64,000 nt of DNA from an uncultured Nitrososphaerales archaeon (GTDB lineage: Archaea; Thermoproteota; Nitrososphaeria; Nitrososphaerales; Nitrososphaeraceae). The stretch covers positions 288,001 to 352,000 of the forward strand of contig CAVQMO010000001.1 of the NCBI GenBank assembly GCA_963713605.1, in the 5' to 3' direction. Each line of letters starts with the position of its first letter. Position 1 is the first letter of the stretch. The position numbers and the translations under genes are program-made. The notes below the pieces were generated by a model. The model did no database searches and was not told the origin of the DNA. It was given only the letters and a program-made list of their open reading frames with translations. This document shows, piece by piece, positions 1-64,000 of this stretch.

Positions 1-64
1 AATAATCTATGGACATTTGACTCTACTTTCCAAACATGGATAAACCTAAGTGTTGCATGTGATT

Positions 65-268
65 TTAGTTATTCTTCAATTCTTCCTTTATTTTTCGTAA
101 ATCCTGTTGGAGATTTTGGATTAGTTTAGGAATTTCTCTATCAGCGCAGCCGAGACAAACATGCTGAAGCGATAGCGACATAGTAAAATATTTGGCATTT
201 AGTGGAATTACGTTTTTGCAAGAAACGCACTTCTTTAACTTGTATGGATCAGTGTTCTTTGTGATCAT
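65..268 (-). CDS. small putative Zn-binding protein (CxxC...CxxC) with C-terminal coiled coil
   Basis: 67 aa ORF with CVSC and CLGC motifs. Confidence 0.5.
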   Translation of the reverse strand: MITKNTDPYKLKKCVSCKNVIPLNAKYFTMSLSLQHVCLGCADREIPKLIQNLQQDLRKIKEELKNN

Positions 269-386
269 TAGATATTTCCATCAGAAATGGAAATATATTC
301 ATATACTTCCGTCATAGGTCGAGGGCCAAATATCGATGTCAAGGCGATAATCCAACTCATTGCCAAACAAAAGGGACTATTCATAA

Positions 387-881
387 GTGTATCAGAGAGT
401 TTTCACAACAACAGTTAAAGCTAACCTGAGGATCGTATGTATCTTGGGGTTGAAGGTATCTTATTCGGTCGGAACATTTGGCAGAGAAGCAGAGTACATA
501 GTAGCTCTATACCTGAGATTAATTGGTTGGAGGGTTCGTCTGTCAAAGAATAGCCGAGGACCTGCTGACATAGTCGCAGTGTTAAATTCTAAGAAAAAAC
601 AAAGAAAATGGCTTATACAGGTGAAATCATCAAGAAGGATACCAAGGATCAAAGGGCACGAAATCCTTCGACTCACCTCAGCTGCGTCTCTTGCTGGAGG
701 CGACCCGATAGTTGCTACGCTCCATCCGAGGATTGGAAATGACACTGGTCAACTAATAAATCTCTCAAATGTTAATCACGAATCAAAACTAGCGTTTAGC
801 GATAGACGGTTTGCGGTAACTTTTTTTTATTTACCCTATTGGAGTATGATTAAACCAGAGATCTCAAACCTCTCTGAATGA
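387..881 (+). CDS. PD-(D/E)xK nuclease, Holliday-junction-resolvase-like (true start probably somewhat downstream)
   Basis: G..AE.....L...GW.V..S..SRGPADIVA...IQVKS motif. Confidence 0.7.
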   Translation: MYQRVFTTTVKANLRIVCILGLKVSYSVGTFGREAEYIVALYLRLIGWRVRLSKNSRGPADIVAVLNSKKKQRKWLIQVKSSRRIPRIKGHEILRLTSAASLAGGDPIVATLHPRIGNDTGQLINLSNVNHESKLAFSDRRFAVTFFYLPYWSMIKPEISNLSE

Positions 882-1075
882 GATTCAAGGCAAGTTCTTG
901 AAGGTTAGGACGTCTGAGATCGCTTCTAACCTATTGTGATTCCTTTCACTAAGGAGTAATGCTCAAATACTGGAACCACAGTGGCGACTACTGAATAATT
1001 TTTCTATGGTCTACCAGACCAGAATATTATTCAACTAGTATTTATATAATATCAAAGCCATTTTGCTCTCATTCA

Positions 1076-3223
1076 ATGGACGACAATCACATTAAGAAGA
1101 ATAACAAAAAGGCCAATAGGTTAATCAACGAAACCAGCCCCTACCTCTTGCAGCATGCCTACAACCCTGTAGATTGGTATTCGTGGGGTAAGGACGCTCT
1201 TGAAAAGGCGAGATCCGAAGATAAACCAATATTCTTGAGCATAGGTTACAGTTCATGTCATTGGTGTCATGTAATGGCACACGAATCTTTTGAAGATGAA
1301 GAGATTGCAAAGATTATGAATGAAAATTTCGTAAACATTAAAGTCGACAGAGAAGAAAGAGCTGACCTTGACGATGTCTATCAACGTGTATGTCAACTAG
1401 CGGCAGGTAGTGGTGGATGGCCACTATCAGTCTTCTTGACGCCTGATCAGAAACCGTTCTATATCGGAACATATTTCCCCAAGAATTCTAGATATGGAAT
1501 GCCTGGTTTTATGTCTATTATAAAGCAGCTTGCTGATACATATGTTAACAATAAGAAGGAAGTACTTAGCGCTACCTCTGAATTCATGCATGCACTATCA
1601 GGTGCTGCTGAAGATATTTCTATTAGTCGTCCAATTCCAGTAGACCCTGAGCGTTCTGTACTGGATGAGGCGGCTGTTAGCCTCTTGCATTTTGGTGATT
1701 CTACATATGGCGGATTTGGACAAGCTCCGAAGTTTCCAAACCCTTCCAACCTTATGTTCATGTTACGATATTATGAATTATCAAAGATTTCCAAATTCAA
1801 AGACTTCGTTGTATTTACTGCTGATAAGATGGCATCAGGAGGTATCCACGATCATCTTGGGGGAGGGTTTGCTAGATATTCAACGGATCAAAAATGGCTG
1901 GTTCCTCACTTTGAAAAAATGCTTTATGACAACGCATTACTCATACAACTCTTCTCTGAAATTTATCAGGTAACTCGAAATGAAAAGTATATTGAAGTTT
2001 TGCATAAAAGCATAAGATACGTTCTCAGAGAGTTGACCTCAAAGGATGGCTTGTTTTATTCTGCTGAGGACGCTGATTCTGAAGGAGAGGAAGGTAAGTA
2101 TTATTTATGGACAAAAAGAGAAATCTTGGAAAGTTTGAACAACAAGACGGACGCTGACATATTTTGCCTATACTATGGCGTAACTGAAGGAGGGAATTTT
2201 GAGGGTAAAAATATTCTAAATAGCCAAAATAATAAAGTATTCCTTTCACAAAAATTCGACAAGCCTGTTCAGGTTATAGATGATATTCTTAGAAGATCTG
2301 AGGCAAGATTGTTCGAAGCAAGAAAGCGCCGTGTACGTCCAGGAAAGGACGACAAAGCGATTACCTCTTGGAATTCACTAATGATCTCTGCACTAGTAAA
2401 GGCCTATCGAGTTACCTCAGAAGAGACCTATCTCGAAGCAGCTGTCAAGGCAGCAGATTTCATAGAGGCTAGAATGTCGTCCCCAGACGGGAGACTTTTC
2501 AGGATTTTCAAAAACGGTCAACCTAAATTGAATAGCTATCTTGATGACTACGCTTTCTTTGTGAATTCATTGATTGATCTGTTCGAAGTTCTTCCTATCC
2601 CTAGCTATATGAATTCCGCCCTCAGACACACAGATTTTATGTTAGATCATTTCTGGGATAAACAGAGGAATGATGGATTTTTTTTCACATCGGATGACCA
2701 TGAGGATCTAATAATTAGAACTAAAAATTATTACGACCTTGCGATTCCTAGCGGCAACTCTGTCGCAGCAATGAATCTAATGAGGTTATATCATTTTTCT
2801 CAAAGAAATGATTACCAGAAAAAATCGGAAGACATTTTTAGGTCTGTTTCTTCTATTGCCAGAGATAATCCATTCGGTTTCGGGCATTTCCTTGTCTCAT
2901 TATATATGTACGTGAAGAGGCCGATCGAGTTCACAGTGGTGCAAGGGAGAGAACCAAACGAGGACATCTTCAACAATATGCTGACGCTTCTAAATAGAGC
3001 GTATATTCCCAACGGTATATTTGCGTACGTAAAGTCGAACACGAACTTTAATCAGCTAGAACTGCTACTACCATTCTTCAAAGGAAAATTGGAACCTGCA
3101 GGTCCCCAAGCAAATCGTTCAACCCGAGCGTATGTTTGCAAGAATTTTGTCTGTTCCCCTCCTATGAACACATTTAGCGAATTGGAGAATTATCTCAAGC
3201 CTGATAAGCTGATTGGGGATTGA
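1076..3223 (+). CDS. YyaL/SSP411 family thioredoxin-domain protein (DUF255)
   Basis: [40 protein letters not shown]. Confidence 0.95.
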
Positions 3224-3234
3224 ACAATTAGACC

Positions 3235-3513
3235 ATGCATGACCATATGGATAAATCGAAATCAAATACTAAGCCAACTCCTTCTCTATTGGCGGGAATA
3301 TTATATATGATGGCTAGGCATGGATTCGAGGCTGAACTCAAGCCAGATCGATTTCACATGGATTTGGTCTTGGGGCACACACAACCTATAGCCCCTGAGA
3401 TAATTGTTACTTTACGGGAAAATGGCTTTGAATACTGTTTCTATAATAGAGTAACGTATACTGACACAGACGGTGCAATTAGGTGTCGTTCATATTTTAG
3501 AAGGCCATACTAA
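3235..3513 (+). CDS. hypothetical protein
   Basis: 92 aa ORF starting 12 nt after the upstream gene. Confidence 0.55.
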   Translation: MHDHMDKSKSNTKPTPSLLAGILYMMARHGFEAELKPDRFHMDLVLGHTQPIAPEIIVTLRENGFEYCFYNRVTYTDTDGAIRCRSYFRRPY

Positions 3514-3717
3514 TTGGCCTAGGCGCTCGCACCATTGACCTCTAACCTGCTTCTATCACATAATAGCAAGGCCGCCTGAGCATAGTAATTAAGTGTATAT
3601 TGGATCGCATTCTAAATCATGAAGTAGTCCCCTCAGAAATCCATGAATAAAGAAGGGACTAATTTTATAGAGATAAGGTTATGATACAAACTATCAGACT
3701 CTATATAGATATTTAGG

Positions 3718-4080
3718 ATGTTTAATAATCGGCAGACAAAAATGAGTATGGATTTCGGTTCTTTAGCGTCGAGTGCTACCCCAATAGCAGTAGGAGGCAT
3801 AGCCGGATTTCTTGTGGGATATGCAATAAAAAAGGTAATCAAGATCGTCCTTATTATCGCTGGATTAATGATAGTTGCCTTTGTTGCCCTTGGGTATCAA
3901 CAATATGTTTCAGTTGACTGGAGCAAGATACAAGAAGCAGGTTCAGGCTTGATGGGTAACGTCAGCAACTCGAATCTCCCAGGAACTGAACAAAGTATTT
4001 CTTCAGTCATGGCAGCTTTCGGAATTCCTCTGGTGGGCAGCCTAGCAGCGGGATTTATACTGGGGTTCATCAAAGGTTAA
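3718..4080 (+). CDS. FUN14 family membrane protein
   Basis: GGIAGFLVGYAIKKVIK, YVSVDWSK, AAGFILGF. Confidence 0.9.
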   Translation: MFNNRQTKMSMDFGSLASSATPIAVGGIAGFLVGYAIKKVIKIVLIIAGLMIVAFVALGYQQYVSVDWSKIQEAGSGLMGNVSNSNLPGTEQSISSVMAAFGIPLVGSLAAGFILGFIKG

Positions 4081-4371
4081 CAAAGATAATGTATATAAAT
4101 CAACATCCGTACCACCTTGTCTTCATTGCTGTCATTGGGTTGCATCAGATCTACTCTCCCAATTCGCCACCTTTCAATTCTTGATTGTTCAATGATGCTT
4201 AATAATGCTTAAGTCACATAAACATCCTCTGTTTGCAGATCAGAATATTGCTTGAGGCTGGAAACGAATTTGTAAAAGAATCCGTTGCTTTGAAGTTATA
4301 GACGATCTCGAACCGTTTATCTCAAATGATGCATAGAAGACATTTGCCAAAGTGAGAGGGGAGGTCTCTAT

Positions 4372-4818
4372 TTATTTGGACTTGGATGCTTTTACTAAAT
4401 CTCGCAAATGCGCCAACGTTCTAACTTGACCTCCATTGGCTTTCTTGTATAGCGACCAATATGTTTCTCTATCTATGTCATTCCGATCTTTGAGGACCTT
4501 TAAGTAATGTCGCATGCCTCTGATCTTTACAATGTAAAGCTCCTTCTTACCTACTCTTGCAGTTTTTTTCCCCTTCTTAGAGCCTTCTCCTATTCCCCGC
4601 TTTTTTCTTGTCATATGCTTCAGCTTAGCTCTATATCTAGAAGTTCCTTGCCTCCTTGCGGTCCAAATAGCCCCGTTTTTGATTAGCGCTCTAAGATTTT
4701 CCCTCGTAATAGAGTCAGCTACATCTTCAAGCTTATCTGGTTCAAATCTGACTCTATTGACTCCTACCCCCAAGATCCGCGCGACGAGTTCTCGCTTCTT
4801 TCGTATATTAACTACCAT
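4372..4818 (-). CDS. rpl19e: 50S ribosomal protein L19e
   Basis: ARILGVGVNRV, SITRENLRALIKNGAI, GEGSKKGKKTAR. Confidence 0.97.
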   Translation of the reverse strand: MVVNIRKKRELVARILGVGVNRVRFEPDKLEDVADSITRENLRALIKNGAIWTARRQGTSRYRAKLKHMTRKKRGIGEGSKKGKKTARVGKKELYIVKIRGMRHYLKVLKDRNDIDRETYWSLYKKANGGQVRTLAHLRDLVKASKSK

Positions 4819-5222
4819 TACGTCTGCCCCTTATTCTCATCCTTTTGCGGTACATTACCCTTATTGAGAACCTTGATACCCAATGCGTTGGCCTTACTCA
4901 CAATATCTATACGTTTCCGCCGACCCACTGTGTGACCAATTCTCGCAGCATCAATCTTGGGATCCAATTTTTCCAGATCTCGGATGTTATGAATTAATCT
5001 ATCATTATATCCAGAAGGGTGTAGACCTCTGGCTACCTTAGGGCCCCTGTATCCCACTTTGACGAGCGGCGGGACTCCGGATACCTGTTTTCTCATCTTG
5101 TTATCAACGCCTTTTGGCTTCCTCCAATTTTCCGCGAGCCTGACATATCTCCAACTCTCTTGCCTTACGAATTTAGGTCGGGTTGCAGAAACTTTCTTCC
5201 TGGCACGTAACAGATTCGTCAT
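4818..5222 (-). CDS. rpl32e: 50S ribosomal protein L32e
   Basis: PKFVRQESWRY, WRKPKGVDNKMR, RGLHPSG. Confidence 0.97.
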   Translation of the reverse strand: MTNLLRARKKVSATRPKFVRQESWRYVRLAENWRKPKGVDNKMRKQVSGVPPLVKVGYRGPKVARGLHPSGYNDRLIHNIRDLEKLDPKIDAARIGHTVGRRKRIDIVSKANALGIKVLNKGNVPQKDENKGQT

Positions 5223-5531
5223 TTATCGGCAATCGTTAATCAACCATCAAGTGCTATAGATTTTAATAAATACGTTTCCCAAAAAATCCTCAGAAGTACT
5301 TTGATTTCAGTCGGAACAAATTCGCTATAGATGCAATGCAATATGTTAGTTACGACTCTGAATCACTTACATTCTAATTTAGTGCGGATTTACTCTGATC
5401 GCTTAGTTTTTTGTTCGTGGCTATATGAGAGTAATTGACCTTCAGACTATCATTTCATTTTAATTCGCTCTGAATTGTATTTAGGATATGCTAACAGAAC
5501 AGTTAATAGTAAAAGATTTACTTTAAAATGT

Positions 5532-6155
5532 ATGAAAAAATATGAATTGCCACCAGTTCCGTACGGTTATGATGCACTTGAACCGTATATCGATGCAAGA
5601 ACTATGGAGATACATCATACAAAACACCACCAAACGTATACAGACAAACTAAATGCGGCCCTCGAAAAATGTCCTCCTGAAATTCAAGAAAAGGACATTG
5701 TTGAAATATTATCAAATTTGGGTCAAGTTCCAGCTGATCAAAAAAGTGCAATCAATTTCAATGGAGGAGGATTCGATAATCATCGAATATTTTGGAATAA
5801 TATGAAACCAAATGGTGGTGGAGAGCCAGGAGGTGCGGTTGCTGATGCAATAAATTCATCGTTTGGAAGTTTTTCCGGGTTTAAGGAGAAATTCTCGTCA
5901 GATACTGCAGTGATACAAGGAAGTGGCTGGGGATGGCTGATCTATAATCCTACCACAAAGAAAGTAGAGTATAAGGCAATGCCAAATCAAACCAGCCCAA
6001 GAACTGAAGGGTTAAACCCCCTATTAGGCTGCGATGTCTGGGAGCACGCATACTATCTCAAATATCAAAATAGAAGACCTGAATATGTTTCGGCTTGGTG
6101 GAACGTTGTGAACTGGGATGATGTGGAAAAAAGGTTACAGCAAGTAAAAGCTTAG
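5532..6155 (+). CDS. sod: Fe/Mn superoxide dismutase
   Basis: YELPPVPYGYDALEPYI, HHTKHHQTY, DVWEHAYY; ATG at 5532 chosen as start. Confidence 0.97.
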   Translation: MKKYELPPVPYGYDALEPYIDARTMEIHHTKHHQTYTDKLNAALEKCPPEIQEKDIVEILSNLGQVPADQKSAINFNGGGFDNHRIFWNNMKPNGGGEPGGAVADAINSSFGSFSGFKEKFSSDTAVIQGSGWGWLIYNPTTKKVEYKAMPNQTSPRTEGLNPLLGCDVWEHAYYLKYQNRRPEYVSAWWNVVNWDDVEKRLQQVKA

Positions 6156-6354
6156 GTCACGAAGCCCTCACTATTTTTGTGTGACAAAGACTGAAGAGGC
6201 CCAAGTGAGCAAAGCAATCAAGAAAGGTAGCGACTTTGTATGTTTTTTGGGTTGACGATTGGATCACGGTAACAAAATATCTCGATATTCCACATCGTTC
6301 TTGAGTTTTAACCCAAGTTTGCGTGTGTTCTAGACGATTTAAAAAGAACTAAAA

Positions 6355-6657
6355 CTATCCCCACAGAGGGCTTGCGTCAGACAAAGTAAACTTACTATTG
6401 TGCTTTACTATTAACTGACCCAACTGAGCATACATCTGAAGATATCTCATCCCTTTTCCAGAAGTCTTGAATGTTCGTTCTCCTGCGGTATATTCAATTA
6501 ATTCATTTTCAAGCAAGAGGACTAGGTACTCTTTTAGAAGGTTATGTGATAGATATGTGCGATAAAGTATTTCCGTTTGCCTAAGACTATTCCCATTAAC
6601 TGCCTGAAGGATAGATGCAATAATCTCCCCCCTACTTCGATGGCGATTCCTCATCAC
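6355..6657 (-). CDS. archaeal winged-HTH transcription regulator
   Basis: RSRGEIIASIL...T.I.Y...LS...LKEYL..L...F.TS.KG..YL. Confidence 0.85.
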   Translation of the reverse strand: MMRNRHRSRGEIIASILQAVNGNSLRQTEILYRTYLSHNLLKEYLVLLLENELIEYTAGERTFKTSGKGMRYLQMYAQLGQLIVKHNSKFTLSDASPLWG

Positions 6658-6900
6658 GTTAAGGTGTGTTATGCCTTTCTAGTATAAAATTCTTAGGTCA
6701 AGTGAAACTAGACAATTCGATTAACCTATCATTTTAATCTATAAAGAGGCTGCATTCGGTCAGCATTCAGAAGGAGATGCCTTCATTTTGGCGAATGAAG
6801 TCTGTGATCTCTGTTCCATTGAGGAAATTCGAGGGTATTAAGTAACCTATAGGTTCTTCGATTATATATCTGAACTCTCATTGGGTTATTTGAGCAAGTA

Positions 6901-7908
6901 TTGATATCTTCTCCCTTTGATAATTTGGTCAAACTGGATGACGATGTTACCAACGAGAAATATGGATATTATCCATCTAGCAGACCCATTAGCTCTTTGC
7001 TAGATTACGGCTTGATTATGCTCGATAAACCTCCTGGTCCCACTAGCCATGAGGTCGTCGCATGGGTGAAAAAAATCATAGGAGTCAGTAAGGCAGGGCA
7101 TAGTGGAACTTTGGATCCGGGCGCTACTGGACTTCTCCCCATTGGACTGGGGGAAGGCACGAAGGCCCTTTCCATACTGCTCTTCGGACCGAAGGAGTAT
7201 TATGCATTGGCAAGGCTACACGATCACATTAACGATTATGAGTTAGATACTGTGATAAGCCAATTTGTTGGAGATATATACCAGAGGCCACCCCAAAGAT
7301 CTTCGGTCAAAAGGGCTACTCGAATTCGGACTGTACATGAAATTGAAAGGCTAGAAAGATGCGATCGTCTTATCTTGATACGTATATTATCTCAGTCAGG
7401 TACCTACATAAGAAAGATAGTATATGACATAGGAGAAATTCTTGGAACAGGAGCTACCATGGTGGAGCTCCGACGAACGCAGGTAAGCAACCTGTCAGAA
7501 AGTAAAGACGGCTTGGTCAGGATGCACGATTTAGCTGATGCTCTAGAATTGTACAGGCATGAAGAGGACGATTCAAAGTTAAGGAAGCTCATCAAGCCTA
7601 TTGAATATTGCATAGACGGTGTGGAGACTGTAGTCGTCAGGGATACAGCAATTGATGCCTTATGTCACGGCGCCCAGCTCGCAATCCCGGGTATTTTGTC
7701 TGTATCTAAGGCACTTAAAGTGGGGAGCTTTGTTGGTATTTTTTCTATGAAAGGGGAGATCGTAGGATTTGGTGAAGTCGCAATGACAAGGGAAGAGATT
7801 GAATCCAATGTAAAAGGCATTGCTGTTAATATAAAGAGAATAATTATGAAACCAGGGTCATACCCTAAATCGTGGCACACTTCAAACCAGGCAGCTAAAG
7901 AAAAATAG
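6901..7908 (+). CDS. cbf5: RNA-guided pseudouridine synthase Cbf5 (TruB family)
   Basis: LDKPPGPTSHEVVAW, GHSGTLDP, SGTYIR, C-terminal PUA domain. Confidence 0.97.
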   Translation: MISSPFDNLVKLDDDVTNEKYGYYPSSRPISSLLDYGLIMLDKPPGPTSHEVVAWVKKIIGVSKAGHSGTLDPGATGLLPIGLGEGTKALSILLFGPKEYYALARLHDHINDYELDTVISQFVGDIYQRPPQRSSVKRATRIRTVHEIERLERCDRLILIRILSQSGTYIRKIVYDIGEILGTGATMVELRRTQVSNLSESKDGLVRMHDLADALELYRHEEDDSKLRKLIKPIEYCIDGVETVVVRDTAIDALCHGAQLAIPGILSVSKALKVGSFVGIFSMKGEIVGFGEVAMTREEIESNVKGIAVNIKRIIMKPGSYPKSWHTSNQAAKEK

Positions 7909-8095
7909 GTAGACTAGAAATAAGCTGCTTTACCCTCCTAAAACAACATTTCAACGTTGATCCTAGTTGACTGGACAGAGAAAGCACTTACAGCATTGTG
8001 TTTTCACACTCAGTGAATTAATAGGTCGGATAAACACATAAGTTGGTGCAAGCTTGTAATTCGTAGTCGAACGGAAGCTATGGTTACTACATCAG

Positions 8096-8199
8096 GCCGG
8101 GGTCGCCTAGCCTGGTAGGGCGCAAGCCTGGAAATTGCAAAATATCCAGCCAGCTTGTGATCTCTTGGGGTCACGAGGGTTCGAATCCCTCTCCCGGCG
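8096..8199 (+). tRNA. tRNA-Ser(GGA) with 18-nt intron at 37/38 (8134-8151)
   Basis: acceptor stem GCCGGGG/TCCCGGC, anticodon stem CAAGC/GCTTG, long variable arm, GGTTCGAATCC T-arm; CTGG/CCAG central helix of a BHB-like motif. Confidence 0.93.
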
Positions 8200-8252
8200 C
8201 TCTTTCTGATTACAATATGCCCACGTCGTGATATGATTACAAAACTTTCCCT

Positions 8253-8471
8253 TCATAATTCCTCGTCTAATTCTTCAAAGGCCCTAGCCTTGGAAAGTTC
8301 GTGCAGACGCATCGCAACCAGTCTATTATATTCTTTTTTATCAATGGTGCCCCTCCGCTGTAATTCCTCGATGAGAACATCCAACATTACAGTAACCTCC
8401 TCTACTTCTGTTAGTTCTTTTCCCGTGACGCGAGCAGGCGGGCCGTTGCGTTTTGTGGCTTTTCTAGACAT
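8253..8471 (-). CDS. conserved hypothetical protein
   Basis: 72 aa helical charged ORF; TATA-like element upstream. Confidence 0.7.
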   Translation of the reverse strand: MSRKATKRNGPPARVTGKELTEVEEVTVMLDVLIEELQRRGTIDKKEYNRLVAMRLHELSKARAFEELDEEL

Positions 8472-8557
8472 GATCTATAATAGCCCTTTAGAAATTTAGT
8501 ATATAATATCGATCCCGACACTGTCTTCGAGTTGAAAGGGTTGGTCCTTTTATGAGA

Positions 8558-9694
8558 TTATATCTGCGGTTGCTTTTGCATGAGCTTATCATATTCAATT
8601 TCTACTGATCTTAGTATCGAAGTACCTGTGAGCGATGCTCTACTCTTAAGCATTGTAAGAATGGATACACCTCCGGCTCCTGCTCCATCTTTCACGAAAC
8701 CGTTCGCAAATGCCTTTAGGCCAGGCCTCTGGGAATCTTCAAAGTGAAGATCTACAGCAAAAATCGGAAAATCAGAGCAAATTTCATTAGCTATGCCCTG
8801 AATGTCTGAATAAGGATCCTTTGCAACATAGCAAGTAGTTCCTATGCAAATATTTTCTAACGATCTGTTCATAGCACTTATTACCGCAAGTATGGCTGTC
8901 ATCTGTGTCCCTCCAGCTAACATAACCTTGCTTCCTGATCCACTGATGCCACAAGCAAGCCCAGCCACAACTGGGATCATCGGATCCCCAACTGCAGCTA
9001 TCGCTCTTACAGGATCATTTTTGAAACACCCAAAGGGAATGCCTGCCTTAGCCATCCCTTCCTTTACTACACTGTTTTTTAAAGTGTGAGGATTCTTCGT
9101 GAGGCTACTGCTCACCTTAGACCAGGCATTGATTCCAAGTGTAACAAGCACACCCAGGGCAGTAGTAGTTCCTCCTGGGATACTCTCACCGAGAATAACC
9201 ATCTTACTAAGTTTAGCGAGTTCGTGACCAAAGGCTTCCCCATATTTTAAGCCCTTCTTGACATAAATTTCATCAACTGCATTTCCTGTTCGTATGTCGT
9301 TTCCTGGGTTCATTTCAAATGAGATATAGGGGACTTGAGGTTTAACTACCGACCCAGCGTTGATTATGAGAAATGGAATATTAGATAGATCTAATGCAGT
9401 CTTTGTGATAATCGCCGGAGTAGGCATTCCATCTGGAGTAACAGGGACTGAATCCAGACATTTACAGTGACCGTAATTCAAGAACTCTGCGTCAGCGGGA
9501 GATGTATATTTTATTAGATTTTCATTCTGGCCAGCTGCCGTAATTCCAGGTATGAGACCTGTTTGAGTGTATGATATTACTAGTGCAAATAATGGATTGC
9601 TAGATGCTATAGGTATTTTAAAAGACTGATCTTGGTTGACGGATCTGAGGTCTGGATAATCTACCCCATCATATTTCAAATTGACTTCAACCAA
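8558..9694 (-). CDS. cobT: archaeal nicotinate-nucleotide--dimethylbenzimidazole phosphoribosyltransferase (CobT-like)
   Basis: IPGITAAG, GESIPGGTTTALGVL, LAGGTQM, VKDGAGAGG. Confidence 0.9.
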   Translation of the reverse strand: MVEVNLKYDGVDYPDLRSVNQDQSFKIPIASSNPLFALVISYTQTGLIPGITAAGQNENLIKYTSPADAEFLNYGHCKCLDSVPVTPDGMPTPAIITKTALDLSNIPFLIINAGSVVKPQVPYISFEMNPGNDIRTGNAVDEIYVKKGLKYGEAFGHELAKLSKMVILGESIPGGTTTALGVLVTLGINAWSKVSSSLTKNPHTLKNSVVKEGMAKAGIPFGCFKNDPVRAIAAVGDPMIPVVAGLACGISGSGSKVMLAGGTQMTAILAVISAMNRSLENICIGTTCYVAKDPYSDIQGIANEICSDFPIFAVDLHFEDSQRPGLKAFANGFVKDGAGAGGVSILTMLKSRASLTGTSILRSVEIEYDKLMQKQPQI

Positions 9695-10310
9695 CGCCCA
9701 TGAAAGCTAGAAACTCACTTTCAGATTTTGCCTGTAACGCAAGATTTGATCGCTTTTCTTTTCCAATCGTTGAAACTGGAAAGGAGCCATAATCATGACC
9801 AGGATAAACCGTAAGTTGATCCTCCAAAGCAGAAACCTTTCTATACAAACTAAGGTACATGTCTTTTGGATCCCCTCCTGGAAGATCTATTCTCCCTACA
9901 GCACCAACAAAGAGAGTGTCTCCAGTAAACACTGCCTCTTTATCGATAATAAGACAAATACTGTCTTGGGAATGACCTGGGGTATGTAGAACTCGAAGGC
10001 TAACAGATCCGATAGATATTATATCGTTCTCTACTACAGACATATCTTTGTGAAGCTGAGAATTCAAGTGCTGAATGACAGTTGCCCCAGTCGCTTTTGC
10101 GACTTCATCATTTCCAAAAACATGATCGAAATGTGAGTGAGTGTTTATAATATGCTTGGCCTTCAGCTTTTTATCGGTGAGTAATTGGAATATCTCTTGG
10201 AGATCCCATGATGGATCTATAATAGCAGCGAGGCGAGTCTGAATATCGGAGATAATATAAGTGAAATTGGCCATATTCCCGACTTTGAGCTGATATATAC
10301 CTTCGGTCAA
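9687..10310 (-). CDS. MBL-fold metallo-hydrolase (glyoxalase II-like)
   Basis: THSHFDH, HTPGHS, FTGDTLF, PGHDYG. Confidence 0.95.
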   Translation of the reverse strand: MTEGIYQLKVGNMANFTYIISDIQTRLAAIIDPSWDLQEIFQLLTDKKLKAKHIINTHSHFDHVFGNDEVAKATGATVIQHLNSQLHKDMSVVENDIISIGSVSLRVLHTPGHSQDSICLIIDKEAVFTGDTLFVGAVGRIDLPGGDPKDMYLSLYRKVSALEDQLTVYPGHDYGSFPVSTIGKEKRSNLALQAKSESEFLAFMGVG

Positions 10311-11005
10311 GTTTCGTTCACCAATATTCCCTTTTCAGCCTCCCTTGGAATCCCAATATGTTCAAGGTGAATCTGACCCGAATATTTTTCATTATTCAAC
10401 AAACCCTTCTTCATTCTGTGAAATGTGACAGTTGCATTTGCTCTTACACACTTATCGTGGACTCTGCCGGTATTAGGATCAAGTCCCGATGGTATATCTA
10501 CAGAGAATATGTAAGCACCGGATTTATTAATATAATCTATCGCAGAAGAATGAGGTTCTCTGATATTACCGCTTACTCCGGTTCCTAGAATGCCATCTAT
10601 TATTATGTCAGAGTCAAGAATCCTATCTTTGATTTGGTCTATCTGATTACTCCAGAATGACTCTATAGAATCTAATCTCTTGAGAATAGTCCAATTTGCT
10701 CTTGCTTCCTCAGTTCGAAGATCACGGGGATCAATTAATAACAACACTGTATATTTCGCATTAGGGTTATAGGAAAGATGCCTCATACAAACCATGGCAT
10801 CACCGCCATTGTTTCCTCCACCACATACGGCAACAATTCTCTTATCGACGATTTTCATATCCATCCCCTCCATCTTGAATTTAATAAAGTCGGCAAGTCC
10901 ATGCCCCGCATTTTCCATCATATACATTCTACGGACACCAAAATTCTCTTCCGCGTTCTCCTCGATCTTGTACATATCATCAGAAGTGATGGCTCTAGAC
11001 TCCAA
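10307..11005 (-). CDS. nnrE: NAD(P)H-hydrate epimerase (YjeF-N)
   Basis: MENAG, GNNGGDA, DGILGTG, SVDIPSG. Confidence 0.95.
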   Translation of the reverse strand: MESRAITSDDMYKIEENAEENFGVRRMYMMENAGHGLADFIKFKMEGMDMKIVDKRIVAVCGGGNNGGDAMVCMRHLSYNPNAKYTVLLLIDPRDLRTEEARANWTILKRLDSIESFWSNQIDQIKDRILDSDIIIDGILGTGVSGNIREPHSSAIDYINKSGAYIFSVDIPSGLDPNTGRVHDKCVRANATVTFHRMKKGLLNNEKYSGQIHLEHIGIPREAEKGILVNET

Positions 11006-11520
11006 TTCAGTAATGGTCGTCGAGATAGTACTGGATTACTTATAAGTGTTAAACGAACGTCAGCGGTCAATATCGTAATTGACTGTGGATTTATTTACTG
11101 CTGATAATCCCTTAAACTTGCAGTAATCTTCCTGTATGAGGAAAGTGGATTTCTGAATTGAATTTTCGACCTTGAACTGTTCGTTTGGTTTTCGTGCTGT
11201 AAGTAATTGTTCAACCTAGAAACATGGTGATCAGGTACTTATGCAGCATAGGTAGAAACTCAGTGCCAAACCAAGCAGATTCAATATTGGGAGCAAAATC
11301 TAGAAGATGGAGACTAGGAAAATAATGCTTGTATACTCAAGCATGGCCTACAAGTTCTGACCTTAAAACTTTCTAATGCTAACATACTGATATAAACTCG
11401 AGACTATACCAACAAATGACGATGATAAAGTATATTACAGAGAATCTGGTTTCTTCCGATTTGGTACTGACAAGATTATGCTTGAGTCTAATTTACATAA
11501 GGGCAGGTTATTGATTCAGA

Positions 11521-12075
11521 TTGAGCAGCTTTCGCAGAAGTAGAGGATATAGTTACGAGCATTCCTTGGTACAACGTCTCAATATTGGAGACTGGTGTGC
11601 GAGAAGACTCGGAGGATCTAGTGCTGGCCTTCCTGACATAGTCGCAGTTAATAACAAGAAGTCGGTTCTGTTGTCCATAGAAGCCAAGTCAGGCACAGGT
11701 GATGCTCTCTATATACCTCAAGATCAGATTCGAAGGTGCATCTTAATTCAGAACATGTTTGGCTATTACAAGCGTAGATATACGATATTTGCATTCAAGT
11801 TTATGAAGAAAAAGCGTTACGTTAGGAAGGGACAAACTGTATATGAGCCTCGGAAACTTGTGGAATATTACAAATCAATTGAAAAAGTAGGAAATATCGA
11901 AGACATCTCCACGATCAAGTGCACCTACGATGGAAAAACTTACGAGTTTAGAAATGAAAAATTCATTGAATCAAATCTTCCTGAATTCCATATGCCCTTC
12001 CTTGGTGTTCCCCGTAGTCAAAGTCGGTCTTCAATCACAGTACCAATTATGAAAAGGACTTCAATGGGTGCTTGA
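11521..12075 (+). CDS. hjc: Holliday junction resolvase Hjc-like nuclease
   Basis: RGYSYE...RLGGSSAGLPDIVAV...SIEAKS. Confidence 0.8.
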   Translation: MSSFRRSRGYSYEHSLVQRLNIGDWCARRLGGSSAGLPDIVAVNNKKSVLLSIEAKSGTGDALYIPQDQIRRCILIQNMFGYYKRRYTIFAFKFMKKKRYVRKGQTVYEPRKLVEYYKSIEKVGNIEDISTIKCTYDGKTYEFRNEKFIESNLPEFHMPFLGVPRSQSRSSITVPIMKRTSMGA

Positions 12076-12238
12076 TTTTTGGAGGAGGTTTGTCCAATTT
12101 GCTTCAGGTTCCTCGCAACCATCTATGACAAAAAAAGAATCAAAAAGGTTAGGGAGTTTTCGCCCGAGGTAACCGACAGAATTTGTAATTCAATCTACCA
12201 CAAGAAGCTTACAGACGGGTTTAGCTCGAAGTAAACAT

Positions 12239-12466
12239 TCAGTGTGATGTGCAAAGTCTACAATTAATGTATATCTCACCGTCGAGATGATTGAAGTGAG
12301 TTCCACAAGCTAGACAAGTGTGATGGATATCATCGTAGCCATCAGAAGCTCTAAAAGTAAAACTCATCAATTTTGTTTCTTTGCATTTAATACATCTACA
12401 TCCGCATATGATGCTATCCAATTCCATATCACCTATGTTACTGTTCAGTATTTGTGCTTCAATCAA
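12239..12466 (-). CDS. small Cys/His-rich putative Zn-binding protein
   Basis: CGCRCIKC, HHTCLAC, HFNH, CRLC. Confidence 0.7.
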   Translation of the reverse strand: MIEAQILNSNIGDMELDSIICGCRCIKCKETKLMSFTFRASDGYDDIHHTCLACGTHFNHLDGEIYINCRLCTSH

Positions 12467-12509
12467 GTAACTCTTCGATGCCGTTGCAGGTTCTTGAATA
12501 CTGCTGTAA

Positions 12510-13031
12510 TCACCGGCCCTTATCTTTGCCTTTTTTAAACAAAAAGAATAGGATCACAAGTATTATAGCTATTATGATATAGTTAACTGGCGGGCTTATC
12601 GCTTTGGTTACTAAGCCTAGTTTTGGAATGTCTATAACTACCTTCCCAACGTAATTTGATTCATAAATGGGGAAGTCTATACCGGGGATAGACCCCGAGT
12701 TAGCGTCGCCTTTCGTAACGACTACGAGGTTCTCTTCCGGATCAGTCAAGATCTCGTTAACTCGATGCACGATAGCATCCGCTTCTTCACCATCAGGTAC
12801 TGGTTCTTTAAAGACTATGATGTCACCTTTATTCAATTCGTCAAAAGGGATGTTGTGGCTCACGACCACAAAGTCTCCCACATTCAGTCTCGGTACCATG
12901 CTTTCGCTAGCTACAACATAAAAAGGGTTTATCACGCCAAAGGATAGTCTGATTGCTACCCAAACAAGAGCCACTATAACCACTGCAATTATAATATACT
13001 TTAATTCCTTAGGAAAATTTAGCTTCCCCAT
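12510..13031 (-). CDS. signal peptidase I (S26)
   Basis: VVASESMVP, IVHRV, TKGDAN; two TM segments. Confidence 0.95.
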   Translation of the reverse strand: MGKLNFPKELKYIIIAVVIVALVWVAIRLSFGVINPFYVVASESMVPRLNVGDFVVVSHNIPFDELNKGDIIVFKEPVPDGEEADAIVHRVNEILTDPEENLVVVTKGDANSGSIPGIDFPIYESNYVGKVVIDIPKLGLVTKAISPPVNYIIIAIILVILFFLFKKGKDKGR

Positions 13032-13283
13032 AACCTCTTCATCATATCAGATTATGCTTGAAATATAAGTGTAAGAGTCTTTAATTGAAATGTTAGTAGG
13101 TTTTTTAGCGTAGGCTAGACTTGCACAAGAATCATATAAGCGAGATTTTAGGGCAAGTCTTCAAGTCCAGGGATTGTATGCATGCTAACTAAAGGTCGAT
13201 TCTTGCCGCCGAACAGCCAGTTCATTCCATTCTCATTTCCCTTCCACAAACAATATATGGTTTTTGCGTGGAAGTAAGATAAA

Positions 13284-15123
13284 TTGAAAACGAGAAAAGA
13301 TGCTAGTCATTCTCATCAAAAACATATACCTAAACCCCGGCCCAATCCTCGCTGGGGGAAGGAGGAGGAAACTAATATTTTTGCTGAGAAAGTAAAGTTA
13401 TTCAGGACTGGCAAACTGTCAGAGGATGAATTCCGCAGATTTCGATTACAACACGGCGCCTATGGCTCACGTCTCCAAATGGATTACAGTATGGTAAGGA
13501 TTAAGGTTCCTGGCGGTGAGATACTTCCAATACAACTAGAAAAACTAGCGTCTCTGTCAGAATCATTTTCGATCGGATCAGCACATGTATCTACCAGGCA
13601 AAATATTCAGCTACATTGGGTTCAGCTTGAAGATGTTAGCGAGGTGATGAGAGGATTGGTTGAAGTTGGCCTCACGACTCGAGAGGCTTGTGGTAACACA
13701 GTTAGGAATGTGATGTGTAGCCACCTTGCGGGAGTCTGTCCAGATGAGGAATTTGATTCTACGCCTTATTCGAAGGCAATAGCGCGCTTCTTCCTACGTA
13801 ATCCAATGTGCCAAAACCTACCTAGGAAGTTTAAAATCAACTTCGCGTGCTGTGAGACGCATGGACTAGTTAGAATTGCAGATATCGGTCTTGTTCCGAT
13901 GACAAAAGATGGCTCACGAGGCTTTAGGATCTATCTCGGAGGAGGTTTAGGTGCTGCTTCCTTTATAGGTCATTTGCTAGAAGAGTTCACGTCGGAGGAA
14001 AAGCTCTTGGCCACGTGTATGGCAGTCATTAGACTCTTTGACAGGAATGGGAACAGAGAAAATATGGCTAGGAATAGAATGCGGTATCTGGTAAATGAAA
14101 TGGGATGGGATAAATTCCAAAAGATGGTGCTCAAAGAAAGGTCTATAGTCATGATGACAACTGCTCACAGCACGGAAATTATGTTCAATTTGACCGCCGA
14201 AGAAGACGATCAATATTTGCCCAAGGAAAATCGTAGCGGGACTAAACTGCGAATGTATATTGAACGAGATTCGTCTAGCACTAGTGCATATGAGAGATGG
14301 GTTCACTCCAATGTGATCGCTCAGAAACAGACTGGATATTACACGGTATTTGTCACACTCGGTGCTGGTGACGTAACCGCTAACCAGTTGCGAGTATTGG
14401 CTGGGACTATCCGCGAACTATCGATGGAAGGTGCAGCTAGAAATACTCCACAACAGAATTTCGCTATCAGATACGTGAATGGCAATGATTTACCTGAATT
14501 CTACAACCGATTGGCATCAGTGGGATTGTCAAATCCGGGAGCTTTGACTATTACGTCTGCAGTCGGCTGTTCTGGGACTACATCTTGTAATTTAGCCATA
14601 ACGAACTCGCATCGTTTGGCCAAAGAGATCCAGTACAAGTTCTTGGAATTAGGTCTAGATACTGATGATATGCTCCTTGATAGCACGATCAAAATTAGTG
14701 GATGTCCAAACTCATGTGGACAACATGAGATAGCGACTATCGGTTTCTTTGGTGGTGCTTCTAGGATAGGCAGTGTAATGGCACCGACTTACACTATGAT
14801 GTTTGGAGGCTCGGCAGGAGAAAGAGGAGAATTAGGGCGCGTCATAATGCGTGTTCCTGCAAAGCGAGTAATTGATACAGTTCTCAAAATAATAGAAATC
14901 TACAGGAGCGAGCACGGTGAAGGTGAAACACTTCGCTACTGGCTAGACAAAGTATTGAAAGGTGAAGCAATCGGCTCTATCCATGACATCGAAGACATCA
15001 AGAGAGCATTAGCTGGCTGTTGTGCAGCTTCCACCAGCAGATCAGCAACCTGAAGCGTACCAGGATTACGGGAGTGATGCAAGATTTACAGCAAGAACGG
15101 CTAGAGGTGAATGTGCCGCTTAG
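13284..15123 (+). CDS. sir: ferredoxin nitrite/sulfite reductase (siroheme); frameshift near 15015, corrected C-terminus ...ARTARGECAA
   Basis: STRQNIQLH, ACGNTVRN, LPRKFK, GCSGTTSCNLA, SGCPNSC; the alternative frame continues to TAG at 15123. Confidence 0.9.
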
Positions 15124-15153
15124 TTTGGTATCAGTTTGGTATTAGTTTGGTAT
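15121..15153 (+). repeat. 3 x 11-bp tandem repeat (Y)AGTTTGGTAT
   Basis: TAGTTTGGTAT CAGTTTGGTAT TAGTTTGGTAT. Confidence 0.9.
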
Positions 15154-16027
15154 GACGTCGAAAAAGGCTTTGTCCATGGATAGTCAAAAACAGGACAATA
15201 CACTCCCAGGCAGAGGTAGTGGTCTAAAATCTGAGTATTATTCAATTCCCGACACTGTCTGTGATGTTGACACCCTTTCCACATTGATGAGAAAAAAGAA
15301 CGTAAGAGTTGTAGATGTACGGAAGGATGAGGAATATGCTAGGGAACACATACCAGGGGCAGTTTCGTTGCCGTTAGCTAAAATCTTGGAGAAAGAAAGC
15401 CCAGCACGGTGCATTGAACTGTTGCAAGACATCGGAGTGAACGAGGGCCTCCCCGTGGTTACGTATGACGATACGTTCGGCGCGTTGGCTGCACGAGTCG
15501 CATGGACATTTCAATATGTAGGTCATCAACATTCATCAATTTTGGAAATCACGTTCTCTCAGTGGAAAAGTATGGGATTTCGCACTGAGAAAAAGTTAAA
15601 CAGTTACAAATGGCAATTTCATCCCCTAAGAATAAATGAATCGATATATGCTGACCTCGCCTACGTTGAAAAAGTAGCCTCAAATAAGGTGCTAATTGAT
15701 TCGAGAGAGCGACTTAACTTTCTTACTGAACATATTCCTGAAGCAGTGAATGTTCCGTACACTATGCTTAGAGCTGACGGGAAAGTTTTGAGCAAAGGTG
15801 ATGATATTAGACGTTTGTTGCAAAATAGAGGCATACATGAAGATTCAGAACTTGTAACTTACTGCGGCAGCGTTGGCACATTGTCGGGTTTAGTATATTA
15901 TGGACTTAAACTTGCTGGCCTGAAAAATGTAAGATTGTATGCAAGGTCATTTAAGGAATGGAAAGCGTTAGGCAAGCCAAAGGCAGAATTCAAAGACGCC
16001 AACTATTGGGATCTATCCGCAGAGTAA
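15152..16027 (+). CDS. two-domain rhodanese / sulfurtransferase
   Basis: VVDVR..EEY..EHIPGAV, second domain YCGSVG, Y.RSF.EW. Confidence 0.92.
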   Translation: MTSKKALSMDSQKQDNTLPGRGSGLKSEYYSIPDTVCDVDTLSTLMRKKNVRVVDVRKDEEYAREHIPGAVSLPLAKILEKESPARCIELLQDIGVNEGLPVVTYDDTFGALAARVAWTFQYVGHQHSSILEITFSQWKSMGFRTEKKLNSYKWQFHPLRINESIYADLAYVEKVASNKVLIDSRERLNFLTEHIPEAVNVPYTMLRADGKVLSKGDDIRRLLQNRGIHEDSELVTYCGSVGTLSGLVYYGLKLAGLKNVRLYARSFKEWKALGKPKAEFKDANYWDLSAE

Positions 16028-16131
16028 TGCCGTCTCAATAGGATTCTCGCCTGAGTGGGCCGACATTAGTGCAAATCCTGCTGCATCGCTTTCACCCAAT
16101 CATTGCCCATCTGACTCCGATATTTTTCATG

Positions 16132-16555
16132 TCAATCCGCAGGTGATGTGTAAGTCAACCAGTCAATCACTTGTTGTATTGGTTGGCATTGAACCTGTAT
16201 TCTAAGCCCACCCAGAGGTGACTCGCTCTCTCTGTCTATCAAGGCCACCACTCCTGCGGCCGCAGCTTGCTTATTCAAAAGAAATGAGGTAGTGTTTCCA
16301 TCTAGGTTGTTGATCAGCATTCTTCTTAGTACCCGAGAAAGATCTCCGTGACTTAACTTGCTCGTATACGATCGAAAGAGATTCAACTTGATTGGACGTT
16401 CCCACCAAAATACCTTGCCTCTCTATATTTGTTGTAGATAGCCGAACTATGTTTTTAAGTGCCGCTTCCAGCCTATCTGCAGATTCAGTCCGATGAATAT
16501 GTGCTTGTACAGTTAGGCGAAAAGAAGAACATTGTGGAGGTTTTTTCAATCTCAC
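16132..16555 (-). CDS. DUF54 family RNA-binding protein (frameshifted)
   Basis: IHRTES in the first fragment; LNKQAA and ESPLG..IDWLT in the second. Confidence 0.8.
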
Positions 16556-16721
16556 AATTTAGATGATTTCGGAGAATATATTTGAACTTCTATACTCAGA
16601 GTCAACAGAATATATGATCCAGGGAATCGTCGCAGTCGTTTTGATTTTCTTTCTCTAATTTTTCAACACTCGCTTCATATATTATATATGTGAGCCAATA
16701 CTTTCAGATCCGGTATATTCT

Positions 16722-17796
16722 ATGTCGAGAAAAGTCCGTGTTGCTATTGCTGGGATCGGGAATTGTGCTTCCGCCCTTATTCAAGGAATTCACTACTATG
16801 CTGCGAATTGGTCTGACACTATTGGCCTAACCGCATATTCACTTGGTGGAATTGATCCTGGTGATATCGAATTTGTTGCAGCATTTGACGTCACAGAGGG
16901 TAAGGTGGGCAAGGATCTTTCGGAGGCGATATATGCAGAACCCAATAATACGCCGAATATAATTGATGGGCTAGACAAGCTAGATGTTAGAGTTGAGAAA
17001 GGTTCTGTCCTTGACGGCCTTGGTAAGCATTACCTAGAAAAAATAAAGGTCTCAGATGCCCCAGATACTGATGTAGCAGGCATTCTAAAAGACAGCGGAG
17101 CTGAAATACTCTTGAACTACCTTCCAGTTGGAAGCAGGCTCGCTACTCAATTCTATGCTGAGCAGTGTCTAGAGACTCGAAAAGTGTCGTTCATAAATGC
17201 TATCCCCGTTTTTATCGCCTCGGCTGCTAAATGGCAGCAGTCATTTGAGGGCGAGCGGGCTGGTTTGCGCAGGGGATGATGTTATGAGTCAACTTGGTGC
17301 AACTGTGGTACACAAAAGCCTAGTAAAGTTGTTCGTCGATAGAGGAGTCAAAATTGATGACACTTATCAGCTAAATGTAGGCGGAGACATGGACTTCTAT
17401 AATATGCTTGATGAAGATAGGTTAGAAGATAAGAGAATTAGCAAGACTTCTGCAGTTCAGGCAATGTCGCCGTATCCTATTCCAACACGCATCGGTCCTT
17501 CCGATTATGTTGGATTTCTCAACAATGACAAGATTTGTTATTTATCAATTAGAGGCAAATACTTTGGCAAAATCCCAGTTGAACTCGATTTGAAGCTAAA
17601 AGTTGTGGATGCGTATAACAGTGCAGGGGTAATGGTAGACGCGATTAGAGGTGTAAAGCTAGCAATGGATAGGAATATTAGCGGTCCGTTAGAGAGTGTG
17701 TCTGCATATTGTTTTAAACATCCGCCGGTTCAAATGCATTACCTAGATGCTAAAGAGAAGTTTTTAGAATTCGTCGAAGGGAAAAGAGATCGATAG
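16722..17796 (+). CDS. ino1: myo-inositol-1-phosphate synthase (frameshift near 17250)
   Basis: AIAGIGNCASAL, NYLPVGS, GDD.MSQLGAT, YQLNVGG.MDF, NSAG. Confidence 0.93.
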
Positions 17797-17868
17797 TAGA
17801 ACACGTCTAGCTTGGAATTGATTTATTTTCCATTCATATAATAGTATGAAATTTGACTATTTCTCATT

Positions 17869-18582
17869 TCATTGAGTACTATTTTCGGTTTCTTGTTTTT
17901 TTATTCTCTCCATCTCTTTGTCGACGGCTTCTCCCATCACATCTAATTCGTTAATTCCATCTATTCTGTGATATGTCAACTTTTCTAGAACGCGGATTAT
18001 ACTCTTAGCCGATCTATATTGAGGAATTTGGGGTTCTTGGATCTCTGCATAAAGCCCAATTGCTTTGATCCCATTTACTTTCGAAAATCCAAGAATTGAT
18101 CCATTAAACCCTGTGATATATGACGGCCTTTCCGTCTTAGAGATTCCCAGACGCGTAATCTGCTCCGTTAGGGCTTGTGAGTTTGTAGTCGCATAGGTCC
18201 TTGGACTCTTTCCAAAATTCGACTCAGAATGAAAGGCCCCACACGTATAGATTATCTGAGCAGAATATTTCTTGGCAACATTGACCACATCATTGCACAG
18301 ATAAGTCAATTCTTCGTTACTCTGAGGTTGTCCGTATCCGCCGCCAAAGAGGATCATATTCTCTCCATAGCAGTAATCCCATCTTTCTGGGTTAAATTCA
18401 ATGTAGCCTCCTCTATCCATGACATAGTTCGGATAATTTGAACATACGGAGCGAAATGGGACCGCTTTAAGACTCTTCTTTAAGAAATCTATCGCGATGC
18501 TTCCTACGTTTCCCATATCCTGCATCGCTGCTATCATGATGGGTCTGTTCACCTCAGGTTCTCTGAAATTGTTTATTTCCAT
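17869..18582 (-). CDS. PAC2 family proteasome assembly chaperone
   Basis: DMGNVGSIA, GQP, ITGFNG.ILG, PQYRSAK. Confidence 0.9.
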   Translation of the reverse strand: MEINNFREPEVNRPIMIAAMQDMGNVGSIAIDFLKKSLKAVPFRSVCSNYPNYVMDRGGYIEFNPERWDYCYGENMILFGGGYGQPQSNEELTYLCNDVVNVAKKYSAQIIYTCGAFHSESNFGKSPRTYATTNSQALTEQITRLGISKTERPSYITGFNGSILGFSKVNGIKAIGLYAEIQEPQIPQYRSAKSIIRVLEKLTYHRIDGINELDVMGEAVDKEMERIKKQETENSTQ

Positions 18583-19072
18583 TGGTCGTTATGTTCATGT
18601 AGTCTCCTTAAGATTATAAAACGTTCTATTCTAGACTAGTGCCTCACGATTGTTAATTGGGATTGGTCACATCAATCCATTTGGGTTCAAAATATTATTC
18701 AGTACGTTTCAATTAAAAAATTTCATGCGCTTGGTACTTTGTGTATAAGCTTTAGTATGGGTTCCATTATATTCAATCGGTTTATCAGACTGGTCTACTG
18801 AGTTGAGAAGGCGCCGTATAACGTTTTCATTCACAAAAAAGGAGATGATTCTTTCGAACTCCCTATCAGTCATATTTCCGCTACGAGACCACCGCTAATG
18901 CTTATATTGGTTATTTCTATCTGATTGACTGATTTCTTATGGCAAATTCTAGTATTGGATTCTATCGAGGTTTGTTTTATCCTACGTTATTTATATATCC
19001 GTTCATCTTATTAGTTGCACCCATTTCCCAATGAGGGTTTTTTGGAAAGTCCTCAAGGGATAGAAACAAAAT

Positions 19073-19513
19073 ATGGTAATAATCATGGATTCTAGTAGAT
19101 CAAATGATGTAGATAACGAAGCAAGATCAGATATGAAAGACGCAGTTTCGTATCTTTTAAGAGGTGGATCTTTGTTGAGCGCACCTTGTGCGAAATGTAG
19201 CGGTGTTCAAATCCAGTACAAGGGTGAGATAATCTGCATAAATTGCGGAAAACAAGAGCCTGTTGACGGAATCATTGTAAAGCCTGCGTCCGAGCACCAA
19301 GTCAGCAATGCGGGAGACCAATCCCACGATGACCCGTCATTTTCGTCTCATCCTTTTGAAGAGAAGATCGGAGAAAGGATAGCTGAACAATTCAAGATCC
19401 TGAAGAGTGAACCCAACGATCTAAATAGTGAGAAACAACGAATCGAACTGATTGGAATGTATCTTGATCTGTTAGATAGACTTAGGAACTATCCAAGGAA
19501 AATTCAAAAATAA
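19073..19513 (+). CDS. UPF0148 / SSSCA1 Zn-ribbon family protein
   Basis: LLRGGSLLSAPCAKC...ICINC. Confidence 0.85.
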   Translation: MVIIMDSSRSNDVDNEARSDMKDAVSYLLRGGSLLSAPCAKCSGVQIQYKGEIICINCGKQEPVDGIIVKPASEHQVSNAGDQSHDDPSFSSHPFEEKIGERIAEQFKILKSEPNDLNSEKQRIELIGMYLDLLDRLRNYPRKIQK

Positions 19514-19637
19514 TGTTACTAGTAGTAAGACTGGGCAAATCAAAGTCCGCTTAGGACAACCGAATATTAGAAAATTCTAATTTCACGCCAAAGCATTTTA
19601 TGAAATTCGTATACTGTCTCAATGATGCAGTTTTGCC

Positions 19638-19922
19638 TTAAACGGCACTGTTATTTTCCCCGTTCACACCACGTAGGGAAGGAGGAGTCTGTAGAATTTC
19701 GGGATCCGTAATAACTTCTTGAGGTGGAAGGTTATAATGCTCTCTCAAATCAGTTTGTTGTCGCATAAGAACATCTTCTGAAAATGAAGGTCCCAGGTAT
19801 CCGAACCAAATATACAGCACAATCACAATTACCAATGATATACCCATTACCAAAATGGACCATGCTACTGGGGTGAGATTCCCATACCCTGCCGATGATT
19901 TCTCATCCGGGTGATTTGACAT
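19638..19922 (-). CDS. hypothetical single-TM protein
   Basis: one hydrophobic helix followed by GYLGPSFS. Confidence 0.7.
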   Translation of the reverse strand: MSNHPDEKSSAGYGNLTPVAWSILVMGISLVIVIVLYIWFGYLGPSFSEDVLMRQQTDLREHYNLPPQEVITDPEILQTPPSLRGVNGENNSAV

Positions 19923-20071
19923 GATAAAGTGAGTAGTATCCCTGTGGTTTTAAAAGCATTTGCCCTCGTTGGCTCAAGACGATGATGACTGTCTTTTTAT
20001 TCGAGCTTGCAATCGGTTCATCTCCCAATAAACAATAAGTAAAGGAGTCTCCAGCAAACAAATAGGTAAGG

Positions 20072-20697
20072 ATGGATCCAACAGGACGCTCAGTACATAG
20101 AGATGACGCACCGATCTCACTTAAGCATCTGTGCACATTGTTGATAAAGGAAATTAACACCGATTCGTTACAAAATCTCCCTGTAAATATCTATCATGAG
20201 GTTACTTCACGCATCGAAACGCTAAGAGGGACTTCAAAGGAATTTCGGCAGAAGAACAAATCGCAAAGGCGCAGACAGAACTACTATTTAGTGCAATAAG
20301 GTTGCTCTTTGAAGCCAGATATGCCAAAATCGTAGCAAGCCAAAAGGCAGACTTTCGTGACAGGCAAAAAAATGAGTTAGAAATAATAGATTATTCCAAT
20401 ATGACCAGGGAAGAGAAATTTGTGCTGGATGGGAGCTTGGAAACAGAGAAAAGAATCGAGATGATCTTCTCGGCCATTCTAACAGGAAGACCGGTAGTTT
20501 TGGACAAAATTTCTAATATGCTAAGCCATAAGTGCGTTCCGGTCAGGTTTATCAAGCCGATTGACCGTTTCATGGGGATAGATATGGTGGCATACGGGCC
20601 ATACGTCGAAGAAGACATTGCACTACTCCCGTCAGAGAATGCTAGAGCTCTAACACAGAATGGTTTTGTAGAGGAAATCCAAATGCTGGCTCCGTAA
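20072..20697 (+). CDS. gins: GINS15-type DNA replication factor (frameshifted around 20230-20300)
   Basis: E..TDSLQNLP..Y, NMT.EE, C-terminal B-domain VRFIKP...FMGID...YGPY..EDIA.LP.ENA..L. Confidence 0.8.
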
Positions 20698-20772
20698 TTA
20701 CGATTGCTCGCCAAACAGCTGGGCTTGAGTAACGCAAATATTCTTCATGGACCCTAAATAAGGCAATCGAGA

Positions 20773-21060
20773 ATGACGCACAATGGGGTTGACATCGATC
20801 AATTCTTACTTCTTGCGATTTACCCGACTGTGGCTTTCTTCGTGGTGGGCTACCTGGGAAAGAAGTTTGCTTTATCCGATTTCTTAAAGTACGGTCTTCA
20901 ATCTTTAACTAGCTTTGCATTTTCCATTTCATACTTCATCCTGGTTCCTAACGGAAATGCACAGGGTGTTGCAGTAGTTCTTCTACTATTTGGCATACTC
21001 CTTCTCGTTATAGCTAGAAAGCACAAACTGGATTCACAGATTTTCAAACCTCAGGTTTAA
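20773..21060 (+). CDS. hypothetical membrane protein
   Basis: three hydrophobic segments. Confidence 0.7.
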   Translation: MTHNGVDIDQFLLLAIYPTVAFFVVGYLGKKFALSDFLKYGLQSLTSFAFSISYFILVPNGNAQGVAVVLLLFGILLLVIARKHKLDSQIFKPQV

Positions 21061-21279
21061 AGGTGGCTGAGAATCTCAATTTTGAAGACGTCCATTCGAA
21101 TCGGTACCTGAGAATCAATTTGTTCCATAATGTCTCCGGTGTTGGGCATGTTCGGTTATGGATTCTTTTCTGGAGGTTGTATGTTCATCTCATGCTACCG
21201 AAAGTCATTCGAAAATGATGTGATGTCATAGTTGCGCGACCTAAAAGGATTAATACACCGATTATGCCTTAAATTACTG

Positions 21280-21525
21280 ATGCCAACAGCTTATGTGCTT
21301 ATCAATTGCGACCTCGGTTCAGAGGAGGAAATTCTAAAGGAGCTGAGGAGATTAAATGAGGTTGTTGAATTAAGCGGAGTATACGGCGTTTATGATATTA
21401 TAGTGAAGATAAGGGCCGATTCTATGGATAAACTGAGAGAAACGATAACTTGGCATGTTAGGAGAATCGATAAGGTCAGATCAACTCTTACAATGATAGT
21501 AATTGAAGGGCAAGGAAATAAGTAA
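21280..21525 (+). CDS. Lrp/AsnC ligand-binding (RAM) domain protein
   Basis: AYVLINC..G.E, VYGVYDIIVKI, RSTLTMIV. Confidence 0.93.
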   Translation: MPTAYVLINCDLGSEEEILKELRRLNEVVELSGVYGVYDIIVKIRADSMDKLRETITWHVRRIDKVRSTLTMIVIEGQGNK

Positions 21526-21638
21526 AGTCTCAGCCAGAACTTCTATACAAAGGTCCGAAATGGAGGCTTTTCACGCATTACAGTTCCGACTATCAACTCA
21601 ATACGATAAGCTGACTGGATATTTTGGGCATCATTTCC

Positions 21639-22058
21639 TCAGAGCTTGATATCAATGATCCTAAACCCTATTACCAATGCGATTCCTATTATTATGAATC
21701 CAGCTGCTATTAATGCACCTTGATTCTTAATTGGTGTTTGGGAGATTCCCCCTTTATAGAGTAGGTAAACCCCGCTCGTCCCAAGTAGAAAAATAATGAT
21801 CATGACCGCTGTTTCAGCAACCGTCTGAATAGATCTTGACGGTATTATAAAAGAGCCTGATAGCCTTCCGGATCCTTCAAGAATAGAATTGAACAAGCCC
21901 GATCCTAGCGCAAAGAAAAACACGAGATAAATAAATGACGCAACCAAAATTGCCTTATTTGAACTCATTGGCATTTTATTGTCAACTAGAGAATGACTAT
22001 TTATAAATGTCTTTTTAGCCAGATTCAACCGATGATCAGCCGTAATTGTGCTGGTCAA
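21639..22058 (-). CDS. three-TM membrane protein resembling OSTC/DC2 (OST3/OST6 family)
   Basis: F..GSGLFNSILEG...FI.PSRSIQTVAE....F.LG..G...L...GF......IKL pattern; start may be a later Met. Confidence 0.5.
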   Translation of the reverse strand: MTSTITADHRLNLAKKTFINSHSLVDNKMPMSSNKAILVASFIYLVFFFALGSGLFNSILEGSGRLSGSFIIPSRSIQTVAETAVMIIIFLLGTSGVYLLYKGGISQTPIKNQGALIAAGFIIIGIALVIGFRIIDIKL

Positions 22059-22714
22059 GGGCTCGCAGAACTTTGACTGGCTAATATTGCCAATGCTCTG
22101 ACAGGAGAACCCGAAGCTCCCTTTAATTTAAGCGGATTGATTAGCAGGGTGAATGTGTCTTTGTGTTCTAGACTCCCAAGATTACATAAATTCTCTACGA
22201 TCAAGATACCTTTTCCTAGCAGGGTTTTGTGAGCAGAGAAATGCTCATCTGAACCAATATCGATACTCGGACCATCTATTCCTACGGCGTTTACTTTCTT
22301 CTCTGCCAAAAACTCAGCAGCAGCCACTGATAAACCAGGATTGCTTATCATGTAATCCTTGTTATTTATCATGTTCTGCCAGCCAGTTCTGAACACGATC
22401 GACATACCACGATCTATTTCGTTGATATCACGCAAATCATCAAGAGTTATCAATTCGTTTATGCCTTTAGGCATGTGCAACAGTAGGGCAGGACCTACAA
22501 ATCGCTCTACCCCGATCATATCTATACTCTCAGTATCCTTTACGAAATGGGATGGAGCATCCAAATGAGTTCCAGTATGAGTACTCATCATCATGATTTC
22601 TGAATCATAGGAATGCACATCATATTTTGTCCACTTCATGAATAGAGGTTGAGGAGAACCTGGAAACACTTGCAAATTTGCATTTATTTCAAGCGACAAA
22701 TCTAGCACCTGCAT
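22055..22714 (-). CDS. cyclase family metal hydrolase (kynurenine formamidase-like)
   Basis: HTGTHLDAPSHF, VGIDGPS, IVENL, GASGSPVRA. Confidence 0.93.
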   Translation of the reverse strand: MQVLDLSLEINANLQVFPGSPQPLFMKWTKYDVHSYDSEIMMMSTHTGTHLDAPSHFVKDTESIDMIGVERFVGPALLLHMPKGINELITLDDLRDINEIDRGMSIVFRTGWQNMINNKDYMISNPGLSVAAAEFLAEKKVNAVGIDGPSIDIGSDEHFSAHKTLLGKGILIVENLCNLGSLEHKDTFTLLINPLKLKGASGSPVRALAILASQSSASP

Positions 22715-22886
22715 CTACCAAATCTGTCATGTTATTTCCACTACTGATTTTTAAATCGTATTAAGCCAATTCGGCAAAGAACATTGTTATTTTTTTCTCT
22801 ATTTTCGAGATGTCATGTGGTTATGGTAAATTCATTGCCTACGATCTACTTCAATGCATAACAAAGATCGTCAAAATATGGATTAC

Positions 22887-23825
22887 TCACGTTGGGTCTT
22901 CATTTGTGATCAGAGCTAGAAGCGCCGCTCTAATTTCCTTCCCATTCGCTGCTTGCCTGAAATATGTGGCATTGCTAGTATTGTCTATTGAATGAGAGAC
23001 TTCATCTAACCTGGGCAAGGGATGCATAATAGAAACATCAGTTTTTGACTTATCGAGGGTGGTTTGATCGATAGTATATGTACCCTTTACTTTTTCATAC
23101 TCTTGTATGTCAGGGAATCGTTCTTTCTGGATCCTAGTTACATAGATGACATCTAGGGTTGACAAAATCTCCTCAGGAATGTCGCTGTACTCATGGATCT
23201 TTAACTTATTCTCCACGCCGTATATTGACTCCTTTCGTATTCTGAGTGTAGGAGGCGATATCAATCGGATATCTACGTCGTAATTAGCGAGTCCATATAC
23301 CAAAGAATAAATCGTTCTTCCATATTTTAAATCACCAATAATCCCTATTCGAAGGCCGTCAATCCTTCCTTTCTCCTTATAAATTGTATATAAATCGAGC
23401 ATGGCCTGAGTCGGATGTTCTTCGCTTCCGCTCCCTGCGTTGATAACGGGATTACTTGACAATTCGCTTGCAAACCTACCAGAACCATCTAGAGGATGTC
23501 TCAACACGAGTACATCTGAGTACAAATCCATAATTCGAATCGTGTCTGACAAACTTTCACCCTTTTCAATAGATGAAGATTTAGGATCTGCTATACCAAT
23601 CGAGCTACCTCCGATAGATGAGATTGCGGCCTCAAAGCTCATTCTTGTTCTTGTGCTTGGCTCATAGTAAATCGAACCAAGGGTTCGTCCTTTACCCAAC
23701 TCGCTTCTTTCAGTCCTTGATAAGCTAGATATCTTGTCAGTGAAACTGAAAAGAAATTCTAATTCATCTCTGGTAAAATCCCTAATTGAAACGATATCCC
23801 TATCAAAATAATGATTTGTGGCCAA
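22887..23825 (-). CDS. pyrB: aspartate carbamoyltransferase catalytic subunit
   Basis: EPSTRTRMSFE, EHPTQA, TRIQKER, HPLPR. Confidence 0.98.
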   Translation of the reverse strand: MATNHYFDRDIVSIRDFTRDELEFLFSFTDKISSLSRTERSELGKGRTLGSIYYEPSTRTRMSFEAAISSIGGSSIGIADPKSSSIEKGESLSDTIRIMDLYSDVLVLRHPLDGSGRFASELSSNPVINAGSGSEEHPTQAMLDLYTIYKEKGRIDGLRIGIIGDLKYGRTIYSLVYGLANYDVDIRLISPPTLRIRKESIYGVENKLKIHEYSDIPEEILSTLDVIYVTRIQKERFPDIQEYEKVKGTYTIDQTTLDKSKTDVSIMHPLPRLDEVSHSIDNTSNATYFRQAANGKEIRAALLALITNEDPT

Positions 23826-24002
23826 TTTCGTAAATCTTGATCAGGTATTCTAATACTGTATATTTATTATTTCGAATGGTTCCCTTCAATGTTCTTTGTC
23901 TGTACTGAAAGTAGCTTTCACAGAAGGCTACTTTATGATATGGATTTGAATCCGTTTCCCAATAGGTTCATATGAAGAAATGGCTGATCGGATTTCTATT
24001 AG

Positions 24003-24671
24003 TTGGGAATTTATAAGTACGATATTTACAAGAGTCCGAATTTAGGGTTGTTCGGTCGGGCGAACAATAGCACTCTGATCCTACCTTTTGGTTTCGCCGA
24101 AACTAAAATGACTAAATTGAGGAGCTACCTAGAGGTCGAAAATGTACTTTTTACTTCGATTGGAGGAACCAGGCTCATTGGGGCGATGGCTGTCATGAAC
24201 AACAAAGGCATCTTGTTGTCGTCTTTTTCGTCGGACGAGGAGATTGAAGCTATGAGGCGATCGACCGGGCTTAACGTCGAGAGGCTATCTAGCAGGTTTA
24301 CTGCAGTAGGGAACTTAGTTATAGCCAATGATATGGGTGCGCTGGTTTCTCCTATATTCAAAGGCGAAGTTGACAAGCAGGTCCAGGATGTTCTTGGAGT
24401 ACCCGTTATCTCCTGTACTGTCGCAGGATATTATCAGATCGGTTCAATGATTGTTGCTACTGATACGGGTGCAGCTGTACACCCCAAGGCATCAGAAGAA
24501 GAGGTGGCAATTATCGCAGAGACTCTAAAGGTTGAGACTGAGCCAGTCACGGTTAACGGCGGTATGCCATTCCTGTCATCGGGATTACTCGCCAACAGTA
24601 AATCCGTAATCGCTGGTAGTATGACGAGTGGACCAGAGCTGATCATGATTAGTAGAGCTTTCAAGGTTTAG
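24003..24671 (+). CDS. eif6: translation initiation factor 6 (aIF6)
   Basis: SPNLGLF, GTRLIG, TAVGN..ANDMGAL, TVNGG. Confidence 0.95.
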   Translation: MGIYKYDIYKSPNLGLFGRANNSTLILPFGFAETKMTKLRSYLEVENVLFTSIGGTRLIGAMAVMNNKGILLSSFSSDEEIEAMRRSTGLNVERLSSRFTAVGNLVIANDMGALVSPIFKGEVDKQVQDVLGVPVISCTVAGYYQIGSMIVATDTGAAVHPKASEEEVAIIAETLKVETEPVTVNGGMPFLSSGLLANSKSVIAGSMTSGPELIMISRAFKV

Positions 24672-24967
24672 AATCTACGGGATCTACTGTGAATCAGGAA
24701 GCATATACCTGAGTATCTACTGGTAAATGGCTATTTCTGAGCCTTGATATAGGATTTGGTTCAGTACAGATTGAAAGTTCAAGTTGATAATAAGACTATA
24801 CAACTCAAAATCATTCTATGAATTTGGAAATTGGGATATCGAGATTCAAAGCACCCTTGTACAAAGTTGAATAAGCAGCATTATTTGGAACAAAATTTTA
24901 ATGATATCTGCAAAGATAAATCGGTTTTGGCAACAATAACGTATATAACAACAAAATAGAAATAATA

Positions 24968-25495
24968 TTGACGATGTCTGACAACGGAGTAGAACCTAAG
25001 GAGGAACGGTCTACATTTACAAGTACTTGGACTGTTGAATGGAAGGACGAAACTAGTCATGTCGTCAACACAGAAAAAGAAAATGCCTATCCTCAGGCCT
25101 TGATTTTGTTTAACGAATTATCTAGTTCGGGAAAGGAGGTGGTTCTTTACGAAATACGGACGCCCATTGCCGATCCAGCTGCTCAACCAAAAAAAATCCC
25201 AATTCTGAATAGTGCAAAGGCAAAGAAGAGAATTACTCATGGGGAACCGAAACCGCGAGCAGCTAGGGTGTCAGATAGGATTACAAATTCAAGCAAATCT
25301 GCAAAAACTTCTAGTCTAAAGGAGCTCAGGACAAGAATACTTATTTTAGTTGCAGTCATTGCTGTTTTTGTCATTATTCTCTTTCTTATTTCTATTCTTT
25401 TTACTGGCAGCGATTTAGCGCACAATTTTTCGATTTTACTTTTTCAACTAAATCCTCTGCGATTGGACTTAAACATACGGCCGGTTCTAGGGTAA
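24968..25495 (+). CDS. hypothetical protein with C-terminal TM helix
   Basis: 175 aa ORF, TATA-like element upstream. Confidence 0.65.
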   Translation: MTMSDNGVEPKEERSTFTSTWTVEWKDETSHVVNTEKENAYPQALILFNELSSSGKEVVLYEIRTPIADPAAQPKKIPILNSAKAKKRITHGEPKPRAARVSDRITNSSKSAKTSSLKELRTRILILVAVIAVFVIILFLISILFTGSDLAHNFSILLFQLNPLRLDLNIRPVLG

Positions 25496-25606
25496 TGTTT
25501 GTAATATTTAGGGCTCAAGCACCCTAAAAGCTTAATCAATTCCTGAGTGATTGGCACATTTGCTTCAAATACACAAGTTTAATACTCCTAGTTAGTTATA
25601 GGGGCT

Positions 25607-25852
25607 ATGCCAATAGCATATGTGTTACTCAATTGTGAACTCGGTCATGAAGCAGATATTATTAACGAACTGAAAAAACTACCGGGAGTCAATGATGTCG
25701 AAGGATGTTATGGTGTTTACGACATGATTCTGAAAATAAGCTCGGATTCGATGGACAAGCTAAAGGAGACTATCACGTGGCACATCCGAAAGATAGACAA
25801 AATAAAGTCGACTTTAACATTGATAGTTATAGAAGGCCAGGGGAATCATTAG
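25607..25852 (+). CDS. Lrp/AsnC ligand-binding domain protein (paralogue of 21280)
   Basis: AYVLLNCE.G, YGVYD, DSMDKLKETITWHIR. Confidence 0.93.
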   Translation: MPIAYVLLNCELGHEADIINELKKLPGVNDVEGCYGVYDMILKISSDSMDKLKETITWHIRKIDKIKSTLTLIVIEGQGNH

Positions 25853-26107
25853 GATTAAAGGCGAATTGAAGGGTTATTAGCTTACGACTCGCCTGCCAAT
25901 CCAGTGTCTTACCATACATTCAATCAAACCGCATGAAATTTAATAGGTCTTGACACAGATAGAGTTGGCACACTAATTTTCATTGGAATCTGATATGACG
26001 TTGCCTACATTGACATCATATTTCTCGACCTGATTGGTCAAGCATTCGTGTTAATTTATTCTCCTTAAAATAGTCTAATTTTAAGATAAGCTCGTTCGAT
26101 TTGCTCT

Positions 26108-26446
26108 TTACCTAATGTCTTGAAAAGCCTGGGAAATCTGCGATTTTGCCGCTTCCAGATCCTTATCGCTGGAGATAAGAAAAGCATTTTCTGGTTTACC
26201 CCTACCATGTTTTACGATTATAGCGAGTCCGTCGTCTTTTGGTTGAACATCAAGGAACGTCCTAAAGTTCAGCGTCTTCGCGTAGACAATTCGATGCGGG
26301 CGCACCTCTTCTATGACCATATCGCCTAGCGATTTTGCGAATCGTCTAAGCTCTAAGAGTATCTCTTTGATATCGTCTCTTAAACTCGTTAGATGATCTT
26401 CAAATTGCAAACCAGATTTATTATTGACGAACCCGAATTCACTCAT
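26108..26446 (-). CDS. conserved hypothetical protein (DUF5655-like)
   Basis: SLGD.VIEEVRPHRIVY.K...FR.F. Confidence 0.7.
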   Translation of the reverse strand: MSEFGFVNNKSGLQFEDHLTSLRDDIKEILLELRRFAKSLGDMVIEEVRPHRIVYAKTLNFRTFLDVQPKDDGLAIIVKHGRGKPENAFLISSDKDLEAAKSQISQAFQDIR

Positions 26447-26793
26447 GAGATCCTATATGCAAAAACCCTTTATTAATCAAAGAGGCACACGCAGTCTAGA
26501 TTTTTAGAGTTTTCCAGTTATTGAGGGCTTTCAATATTGGATATTGTACTATAAGGCAAATCTTTGATATGCATCTAATATGCGAATACTACTCTGCACT
26601 TGACGAGCTTCTGGTGAGCAACCCAAACATATTTTCAGCATATTGAAGGGAAAGGACAAATTACTTCAATCAATATAACATCCCCTGCCCTGGATGTTAC
26701 TATGCAGCAGACCGGAATCGCCAATCGAATAAATTTGTATCTACATTTTTACTTTTAAGGAATCGGGATAAAAATAGGTTGGTTTATCGAGGT

Positions 26794-27132
26794 TTAATTC
26801 CAGAGGGCGAGACGTTCCTTAAGAGGAGCAAAGTGTCTTTCAATCTCATCGAAGCGTTCATAAAAATTATCGATATGACGAAGTTTTTCAAAGGAAGAAT
26901 CTGTCTTTATCTTCTTCAAGACCCCGCTCACTTCATCAATCGTAACCCCGTGCTTAATATCATATTCTATCTGCTTTATGCAATTTGCTATCGTTCCGTA
27001 CTTCCGATGTTGTCGTTTTTCCCAAGTTGAAGCCGTTTCCGATATTCCTGTTAAATACTTTACAATTGTCTTTTCCATATGCTCAATATGCCAATCCTTC
27101 ATAGGAAAGCTATTCTGAGTCAAAAGATCCAT
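26794..27132 (-). CDS. conserved hypothetical protein
   Basis: 112 aa ORF (WHIEH.EK.I, YDIKHGV), TATA-like element upstream. Confidence 0.75.
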   Translation of the reverse strand: MDLLTQNSFPMKDWHIEHMEKTIVKYLTGISETASTWEKRQHRKYGTIANCIKQIEYDIKHGVTIDEVSGVLKKIKTDSSFEKLRHIDNFYERFDEIERHFAPLKERLALWN

Positions 27133-27432
27133 AATATATCCCTCTGCCGGACATATAAGCTAAGCCCCCATTCCAATAGCAAGGTTATTCTGCTAGTTAT
27201 CCACTACTCCATCAGCTTATGACATCTATGCCCCTCGACATCTTAATCGCCCCTCTCCGAGATTTCCAAATAGCCAGCCAGTCACCTATGCGCCTTATAT
27301 TGATTTCTAGGATTTGGTTGAAATGCATACAATACGAGAGTTTCATCCAAACCGTTCCAGATACTTTTCGTATATCAAGAGAATCCTAAATTCTCCTAAA
27401 ATCTCTTGTGACCTACAATGAGGGCAAGCCGT

Positions 27433-27984
27433 TTAGGCTATTCCAGTCGTCTTCTTTAGATGCTTCTCGAAGCTTTGTAAGGCTGATATCTGTTCTTCAG
27501 ATTGGATCGAACCTGGTCTCAAAACTCTGATCTTTGTGATGGCTTCTAGAGAGGACAGATTGGGGTCCTGTTTCATAATATATGCTGCAAGAATGGTTCC
27601 GGTTCTTCCTTTTCCGGCTGCGCAATGAACCAATACTGGTTTCTCTTCGTTAATGCGTTGGTCTATGTACCGGACCGTTGATTCTAAGCTTTCAAGTGGC
27701 GGTGCACCAAAGTCATCAACCTTCAGGTGCATATACTCCAGTTTCTGACTGGTATTAGTTAACCACGAAGTTGGAAGTGGGCTTTCCCTAACTGTGATGA
27801 TACTCCTAATGCCGTTCTTTGCAACCCACAAAAGTTGTGGCAAATTGACTGGCATGCCGCTGCCCGCTAATTTTTTCTCTATCACCCAGCTAAAATTCGT
27901 TGGTCGATTTGCAAAGCGTCCATGAAACCAACGATATGTATTGCCAATTCTGGTCATGTAGTTGTTTTGAATAATTACTTGCAA
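27433..27984 (-). CDS. dual-specificity protein phosphatase
   Basis: NFSWV, VHCAAGKGRTGT (CX5R), RPGSIQ. Confidence 0.93.
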   Translation of the reverse strand: MQVIIQNNYMTRIGNTYRWFHGRFANRPTNFSWVIEKKLAGSGMPVNLPQLLWVAKNGIRSIITVRESPLPTSWLTNTSQKLEYMHLKVDDFGAPPLESLESTVRYIDQRINEEKPVLVHCAAGKGRTGTILAAYIMKQDPNLSSLEAITKIRVLRPGSIQSEEQISALQSFEKHLKKTTGIA

Positions 27985-28141
27985 GAAGAGAATATATGTC
28001 TTTTAAATCGCCGTGTACGATCTTACTTTGAATATGCAAATAATCTTCGTGGCGCTGTATCCTCATCTGCATAGGTTCTAAATGTGCAAGGGTTAAATTG
28101 CATTGTGTGCTGGATGAGCCAGGGTCAAATGGTGGCGCAAT

Positions 28142-28852
28142 TTGATTAAACATGATTTCTCTAGTAAGATAGTTCTGATTACGGGAAGCTCGGGCGCGGT
28201 AGGAAGTCGGTTATTGGAATTTTTCACATCACACGGTGCTACTACCATTGGAACTTACCTAGACGAAACGAAAATCGATATTACTCGTTCAAAATCTGGA
28301 GGAGTCGACCTTATTCGATGTAATACTATGGAGAATGCCGATGTGACTTCTCTCGTTGATTCAATTACCCATAAACACGGTCGAATAGACGTTCTATTGA
28401 ATACTGTAGGGGGATACATTGGTGGGAAGAGTGTAGTGGATCTTGAAGAGGAAGAATGGAACAAGATGTTGGGTTTAAACCTGCTTTCGGCGTTCCTAAT
28501 TACCAAGCAAGTTCTCCGTCTAATGCTTCAATCTGATTATGGTAAGATAGTTCATATTTCTTCTTATACGGGGATATCTGCTCAGGGGTTGGATTCGGCA
28601 TATGCCTCATCGAAAGCCGGCCTGATAAGATTTGTTGAATCCGTTTCAAAAGAAGTGAAGGAATATAATATTACGGTCAACTGTTTATTACCTTCGATTA
28701 TCGATACAAAATCAAACAGAAAAATGATGCCAGATGCTAATTTCAAGCAGTGGGTCAAGATAGACGAGCTAGTGGATATTATTGCGTTCCTAAGTTCTGA
28801 CGACTCTCGTGCACTAACTGGCTCAGCAATACCAGTGCTCAAACCAAGTTAA
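28142..28852 (+). CDS. short-chain dehydrogenase/reductase
   Basis: TGSSGAVG, YASSK, PSIIDT. Confidence 0.93.
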   Translation: MIKHDFSSKIVLITGSSGAVGSRLLEFFTSHGATTIGTYLDETKIDITRSKSGGVDLIRCNTMENADVTSLVDSITHKHGRIDVLLNTVGGYIGGKSVVDLEEEEWNKMLGLNLLSAFLITKQVLRLMLQSDYGKIVHISSYTGISAQGLDSAYASSKAGLIRFVESVSKEVKEYNITVNCLLPSIIDTKSNRKMMPDANFKQWVKIDELVDIIAFLSSDDSRALTGSAIPVLKPS

Positions 28853-28900
28853 CTTAACTGCTACTCAACTACATAATTTGAAATTAAGAAAGTGATCAGA

Positions 28901-29215
28901 TTAGCTCAAAAAGGAAATGATTTTTCCCACCAAATCATTTTCGCGGGGCCTAGTTGTTGTTTCCAATAGTGCAACTCCATCTAAAGTAGCAGAAAAATAT
29001 TCTCTGTAATAAATGCGCATTTTTCGCCTTAATGTCCTTTCTACCAGGCCATATTCCATAAGGTCGGTTATCAATTGAGAAACAATCAATTGATTAAGAT
29101 CAGTTTGGCTTGAAATCTTGCTCTCTGTTTTGGAGCTACCCTTAACGCAACTAAGTATTTGAACATGCCACTTTGTCAGGCGTGAATCGTTACGATCAAA
29201 GGTCCTCGCATTCAA
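28901..29215 (-). CDS. winged-helix domain protein
   Basis: helix-turn-helix plus L.EYGLVER...T..G wing pattern. Confidence 0.6.
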   Translation of the reverse strand: MNARTFDRNDSRLTKWHVQILSCVKGSSKTESKISSQTDLNQLIVSQLITDLMEYGLVERTLRRKMRIYYREYFSATLDGVALLETTTRPRENDLVGKIISFLS

Positions 29216-29437
29216 ATGTATGTTATTTAGATCAACTAGAGTCGATTATTAATGTAACTGTCTAGCTGTGCAACAGATATACAGTACATTGACTTCTGTC
29301 ATACCTAAGAGTAGGATAGTCTCAAATCTTAAAATCAAGCCATTACTTGTCTTACGAATAGATTTCCTCAGGTGGAATAATTGCATGGCATCCCCAAATA
29401 AAATAACATTAATGGGGAATTGTTTGGATAAAAAGAG

Positions 29438-30256
29438 GTGAATAGTTCTTCGGACCCTGGAGAATATTGGCAGAATAGACTCACAGCAAATTATAGTTTG
29501 GACGGAACAGGATTCCAGGCCCTTGGCCAGCATTACAACAAATGGATGTATAGAATTAGGAAAGTTATCGTAAAAAGGGTGGTTAATAGGACGATCTCTG
29601 AGCTTAATGTTAAGGATGCGTTTGATATTGGTTCAGGTACTGGGTTTTACATTGACATGTGGATAGAACTTGGCGCTACAGGAGTCATAGGAAGTGACAT
29701 TACAGACGTGGCAGTGTCGAAGTTGGGGGAGAAATATCCTTCCAATGAATTCTTTAAGCTTGATATTGGGCAAAATGTATTGCCAGATCAGCTCTCTGGC
29801 CGAAAGTTTGACATCATATCTGCATTTGATGTATTATTCCATATAACCGATGATGTTCGATATCGGAATGCAATACTGAATATTAGTCGCCTTTTAAGAG
29901 AAGATGGAACGTTTTTGTTTTCAGAGAATTTTCTTCATCGTGATGCGCTAAGATCCCAGCATCAGGTGAGCCGTCCGCTTCTTTCAATCGAAAGGATACT
30001 TCAGGAAAGCGGATTTAAAATATTAGACAGGATTCCCATGTTTGTAATTATGAACGCACCAGTGGATACTAACAGTAGGTTACTTCAAACAACCTGGAAG
30101 TTGATTAGAACCACTGCAAAGAAAGGGAGATTCGCATCGAATTTCACCGGCTGTTTGCTTTATCCTCTAGAATTAATTCTTACTGGTATAGTCAAGGAGG
30201 GGCCATCAACGGAATTGATGATCTGCAAAAAACTACAAGGGGGTTCACAGTCCTAG
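29438..30256 (+). CDS. class I SAM-dependent methyltransferase
   Basis: FDIGSGTG, GSDIT, FDVLFHI, L.EDG. Confidence 0.9.
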   Translation: MNSSSDPGEYWQNRLTANYSLDGTGFQALGQHYNKWMYRIRKVIVKRVVNRTISELNVKDAFDIGSGTGFYIDMWIELGATGVIGSDITDVAVSKLGEKYPSNEFFKLDIGQNVLPDQLSGRKFDIISAFDVLFHITDDVRYRNAILNISRLLREDGTFLFSENFLHRDALRSQHQVSRPLLSIERILQESGFKILDRIPMFVIMNAPVDTNSRLLQTTWKLIRTTAKKGRFASNFTGCLLYPLELILTGIVKEGPSTELMICKKLQGGSQS

Positions 30257-30353
30257 TAAAGGATAGCAACATGCCGGAGTTAGATGTTGTTGATTCTCCA
30301 TTTAGCATTCTAACGTTTGAGCTATATGGCTAGTCAAACGACCTCTCATAGAT

Positions 30354-30626
30354 TCATCGACTTTGGTTGACACCCTTCCGATACCAAATGAAAAGCAGTA
30401 TTGCTCCAATTGCTATTCCAAATAGAGAATACACATAGGAGTTAGTGACGATAAAACAGTGCCACTCAAGCACTCTTAGGGAAGGATCCGTTAATTGAGC
30501 GTCCTCCTGACTAAGAATAGATAGACATCTAAAACCCTCCGAATTCAGGTCCGCTGCCAGGATAGAAAAGAGTGCTATAAAGAATATGCCATAATAGAAG
30601 AGGTTGTTTGCCCATAGGGGACTCAT
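30354..30626 (-). CDS. small two-TM protein with a Cys pair in the loop (start chosen at MSPLW)
   Basis: two hydrophobic helices flanking C...C; the upstream ORF extension overlaps a probable promoter region. Confidence 0.5.
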   Translation of the reverse strand: MSPLWANNLFYYGIFFIALFSILAADLNSEGFRCLSILSQEDAQLTDPSLRVLEWHCFIVTNSYVYSLFGIAIGAILLFIWYRKGVNQSR

Positions 30627-30843
30627 TGGAAACAATAAACCAGAGCTGAATCTTTCAAGAGGTGAAAGCTTGAGGCGTTCAGTGTTTGAAAGAAATGCTT
30701 GTAACAACAGCTCCTTAACAAATAAGAAGCACTTAACGAAATTGTATTCAATCAGTCCTACCTTCCCACATCTCTTTTCGCGTAGTCCCAATCGGTCATA
30801 CAATATCTCACTATAGAATCTTACAGTACATTAGACGTAAAAA

Positions 30844-30853
30844 TATTTATAAT
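30844..30853 (+). promoter_or_regulatory. TATA box (preceded by an A-rich BRE-like stretch) for the Ala/Gly-rich gene
   Basis: AAAAATATTTATAAT ~25 nt upstream of GTG 30875, consistent with a leaderless archaeal transcript. Confidence 0.55.
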
Positions 30854-30874
30854 GTATTGCTCCGCGAAAGTACC

Positions 30875-33769
30875 GTGCTTAGTAAAACAAATTCATTTCA
30901 AACGTACGTACTAATAGCACTAACACTGGGAGCATTAGGGCTCCAAGTAGTGCCTTTAAACCAAATACATGCAACAGTGGCTGGATTGGCAGCCGCAGCC
31001 GCAGCTGCGAGCAGCTGGTGACGCAGCAGCTGCCGCAGCAGCAGCCGCTGGAGGCTCAGCTGCAGCTGCAGCCGCTGCAGGCAGTGGCAGCTGCAGCAGC
31101 AGCATCATCTGCAGGAGGAGGTGCAGCAGCAGCCGCAGCAGCAGGCAGTGGCAGCAGCAGCAGCAGCCGCCACCTCTGGTGGTTCAGCAGCAGCAGCAGC
31201 CGCAGCAGGCAGTGCAGCCGCAGCAGCAGCCGCTGGAGGTTCAGCAGCAGCAGCAGCCGCAGCAGGCGGTGCAGCCGCAGCAGCAGCCGCTTCTGGAGGA
31301 GAAGCCGCCTCGGCAGCAGCCGCGAGCAGCAGCGGCTGATAACGGCGCAGCAGCAGCCGCAGCGCAGCTGCGGGTGCAGGCGCTGCATCGGGCGCAGCAG
31401 CAGGCGCAGCCGGCAGCAGCAGCCGCTGCAGCGGCAGCAGCTTCAGGTGTCTCAGGAGCAGCAGCAGCAGCCGCAGGCAGTGCAGCAGCAGCAGCCGCAG
31501 CAACTGGAGGTGGTGCAGCAGCAGCTGCGGCAGCAGGAAACGCAGCGCGCAGCAGCAGCAGCAGCCGCAGGTGGCGGTGGTGCAGCAGCAGGTGCAGCAG
31601 CCGGTGGTGGTGGCAGCAGCAGCAGCCGCAGCAGCCAGTCAGGCAGCAGCCGCAGCCGCAGCCGCAGCTGGCGGTTCAGCCGCAGCAGCAGCCGCAGCAG
31701 GAGCAGCAGCAGCCGCAGCCGCAGCCGGTGGTGGTGCAGCAGCCGCAGCCGCAGCTGGTGGTGGTGCAGCAGCAGCAGCAGCCGCAGCTGGTGGTGGTGG
31801 CAGCAGCCGGCAGCAGCCGGTGGCGGTGGTGCAGCAGCCGCAGCAGCCAGTCAGGGCAGCAGCAGCAGCCGCAGCTGCAGCTGGCGGTTCAGCAGCCGCA
31901 GCAGCCGCAGCAGCCGGTGGTGGTGCAGCGGGCGCGGCAGCCGCGGCAGCAGGTGCAGCAGCAGCAGCTGCAGCAGCAAGCTCAGGGCTTAGTGGGGCAG
32001 CCGCAGCAGCAGCAGCAGGTGGTGCAGCCGCAGCAGCAGCAGCATCAGCCGGTGGTGCAGCCGCAGCAGCAGCAGCATCAGCTGGTGGTGGTGCAGCCGC
32101 AGCAGCAGCAGGAGCGGGCAGTGCAGCAGCAGCAGCCGCAAGTGGCGGTGGTGCAGCCGCCGCAGCAGCAGCAGGTAGCGCGGCAGGTGCAGCAGCAGCA
32201 GCCGCTGCCTCAGGTGGCGGTGGCGCAGCCGCAGCCGCAGCCGCAGCTGGGCAGGGAGCAGCCGCAGCCGCAGCATCAGCCGGTGGCTCAGCAGCAGCAG
32301 CAGCAGCAGCAGGTGCAGCAGCATCAGCTGCAGCAGCAGGTAGTTCAGCCGCAGCTGCAGCCGCAGGTAGTGGCGCAGCCGCAGCCGGCAGCAGCAGCGG
32401 GTGGTGGTGCAGCAGCGGCAGCTGCAGCAGCTGGTAATGCAGCGGCAGCAGCAGCCGCCGCCGGTGGTGGTGGTGGTGGTGGCAGCAGCAGCAGCAGCTG
32501 CGAGCATCCGGAGGTGGCGCAGAGCAGGTGCAGCAGCAGGTAATGCAGCAGCAGCAGCCGCAGCAGCCGGAGGTGGCGCAGCAGCATCAGCCGCAGCTGC
32601 ATCAGCAGCCGCAGCAGCAGCCTCTTCTGCAGCAAGTGATGCGAGCAGCAGCCGCCGCAGCAGCAGCAGCAGCCGGTGAAGATCAGCAGCAGCAGCAGCA
32701 GCAGCAGCAGGTACGGCAGCGCAGCAGCAGCAGCAGCCGGTGAAGCAGCTGCAGCAGCAGCAGCAGCCGGTGAAGATCCAGCAGCAGCAGCAGCCGCAGC
32801 AGCTGCAGAAAATGGAGGCTCAGCCGCAGCCGCAGCAGCAGCAGGTAGGGCAGCAGGAGCAGCAGCAGCCGCCGGTGAAGCAGCTGGTGCGGATCCAGCA
32901 GCAGCTGCAGCAGCTGCAGCAGCAGCAGGAGCAGCAGCAGCCGGTGGTGCAGAACCTCAGCAAGCAATAGAAGCCGGTGCTGCTGGGGCCGCTGGAGTTG
33001 AGAATCAGAATCTTGCAGCTCCAGAAGGTGAAGCTCCTCCAGAAGATGGTGCAGCTCAATTAGCCGCCCCTGAAGGTGCAGTTCCTCCTGGTGGCGCAGC
33101 TCCTCCTGGTGGCGAAGCTCCTCCTGGTGGCGAAGCTCCTCCTGGTGGCGAAGCTCCTCCTGGTGGTGAAGCTCCTCCAGAAGATGGTGCAAGCTCCTCC
33201 AGGTGGTGCAGCTCGCTCCAGAAGGTGATGAAGCTCCTCCAGGTGGTGAAGCTCCTCCAGAAGATGGTGCAGCTCCAGAAGGTGCAGCTCCAGAAGGTGC
33301 AGCTCCAGAAGGTGCAGCTCCAGAAGGTGCAGCTCCAGAAGGTGCAGCTCCAGAAGGTGCAGCTCCAGAAGGTGGTGATGCACCTCCAGAAGATGGTGGC
33401 GCAGCTCAATTAGCCGCTCCACGAGGTGCAGCACCTCCTGAAGGTGTAATTTGTAACCCTGACATACCAATATTCAATCCGGAAACAGGTCAATGCGAAG
33501 CCGCCCCCCAACCCGAAGCAGCCCCAGAGTGTAACCCTCCTGAAGTACTAAATCCAAATACAAATCAATGCGAAGCTCCACCAGCTGACGTAGCTCCACC
33601 AGCTGACGTAGCTCCACCAGCTGACGAAGCTCCACCAGCTGACGAAGCTCCACCAGCTGACGAAGCTCCACCAGCTGACGAAGCTCCACCAGCTGACGAA
33701 GCTCCACCAGCTGACGAAGGTCAGGACGGAGGCAACGGCGACGACGGTAACGGAGACGAAAACAACTAG
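30875..33769 (+). CDS. secreted poly-Ala/Gly silk-like repetitive protein (~960 aa after correcting several frameshifts)
   Basis: GTG start gives MLSKTNSFQTYVLIALTLGALGLQVVPLNQIHA-TVAGLAAAAAAA (signal peptide); GCN codons vary at the third position; acidic Pro-rich C-terminus ends at TAG 33769. Confidence 0.8.
30988..32950 (+). repeat. imperfect (GCA/GCC)n-GGT low-complexity array encoding poly-Ala blocks with Gly linkers
   Basis: directly visible; strongly GC-rich relative to the flanks. Confidence 0.95.
33269..33373 (+). repeat. 7 x 15-bp tandem repeat GCAGCTCCAGAAGGT (AAPEG)
   Basis: counted in sequence. Confidence 0.9.
33575..33718 (+). repeat. 8 x 18-bp tandem repeat GCTCCACCAGCTGACG(T/A)A (APPADV x2, APPADE x6)
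   Basis: counted in sequence. Confidence 0.92.
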
Positions 33770-33775
33770 GGTAAC

Positions 33776-33801
33776 TAGAGAAAATTTTTCTCTTTTTTTT
33801 A
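33776..33801 (+). terminator. putative terminator (short hairpin plus oligo-T)
   Basis: AGAGAAAA/TTTTCTCT followed by a T run immediately after the stop. Confidence 0.6.
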
Positions 33802-34014
33802 TCCTCTAAGTAAGGGTCATTATTCTAACCGCTTTTTTTTGCATTAGACTTGACGTTTATTACCCAGAAATTTAGCCTGATGCAGCTAATATTGTATTGA
33901 TTGATTGATAATATTACACGATTAGCACTGAATGGCTGTTGCACCTAGCGAACCAACAACTTTTTCGATTATGTGATCAAAGTCTGACCTAAATTCCAAT
34001 CTTTATAACACGTC

Positions 34015-34395
34015 ATGAATACTATCCGTACGTTGATTAGAATTACACATTCTCCTATTGAACAAATAATAATACATGAGATGGTCGAATACTCACTTTC
34101 CGATTTTGTGAAGCATATGACCCTTGGTGTTGCGCCTGAAGGAACAGCAAGTTTGGTCAAATGGTGTGACGGGATAGTTTTTGCACACGTTGCCTTGCCG
34201 TCTACCGCAGACGTGGTGAAGGACCAGATGAACGGTATAGTTCATTGGGCATGGCTTTCATATGCTGAAATGAATTCATTCAAAGATGTCTTGGAATCTC
34301 CGCATAAAGCAAGAATTCCTCTAATAGATGTAAGTAACAATGACTTGAATAAGGAACTCGTTCGCTGGTTAAAAAAGAAGAGAATTGGGAGATGA
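34015..34395 (+). CDS. conserved archaeal hypothetical protein
   Basis: IIIHE, WCDGIVF, IP.IDVS.N pattern. Confidence 0.75.
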   Translation: MNTIRTLIRITHSPIEQIIIHEMVEYSLSDFVKHMTLGVAPEGTASLVKWCDGIVFAHVALPSTADVVKDQMNGIVHWAWLSYAEMNSFKDVLESPHKARIPLIDVSNNDLNKELVRWLKKKRIGR

Positions 34396-34590
34396 CGTGC
34401 CTTGTGAGTTGACATGCCTTTGAACGTTAAACCTTTTGTTTGACTTATACATATCAAATGGACAGAGCCAACCATATGTCTGTCTAACCTTGACTTTATT
34501 CTGATGAATTGGAACGACAGTTCCAGAGGGGAAATGTTGATGCGATCCGATAGGTGGGTGACTTGAGATGAATTTGCCTGTTGTTGCCAC
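34369..34590 (-). CDS. possible small protein with degenerate C2H2-like finger
   Basis: WLCPFD.YKS.KRFNVQRH resembles the finger in 56290-56607. Confidence 0.35.
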   Translation of the reverse strand: MATTGKFISSHPPIGSHQHFPSGTVVPIHQNKVKVRQTYGWLCPFDMYKSNKRFNVQRHVNSQGTSSPNSLLF

Positions 34591-35002
34591 ATAGTTTTTG
34601 GCTCATTTCACTCTTAAAACGTTTTAATTGGTTAAATGGATTATACGTAGGTGATCCTTGATTCGAATTTTAGGTTTGCTAGCCCTATTTCCTCCCAACT
34701 AGCTAAGGTGGAAGACTTCGTTGAACCAGTCAAGCTGGAACTGAAGTAAGATTCAAAGCAGTAGTCTGGTGGCATTATTGATGCTCCGATTCTAATCTCC
34801 CCTCTTGCAACGAAATTGTAAATGCCGTTGTAAAATAACAATAATAATAATTGTAACAAGTTTTTGCTATAATGATAAATCGTAATTAGGCTATTTCTCC
34901 TTCTTGTGCCATTAGAACCAATTACAACTCAATAGTAGTAATTTTCTCATAACAAAGACTCAAATCGCTTAAAGCACACATAGACGTACGCCTAGATCAA
35001 GA

Positions 35003-35191
35003 TTGGCACGTAGAGTGATAATCACGAAAGATAATATTTCTAATAGAATCTTAAGTATAATAAATACGAGACAGAATGGCATGTGTTGTTTTTGCGAACA
35101 AAAAATTGTTAGTGACGACGTGCTAGTTAGCACTGGGATTCCCCGTAGTTACTATCATATTGATTGTGCAAGAAGACTGCACATAATCTAG
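35003..35191 (+). CDS. small Zn-finger protein (CxxC...HxxC)
   Basis: CCFC...YYHIDCA. Confidence 0.7.
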   Translation: MARRVIITKDNISNRILSIINTRQNGMCCFCEQKIVSDDVLVSTGIPRSYYHIDCARRLHII

Positions 35192-35248
35192 CATCATAAT
35201 CTACGAATTGAAATTGTTTGTGCGAAATTAATATGAGGATAAAGGATT

Positions 35249-35986
35249 TCATAAATTCGCGCTCCCGGCATCTACCCAGTTTGATGCACCAAAGCTCTCT
35301 CGAGTTGTACGAATCATCGACATATTGTAATCAAAGATTATTTTGGAGTAATTTTCTAATACTTCTTTGATTGATTCTAGGTTCTTGGCGGTATAAAAGC
35401 CCGGACAGTCTCCCGTTAATTGAAATGAAGCGTGGACTTGCGGTCTACCTTTATAGATTTGAATCCATGACGAAAATGGGTACAGCCAGCATACGCCTGG
35501 TTTGTCTGGATGCAAAGAACAAGATCCCGTCTCAGAAAGAAATCTGCACCGACATGGAAGTCCAGTGTCAGATTCATCTTCATGATCCTTTCTTTTCAGC
35601 GATAGCATAGTAATAGTTGTAATCAAGCCCCCCATCGAATTGTCATCACGGGTTGAGATTATTGTGTCATGTTTCACAAATTCAGATGGCCTATCATAAC
35701 CTAGTTTTGAGGAAATATGAATAATATCGTCTTTGGTCAGTGGCAGGCTGGCTTGATGTTCGCAACAATTATGGCAGTCAGGCCACAGACATTTCCAAAG
35801 TAAATACAAGGCGTCACGTTCCAAAAATGGAATATGGAATACGACATCATTTACTTGAATCACGGTATCCTTAACGTCATCCCTTTTCCCTAGGTGCAAA
35901 TCATGAACAGGAGGCTCTATATTCCACCTTTTACCTAATTCTTCAAGGGCTTTCTCTACGTACGATTCACGGGAATTGATGTTCAA
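35249..35986 (-). CDS. YkgJ family cysteine-cluster protein
   Basis: C..PDCHNCC, CRFL...GSCSLHPDKPGVCWLYPF. Confidence 0.9.
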   Translation of the reverse strand: MNINSRESYVEKALEELGKRWNIEPPVHDLHLGKRDDVKDTVIQVNDVVFHIPFLERDALYLLWKCLWPDCHNCCEHQASLPLTKDDIIHISSKLGYDRPSEFVKHDTIISTRDDNSMGGLITTITMLSLKRKDHEDESDTGLPCRCRFLSETGSCSLHPDKPGVCWLYPFSSWIQIYKGRPQVHASFQLTGDCPGFYTAKNLESIKEVLENYSKIIFDYNMSMIRTTRESFGASNWVDAGSANL

Positions 35987-36110
35987 TCCATTCGCCTAAT
36001 TCTAGTAATCAATTCTTGCTCAATTCCCTCCACATCAGCTTATAATACCTAATATGTTGCTGAATATTCATTATTTCAAATCCATGTAGAATACTAATGA
36101 CTAGAAATTT

Positions 36111-37394
36111 TCAAAGAATTGTTCCTCTGGAAAAGAATACTTCATGGTTCCCGGGAGTAAGATCCTCCCAGGTTGCAAACACCGTATCTTCTACTGTAAT
36201 AATTGAAGGACATTCAGAAATATCTCCATTGTTACTCAGATTCGTAACACCACTAAATGACTCACCACTGTCAGTACTTGATGCAAAGAAAATCTCATCT
36301 TTATCTGAGGTATCCGTTCTGTCTTGCCATGCTATGAATACTCTGTTATTCTGATCAGCCATAATATCGACATTCGAAGGTTCATATAGTCTGCCCTGTT
36401 CAGTTTCGCTTATCTTCTTGGTTTCAGAAAATGTTTTTCCATAGTCATCACTTTTAATAAGACTTATGCTCCTTAGTTTGTTAGTATCCAATCCCCCCCA
36501 AATCACGTAAATCTGGTTCCCAGAACTAGCAACCTGAGGCTCACCAAAATCTTTCTCTTCCATATTTAGTTTCGACATGTTACCAAATGTCATGCCCTTA
36601 TCAAAGCTAGAAATAAAGTAAACACCACTTTTTGTGTTCGGCTGATCCTCTCCATCGACATTCCAGGTGACATAAACATGACTATCAAAAGCAGATATTT
36701 TTGGGAACGTTTGAGCCATTGCGTTTTCACTCAATACTATTGGTTTGTGAAAAGTATTTCCGCCATCGTTGCTGGAGGCTAGCATTATGCGATAGGGCCC
36801 ATAAGGAATCTTTTCCAACCAGACTATATACACATTATCCCCAAAACTTGAGATCTCCTGGTTGAATGCATTCGAATTACTGTCACTAAGTAACACCTGC
36901 TCTCCAAAAGAATTTCCTCCATTATTGCTCTTCTTGAAATAAATTTGCTTATTGACATTTGTGTCATCTGCCCATACAACGTAGACGTTCTTATTTTCTG
37001 ATGCCATTTGAGGATGCTCTGAAAAACCAATATTATCGCTTAGCCGAATTTTTTCTCCAAAGGAATTTCCCTCGTCACTGCTCTTCTTGAAAAAAATTTC
37101 ATAGTTCCTATTTGTGTTACCAGGTACCGATTCTTGCCATACGACATAAGTATTATTGTCAGAGCTTCTTACCTGGCCATACACTGAATCTTCAGTATTA
37201 TTCGAAATATTCATGGTGTCATCGAATTCTATCTGAAGGCTATGATTAATGAGATCCGTTACTTCCGCTACGCCATCATTCGAAGCTCTCAAGTCCAACG
37301 GATGAGTCAGAGAGTAAATCAGACCGACGGAAGATATCACAATGCCTAAAGCAAGTAGAAAAATCTTGTTCTTTTCATTCCACATATACATCAA
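36111..37394 (-). CDS. membrane-anchored BNR/Asp-box (sialidase-like) beta-propeller protein
   Basis: N-terminal TM; repeated VYVVW...FK.S.DGG.SF units. Confidence 0.9.
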   Translation of the reverse strand: MMYMWNEKNKIFLLALGIVISSVGLIYSLTHPLDLRASNDGVAEVTDLINHSLQIEFDDTMNISNNTEDSVYGQVRSSDNNTYVVWQESVPGNTNRNYEIFFKKSSDEGNSFGEKIRLSDNIGFSEHPQMASENKNVYVVWADDTNVNKQIYFKKSNNGGNSFGEQVLLSDSNSNAFNQEISSFGDNVYIVWLEKIPYGPYRIMLASSNDGGNTFHKPIVLSENAMAQTFPKISAFDSHVYVTWNVDGEDQPNTKSGVYFISSFDKGMTFGNMSKLNMEEKDFGEPQVASSGNQIYVIWGGLDTNKLRSISLIKSDDYGKTFSETKKISETEQGRLYEPSNVDIMADQNNRVFIAWQDRTDTSDKDEIFFASSTDSGESFSGVTNLSNNGDISECPSIITVEDTVFATWEDLTPGNHEVFFSRGTIL

Positions 37395-37603
37395 ATACAG
37401 AGAATATATCCCAATGCCTTATAATTGTATTAGAAACGAAGAAGTGATTACCTTTCCAATGCTATTCCTATTAACCGAAGCTTGTATGCATAAGTCGGTT
37501 AGGGGGGGATTAACTAGATCTTCTACTCGTCGCTCATGCCATGGGTGAGCTTTGAATAATCGGCTACAGAATTTCTAGACCTGCACTTAAGTTGCGTATG
37601 AGA

Positions 37604-38327
37604 CTATTTGGCACGAGTTCCGGACCAGACGAGCGAATGAAACCTAATTGATAATCTGTAACCATTCTTCAGACAGATTTCTGCCAACCATTTGGATTTT
37701 TCCACAATCTCTGCAGCAGAATTTCCCTCAGGCATCAGAATTATTCTTTGCCTCTTCAGCATTATATTTTCCGATCAGAGTCTCTACTTCTGATATGTCT
37801 GAACGATTGCATATAACAAATTTCATGTACGCCTTAGAATTCTTGGCAAAATATTCTAAACAGGTTTGACTTCTCTGTGTTTTTCGAAATCGAAGAATTC
37901 TGAAGTTTTGGTGAAACGTTCCACCGGTCGACAAATCTTTCTACCATGTCTGAGGGAAGAATAGTACCATTCGTTTCAACCTCGATGAAATAGTCATTGC
38001 TCTTCAAATTGGAAAGTAATGGAACGAGTTTCATTTGTTGTATGAGAGGTTCGCCGCCGGTGATTACACAATGCTTCGTGTCGAACCCTGATATTTGTTC
38101 CTGAATCTCAGGTTATAGTCATTTCTGAAACTTCTCTATCATAATCGTAATGATTCCAGTCCCATGTGTATTTCGTGTCACACCATACGCATGATAGATT
38201 ACATAACGCAGTTCGTATGAAAACTGCTGGCTTTCCCACATCAATCCCCTCTCCCTGTAATGAATAGAATATTTCACTAAGCTTGAGAGTCTCTATCTCG
38301 GATGATAGCAGGTCGGGATATTCTCAT
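37604..38327 (-). CDS. queE: 7-carboxy-7-deazaguanine synthase QueE (radical SAM), multiple frameshifts; N-terminus missing from the ORF track
   Basis: manual translation: SEIFYSLQGEG..GKPAVFIRTALCNLSCVWCDTKYTW, ITGGEPL, VETNGT, VSPKL, MPEG, R.H...W. Confidence 0.9.
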
Positions 38328-38878
38328 AACTTTATCCAATCACTCCTCCAACCAGATGTTAAAATTATCTTCTTAATATCTGTTGGAGAATTTGTTGCGT
38401 TATTTAATTACCCTACTAGCAAATCCCATACAGTTTAAGAAATCGTTGGGGAAATATATAATTTCGGCATGATGATCACAAGGATCGGATCCTTGCCCAG
38501 GCCCGGGGAGATATTTCACGTGCTAAGGGCCAATTAGCAACAAGCTTTACAAAATCACCTTGTGAATATTAATATGTGACTGGAATGGCCATATTTTAGT
38601 GTAGAGACACCTATCCACAAATCTTATTGTTTAGTTATAAAAAAAACGAGCAAATGGAGATTAGGTCTGCTATTCATCAGTATGGGCAGTTTTGCACTGT
38701 AAAATAGAATGATGTCAAATTAGCTTACTGTAAGCATTCTTATAAGCGGTAAAGAATACAATTGCTACCATCGGATGAACACATTCAATTGTTGAACCTA
38801 CAGACAAACAACTGTGCATCTTTTACCGCAAACAAGGGGTTTTTAGTATGATTGAGTTGATAGTAGTCCCATTTCTCA

Positions 38879-39220
38879 TCAAAAGGGAAATGTAAATGTC
38901 ACTTTTTCCAATTCTAGGATTGGAACATATAAGGAAAGAGTATCGGTCCCTAGCGCATCAACGTAGACAAATTCCCCTGTCAGTCTCTTTAGTTCTATGA
39001 ATTTCTTTTCTGGTTTGCTGGACTGTACAACATAGTGTACTATAGAAGTACCAATTGCTCCAGTTTGAATAAATAAAATTTCTCTATTTTCATGTTGTAA
39101 ATGATATAACATAGGAGTCAAACCCAGTGCAGACTGAGATGAATAAACTATAACTTTTAACATATCTTCCAAAGATTTGTATTTGAGATATACTGCATCG
39201 TTATGGTCGCTTTCTGTCAT
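38879..39220 (-). CDS. conserved hypothetical protein
   Basis: 113 aa ORF, Y.SLEDMLK...VPILELE. Confidence 0.75.
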   Translation of the reverse strand: MTESDHNDAVYLKYKSLEDMLKVIVYSSQSALGLTPMLYHLQHENREILFIQTGAIGTSIVHYVVQSSKPEKKFIELKRLTGEFVYVDALGTDTLSLYVPILELEKVTFTFPF

Positions 39221-39290
39221 ATTAGATAGAAGGTTAGAATATTTCTTGGTATTTTATCTTTCCTTTAATTCGCTTACTCTAAGCTAATCC

Positions 39291-39308
39291 CTAGTCACTA
39301 GTGACTAG
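39291..39308. promoter_or_regulatory. perfect 18-bp palindrome CTAGTCACTAGTGACTAG, possible operator
   Basis: self-complementary, intergenic, ~70 bp upstream of the 39220 start. Confidence 0.4.
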
Positions 39309-39493
39309 TCCCTAGTTCTTGAATTGATTCTGTTCAAATAAGGCTCCACAAAAGCACGGAATAGAGCGAAATGTAGAAAAATGATAAAGTCCTCAGTCAA
39401 TCAAACAGGATGAAATAAACTTGTTTTCATCGAAAAAAGTTTAAAAAAGGGTTGAGATAAAAATTATAATGAGTTTTGTATCCCCAAACTCCT

Positions 39494-39974
39494 TTATTGT
39501 TTTGAAAAGAATTGCTTTTGCTGTTGTTGGGACACATTATAATATGTATTCCAGGCCTTTGCGATATTCGTATTATATTCAGTTATCGTATCTACAGTCC
39601 TATTGTATACCTTAAGATTCTCTCTGCGGCATCAATAGCATTTATGGTCAATTGATTGTTGATATCTATTGCTTTTATTGTGTTGTTTGTGAAGTCAGAT
39701 GTCTGTCTTGCCATTTGATCCGATACGACTCAGAGCTTGGAAAAGTGTTCCAGGTTTCACCTACATACTGCTTTTGAACAGCAAATGTAGTGTGTATTAA
39801 ATTCTTCACCGTCTGGATATAATCAAGCTGCAGGTTTGATATTGACTGTGAATATTGGGGTTGAGCCTTAGCAACTTCGTCAATAGCCCTCATAAAACTG
39901 TCTCGAACAGTTTCGTATGGTGTGTTCACTTCTGTCGTCTTTACGTTACCACTTGCTGATTCTTTATCTACCAT
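39494..39974 (-). CDS. Gln/Asn-rich helical protein, possibly phasin-like (frameshifted)
   Basis: MVDKESASG...QPQYSQSISNLQ..YIQ; continues in other frames to ...AKAWNTYYNVSQQQQKQFFSKQ*. Confidence 0.6.
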
Positions 39975-40169
39975 TTTGCAACTAAATATCATTATGCTAT
40001 CTCTTATATATAGCTTGGCAATAGATGGTATTAATTGGCAAATAGATCCATCGTCTAGCGTTAGGAAGTAAGCACAAGACCGAACAATTCTGAATTCTAC
40101 CGTCGTACAGCCTATTACTAATAAATCATAGGTCATCAAATAATCTTAGGCAATTTAATGACTACACGA

Positions 40170-40725
40170 CTAATTGCTTTTTTCTTCTGATTTGGAAATT
40201 ACATAGAATCCGTGTGCTGAGATAAGAAAGGCAGCAAAAGACATCTTTGTCGCAAAAACCAGATTCCAAGGAGTCTCCGGATTGGGGTACGGTACATTGA
40301 TGTCATCTAGTCTTAGCAATCCATTGGTCATATCAACTGTAATAAATGAATTCCAAACGACAAAGTTGTAGATGAATTCGTATAATGCTGTAATCGCAAT
40401 GGCAAGTATAATGAGCTGAAAAAGAGCCTTCCATGATTTTGGTAATTTTTTTGCCTGATGCTCCACCTATCTTAGTGACACAATACCAACCTACAACAGT
40501 AACTATCATAAGATAGGTAACCAATTTCGCCAAACCAGTCATCGGAAATTCAGTATCCACTAATACCTCTCCGATAACAATTTTCCCCGTGCTCAAATAT
40601 TCAGCTATGCTCAGAACCAGTGCATAAGTAAAGATGATTAACATGGTCGCAGCGCAGAAGTAAAAGGTATAAAGATAAATCTTCCTTGCTCTCAATTCAT
40701 CCTTTCTGAGACTTGGGTTCTGCAT
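40170..40725 (-). CDS. four-TM membrane protein (frameshift near 40455)
   Basis: two overlapping hydrophobic ORFs; YEFIYNF, PWNLVFATK. Confidence 0.7.
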
Positions 40726-41011
40726 CTTATGACAGTCTTTGATAATAATTAACGCTTTATATAATCTATATTTTGGTCGCGATTCTCTTCAATTAGAAAT
40801 TCCATTGAAGCGAAATCGAATCATTACTCTACTAATACTCCAATACCCTATAGAAGTGGACTTCCAGTATTGAGATTCAAATGAGTTGCTACCTAACCGT
40901 TTGACTTGATTTTGCAATTAGCAGGCTAATCAGATAGATATAAAATATGAACACATATAACCTGAAAAACTCTTATAGTCATTCGCGGATCGATTCCATA
41001 GACAAGGGCAG

Positions 41012-41548
41012 ATGGTAAGTAAGGGGAACAGACCAGACTGGGATGTATATTTTATGCTTCAAGCGGAAATAGCTAAACTCCGTTCAAATTGTTTAACAAG
41101 ACAAGTGGGATGTGTCATAGTTCGTGAGAATAGACAGATCGCGACCGGATACAACGGTACACCTTCAGGGATCAAGAACTGTTTCGAAGGAGGATGTTTG
41201 AGATGTTTGGACCGTGCGAGAGGTAAAATTGAGTCAGGAGCAGATCTCGAAAGATGTCTGTGTATGCATGCAGAGGCTAACGCTATGCTTCAATGTGCTG
41301 TTTTTGGTAATACAGGTAGTACCAGGGGTTCCACGTTATATTCGACTTATGCCCCTTGTCTAGAGTGTAGCAAGATGGCAGTAAGTGTAGGAATAGCCAA
41401 AGTGGTATCGTTAGCCTCTTACCCTGAAGATGGGTCAGTTCTTTTGGCAAAGCGTAACGTAAGCGTAACAAGAATAGACAGGTTTGAATTAGAACGATGG
41501 CTATCAACTGTGGGGATGGACGCAGCCACAATGAAGAAAAGAAGTTGA
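41012..41548 (+). CDS. dCMP deaminase family protein
   Basis: RPDWDVYF, TGYNG, HAEANA, PCLEC. Confidence 0.93.
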   Translation: MVSKGNRPDWDVYFMLQAEIAKLRSNCLTRQVGCVIVRENRQIATGYNGTPSGIKNCFEGGCLRCLDRARGKIESGADLERCLCMHAEANAMLQCAVFGNTGSTRGSTLYSTYAPCLECSKMAVSVGIAKVVSLASYPEDGSVLLAKRNVSVTRIDRFELERWLSTVGMDAATMKKRS

Positions 41549-41651
41549 TTATCTAAAGTCAGACATAGTGAGTTACTAGATGGTCTCCCTTAGAAAGAAT
41601 TGAAGTCAGCCAATTTGTTTCTGTCGAAAATTTGATTTGTTCAAGGACGCT

Positions 41652-42519
41652 CTATTTGCACTGAGAGCGAATTTGTCGAATCAATTCCAATATCGTGTCG
41701 GCGTCGTTTGTCTCAGGATGCATCTCCAAATACTTACTAAGTGTAGCAAGAGCCTCCAATTTTTGCCCCCTTTTTAAAAAAATCATCCCCTTATCTCTTA
41801 TTGCAAATGGGTTAGTTTCATCAATGCTGATTATCATTTCGTTTGCGAGTTCGGCTCTTTCTAGGTCGTTTGACTCATAAAAGCTATTCTTGAGATTATT
41901 TAGGAGTCTTACGACTACCTGTGAAGCAGTTGCATTACTAAGTAGCGCCCTCGTCAGTACCATATTTTGGCGAGGGTACGATCGTTCCAATAACTCTTTA
42001 AGGGAATAATCATCCATTATTCGACCCATATTAAATGGATCGATAACGATCTCCGCAGATTGATCGTCAAGAATATATTTGACCAAAAAGTGAGCTGGAA
42101 AGTTAACAGGAAATAGATGTGAAGTCTAACATCGATGCTATCCTCATATAAATGATAGACAGAGTTATCGGTATCCCGTTTTTCTTTCAGAGTACTATGT
42201 TGAGATAATTGTTGGCTGGATTGTAATAGTCATGTGCATTTGGCTTGAACTTTACCTCATTGAAGAAAAAATCATTTATCCCTTCGATGAGTTGAGTCGG
42301 TCGTAGACGCTTAGGGTCTTTTACTTTTTGAGACAATTTATTACCCAGGCCGTCAATTTGCCGTGAAATGGATTCGATATTCAAGTCCGGATAGGCCAAA
42401 ATCCTTGAAACATGTAACGAAAATTCAGCTAATCTACTACTGTCCTCTTTCATTCGTATAGGAATTGCCACAACGTTCTTCCAATCCTCTATACATCCTT
42501 GCAAATCTATTGCAACCAA
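41652..42519 (-). CDS. SirB1/transglutaminase-like plus TPR protein (frameshifted)
   Basis: AYPDL, DYYNP.N.YLN.VL, GIPITLS, VNFP.HFLV, IDPFN.G, RLLNNLK, RD.G. Confidence 0.88.
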
Positions 42520-42725
42520 TCAAGCTATAATTCTCGCTTTCTTACTTATATCTTAGCCAATCAAATCGGTCTTAGCAGAATTAATTGTATCTGTCTTTAC
42601 CATCTCCAACCAAAAACACAACTAAGACCAGATTGGGTGATGAAGCATATACTATGACCTAGTATGAATTCCGCAGCAGAAAAAACAAAATTGTTGTCCT
42701 ATTAGATATTTGTCCTTTTCATTGG

Positions 42726-43938
42726 CTAATCGAATTCGATAGAACTAGTTCTTCCCGTTCTACGACTAGTTTGTATGTTTGCAGTTTGTGACGCTCGTGA
42801 TAATCTATATCTCTTGTATTCTTCATCCACTTCCATTGATGCTTTTAATATCCTGCTCCTCGTAGACACAGATTTTGAAGATTGTAGAAACATTTTGGTG
42901 TCTTTTGGCAGACAATGTCCTCCTATGCCGTCTCTGGGCTCAAGTATCTCTACATTCCATTTGGTATTTAGGGCTTCACGCAATTCTGGGAAGTTTATAC
43001 TATTTGCTTGACAGTAAAGGTAGATATCCTCTGCAAATGCTATTTGAAGATATCTATGAGCATTTTCAGCGTATCTTTGTTATTTCAGCAATTTCTACAT
43101 CAGAAACAGGATGTAAAGGTATTCCTAGATTAGGAGTGTAATTGATGTTATTATTTTTGCCAGTAGTAGGAAAGGAAGAAGAAGTATGAGAAGTAGCGTT
43201 AGAAGGAGTAAATGAAGTATTAGTAATAGCATCATCCATAGCGAGGGAGTGATTTATGCTGTATAGCCATGAGGAGTGCTGTTATTGCCTATTATCGCCA
43301 TCGCTCATTAAGGATGCATTGCCATTACCATTGCCATTACCATTACCAATATTGATATTGATTGTTGTTGCTGTTGTTGTTGCTGTTGCTGTTGTTTATG
43401 TCGTTGTTAACATTAAATTGGCCATAGAACTGCACAGCTGCTTTAAGACAACAATCACACACTCCTCCAACTACACGCAACTGGTTAACTCCATGCTCTT
43501 TTTCTTCTAAAGCATACCATCTATGAGGTATATGTGCAACATGTAATCTGTGGTTTAGCATCTCAAATACCTTCTTAGACGTTCCTCTTGGAATAGTGCT
43601 TTCTATTGAGACAAGTGCACCATTTTTGGCTTCCTTTGCAATTTTCTCTTGTACAATGGAAAACAAACCATCTATCTGAGGCGTAAACATATCGTCTGGC
43701 ATGTGTGTAGAGATGCAAATAATGTATACATCAAATTCACTGAAATTATCAGCTTTCTTTATTGAGCTATCTTTTCTGCACGCTGTATTGCTTTCTGACT
43801 AATATCATATCCGTACACATCAAATCCTCTGTCCTTCACATATTTTGCTACAGGAAGACCAAGCTGGCCTAAACCTATTATAAGAACTTTGTCGAAGCGA
43901 GAATAATTTTCAGTTCTCAAGGAGCTTGACTGTGACAC
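42726..43938 (-). CDS. UDP-glucose/GDP-mannose dehydrogenase family protein with Asn-rich insertion (multiple frameshifts)
   Basis: KVLIIGLGQLGLP, SIESTIPRGT, ENAHRYLQIAFAE, GIGGHCLPKD. Confidence 0.8.
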
Positions 43939-44299
43939 CCGCTAATAATTTCAAAGTCCTCTTTAGGCGAAGTGAACCCACAAGTATTATTATCTAACAA
44001 CCGAGCAATTTATGGTTTTATTGTTTAATATACAATAAGATAGTGAAAACTAGTAATATTTTAGTGGGGATAGGTACAGTGCTTTGTTATGATTAATATT
44101 AATTACATGTGAAAAGTTAATTAGTGATCTCCTCTCTAAAACGGCAATAGTATTAGAAATAATCCCTACGATAGGAACTTCATACAGCGCAGAATTAGGT
44201 CAGTGTCTTTATTCCGACCCCTTCAATGACAAGGCCAATTTTCAAAGCTAACAATAAGATGGTTAAAATATGATGAGAATTTCGTTACTGATGTGGATT

Positions 44300-44636
44300 A
44301 TGGAGAATCGAAGCGAACCTGTCACCAGATATAAAGTTAACCAGTTAATCGATACTGGTATGAGCATAACCTTGAGTCTCACGGAGGATGTAGAGCTGGA
44401 GAAGGTGTCCCAGCAACAGCTAAATATTGGATTCAATTGACAATCTCGTCTCAGATAAGGACATAAAGCAGCAAGTAAAGCCGTTCCTGGAAGCCATCCT
44501 TCGATCTCAACCACAAACCGTGGTCAATACTTACTCTCAGACAACTATACAGATCACCATGCCTAAAAGGAGATTTCAGAAAATTGGAATTCCTCAGGTC
44601 GGAGATATTCTTGCAATAGATATAAGGAAAGAATAA
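44300..44636 (+). CDS. hypothetical protein, arcadin-1-like (frameshift near 44423; start could be 44270/44291)
   Basis: joined translation MENRSEPVTRYKVNQLIDTGMSITLSLTEDVEL...QVKPFLEAILRSQP...IQITM....F.KIG.PQVGDILAIDI. Confidence 0.5.
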
Positions 44637-44775
44637 CAAGTTTTTTCAACTCGCTAGTATCCAAGGAATAAGTAGAATGGTCAGAGTATTAACCTCGAGA
44701 TGTATTCACCTCAAACCTAGAAACACTTTGTTATCGGCAGATTAGAATAAATAGAGTTAATAGGCGAATATTCTC

Positions 44776-45039
44776 ATGCAGTGCGCAGTATATGATACAT
44801 ACGTTAAAAAGAAAGATGGAAACGTTATGCATTTTGATGTAGTCGTGGAGGCAAAGACTCCGCACGAAAAAGCTATCGAATATGGCAAGAAGTATTTGGA
44901 AAGCGTAGGTGAGGGAGAACAACAGATGACTCAAGAGGAATGCCAATTCTGCCACATCCAGCAAGCTCCTCCGAAGATAGAGACAGATATTCAAAGTAAC
45001 GGGTATTATATTCAAAAAATGGAAGGTTGCCCTGCATGA
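44776..45039 (+). CDS. DUF2024 family protein
   Basis: VYDTYVKKKDGNVMHFDV, ECQFCH. Confidence 0.9.
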   Translation: MQCAVYDTYVKKKDGNVMHFDVVVEAKTPHEKAIEYGKKYLESVGEGEQQMTQEECQFCHIQQAPPKIETDIQSNGYYIQKMEGCPA

Positions 45040-45137
45040 CCTATTAAGTCCTCTAGAAACACCACTCAAGAGCTCAAAATATGTGTCTGCAGGCTTGAAT
45101 CATCTATTTTTCGGAATTTATCGAGAGATAATTATCG

Positions 45138-46300
45138 TTGGAACTTACTAAATCCGAGGAAAAAATTCTTGCTGGGAGTAAGGGAGAGATCTATGCATCT
45201 GCATATAGAGTGCTACTGGCGATAGGACAGGCAACTGAAGCTGAAAAACTGGTTCCTATAGAATGGGCTCATGTTTCTGGCGTAAATTATAATACTATTG
45301 GCGATGCAGGAGTTGATTTCCTACAGGAAGTATCAAGAGGTGTGCGTTTCAGGGTAAAGACGACAATTAATCCTATGGGCTATGATAGAATGAAACCAAA
45401 TACACTTTCTCAAAATTTTTTGTCTAAGCAAATGCAAATTGTGGAGAGTTATAAAAAAATGGGAGCCATACAATCATTTTCCTGTACTCCATATGAAATA
45501 TTCCAACTTCCGAAAAGAGGTACATCTGTGAGTTTCGCAGAAAGCAGTGCAGCTGTCTTTTCCAATTCTTTCCTGGGGTTGATGACAAATAAGGAAAGCG
45601 CTCTTAGCGCACTTGCAAGTGCTATAACAGGAAAGTCCCCATATTCTGACCTTCGAATAGAGAAGTCACGAACACCGCAGGTAGCCGTAAAATACAGGGG
45701 TGTCACATATAAACACTGAAACTGATTACGGCTTACTTGGCTATATAGCCGGAAAAATCGCTAAAGAAAGTTGTATTGCTTTTTCAGATCTTAAAAGCAA
45801 AATGGAAATGATGCCTGCAAAAGCGATTTCCTCAGGCCTAGGGACCTCAGGATCTTGTGGAATGTTTACGTCTGGCAATCGAGCAGGAAGGTGAATCCGT
45901 TGCGAATAGACGAGGAGGAAATGTCTAAAGCCAAGGACGAGTTGAATACTGAAGAGGATGGCGACCTCATTTTGTTTGGTAGTCCACAGCTCGGACTAAG
46001 CGAGTTAGCGTTATCTGCACGATCTTATCGCGGGACGAAAATTTGATAAAAGGTGCATTATTTTTTGTTCAAGATACGTCCATGATCAGGCTAGAAAAAT
46101 TGGATTAGCCTCAAAAATAGAGTCATCAGGAGCAGAATTTATGTGCGACTCTTGCATGTGTCTTTCACCATTAATAACCCGAGACAACACTGATTCCATC
46201 ATTACCAACAGCGTAAAGGGAGCATATTATATGAAAAGTTCCAATCGTGTCGGCGTTGCAGTTAAAGGATATGAAAACCATCGTGAGAACCTGTAGTTGA
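45138..46300 (+). CDS. aconitase X catalytic subunit (phosphomevalonate dehydratase large subunit), frameshifted
   Basis: AHVSGVNYNTIGDAG, SCTPY, AESSA.VFSNS, GSPQLG, DSCMCLSP, TNSVK. Confidence 0.88.
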
Positions 46301-46307
46301 TTAAATT

Positions 46308-46720
46308 ATGTATGTTCTTGAGTGCAAGTGCATCGTAAAGGGATTTGCCGAAGGCGAAGCTTTGATATCAGATACACCAATAAATTTTCTTACAATGATT
46401 GACGCTGAGAATGGAGAGATCAAGGATCCAAAACCATAACCTCTACGGCAAAACATTGAAGGACAAGATATTTGTTTTTCCATATTCAGTAGGTAGCAGT
46501 GTAGGAGCCTACGTCCTGTACAGCTTGAAAAAAAAATCGTCTGGTCCATTGGCTATCATATGTTCAAATAGGATGGATATAACGACGGCCTCTGGGTGTG
46601 CGATATCAAATATCCCAGCTGTTCACCTGAAACACAATAATTATCCCACAGGTTATCAGGAACAGCCGGGCATTAACCGTAGATGGGGAAAGAGAGCAAA
46701 TATTGATTTATCCAAATTGA
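46308..46720 (+). CDS. aconitase X swivel subunit (DUF126), frameshifted
   Basis: IVKG.AEGEAL.S..PI.FL, GSSVGAYVLY, GCAISNIP. Confidence 0.85.
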
Positions 46721-46855
46721 TTGTCATAACAAATTGTTTTCAATTCGCTTATTCATGCTAATTAATTACATAAATATGAATTAGCCTTTCGGACTAGAAA
46801 CAACGTGCCCAGTACATAATCCTTTTATTAGTGTGTGGGAGTATCAATAGATTGA

Positions 46856-47077
46856 TTGGCTAGGTTTTGTCCTGAATGCGGTGGTGATATGAAATATGAC
46901 AGTCCTAGTAAGAATTTTGTTTGCAAGGGTTGTGGTTTGTTTGTTTCCAGCGAAAAATTGGACGAACTAAGAGACAAAGCAGCTGAAAAATATTATGATA
47001 GTGGGGATGGAAGAAAACGAGTTCACAACGACTATCTTGATTGGTGGCAAAGTTCAAAGAAAGATAAACAAAAATAA
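46856..47077 (+). CDS. small Zn-ribbon protein
   Basis: CPECGG...CKGCG, DYLDWW. Confidence 0.85.
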   Translation: MARFCPECGGDMKYDSPSKNFVCKGCGLFVSSEKLDELRDKAAEKYYDSGDGRKRVHNDYLDWWQSSKKDKQK

Positions 47078-47290
47078 TCACAGATACCAGAGTTAGGTTC
47101 TTGGGTTTGCAGTTTAAGTAAAACTAAACTTCTATTATATTTGCATTAGGTATCGTTGGCCGAGGTTTAAAGAGATTTAAATGTTCGATCCTTTTTGACA
47201 TTTCCCACTCCCGAGTCAGTCCCAATTACAATTCAAAAAGAATTAAATAAGAAATATTATCCTTCTGCCTTTGCAGCCTCCTAATTAACG

Positions 47291-48225
47291 ATGGAAACAT
47301 GTAATAAATGTAACAGGAACCCGCCAGTCTATTTTAGAGAATATTCAGGGGAAAAGCTTTGCAAGAGATGCTTCCTGAATTCGATAGATCGCAAGGTGCA
47401 AACGAACGATAAACAAATTTTCAATGATCAAGTTTGGGGATCATGTGGCTGTAGCGACGTCGGGCGGGAAAGATAGCTTGGTTCTATTAAGCATTCTCAA
47501 ATCCACAATTGACGCTGCCAGAGGAATTAAAATGGAGTGCAATTACAATTGATGAAGGTATCTCTGGATATCGAGATGAATCATTGAAGATAGTATCAGA
47601 GTTTTGTTCCAAGCTACGTGTTCCACTTACAATTAAGTCTTATTACGAACTCTTCGGAACTCGCATGGACGAAGCTATGAAGCTAAGACCATCCGCAAAA
47701 TTAACATCCTGTTCTATTTGTGGAACCTTTCGTAGAAGAGCGATAGACTTGGCAGCAGAACAGATTGGGGCAAATGTAGTTGCGACAGCACATAATTTGG
47801 ATGACGAGATACAAACTTTCATGATTAATCTGTTTGCAGGTGATGCAAATCGAATAGGATGGAACCAAGCTTCTTCTATTTACAAGACAGGCTACATGAA
47901 GAAGGTCAAACCCCTTTCTGAGATATATGAGAAAGAAATCGTATTCTATGCGCTTCAAAAGGGAATCCCATTCCAGAGCGAGCAATGTCCTTACATGAAT
48001 GAAAGTATAAGAGAAGAAGTTCGACAGTTTCTAAACGATTTGGAGAAAGCACATCCCGGAATTAAATACAACACGTACAAGTCCACAATGGATATTTCAG
48101 CTCTTGTTCGTGACCGGAGAGATTCAACTATTATAAGGGGGGTCTGCGAGAAATGTGGCCGAGACTGCACTGAGCAGATCTGCTCTGTGTGTAAGATTCA
48201 GGGGAATTTCAAGCCAGTGGTTTAG
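47291..48225 (+). CDS. tRNA 2-thiolation protein, TtuA/Ncs6 family (TIGR00269-like), frameshifted
   Basis: C..C...YSGEKLC..CF, VA.SGGKDS, CSICGTFRR, TAHNLDD, C-terminal CxxC pairs. Confidence 0.9.
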
Positions 48226-48284
48226 ATGGTAAGGTGGAACCAGGACACTAACATAAATATAATCTAATGGTGGATTACATATTT

Positions 48285-48598
48285 GGAGGCAGGGAGGATC
48301 GGGGTGTTAGTCGTACCCCATACCAGAAACCGACTTCATGCTGGGATCAGCAACTGCTGGGTAAACCTACTGGTACGAGGTACCTGCTTGCCTAGCTGAA
48401 ATGAAGTCATGCCGTGCCGGATGGTTATGAGCGGCATGTCATGCGAAGGCATGGCTTGACTGCGTAATGTCGAAATGGGTGAGGTCCGGGAGGGAGCAAC
48501 CCTAAGATAGCATGGTCATGCTGGCACGTCTACGTGGCAGATCTTGCAGGGCTTGAGAGGGGGCTTTGGACCTTTACTGGAACCAGCAGGCTGTCTCC
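48285..48598 (+). ncRNA. ffs: archaeal SRP RNA (7S RNA)
   Basis: ~314 nt GC-rich; terminal helix GGAGGCAG/CTGTCTCC; helix 8 GGGTGAGGTCC-GGGA-GGGAGCAACCC. Confidence 0.9.
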
Positions 48599-48728
48599 AA
48601 TAATCCTTCAATTTATACCTCTTATTTTCAGGCTTCCTAAATTACATATTGATACTGATCAAATTGACAAATCGCTAGTGTGCCAATTTGCCCAGGCGGA
48701 CAATCACCACATGCCTTTGGCGTGGAAT

Positions 48729-49772
48729 TTACAACCAATGACTGAGGCGAAAAATCTCGTCAACGGGCTCTTTCTTCAAGATCCTGATTAAAGCCCTTGC
48801 CTGGGGTACCGAAAGCATAGGCTTTTTAAAATGATTGTCGATGCCGATTCTTGGGCATGCAACCTGTACAAAAGCATCTATGTGAGTAAATATCTGTATT
48901 CTTTCCTCTGTAATTTCAGTCAATCCAATCAGCCTCACTTTCATTCCCACTTTTTCAAACTCTTTCTTTAGTTCCAAAGCGCGAGTCTTTGCGAACTGAC
49001 CATCTTTAATGCCAATAATGATCCCAATTGTGTGAGAGTCCACGGCTTTGTAAATTGACAGGATCGCCTTCCTGTGCAATTCCTCAGCGACACTACTTAC
49101 TTCACTGTATTCCTGAAAGTACGGATCAAGCATGAATGTTTGTTTCCCAGTCGATAACGCTACCCCGGCCGAATGGAAAGTACTTTGACCTAAAAAGACA
49201 TAGCAATCTATTTTATCTAATTCGCTGTGAGCAGGGTAAAATTCGCAGCCAAAAACCTGTCCATCGTTGAGCTGGCCCCTACCCATTCCTATAACCACGC
49301 TTATGCCAGACTGTTCAAAGATTCCACGAACTTTGTCAAGCTGACGTAAATGTTGACTAATTGTCAATAATGATATCTTCTTGTAATTTCTGCTTATTAG
49401 TTCGGTTGCCAATCGTTTTGCGATTTCATCAAAGTTCAAATCCTCGTATGCGTCTATCATCACGATTTCTCTTCCAAAACCATCCATTGAGATCGTATGC
49501 CCTATGTTAAAGAGAATTTCTGCCCCAAGGACGTTGGCCGCATGGGTATTGAGGTCGCAGGAACCCCAGCAAGTATCTCCAATTATGTAAGCTGGAATTT
49601 CGAATTTTTCTGCGATTATATCCGCTGTTTCCTGAATCTTAGACATCAATCCATCAGGACCATCCAATGCAACGGATCTCGGCTTCCTCTCTCCGATTAT
49701 TCTGATTATTTTCTCATTATCGATCGATATCATAACTTTGTTCTGACTCCCACCGAGTCTTGCTATTTTCAT
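48729..49772 (-). CDS. dph2: diphthamide biosynthesis enzyme Dph2
   Basis: GPDGL, CWGSCD, GQVFGC, ACPRI. Confidence 0.95.
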   Translation of the reverse strand: MKIARLGGSQNKVMISIDNEKIIRIIGERKPRSVALDGPDGLMSKIQETADIIAEKFEIPAYIIGDTCWGSCDLNTHAANVLGAEILFNIGHTISMDGFGREIVMIDAYEDLNFDEIAKRLATELISRNYKKISLLTISQHLRQLDKVRGIFEQSGISVVIGMGRGQLNDGQVFGCEFYPAHSELDKIDCYVFLGQSTFHSAGVALSTGKQTFMLDPYFQEYSEVSSVAEELHRKAILSIYKAVDSHTIGIIIGIKDGQFAKTRALELKKEFEKVGMKVRLIGLTEITEERIQIFTHIDAFVQVACPRIGIDNHFKKPMLSVPQARALIRILKKEPVDEIFRLSHWL

Positions 49773-49936
49773 TCAGATCCATGGCAATAAAAATGCATAC
49801 ACCGAACACAATGTTTTATAGTCAAATCAATCTGTTTCAACGCTTGTCGCTAGAGATTAGAAAGCAGTCAAATCCATATATTGATGGATGGCAAATGGTT
49901 TAAGATACATCCTTGCTTCTAAGTACTATGACCTTC

Positions 49937-52295
49937 TTATTGCCGCTTAACTGGGATCCTTGCGGTATGCCCTTGCCACTTGATTGGAAAGTATACCTTA
50001 TATTTTTCATCGGTGAGCATCTCAAATCCACTATCTCCAAGAGTATGCAAAATCTCAATTTTCTGTTCCTCAATACTAGTTAGAATCTGTATTGTACCTT
50101 CATCACGAAGCTTATGTTTCAGAATTGAAAGCAATGATTTGAACGAGATAATCTGAGTAGAATCCTTGGTTAGATTCAGTGTATTCATGGGCATGACAAT
50201 AATAAAATTATCCACTACCTTATCAATTACATTTGGGATTAATTTTGGAGTACTGCCCCAGAATGCAGATGCATTTGGCGGATCCAACATTGCAAATCGA
50301 TTTTTAGCTCTCAGAACTTCCTGCTGGTCCTCACTAATGCCAATAAAATATTCGGCCCAATTGTCTATGGCAACTTGCTCAAGCATCTCCCCATTCATCA
50401 TTGCCAGTTGAACATTTACTTTTAAGAATAATTTCTTTGCCTCGGCAATCGTCCGATTCAGTTGAGTTGAAGGATTACCTTCATGAAAAAACTGATAAAT
50501 CAAATTCCACCTTTGTCTAAATACATCCGGGAATGTCTTACTATGAAGTAATTCTTTGAATAATCTTGTTTCTGCAAAATCTGCAAAGAAAGCGTCTGTT
50601 CGCGAGACGGCTTCAAGCTTGGGCAGATACAATTCGTCATAAAGACTTGTAACTCTATCCCACGCCCGAATTGGATCTGAACTCATATAGGTGACCGACA
50701 GGTCAGCCAACCACAGTATTTCTGCAAGTAGAATAATCTTATCCGTATTATATCCTTCAGCAGATAGATCTTTCAGGAGACTTGAGTAGGCAGTTTGTGC
50801 CTCTTTTGATGTAGAGTAAGGAAAATCAGTATGCCAAATGAGTGCTTCTATTACTCGGCTTTCCTTTTGCCTTTCGTAAGCTGCTGATCGCAAATACTCC
50901 GGATGGGTCGTCGAATATTCGGCTAAGATCTTCGGCGGGTGTGAACGATCCCGAAAATACTCTTCAAATTCAGCCGGATTCAACATGAAATAGGCTTCGT
51001 GAATTCTAGTTTTTTTGAGTTCATTGATCGTCCTGCTAACTTTTGGTCCCTTGACAGATACCTTTGCTTTGTTATCATTCGGGGCTGTTGTAACAAATGT
51101 TGATTGAACCGGATCATAATCATGTAACAGAGCTGAAACTAGGATGAGTTCGTAGTCCTTTTCAGTAAATACAAGTCCATGGAAATCTCTGGGTAGCATT
51201 TGCAAAACCATGTACGATACCTCTAGACTATGGTGAAAATTGTGATACTCAGTTGAGCCCTCTCCTAAACCTTGGTTGTCATAAGCGTTTGCCAAGAAAT
51301 TCATAAGTGTCCTTATTTTGCGAATGCTATTTGGAGGAATATTTCGATCAGAAGCAACTTGAATTATGGCGGCGATCAGTTCCTCATTCTTGGCATTTGC
51401 CAGATTCTTATTGATTTCACTTATAAAGTTCTTTTTTGAACGCGGAAAATAGCGACCGACTTCCTCATAAATTATTCTCAGAGGCAAACTCTTATTTAGA
51501 TAAATGCCAAGGGTTGTTATCCAGTAGGGATATTTTATTCTCGGTTTCTCTCGTTCAATTACTTCTTCAGAAGCGCTTACCAATGCTTTATTCAAGTCGG
51601 TTATCTTGGCTCTAATTTCCTGACCCTTTAGCGATTGGAATTCCCTGGAGTCGATATACCTTGATCTTTCTGTGTTCAATACTAACCATTGAGGAATTTT
51701 TACCCTATATCTGAAGTATGCCCGTTTACTGTGTTGTGAGGATAGAGATGCAATTCTTTCTTTAATTGTAACGGCGACGTTTTTACGTCCGGTCGAAAAG
51801 GGGAGTTCGCTGTCGCGGACAACCTGAATTATTATTTCCCTGTCTTTAGATTGGAGACCCAATAGAATATGCCAATATTTACCCTTATCAAGCCAACTTG
51901 GAGCCTTAGTTTCTTTGTCCCAGAAGTCAATCGGTCCTAACGGCAGATAGCCGGTTTCGGTACTGCTTGGTTTCCGGATTGTAAGACCGATACTGATAAT
52001 CTCCAATTTGAGGATCAAGTTGCTTCGCCTTATACTTGGCTGTTAATACTCTCTCCGCCGATCTAGTTAATTCGCGATAAGCCATCGCACCCCAGATAGT
52101 ACCTAGGGCACTCATCAGCGTTAGTATTGCTGCAACAATGTCGACTTGATTTGTAGTGAAGTACGTTGGAGTTAGCGGTATTCCAAACCATCCCGTTGCG
52201 AGTAATCCACTGAATGTAAGAGTGATGAAGAGCCATCTTGCTAGATCATTATAGTAAAGGCTAAATGGCCTGGGTTCATCACTTAATTGACTCAT
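49937..52295 (-). CDS. membrane-anchored HD-domain (class I PDE-like) protein; ORFs 51927-52295 and 49937-52018 are probably one frameshifted gene
   Basis: two N-terminal TMs; YHNFHH, ALLHDYDP, HTD, LADLS. Confidence 0.7.
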
Positions 52296-52387
52296 CTTCT
52301 ATTTACCATTGTTATTCGTTTTCGAATTTAAAGTGCAACTGCAATAATAATCCTGCCTAAGTTACATGAGCCATGAACCAAGCAAAT

Positions 52388-53140
52388 TCACTTTACATTC
52401 TTATTGAAATCTGTCCTCACGATCTCATCCCTCGTTTCCGACCATTTTTCAGATTTGCGGACCCGCCATTTCTCATAACAAACAACTTCTTCTAAATTCA
52501 ATCTCGGTAGCCAACCTGAACGTTCTAGGTCAGGTGTTTCTTCAAACTCACTTACATAACCTAGACATAAATAAGCAATGGGGGAAACATGTTCAGGTAT
52601 TTCAAGTATTTCTCGGATTTTACTATTTGAGATGATACTTACCCATCCTATGCCCAAACCCTCTGCCCGAGCTGCAAGCCAGAGATTTTGGATGGCACAA
52701 CAAACACTGTATACTCCTGTCTCCGAGATAGACGTTCTACCAAGCACAAAAGGTCCAAATCTTTCCGGATCATATGTAATGCAAATGTTTATTGAAGATT
52801 CCAAAATTCCTTCGAGCTTTAGTGAAGAGTATTTACGTTGCCTAGCTTGGTCAGAGTCGAGCATCCTGACTGATTTTTGAAATTCCTCCATAAATGACTG
52901 TTTTATCCTTTCTCTGATCATCATATCGCTAACTAGAATAAAGTCCCAGGGCTGAGAAAATCCCACAGATGGAGCATGATGAGCAGCATTAAGGATTCTA
53001 GCCAAAGTGTTTCCTGGTATTTTCTTATTCAGAAATTTGGCCCGAACATCCCTACGAGAAAAGATCGCCTTATACACTGCGTCCTTTTCATACTGAACAA
53101 ATGAGTTCTGAGAAGTGCTCAATATGTTTCGATCAATCAT
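52388..53140 (-). CDS. bluB: 5,6-dimethylbenzimidazole synthase
   Basis: RRDVR, APSVGFSQPWDF, LKLEGI, AIQNLWLAARAEGLG.GWVS. Confidence 0.96.
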   Translation of the reverse strand: MIDRNILSTSQNSFVQYEKDAVYKAIFSRRDVRAKFLNKKIPGNTLARILNAAHHAPSVGFSQPWDFILVSDMMIRERIKQSFMEEFQKSVRMLDSDQARQRKYSSLKLEGILESSINICITYDPERFGPFVLGRTSISETGVYSVCCAIQNLWLAARAEGLGIGWVSIISNSKIREILEIPEHVSPIAYLCLGYVSEFEETPDLERSGWLPRLNLEEVVCYEKWRVRKSEKWSETRDEIVRTDFNKNVK

Positions 53141-53259
53141 AGCAACAACCAGCGAGATTTATACTGTTAGTACATACATTATCTCTGCTACCTCAGAATG
53201 ATATCCTAAGCTTTTCTTAGAACTTATATTTAGGCCGGGCATTGAAAAAACACAAGAGA

Positions 53260-53334
53260 GGGCCGGTGGTCCAGCCTGGTTAAGATACCGCCTTGACATG
53301 GCGGGGGTCGTTGGTTCGAATCCGACCCGGCCCA
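53260..53334 (+). tRNA. tRNA-Val(GAC)
   Basis: acceptor GGGCCGG/CCGGCCC, anticodon arm CCGCC-TTGACAT-GGCGG, GGTTCGAATCC. Confidence 0.97.
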
Positions 53335-53482
53335 TACCAAAGTTGACGGTTTATTTGGGCCCATCACAAATCTACGGTCGCTACCATCACAAATACTGAG
53401 ATGGTAAATACTATACAATCTATAGTCATCATTGACGGTACAGCATTTATATATTTATCTTCTATAATAGTATATCAGAAGA

Positions 53483-53611
53483 ATGATGCACGTACGATAT
53501 CAGTTTCGATGGAGAACTACAATCAGGCTTAGAAAGTTTGGCTATGCTGGACAATCACTGAACCAAGCTATCGGTAAATTATTGGCAATCGCCGGGGAGA
53601 AATCCGAATGA
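53483..53611 (+). CDS. small RHH/CopG-like DNA-binding protein (frameshifted, below ORF-track cutoff)
   Basis: joined translation RTISVSMENYNRLRKFGYAGQSLNQAIGKLLAIAGEKSE*; stop overlaps the next ATG (ATGA). Confidence 0.5.
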   Translation: MMHVRYQFRWRTTIRLRKFGYAGQSLNQAIGKLLAIAGEKSE

Positions 53612-54087
53612 CAACCAATCTAGTTTTCCAAGAATCTTTTATAATAACGTGTGCACGAAAGGTAATCGACTACATAGACGAAATAAAAAATACAAAGATC
53701 AATGATTCAGACCTGCGTAAACTCACAACTTCATTCCAGACTTTAGTTGAGGCCTGCAACGCGAAACCGATGAAAAACTTTCCCATTAAAAGCATCGATG
53801 AACCAATTAATATGGTGGAATTTCAGATTAGAAGCACTTATTCTCCAGGTCTGAATTTTGCGGAGGTACCAAGCTCCATTGTTGATAGTCTCAAACAGGC
53901 AGAGAACACTATGGACGAGACACGATGCCTGGATGCTTTATGTGTGTTAAGAGACTATTGTAATATAGTAGTATATTCAAGGTTTGATCGCGGTTCAAAA
54001 CTGGAACCAAAAAAATTAGACGATTGGAACTCGTCTAGCAAGATATCAAGTCACTTGGCAAATGGAGAAGACTCATGTATAACTTAG
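53608..54087 (+). CDS. hypothetical protein of the integrated element
   Basis: 159 aa ORF overlapping both neighbours. Confidence 0.65.
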   Translation: MTTNLVFQESFIITCARKVIDYIDEIKNTKINDSDLRKLTTSFQTLVEACNAKPMKNFPIKSIDEPINMVEFQIRSTYSPGLNFAEVPSSIVDSLKQAENTMDETRCLDALCVLRDYCNIVVYSRFDRGSKLEPKKLDDWNSSSKISSHLANGEDSCIT

Positions 54088-56088
54088 AAGAAGAATCCAA
54101 TAAAGGTTGCGACCTTGACTTCGACAAACACGTAATACCGCTTTTTCGAATGGGTTTCAATACAATACCACTGAGACGAGATTCTGTTACTCCAAATCTG
54201 AAATCTATCTCCGACATCTACAATAATCCGGAATCTTTGACCGAAGAGAATCTTCAACAGAATCGTCATTTATTTTATAATGTTGCAACTATTCTCGGAA
54301 AGAGCCATATCAAAGATAAAGACGGTAAAGATCTGCACTTAAATTGCTTAGATATTGACTCGGTTAGCAATAATCTCTATGAAAGGTCGGGATGTATACT
54401 TAATTAATGAACTTTGTAAATCGACGTATGTAACTAAAACTAAGAAGAAAAATGGGTACCAATATCTATTGGTTTAGTCATCGCCGAAATACTCCAATTC
54501 GAACTAGTGATTGTAAATTTGGTTATCAATTTGAAATAAAGACCGGTAACGGCGGACATTGTACGCTTTCCGCCCAGTTCACATAGAGCCGATCCAAATT
54601 ATCATTATAAGAATATTGGTCAAAATGCTATTGCTATTAGAGACGATTTATACCATGGGCTGGTTGATCTCTTATCTGATTTCAAAAGAGAGAAGCCTTC
54701 AGCCTCGCGTAGACAGTTATAAATCAAATGACGCCAGATTATATGATGAAATATCGCTCTCGGACTGTTCGCTTATTGCCTCAGCAATCGCCAGCGCATA
54801 TCGCCACGGTTCAAGAGACGAAATTATATTTGTCTTTTCTGGCTATTTATGGCGTGAGAACGTTGACTAGAGACTGCTAAAACCATCGTTAGTGAGCTTT
54901 GTAAGATAACTGCAGACGAACAGTTGAGATACTAGAACAAGTGGTGGGTCTTGTACGCTGCGAACAGAATTATTGATGAAACTTCAGAGGTGCTGACTAA
55001 ACACAAGAACACAGTGGTTCTAGAACTTGACCAAAATATTCGCAATGAACTTTCGGGTCACATCTTTGAAGCAACTTGCTACACCCCACCAACCTTCGTC
55101 GTCAGCTCATGCTGTAAAGAAGCAAATATTGACATTCAAAGCTGTTAGAAATAAAATCCACAGCGATCAAAAAATAGAACGTCTCATGTGGGGAGAAGTC
55201 ATCGTAAATGCTATACCAGTAAAAATTGTCTCTTATGAAAACCCACTCGATAATACTACTATTAAATATCAACTTGAGTTTATATCGCCGACTGGAGAAT
55301 CATTCACAACTAAGCCTAAGACTTCAATAGAAATTGCGTCAGAACTGCGGATGAGAGGGTTAGTGTATAAACCACGGGTCGTCGAAGAAGCATTGAATGC
55401 TATTCTAAACGGTGCCCGCCGTAATCAAAAAATGAAGATATTGCGACAGATTGATAAAGCTGGATTCTACTACGATGGCGGTAAAATAGTTAGTACTGGC
55501 ATTAAACAAGACCTGGATTATCCGTCAATAGAAGTTCTTCGAAGATGTGCTCAATTTCTTAATGAATTAGTTTCTAGGTCAAAACATCCAGAAATGCTAG
55601 TAACGGAGATAAAGTGGGGAATACTAGCCCCATTCAGTTTTATTCTCAAGCAACTTAGTGACGAAGGTAGAGAGAGATGGATGCCTTAGTTATATCTAGA
55701 TGGGTACACAAGAACTAGCAAAACTACCGATAGTACAGTGGTTCTGGCTATCTATAGAAGGCAGAAAGATAAAGTTGGATTATCCAGCGCCAATAATATC
55801 GCACGCCTTGGTGAAGCAATAAGTCGTGATACTTTTCCAAAATTGATTGATGAAGTCAAATTGGATCCCAAAATTCAAGGCGATCTGATTGAAGCGATAA
55901 AACATGCTGTGCAAGGTAAAATAGCTAGAACAAAGCTCTCCGTTACATCGGAACCAATCGATATCCATGCATTTAGTCCATGCATATTTACGAGCAATCA
56001 CCAGTTACCCACGGATCCAGCTTTTCGCAGACGGTTTTTGAATTTTCATTACCCACACGTTGACAAGCCTTACCTGGCTATAATTTGA
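54075..56088 (+). pseudogene. fragmented bifunctional primase-polymerase plus P-loop helicase-like replication protein
   Basis: GFNTIPL...NVATILG...LDIDS, TKTKK.NGY.IYW, FEIKT...CTL; later LYLDGYTRTSKTT, LIDEV, IFTSN, AFRRRF; frameshifts, an in-frame TAG at 55687 and truncation. Confidence 0.75.
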
Positions 56089-56289
56089 CTTCGCTGATCT
56101 TAATGATGCGTACATTAGTATGGCTATTCGTCTTTATGGCTAGACAGTTTTTAGCATAAAGTTATGAGGTAAGCCGCAAAGGCTGTGGCTTCTTGGAAAA
56201 GCCTTCATCATTTTCCCTAATTGAAAAACTTCACTCATTAATTGAAGATGTTGAACGGCATTCTGAACGATGGTTGAACACTGGTTGAA

Positions 56290-56607
56290 CTACAGTTGGA
56301 AGAACATAAGGTAAAACCTTTTTGCACTTTTGAACATTTTGAAAGAAAAGAGCTCGTCTTTCAATATCTCTGTAGGCCTTAGTGCTATAGTCGTATGAGA
56401 CTGAGACTGCTGTCTAATTAAGTAATTCGGGACCGGATTCGGAAAATAATATCCCTGTCGCCGACCGGTCAGATAATCAATGAAAGAAACAATGTTGGCA
56501 AGACCATTATGTAAATTCATTATGTGCCGCTTAACGCTATATTTTCTGCTAGAATACATTCCACATGTTGAACAAGCCCACCTGGGTTTAGAACCCATTC
56601 TGAACAC
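56290..56607 (-). CDS. C2H2-type Zn-finger protein
   Basis: WACSTCGMYSSRKYSVKRHIMNLH. Confidence 0.75.
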   Translation of the reverse strand: MFRMGSKPRWACSTCGMYSSRKYSVKRHIMNLHNGLANIVSFIDYLTGRRQGYYFPNPVPNYLIRQQSQSHTTIALRPTEILKDELFSFKMFKSAKRFYLMFFQL

Positions 56608-57030
56608 CTGTAAACGAAATGGCGCAGAGCTTCTCTGTGAAACTCATTCTGATCTGTTCACAATGCTATGATAGAACAATCTTCTATAAAAATATTACAT
56701 TTTACGTCGGTTTGGGCAGCATCACAGATTAACTGGGACGCACCTTTTCGTCTAACTGCTATCTATAGTGTTAATCGGCGCTGTGGCTACTGGATTGATA
56801 TTGGCATTACTTTATTTCTCGAGTATCTGGGCTCGAATTTGGTAATAGACACATGGCATTGTTTCGTGGGTAACTCAATTTCACAGTCAATCTGTTTGCG
56901 AAGTATTGATGATATCAATCTGTCGATTTACGAGAGGTTTCGACTAGTCAACCGTCAGAGAATAGTACTTTATTCTATAAGAGATTAACGTTAATATTAT
57001 ATAGACGTTTTCTGTATTGTGTGACTACGA

Positions 57031-57399
57031 ATGAAAAAGAGCGTATTGATGGGACTAATTACAACAATCGCAGTTCTAACAACGGCGACAGCTTCTATCA
57101 GTCCAACAACAGTTCTTGCTAGCAGTAACCCCAGCGACCATCCAAATAACGCCGGCGATGCAAGTTCTCAACTTGCGCAGTCTGATGATTTTGACGACGA
57201 TGACACTCCCGGAGGCGCGATGGGTGACCATTCACGGGAAGGGGATTCAGCAGGAGAAGCCCCATTCGATGAGGATCCGCTTACGGGAGAACCAGATAAG
57301 CCTGGAAGATTAGGTTTAGGCACTGACGAACTCGCCGGAGGAAATCCAGGCGGACTACTCTGTAATCTGGCCAACGAACCATTCAGCCTCGAACGATGA
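57031..57399 (+). CDS. small secreted acidic Gly/Asp-rich protein
   Basis: signal peptide MKKSVLMGLITTIAVL...TVLA; TATA-like element at ~56995. Confidence 0.75.
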   Translation: MKKSVLMGLITTIAVLTTATASISPTTVLASSNPSDHPNNAGDASSQLAQSDDFDDDDTPGGAMGDHSREGDSAGEAPFDEDPLTGEPDKPGRLGLGTDELAGGNPGGLLCNLANEPFSLER

Positions 57400-57707
57400 C
57401 GATGTCGAGTGTTAGCAGGAACACTCCACTTTTTTTGGATGAAGTTACTCAATCAATCGGGTTTCGCAAGAGATAAAAAATCAATAGCACTGCATCAGGT
57501 CATTCGTAAGTATAATTGTGTTCCCAATCCGGAAGGGGTTCTAGAATTGTGTCAAATTTGTCTCACATTCCACCGAACCCGGTTATCATACGGGTTCATA
57601 TACATCTGGAAGCATCAATCTTACCATTAAATCCGACCTAGATAATATCCGGTTGTGAGCGACATGTTATTCGATATAGGGCCATTAATTCCCGTCAAAT
57701 TTGTTCA

Positions 57708-57724
57708 GAATCCGACCCGGCCCA
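57708..57724 (+). repeat. attR-like duplication of tRNA-Val 3' end
   Basis: identical to 53318-53334; extends upstream as GTTC(A)GAA with one inserted base. Confidence 0.8.
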
Positions 57725-58054
57725 ATTTAAATATGCATGGATCTATAGGGCTGAGTATAGAGCGTTGTAGATTAATAGTAAAGTCTTCAGGTAAATTTCC
57801 GAAGCTGCAGTCCTCCCATGCGGGCCGCTTAGCCGATCCGGTGTCAAGATTCATGTTGCCAGAAGACTTATAGCCTCAAATTATCCGCAGTTTACCATCT
57901 ACTTATTAATTTATAAAGAAACTAGCTTAGAACGCATGGGCATTGGTTACGAAATCGCATTTCGACCGTTACGCTGCTAATTGTAATATTAAGCCCTAAT
58001 AAATCCACATCAGCAATAAGCAAGCTGTAAGAACAAAGATATGGATATAATACT

Positions 58055-58771
58055 ATGCGAATTCCCCGAGTATTGTCGGAATTGTGGCTGAGGTTCTGTA
58101 GCCACATTCATGAAACTGTCAGACCAAAATACGACGTCGGGATGAGAAAGCTCACTCTCGCGCCCGTTTTGGCGACAGCAGGAATCGCAGCATACAGGGA
58201 ACTAAACCAGGCCCAATACGATAAGGCCATAACTGATAAACACCTTCGAAGTCTAGAATATTTGGGTCTATTTAGCAGGGAAGCTGCTGAAAAGGAAATG
58301 TCTTCGAGGGTCACAAAGGCCACCAGTGTTGTGTTGAACAGACCGACAAAAAACAAGAATATAGGAAAGCAAAGGAGAATAATGATAGTCGATGACGAAC
58401 AGGATGTCACCTTCTTGTTTAAGATAATTCTCGAAGATGTGCATCATGACCCAACTTTCTCCTGCAAAGTAGACTCGTTTAACGACCCACTCGTTGCGTT
58501 GGAAAATTATATGGAGGGCTTATACGATCTAATAATTATAGATATAGTGATGCCCAAAATGGACGGATTCAAGCTATACAAAGAATTAAGAAAAAAAGAC
58601 AAGGACGCAAAGGCATGCTTCTTGACTGCGGGCGAAATGTACTATGAGGAGTACCCGAAAACATGTATTTCCGGAAGTATCTGCAGATAAGATTATCCGA
58701 AAGCCGATCTCTAATGAAGAATTAATTAGGACAATAAAGGGGTATTTCAAAACCTAACTTTTGTTGGCTGA
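58055..58771 (+). CDS. response-regulator receiver protein (start uncertain, C-terminal frameshift)
   Basis: IMIVDDE, DLIIIDIVMPKMDGF, FLTA; alternative frame gives IIRKPIS. Confidence 0.85.
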
Positions 58772-59014
58772 AAACAGTCTGGCATTGAAATGAACACGGT
58801 TTCAAGCGGATAGTAATCGATGGTCCGGGAGGCAATAAGGCAAGTTCGTCATATGAATCCAATATGACCTTCTCCATCATAGGACTAGGTTCTGCCACAA
58901 TGTAACTGAATGTGGACAATTGGTACTGTGCTGCCAAAATTTTTAGGGAAGCAGACCTCCTCTTTAAACAGCAAATTTTTGAAGAAATAAAAGGAAGTGC
59001 CGTTCTACTCTAGA

Positions 59015-59761
59015 TTAGTTTCCCGAGGTCTCATTATCAACAGCTACGTTCGATGATTCCTCAGTAAAATCCTCAAGATATATATCCATATATCTCTTCA
59101 ATCTCTCCCATGATTTCCGTATATCTTCGTTTGCTGGTTTTTTGATTGCGTACTTCCCTGCAAACGGGATTTCCTCGATTTCAATGGACCCTATTGATGG
59201 AATACTTTGGTAAATTGAATTCCCAGGTGTAGTTTCGGCGAATTCACTGTCTAAACCTCCGTGTAGTTTTTCGGATAGGCCTAGCAACGTATCCTCTCCT
59301 GCGATTGGTTCAGTATCATTCATGTACCATCTTCTGACCTCTTTTTCAACACTTTGTGCTTCAGCGGATGATACTCCTGTTAAATCCTTAATCTCAAGCC
59401 AAAGGTTCTCAGGCAGCTCTCTCTTGAATTTCTTGTAAAATTCGTTCCATAGGGATACTTTTAGTACCGACTCGCGAAGCAATTGTTTTCGATGATCTTC
59501 GTCACGCGGGTATAGAACATCTTCACCATTTTTTGTGACTCTAAATTTTCCTCTTCCCTCTAGTAATCCATAACTGATTAAACTATTTATTCTCCTGTAA
59601 AAGCCACCGCTTGTTGGTGTCTTGTATCCGAGCAAGAGAGCAAGGTCGTTTGCATGAATCTGTCTATCTACGCTTTTGACATTATCATATATCTTCTTGA
59701 TGTCGTTGAAGGCCCCTGAATTGAATCTGACCTCAGGAATTTCGTATGAACCAATTCGCAA
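59015..59761 (-). CDS. winged-helix DNA-binding protein
   Basis: LA..LGY...SGGF..RI.SL.SYGLL......VT..G. Confidence 0.65.
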   Translation of the reverse strand: MRIGSYEIPEVRFNSGAFNDIKKIYDNVKSVDRQIHANDLALLLGYKTPTSGGFYRRINSLISYGLLEGRGKFRVTKNGEDVLYPRDEDHRKQLLRESVLKVSLWNEFYKKFKRELPENLWLEIKDLTGVSSAEAQSVEKEVRRWYMNDTEPIAGEDTLLGLSEKLHGGLDSEFAETTPGNSIYQSIPSIGSIEIEEIPFAGKYAIKKPANEDIRKSWERLKRYMDIYLEDFTEESSNVAVDNETSGN

Positions 59762-59996
59762 TTTGTTTGATTATCTTTCCATTTGTCGTTATTAAATTTG
59801 CTTTACCGTGGGTCACACGCTTTACAACTGAAATTACTTTTTTCCCAGTCAATCTCTGGTCCTACGAGCTTAGTTTTTCACTAAGTTGTTGAGAGCATTG
59901 AGGTCATACTGAAAAAGCAGAACGGCAGTGCCTATGACAGAACAAGATATTCAAAAGTCTAGGAGGTTATGATTTGTTATGTCTGTCTATTTCAAA

Positions 59997-61127
59997 TCAT
60001 GCATAGTAGGTCTTCAACGCCAAAATTAGTCTATCGATATCGCCTTCGTCATTATAAAAATGAGGTGATACCCTTATCCCCCCGCCTCGCGCAGACACTA
60101 TTATTCGCCTTTTTCCTAGATAAGCGACCAAATGTTCAGGTGATCTACTTTTGAATACTATGATGGCAGATCTGTGCATATTTTCTAGAGGAGAAAGGAT
60201 CCGAATTTTCAATTCAGCAAGTCTATCGATAAGATACTGTGTGAGATACAGTATTCTTTCTTCGATCCGAAGAATGTTAATTTTTGAAATATATCTAACA
60301 GCTGCATTTAATGCAATGATATTTGGAAAGTGTGGCGTACTGAGCTCAAATTTTGAAGCGTTCTTGGACATCCTGATTTTCATGTTATCAAAATGCTCTC
60401 TGTCATTTTGTCCAAATTGACTAAAAAATGGGGGGGTCATTCCTGATTCCTTTTCTAGCAATTTACTCTGAATGTAGAGTGTTCCTATTCCAAAGGAAGA
60501 AAGCAACCATTTGTGGCCATTAGCCACTGTAAAATCAACCCCAAGTTTACTGACATCGAAATTCATTGCTCCGATCGACTGGGTTGCGTTGATCACTAGG
60601 TAGAGATTTTTTTCACCACAAATTTTGCTTAGTGTTTCCAAGTCTTGTTTGAATCCCGTTGAATACTGAACATGGCTGGTGATGATTGTTCGAGTTTTTC
60701 TTCCTATTGCTTCTCGAATACGCTCGATGGGCACAGTCCCATTTCGGGATTGAATTATTGTCATATGTGCTCCCCTGTTAATCCATGGTAGATTTGATGA
60801 CGGAAACTCTAAATCGTTTGATATTGCATGGCCGCGGTTTGCGAGCAAGTGAGCTATAATATTCATTCCCTCACTCGTTGAGTGAGTGAATGCGATTTCT
60901 TCGAAATTGGCCCCAATAAAGGTAGCGTACCTTCTACGAGCTTCTTCAACGCAATCAATCCATTTCTGCCAGTAATTTCCACCGTATAACATACTCTCTT
61001 TGTAAAATTCCGATACTGCGTTTTGAACCTGACTTGGGATTGGAGAGATTGCCGCGTTCGCCAAATATGTATACCTCTTGGTGACTGGGAAGTCATCTCG
61101 TAGTCTGCGCCAATACGTAGATTTCAA
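59997..61127 (-). CDS. class V PLP aminotransferase / cysteine desulfurase-like
   Basis: YLANAAISP, STSEG, NATQSIG, GHKWL, RVSPHFYN. Confidence 0.93.
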   Translation of the reverse strand: MKSTYWRRLRDDFPVTKRYTYLANAAISPIPSQVQNAVSEFYKESMLYGGNYWQKWIDCVEEARRRYATFIGANFEEIAFTHSTSEGMNIIAHLLANRGHAISNDLEFPSSNLPWINRGAHMTIIQSRNGTVPIERIREAIGRKTRTIITSHVQYSTGFKQDLETLSKICGEKNLYLVINATQSIGAMNFDVSKLGVDFTVANGHKWLLSSFGIGTLYIQSKLLEKESGMTPPFFSQFGQNDREHFDNMKIRMSKNASKFELSTPHFPNIIALNAAVRYISKINILRIEERILYLTQYLIDRLAELKIRILSPLENMHRSAIIVFKSRSPEHLVAYLGKRRIIVSARGGGIRVSPHFYNDEGDIDRLILALKTYYA

Positions 61128-61451
61128 TTTGTAATCAAGTCTTCAGATTAAATGGGCTATATGATTTTCCTCTAGAAATCTAGTTTTGTAGACTAATGGC
61201 TGTGTACATGACAAACCTCCTCACGTAGAACTGCGAAAAATTTATGCGCATCAACTTATAAAAAGGGCAACGATATAGATCATATAGGGCGATTTCGATC
61301 AACGTATTCATTGTAGGATATTGTGAAATATCACCGAATGATGTCAGCTTACGAGAAGGGGTATACTAGTCTCTGGAATCAAACGTACTTACTAAACAAA
61401 ACCTAGCTTCAACTTTTCTTAAAGGAAAAAGGCGAGGCGATAAAATATTTC

Positions 61452-62360
61452 GTGGGACGGTTATTGGTGCTCGCTGGTTATAGCGCACTCATGTTGATCC
61501 TCGTCGCGTTTGCAGTAGGTGAAGGAGCCCTCCCGATCTTTTCTCATGAAGGCTTTCAATTTGTCATAGGTACTGATTGGAACGCTGTGTATGGGCGTGA
61601 GTCATTTGGCGCACTACCATATATCATAGGTACTTTGCTTAGTTCCGCCATTGCGATGGCTATAGGAGTGCCCATTAGTCTAGGGATAGCCATCTTTGTC
61701 ACAGAGATGGCTCCTCATCGGATTAGTACCCCCCTATCCTTCGTAGTTGAATTACTCGCTGCAGTGCCAAGCATCATATACGGCCTATGGGCTTTGTTTG
61801 TATTTAGATTCTGGGTAAGGGATTTGATCGAACGTCCTCTGTATGAGCATTTGAATTGGATTCCATTTTTTGATAAAACTCCCTTTGGCCTGGATATCTT
61901 TACTGCGGGGATCGTTCTTTCCATTATGATTATTCCAATTATCTCCTCTATAACAAGGGAGATACTTCGTGTTGTCCCTAATTCTCAGCGGGAGGCTGCA
62001 TATAGCCTTGGTGCGACAAGGTGGGGAACCCTGAGGACTGCAGTCTTTCCCTATGCTAAATCAGGTATACTCGGTGCTTCATTTTTGGGGCTAGGCCGAG
62101 CTATAGGTGAAACTATTCTTGTTACGATGATAATAGGAAATGCGATAGGTCCGGCTGCAATTCCGACTACCCTGTTTTCACAAGGTCAATCGCTGGCAAG
62201 TCTTATTGCAAACGAATTCAACGAAGCAGTATCAGATTTGCATCTTTCGGCGCTAATTGGTCTGGGCGCTATCTTATTGTTACTGTCTATGGTAATAAAT
62301 ATTGGCGCAAGGTTAATGGTTTCGAGGATGGTCAAATCAGTTCCAGGAGGGAGAGAATAG
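61452..62360 (+). CDS. pstC: phosphate ABC transporter permease PstC (true N-terminus probably upstream, frameshifted)
   Basis: ELLAAVPSIIYGLW, REAAYSLGATRW, GRAIGET. Confidence 0.96.
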   Translation: MGRLLVLAGYSALMLILVAFAVGEGALPIFSHEGFQFVIGTDWNAVYGRESFGALPYIIGTLLSSAIAMAIGVPISLGIAIFVTEMAPHRISTPLSFVVELLAAVPSIIYGLWALFVFRFWVRDLIERPLYEHLNWIPFFDKTPFGLDIFTAGIVLSIMIIPIISSITREILRVVPNSQREAAYSLGATRWGTLRTAVFPYAKSGILGASFLGLGRAIGETILVTMIIGNAIGPAAIPTTLFSQGQSLASLIANEFNEAVSDLHLSALIGLGAILLLLSMVINIGARLMVSRMVKSVPGGRE

Positions 62361-63280
62361 TGTCTGGAAATACAGATAGGCATCCCGAGCGATTCCACAG
62401 AAAAGAAGTGCAGAGGGTGATGGTCAAAAACGCAAGAAAGGCTAAGATTATTGATAAAATAGTTAGCATATTTGCAATCGCATGTGTTATTTTAGCAGTT
62501 ATCCCATTGACTAGTATATTAATTGAGGTAGTAAAGAACGGGATCGCCGCATTCAATTGGGATTTCTTGACAGGAAGACCGTCTGCTATTGGTCGAGCCG
62601 GTGGTGGTATAGCCCCTGCAATTCAGGGAACTTTGATCGTGGTAGGATTGGCAACGATGATAGGAGCACCGATTGGAATACTTACTGGTATCTATTTGTC
62701 AGAGTTTGCTGGGGGTGGTGCATTTCCCAACGGGGTACGATTTTTCAATGAAGTGATGACGGGTTTACCTTCTGTGGTTATGGGGATAGTCGGTTATATT
62801 CTAATTGTCCTCACCCTAGGTTCGTTCTCTGTATGGGCTGGAGCTTTTTCGTTATCACTTATCATGATTCCGATCGTATCCCGTGTTACTGAAGAGACCA
62901 TCAAGATCGTCCCCAACTCAATTCGTGAGGCAGGTCATGCACTCGGTATTCCAAAGTGGAAGGTCACTCTTTTCATAACATTAAAGTCTGCAATTAGCGG
63001 GATTCTGACCGGAGTAGTACTTTCAATAGCGAGAATTGCTGGAGAAACAGCACCACTTATCATGACAATTCTAGGCACTAGCTTATTTTTTACGGGCTTC
63101 AACTCGCCAGTAGACGCCTTACCTCTAAGAATATGGCGTCTCTCTTCCCAACCTTATGATAGTGCCCAAACACAAGCGTGGGGGGCTCCACTTTTTCTCA
63201 TCATGATGGTACTGGTTCTGAGTGTGGCTTTAAGACTGTTAGCACAACGAAGAGGCTTTGCAGTAAAGGCCGAAAGTTAA
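62360..63280 (+). CDS. pstA: phosphate ABC transporter permease PstA
   Basis: GGIAPAIQGT, GLPSVVMG, REAGHALG, ARIAGETAPL. Confidence 0.96.
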   Translation: MSGNTDRHPERFHRKEVQRVMVKNARKAKIIDKIVSIFAIACVILAVIPLTSILIEVVKNGIAAFNWDFLTGRPSAIGRAGGGIAPAIQGTLIVVGLATMIGAPIGILTGIYLSEFAGGGAFPNGVRFFNEVMTGLPSVVMGIVGYILIVLTLGSFSVWAGAFSLSLIMIPIVSRVTEETIKIVPNSIREAGHALGIPKWKVTLFITLKSAISGILTGVVLSIARIAGETAPLIMTILGTSLFFTGFNSPVDALPLRIWRLSSQPYDSAQTQAWGAPLFLIMMVLVLSVALRLLAQRRGFAVKAES

Positions 63281-63523
63281 GAGCTTATATCAATTGTCTT
63301 GTGCAGGGTTCAAAGAATCTGATTCTTGTTGTTCCTCTCTTGTTCCTCTGATGAACCGTGGGTTACTACACGTATTCCATAGTTATTACTTGTCGTTCTC
63401 GAAATTCTCGCTATATACTCTATATTATTTATATAGACAAGTATTTAATCTGCGTCAGTCGAAATATAGTTTATTTGTCCACAAAAGAGACCAGTGAATG
63501 CACTACTGACACTACAAAGGTAT

Positions 63524-64000
63524 ATGGGTGAAAATTTGGCAGCCAAAGAGATTAGTAGTCATTCAGCTGAAACAACAGAACGTGTTGTAGAGTCTAATCG
63601 TGGGTCGAAGGTTTCAATTAAGGGTGTAAATGCATGGTTCGGTTCGAAGCAGGCCCTAAAAGATATTAACTTGGAAATTGAGGAGAATACAGCTACTGCC
63701 TTCATGGGTCCTTCGGGATGCGGCAAAACTACCCTGATAAGGTGCCTAAATCGAATGCATGAGATGACACCGGGGGCTAAAGCCCAGGGTCAGGTAATAC
63801 TAGATGGGATAAACATTTACGACAAGTCCATTGATCCCGTTATAATAAAAAGAAGAATCGGTATGGTTTTTCAGAAACCTAATCCTTTTCCTACCATGAG
63901 TATTTTTGACAACGTCGCAGCGGGTCTGAAGTTAAACGGTATCAAAGACAAGAAGCTGATTAGGGAAATAGTAGAGGAAAGCTTAGACGGCGCAGGTCTT
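63524..64000 (+). CDS. pstB: phosphate ABC transporter ATPase PstB (runs off window end)
   Basis: manual translation GPSGCGKTT, CLNRMHE, GMVFQKPNPFPTMSIFDNV. Confidence 0.95.
   Translation, partial: MGENLAAKEISSHSAETTERVVESNRGSKVSIKGVNAWFGSKQALKDINLEIEENTATAFMGPSGCGKTTLIRCLNRMHEMTPGAKAQGQVILDGINIYDKSIDPVIIKRRIGMVFQKPNPFPTMSIFDNVAAGLKLNGIKDKKLIREIVEESLDGAGL

Follow-up and report, generated by a model that had tools for sequence, protein, structure and literature searches.

A modular family of secreted poly-alanine proteins, putatively structural, in Nitrososphaeraceae archaea

A long poly-alanine gene and its repeat architecture

The window analyzed here is a stretch of 64,000 nucleotides from an uncultured Nitrososphaerales archaeon (assembly GCA_963713605.1, contig CAVQMO010000001.1, positions 288,001 to 352,000 of the forward strand). 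Positions 30875-33769 of the window correspond to a single gene, whose reading frame is interrupted by approximately 17 assembly indels. The features of this region are as follows.

24003..30256, no strand given: upstream neighborhood (methyltransferase, wHTH, SDR, phosphatase and others), conserved and marking orthology
30840..30854, + strand: BRE-like A-rich stretch and TATA box (TTTATAA at 30846-30852), a motif shared, at similar spacing from the start, by the window and most of 10 relative loci
30875..30973, + strand: GTG start and 33-residue Sec-type signal peptide ending in I-H-A, based on sequence, hydropathy and relatives
30974..32941, + strand: poly-alanine core, about 60 Ala7-9 blocks with alternating short and long linkers, collinear with open orthologues
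30974..32941, + strand: core linkers, short (GS, GD, GN, GQ, GK, GG) and long (SGGG, GGS, GEDP, ENGGS)
near 31009, 31086, 31150, 31324, 31363, 31410, 31547, 31612, 31802, 31855, 32385, 32475, 32502, 32523, 32643, 32684 and 32720, + strand: frame breaks of the core, read as assembly indels
32942..33451, + strand: Pro/Glu/Gly/Ala low-complexity spacer (APPGGE and APEGA repeats), varying among orthologues
near 33192 and 33214, + strand: two more frame breaks, in the spacer
33452..33574, + strand: two short Cys-pair motifs (C-x-PP-x-VLNP-x-TNQC type), seen in the sequence
33575..33769, + strand: (PADEAP)n repeat and Asp/Gly/Asn-rich acidic end, stop TAG at 33767-33769, no transmembrane anchor
33784..33802, + strand: T-rich stretch past the stop, seen in the sequence and likely an archaeal terminator

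An earlier note on this DNA had placed the start at the GTG behind a TATA box, followed by a signal peptide ending in IHA and some 650 alanine-rich codons, and the sequence confirms this description. The leader has a peak Kyte-Doolittle value of 2.31 over 15 residues, the transcript is probably leaderless, and the alanine array proper spans 30989-32941 (approximately 651 codons). A chance origin of the alanine-codon runs is excluded, as the gene has 51 runs of at least five GCN codons, whereas 500 base shuffles never gave more than 2. Third-position variation, taken in the note to mark alanine as the coding frame, does set the frame. It cannot decide the strand, since long open Ala/Pro frames run along the antisense side too. 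The coding strand is fixed instead by the conservation of the TATA box, the start codon and the signal peptide. A sigma-70 promoter scan, whose model is not suited to archaea, returned nothing useful. The upstream neighborhood serves here as an orthology marker only, and we claim no functional link between it and the alanine gene; its methyltransferase open reading frame is unmatched at three of the seven syntenic loci.

The last ~270 codons are not of poly-Ala/Gly type and comprise Pro/Glu/Ala repeats, the two Cys pairs and the acidic tail. The Cys-pair motifs, which probably form disulfide loops, are expanded in tandem in a paralogue of the same genome (G000:C10:668-669 kb) and present in two copies in the orthologue L003. 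The acidic end of the protein has a net charge of -42 and no hydrophobic segment. Since a membrane anchor or hydrophobic segment is also absent from the tails of all eight relatives inspected, the earlier view that the protein lacks a C-terminal anchor holds across these loci.

The mature cores consist of 65-70% Ala, 14-18% Gly and 7-12% Ser, together 92-95%, and offer hardly any cleavage sites for trypsin. The blocks of 6-10 alanines reported earlier are present, and their length can be refined to mostly 7-9 residues (380 of 443 blocks in the 6-10 range). In the intact orthologue L021, runs of 6-9 hold 82% of all alanines (shuffles: mean 27%, maximum 45%) and the longest run does not exceed 11; two longer runs, of 16 and 12, are seen in other orthologues. 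Linkers built from one to three glycines plus a polar residue, as the note had described, are likewise found. They measure 1-5 residues, mostly GGS, GS, GG, GGG, GD, GN, GQ or GK, and the refinement lies in their order: short G-X and longer (S)GG(G/S) linkers alternate (0.635 versus 0.486 expected), giving a higher-order period of 21-22 residues. Glycine autocorrelation peaks at lags 10-11 and 21-22, and its value at lag 21/22 in L021 (0.228) was reached by none of 1000 linker-order shuffles.

Single substitutions inside blocks (n = 121) are to Ser (65), Gly (32), Val (12), Thr (10), Asp (1) and Ile (1), with no Leu, Met, Glu, Gln, Lys or Arg among them; the block definition, under which any non-alanine stretch of at least two residues is a linker, biases this count somewhat toward such a spectrum. 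Linker order is collinear between species position by position at ~86% DNA identity, and the repeat number and the tails vary among orthologues. The tight bounds on block length, together with the alternating linkers, suggest a geometric register.

Integrity and transcription of the gene

Under one explanation, the locus would be a trinucleotide-repeat expansion, a pseudogene or an assembly artifact without a protein product. It draws on the ~17 frame breaks of the window gene, on the broken state of every long paralogue in its genome (G000), and on protein collections that returned no long member. However, the relatives argue otherwise. Matches to a core fragment were obtained in 10 of 13 genomes of the same genus and in none of 27 others. 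Eight of the 25 loci examined have alanine runs, one of them cut short, and seven relatives hold the gene in the same neighborhood. Open frames of 604-923 codons were found at L002, L003, L005, L006, L012, L021 and L074, the last being a complete open orthologue with an 816-codon frame; L004/L027 (unpublished genome G013) are needed for none of the claims made here. No frame switch occurs in five of seven long related arrays, and the two on large contigs have 6 and 20, compared with 13 in the window.

The best-path reading of the window gene requires 19 shifts, two of which are end effects, and DNA alignments to three orthologues contain 18-23 non-triplet gaps, mostly at the same places. The open syntenic orthologues sit in fragmented genomes. 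Moreover, ordinary genes of the window are frameshifted relative to their relatives as well (15 of 32 redundant rows, about eight genes). Judged from these alignments, the breaks in the window gene are assembly errors. All five pairs of intact orthologues have dN/dS values of 0.11-0.17, and their differences amount to 39-46% at third codon positions versus 5-10% otherwise; by this codon-level measure, the family is under purifying selection.

Contigs from all three RNA runs (three studies) start at 30891-30892 and are 95-99+% alike, and both of those crossing 31009 lack the extra, frameshifting base there; these runs, among 4 compared out of 24 listed, were found by matching this very stretch and may contain DNA, and their contigs give neither strand nor level. 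The gene is thus apparently transcribed, at a level that the contigs do not measure, and their common start is a weak hint of a leaderless transcript. No RNA contigs cover the upstream methyltransferase, a lack to which we attach no weight. The open arrays, the purifying selection, the frameshifted ordinary genes and the RNA contigs together leave the artifact explanation hardly credible, and for the family it is already largely refuted. The earlier claim of one real, exported gene appears sound on the same evidence.

A multi-copy family with restricted distribution

Genome G000 (4.09 Mb, 15 contigs) carries archaeal amoA and probably belongs, from sequence comparison, to the GTDB genus TH5896, which outnumbered every other genus of the Nitrososphaeraceae in one floodplain survey (PMC12625717). 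Its approximately 18 alanine loci, compiled by hand, comprise three long, two medium, two Ig-fused, about ten mini forms and one fragment. Medium forms in relatives are intact and have Lys/Tyr/His-rich linkers. The minis (75-115 residues) consist of a signal peptide, a His/Lys or Asp leader and 3-4 alanine blocks, and some of them stop at the last block. The alanine module occurs on its own (minis), in ~60 copies per protein, or attached behind an MG2/Ig-like domain (MG2 in L086, E = 5.5e-8); the Ig domain of the Ig fusion is modeled by AlphaFold with pLDDT >90.

An Ala6-Gly-X-Ala5 pattern at the DNA level was detected in 16 of 201 Nitrososphaeraceae genomes, namely G000, 12 of 13 in its genus and 3 of 7 in a second genus (g3), where the members are minis. 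It was found in none of 180 genomes from 16 other genera, and reversed controls gave no match. A longer alanine pattern recovered 31 metagenome stretches. Judged by leader or linker sequence, 25 of these are members of the alanine family (one at a contig end only); three of the other six represent one different repeat in DNA of 58% GC, and three are unrelated.

Of the 18 alanine loci in G000, six either carry a fusion to an Ig gene or have one no more than 300 nt away, against a genome share of 1.5% located within 3 kb of such a gene. Duplicated loci inflate this linkage, and neither they nor kin are independent. The same pairing of alanine and Ig genes is seen in g3. Gln/Asn-rich Cys-pair modules form a separate family of 30-38 small secreted genes in G000, present in 17 of 91 genomes (G000, 8/8 congeners, 7/7 g3 members and one other). 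Their linkage to the alanine genes is weak: 5 of the 18 alanine loci have one inside 7.5 kb, while such surroundings make up 9.4% of the genome. The Ig domain is also found fused to these Gln/Asn-rich modules instead, in g3 and once in G000.

Searches for known families returned little. No Pfam or NCBIfam family matched P0001 or the complete orthologue L074 at E<=1, and no spidroin terminal domain, ice-binding, ice-nucleation or curlin family of Pfam matched the family proteins. The long form was found among 0 of 8000 and 0 of 1876 candidates from protein collections (lengths 385-1225 only) and had no usable match in the ESM Atlas. The 1.84-billion profile search returned Ig fusions, an N-terminal fragment of 64 residues (P0057) and alanine-rich proteins that are unrelated and look mostly eukaryotic, and none of the 150 matches listed had more than three family-type units. 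These blanks partly reflect composition filters and are not proof of absence. A mini protein matched three mostly archaeal Atlas clusters (scores 0.91, 0.79 and 0.77), the first of which is possibly its own. In the PDB, the family profile gave compositional matches only and no SlaA-type chain.

Annotation effectively misses the long members, as they are broken in long-read-style assemblies and protein collections returned only the 64-residue fragment. Among the literature matches listed, which leave most subscription journals outside their scope, no title or abstract opening describes an archaeal poly-alanine protein. The family would be new in its lineage and in its nearly spacer-free, modular design, and of an already known kind, that of silk-like or amyloid-like structural proteins.

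Proposed structure, role and comparison with known systems

We give an even chance to the proposal that the protein is a Sec-exported, anchor-less structural protein that self-assembles into an insoluble extracellular coat or matrix of stacked poly-alanine beta-meanders. After signal cleavage, every Ala7-9 block would form a beta-strand, with tight hairpin turns at the two-residue G-X linkers and, on the opposite side, loops made by the longer Gly/Ser linkers. The two-strand repeat of 21-22 residues would then produce a cross-beta ribbon that folds back on itself and exposes methyl groups on its two faces, and ribbons could stack face to face like the poly-alanine crystallites of silk. The acidic, Pro-rich tail may keep the monomer soluble and point outward, and the minis (3-4 blocks) and the Ig-domain fusions, which share the module, could co-assemble as fillers and display tags. 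The beta-meander is favored because block length is bounded, turns alternate, substitutions are small or beta-branched, there is no anchor, and the module is reused as a terminal tag. Archaeal sheath proteins are a precedent for the combination of a signal peptide, an amyloid core and optional Ig domains (PMC11576556).

However, AlphaFold2 does not return this fold but gives low-confidence helices for both the core and the alanine module of the Ig fusion. A serious rival, possible in our judgment but rather doubtful, keeps the exported structural role and proposes tightly packed alanine alpha-helices of 16-18 residues, with a central G-X kink and GGG loops, assembled as helical hairpin stacks or bundles. 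The top core model has such helices broken at GGG loops, and in it one helix and its loop together come close to the 21-22 period. Additionally, alanine has the highest helix propensity, and G-S/D/N and D-P ahead of alanine runs also resemble helix-capping boxes. Yet this model derives from an 18-row low-complexity alignment, with a mean pLDDT of 64 (locally 80-90; 51-64 over five models) and a pTM of 0.35, and the Ig fusion's module is mostly below pLDDT 50. Fold comparison gave generic helix matches only (best Z 9.8 over 91 residues) and Foldseek none, a blank that excludes no fold family. A helical reading would also place glycine mid-helix nearly everywhere, in blocks devoid of solubilizing Glu, Lys, Arg, Gln or Leu.

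The same composition, with 92-95% Ala, Gly and Ser, the variable repeat number and tails, and the His/Lys/Tyr-rich linkers of medium and mini forms could instead suit a non-crystalline exported gel, condensate or hydrophobic coating of no fixed fold, serving particle or air-water adhesion or desiccation protection. We regard this as unlikely, since diverged species share their linker order at each position and the bounded blocks and alternating linkers suggest a register. Very unlikely is an ice-binding or antifreeze protein similar to the Ala-rich fish type I proteins or the flat small-residue solenoids, for which very high alanine, secretion, a period near 11 and the soil and rhizosphere habitat could be cited. 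Type I antifreeze proteins are Ala-rich helices with Thr every 11 residues, but Thr here is ~1% (3-9 per 540-670 residues) and not periodic, the Pfam ice-binding and ice-nucleation families are unmatched, and the Ig fusions and His-rich minis would be left unexplained.

A single SlaA query was discarded as an S-layer test due to insensitivity (1 of 24 Nitrososphaeraceae genomes matched) and replaced by a profile of eight S-layer C-terminal regions, the first row of which matches PDB 8C8K. This profile matched 9 of 91 Nitrososphaeraceae genomes: 7/8 in g30 (four of these across almost the full profile), 1/1 in g4 and a marginal one in g11. With this profile, nothing was found in G000, eight congeners or seven g3 genomes. 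Clear matches to it are also missing from 14 other genera without the alanine family, so S-layer loss does not require that family. The Ig-fusion profile has the opposite distribution (51/91 genomes, 0/8 in g30, 0/1 in g4). Nitrosocosmicus has been reported to lack S-layer genes, and its thick wall and hair-like filaments have been imaged, their components not identified (PMC11559005); the main text of a biofilm study of ammonia-oxidizing archaea does not contain the word alanine (PMC12448741).

We tentatively suggest, as a doubtful extension, that two soil Nitrososphaeraceae genera have replaced the S-layer with a modular, amyloid-like wall or sheath of silk chemistry, in which long scaffolds, His/Lys-rich minis and Ig-tagged subunits would co-polymerize, possibly together with the co-distributed Gln/Asn-Cys proteins. 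For the surroundings of S-layer-free soil ammonia-oxidizing archaea, the alanine family offers concrete, testable candidates in a lineage related to Nitrosocosmicus. If the blocks form beta-crystallites, they would represent a prokaryotic convergence on silk chemistry and a natively secreted, nearly spacer-free poly-alanine design of interest for biomaterials; if the replacement of the S-layer were also true, the envelope would be a prokaryotic poly-alanine silk.

Several known systems share part of this design. CsgA and other two-strand beta-solenoid amyloids combine a signal peptide, a two-strand repeat of ~22 residues with Gly turns, short and long versions and a Gln/Asn ladder. The archaeal family resembles them in all but the last, as it lacks the ladder (Gln and Asn each ~1%), a Pfam curlin match and a visible export operon. 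The earlier note had compared the protein with major ampullate spidroins, and part of that likeness stands: MaSp1 and MaSp2 are secreted, and the crystallite blocks of MaSp2 have 6-9 alanines with occasional Gly, Ser or Val, as in the archaeal family (PMC5568437). Poly-alanine is needed for MaSp2 beta-sheet formation (PMC10789810). The remainder does not carry over. The archaeal proteins have neither N- nor C-terminal spidroin domains, their repeats begin directly after the signal peptide and their tail is Pro-rich and acidic. Spacers measure 1-9 residues, where spidroins have a long amorphous Gly-rich phase (GGX, GPGXX), the repeat is 10-11 residues versus MaSp medians of 25-52, Ala is 65-70% and Gly 14-18%, and the chain is far shorter. 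In all four long-form proteins, the longest non-alanine stretch is 6-9, GPG is absent and Tyr numbers 0-2. Judged by these features, the family is no spidroin.

Mollusc silk-like proteins (byssal preCol, shell matrix) are another convergent case of secreted poly-Ala/Gly, with His-rich cross-linking ends that recall the His/Lys-rich leaders of the archaeal minis, although the survey describing them covers animals (PMC4944945). Its silk-like threshold, a Gly content of 25% or more within 80 residues of a secreted protein, compares with 0.275, 0.25, 0.275 and 0.20 in four archaeal orthologues, the signal peptide being judged by hydropathy only. Lacewing egg-stalk silk (MalXB1/2, ChryC1-3), with a 16-residue period read as strand-turn-strand (PMC5485732), shares a Ser/Gly/Ala core of fixed period. 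In contrast, the archaeal period is 21-22 and the core Ala-dominated, no sequence homology is shown, and the cross-beta fold is putative. Among archaea, the SH/MspA sheath proteins of Methanospirillum and Methanothrix also have a signal peptide, Ig-like-domain variants and a proposed amyloid-like envelope (PMC11576556, whose main text mentions neither Nitrososphaer- nor Thaumarchae-). Their core, however, is a folded 2x6-strand domain of 150-350 residues, whereas the archaeal poly-alanine is of low complexity with no such fold predicted, and no SH chain appeared among the structure matches listed for the low-confidence helical model. Belonging to neither group by the features tested, the family appears nearer to lacewing cross-beta silk in its layout and nearer to archaeal sheath amyloids in its putative role.

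Reading frames and assembly quality in the window

Ordinary genes of the window that are open in relatives are split here by frameshifts (13464-15120, 16626-17793, 20066-20694, 37607-38347, 39533-40051, 40173-40917 and 41655-42519). The host assembly (G000) is indel-rich, and its split genes are therefore not to be taken for pseudogenes. On the minus strand, long open Ala/Pro frames run through 31000-32950 as the antisense mirror of the poly-Ala gene, and gene finders could call these frames in its place. Short tandem repeats (6/12-mer, a TTG run and an 11-mer) also lie at 43317-43408 and 15122-15153.

Paralogues and a second secreted family

The Cys-pair motif that is tandemly repeated in the long paralogue L028 is the one occurring twice in the window gene, and the linkers of the medium paralogues resemble cross-linkable or adhesive motifs.

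Paralogues and Gln/Asn-rich Cys-pair loci (C, contig; L, numbered locus)
G000:C10:668250-669200 (L028): long paralogue, ~12 tandem 22-residue Cys-pair repeats
L032:2372-4048; L075:2495-3781; G000:C10:686749-688306: medium paralogues, Gly/Tyr/Lys/His-rich linkers
G000 C3:255351-257184, C10:493510-495021: Gln/Asn-rich Cys-pair loci, examples
L078:1722-1985; L236-L240: further loci of this family

The host genome also carries, at 30-38 loci spread over seven or more contigs, a second multi-copy family: small secreted proteins rich in Gln/Asn with a conserved Cys pair, C-G-N...C-Q-N. Their modules recur as repeats fused behind the Ig domain of poly-Ala fusions, and the family was found in 17 of 91 genomes, all but one of them in the same two genera as the poly-Ala family. 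Searches of Pfam and NCBIfam returned no family at cut-off; the family is undescribed, and its members are possibly amyloid-like hairpin subunits. Collagen-like and Pro-Gly-Ala repeat ORFs (C12:5162-7044, C1:170107-170409, C5:25328-25471) were likewise seen in this genome, as were further secreted proteins with Pro/Cys-rich repeats (e.g., C5:159439-162846).

A look-alike repeat in DNA of 58% GC

A near-identical Ala7-GS-Ala8-GGS repeat was found in 58% GC DNA (L090:1300-1700, L109 and L113; protein P0128), with two copies in opposite orientation on one contig. The archaeal leader is absent from it; by its looks, our guess is a eukaryote exon, and it is possibly a convergent case.

S-layer gene and Ig-like domain across Nitrososphaeraceae

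In the family-wide search, the canonical S-layer gene of ammonia-oxidizing archaea was clear in only 2 of the 18 sampled Nitrososphaeraceae genera, whereas the MG2/Ig-like secreted domain was found in 15 of them and in neither of the two with a clear S-layer gene. Loss of the S-layer may extend far more widely than Nitrosocosmicus.
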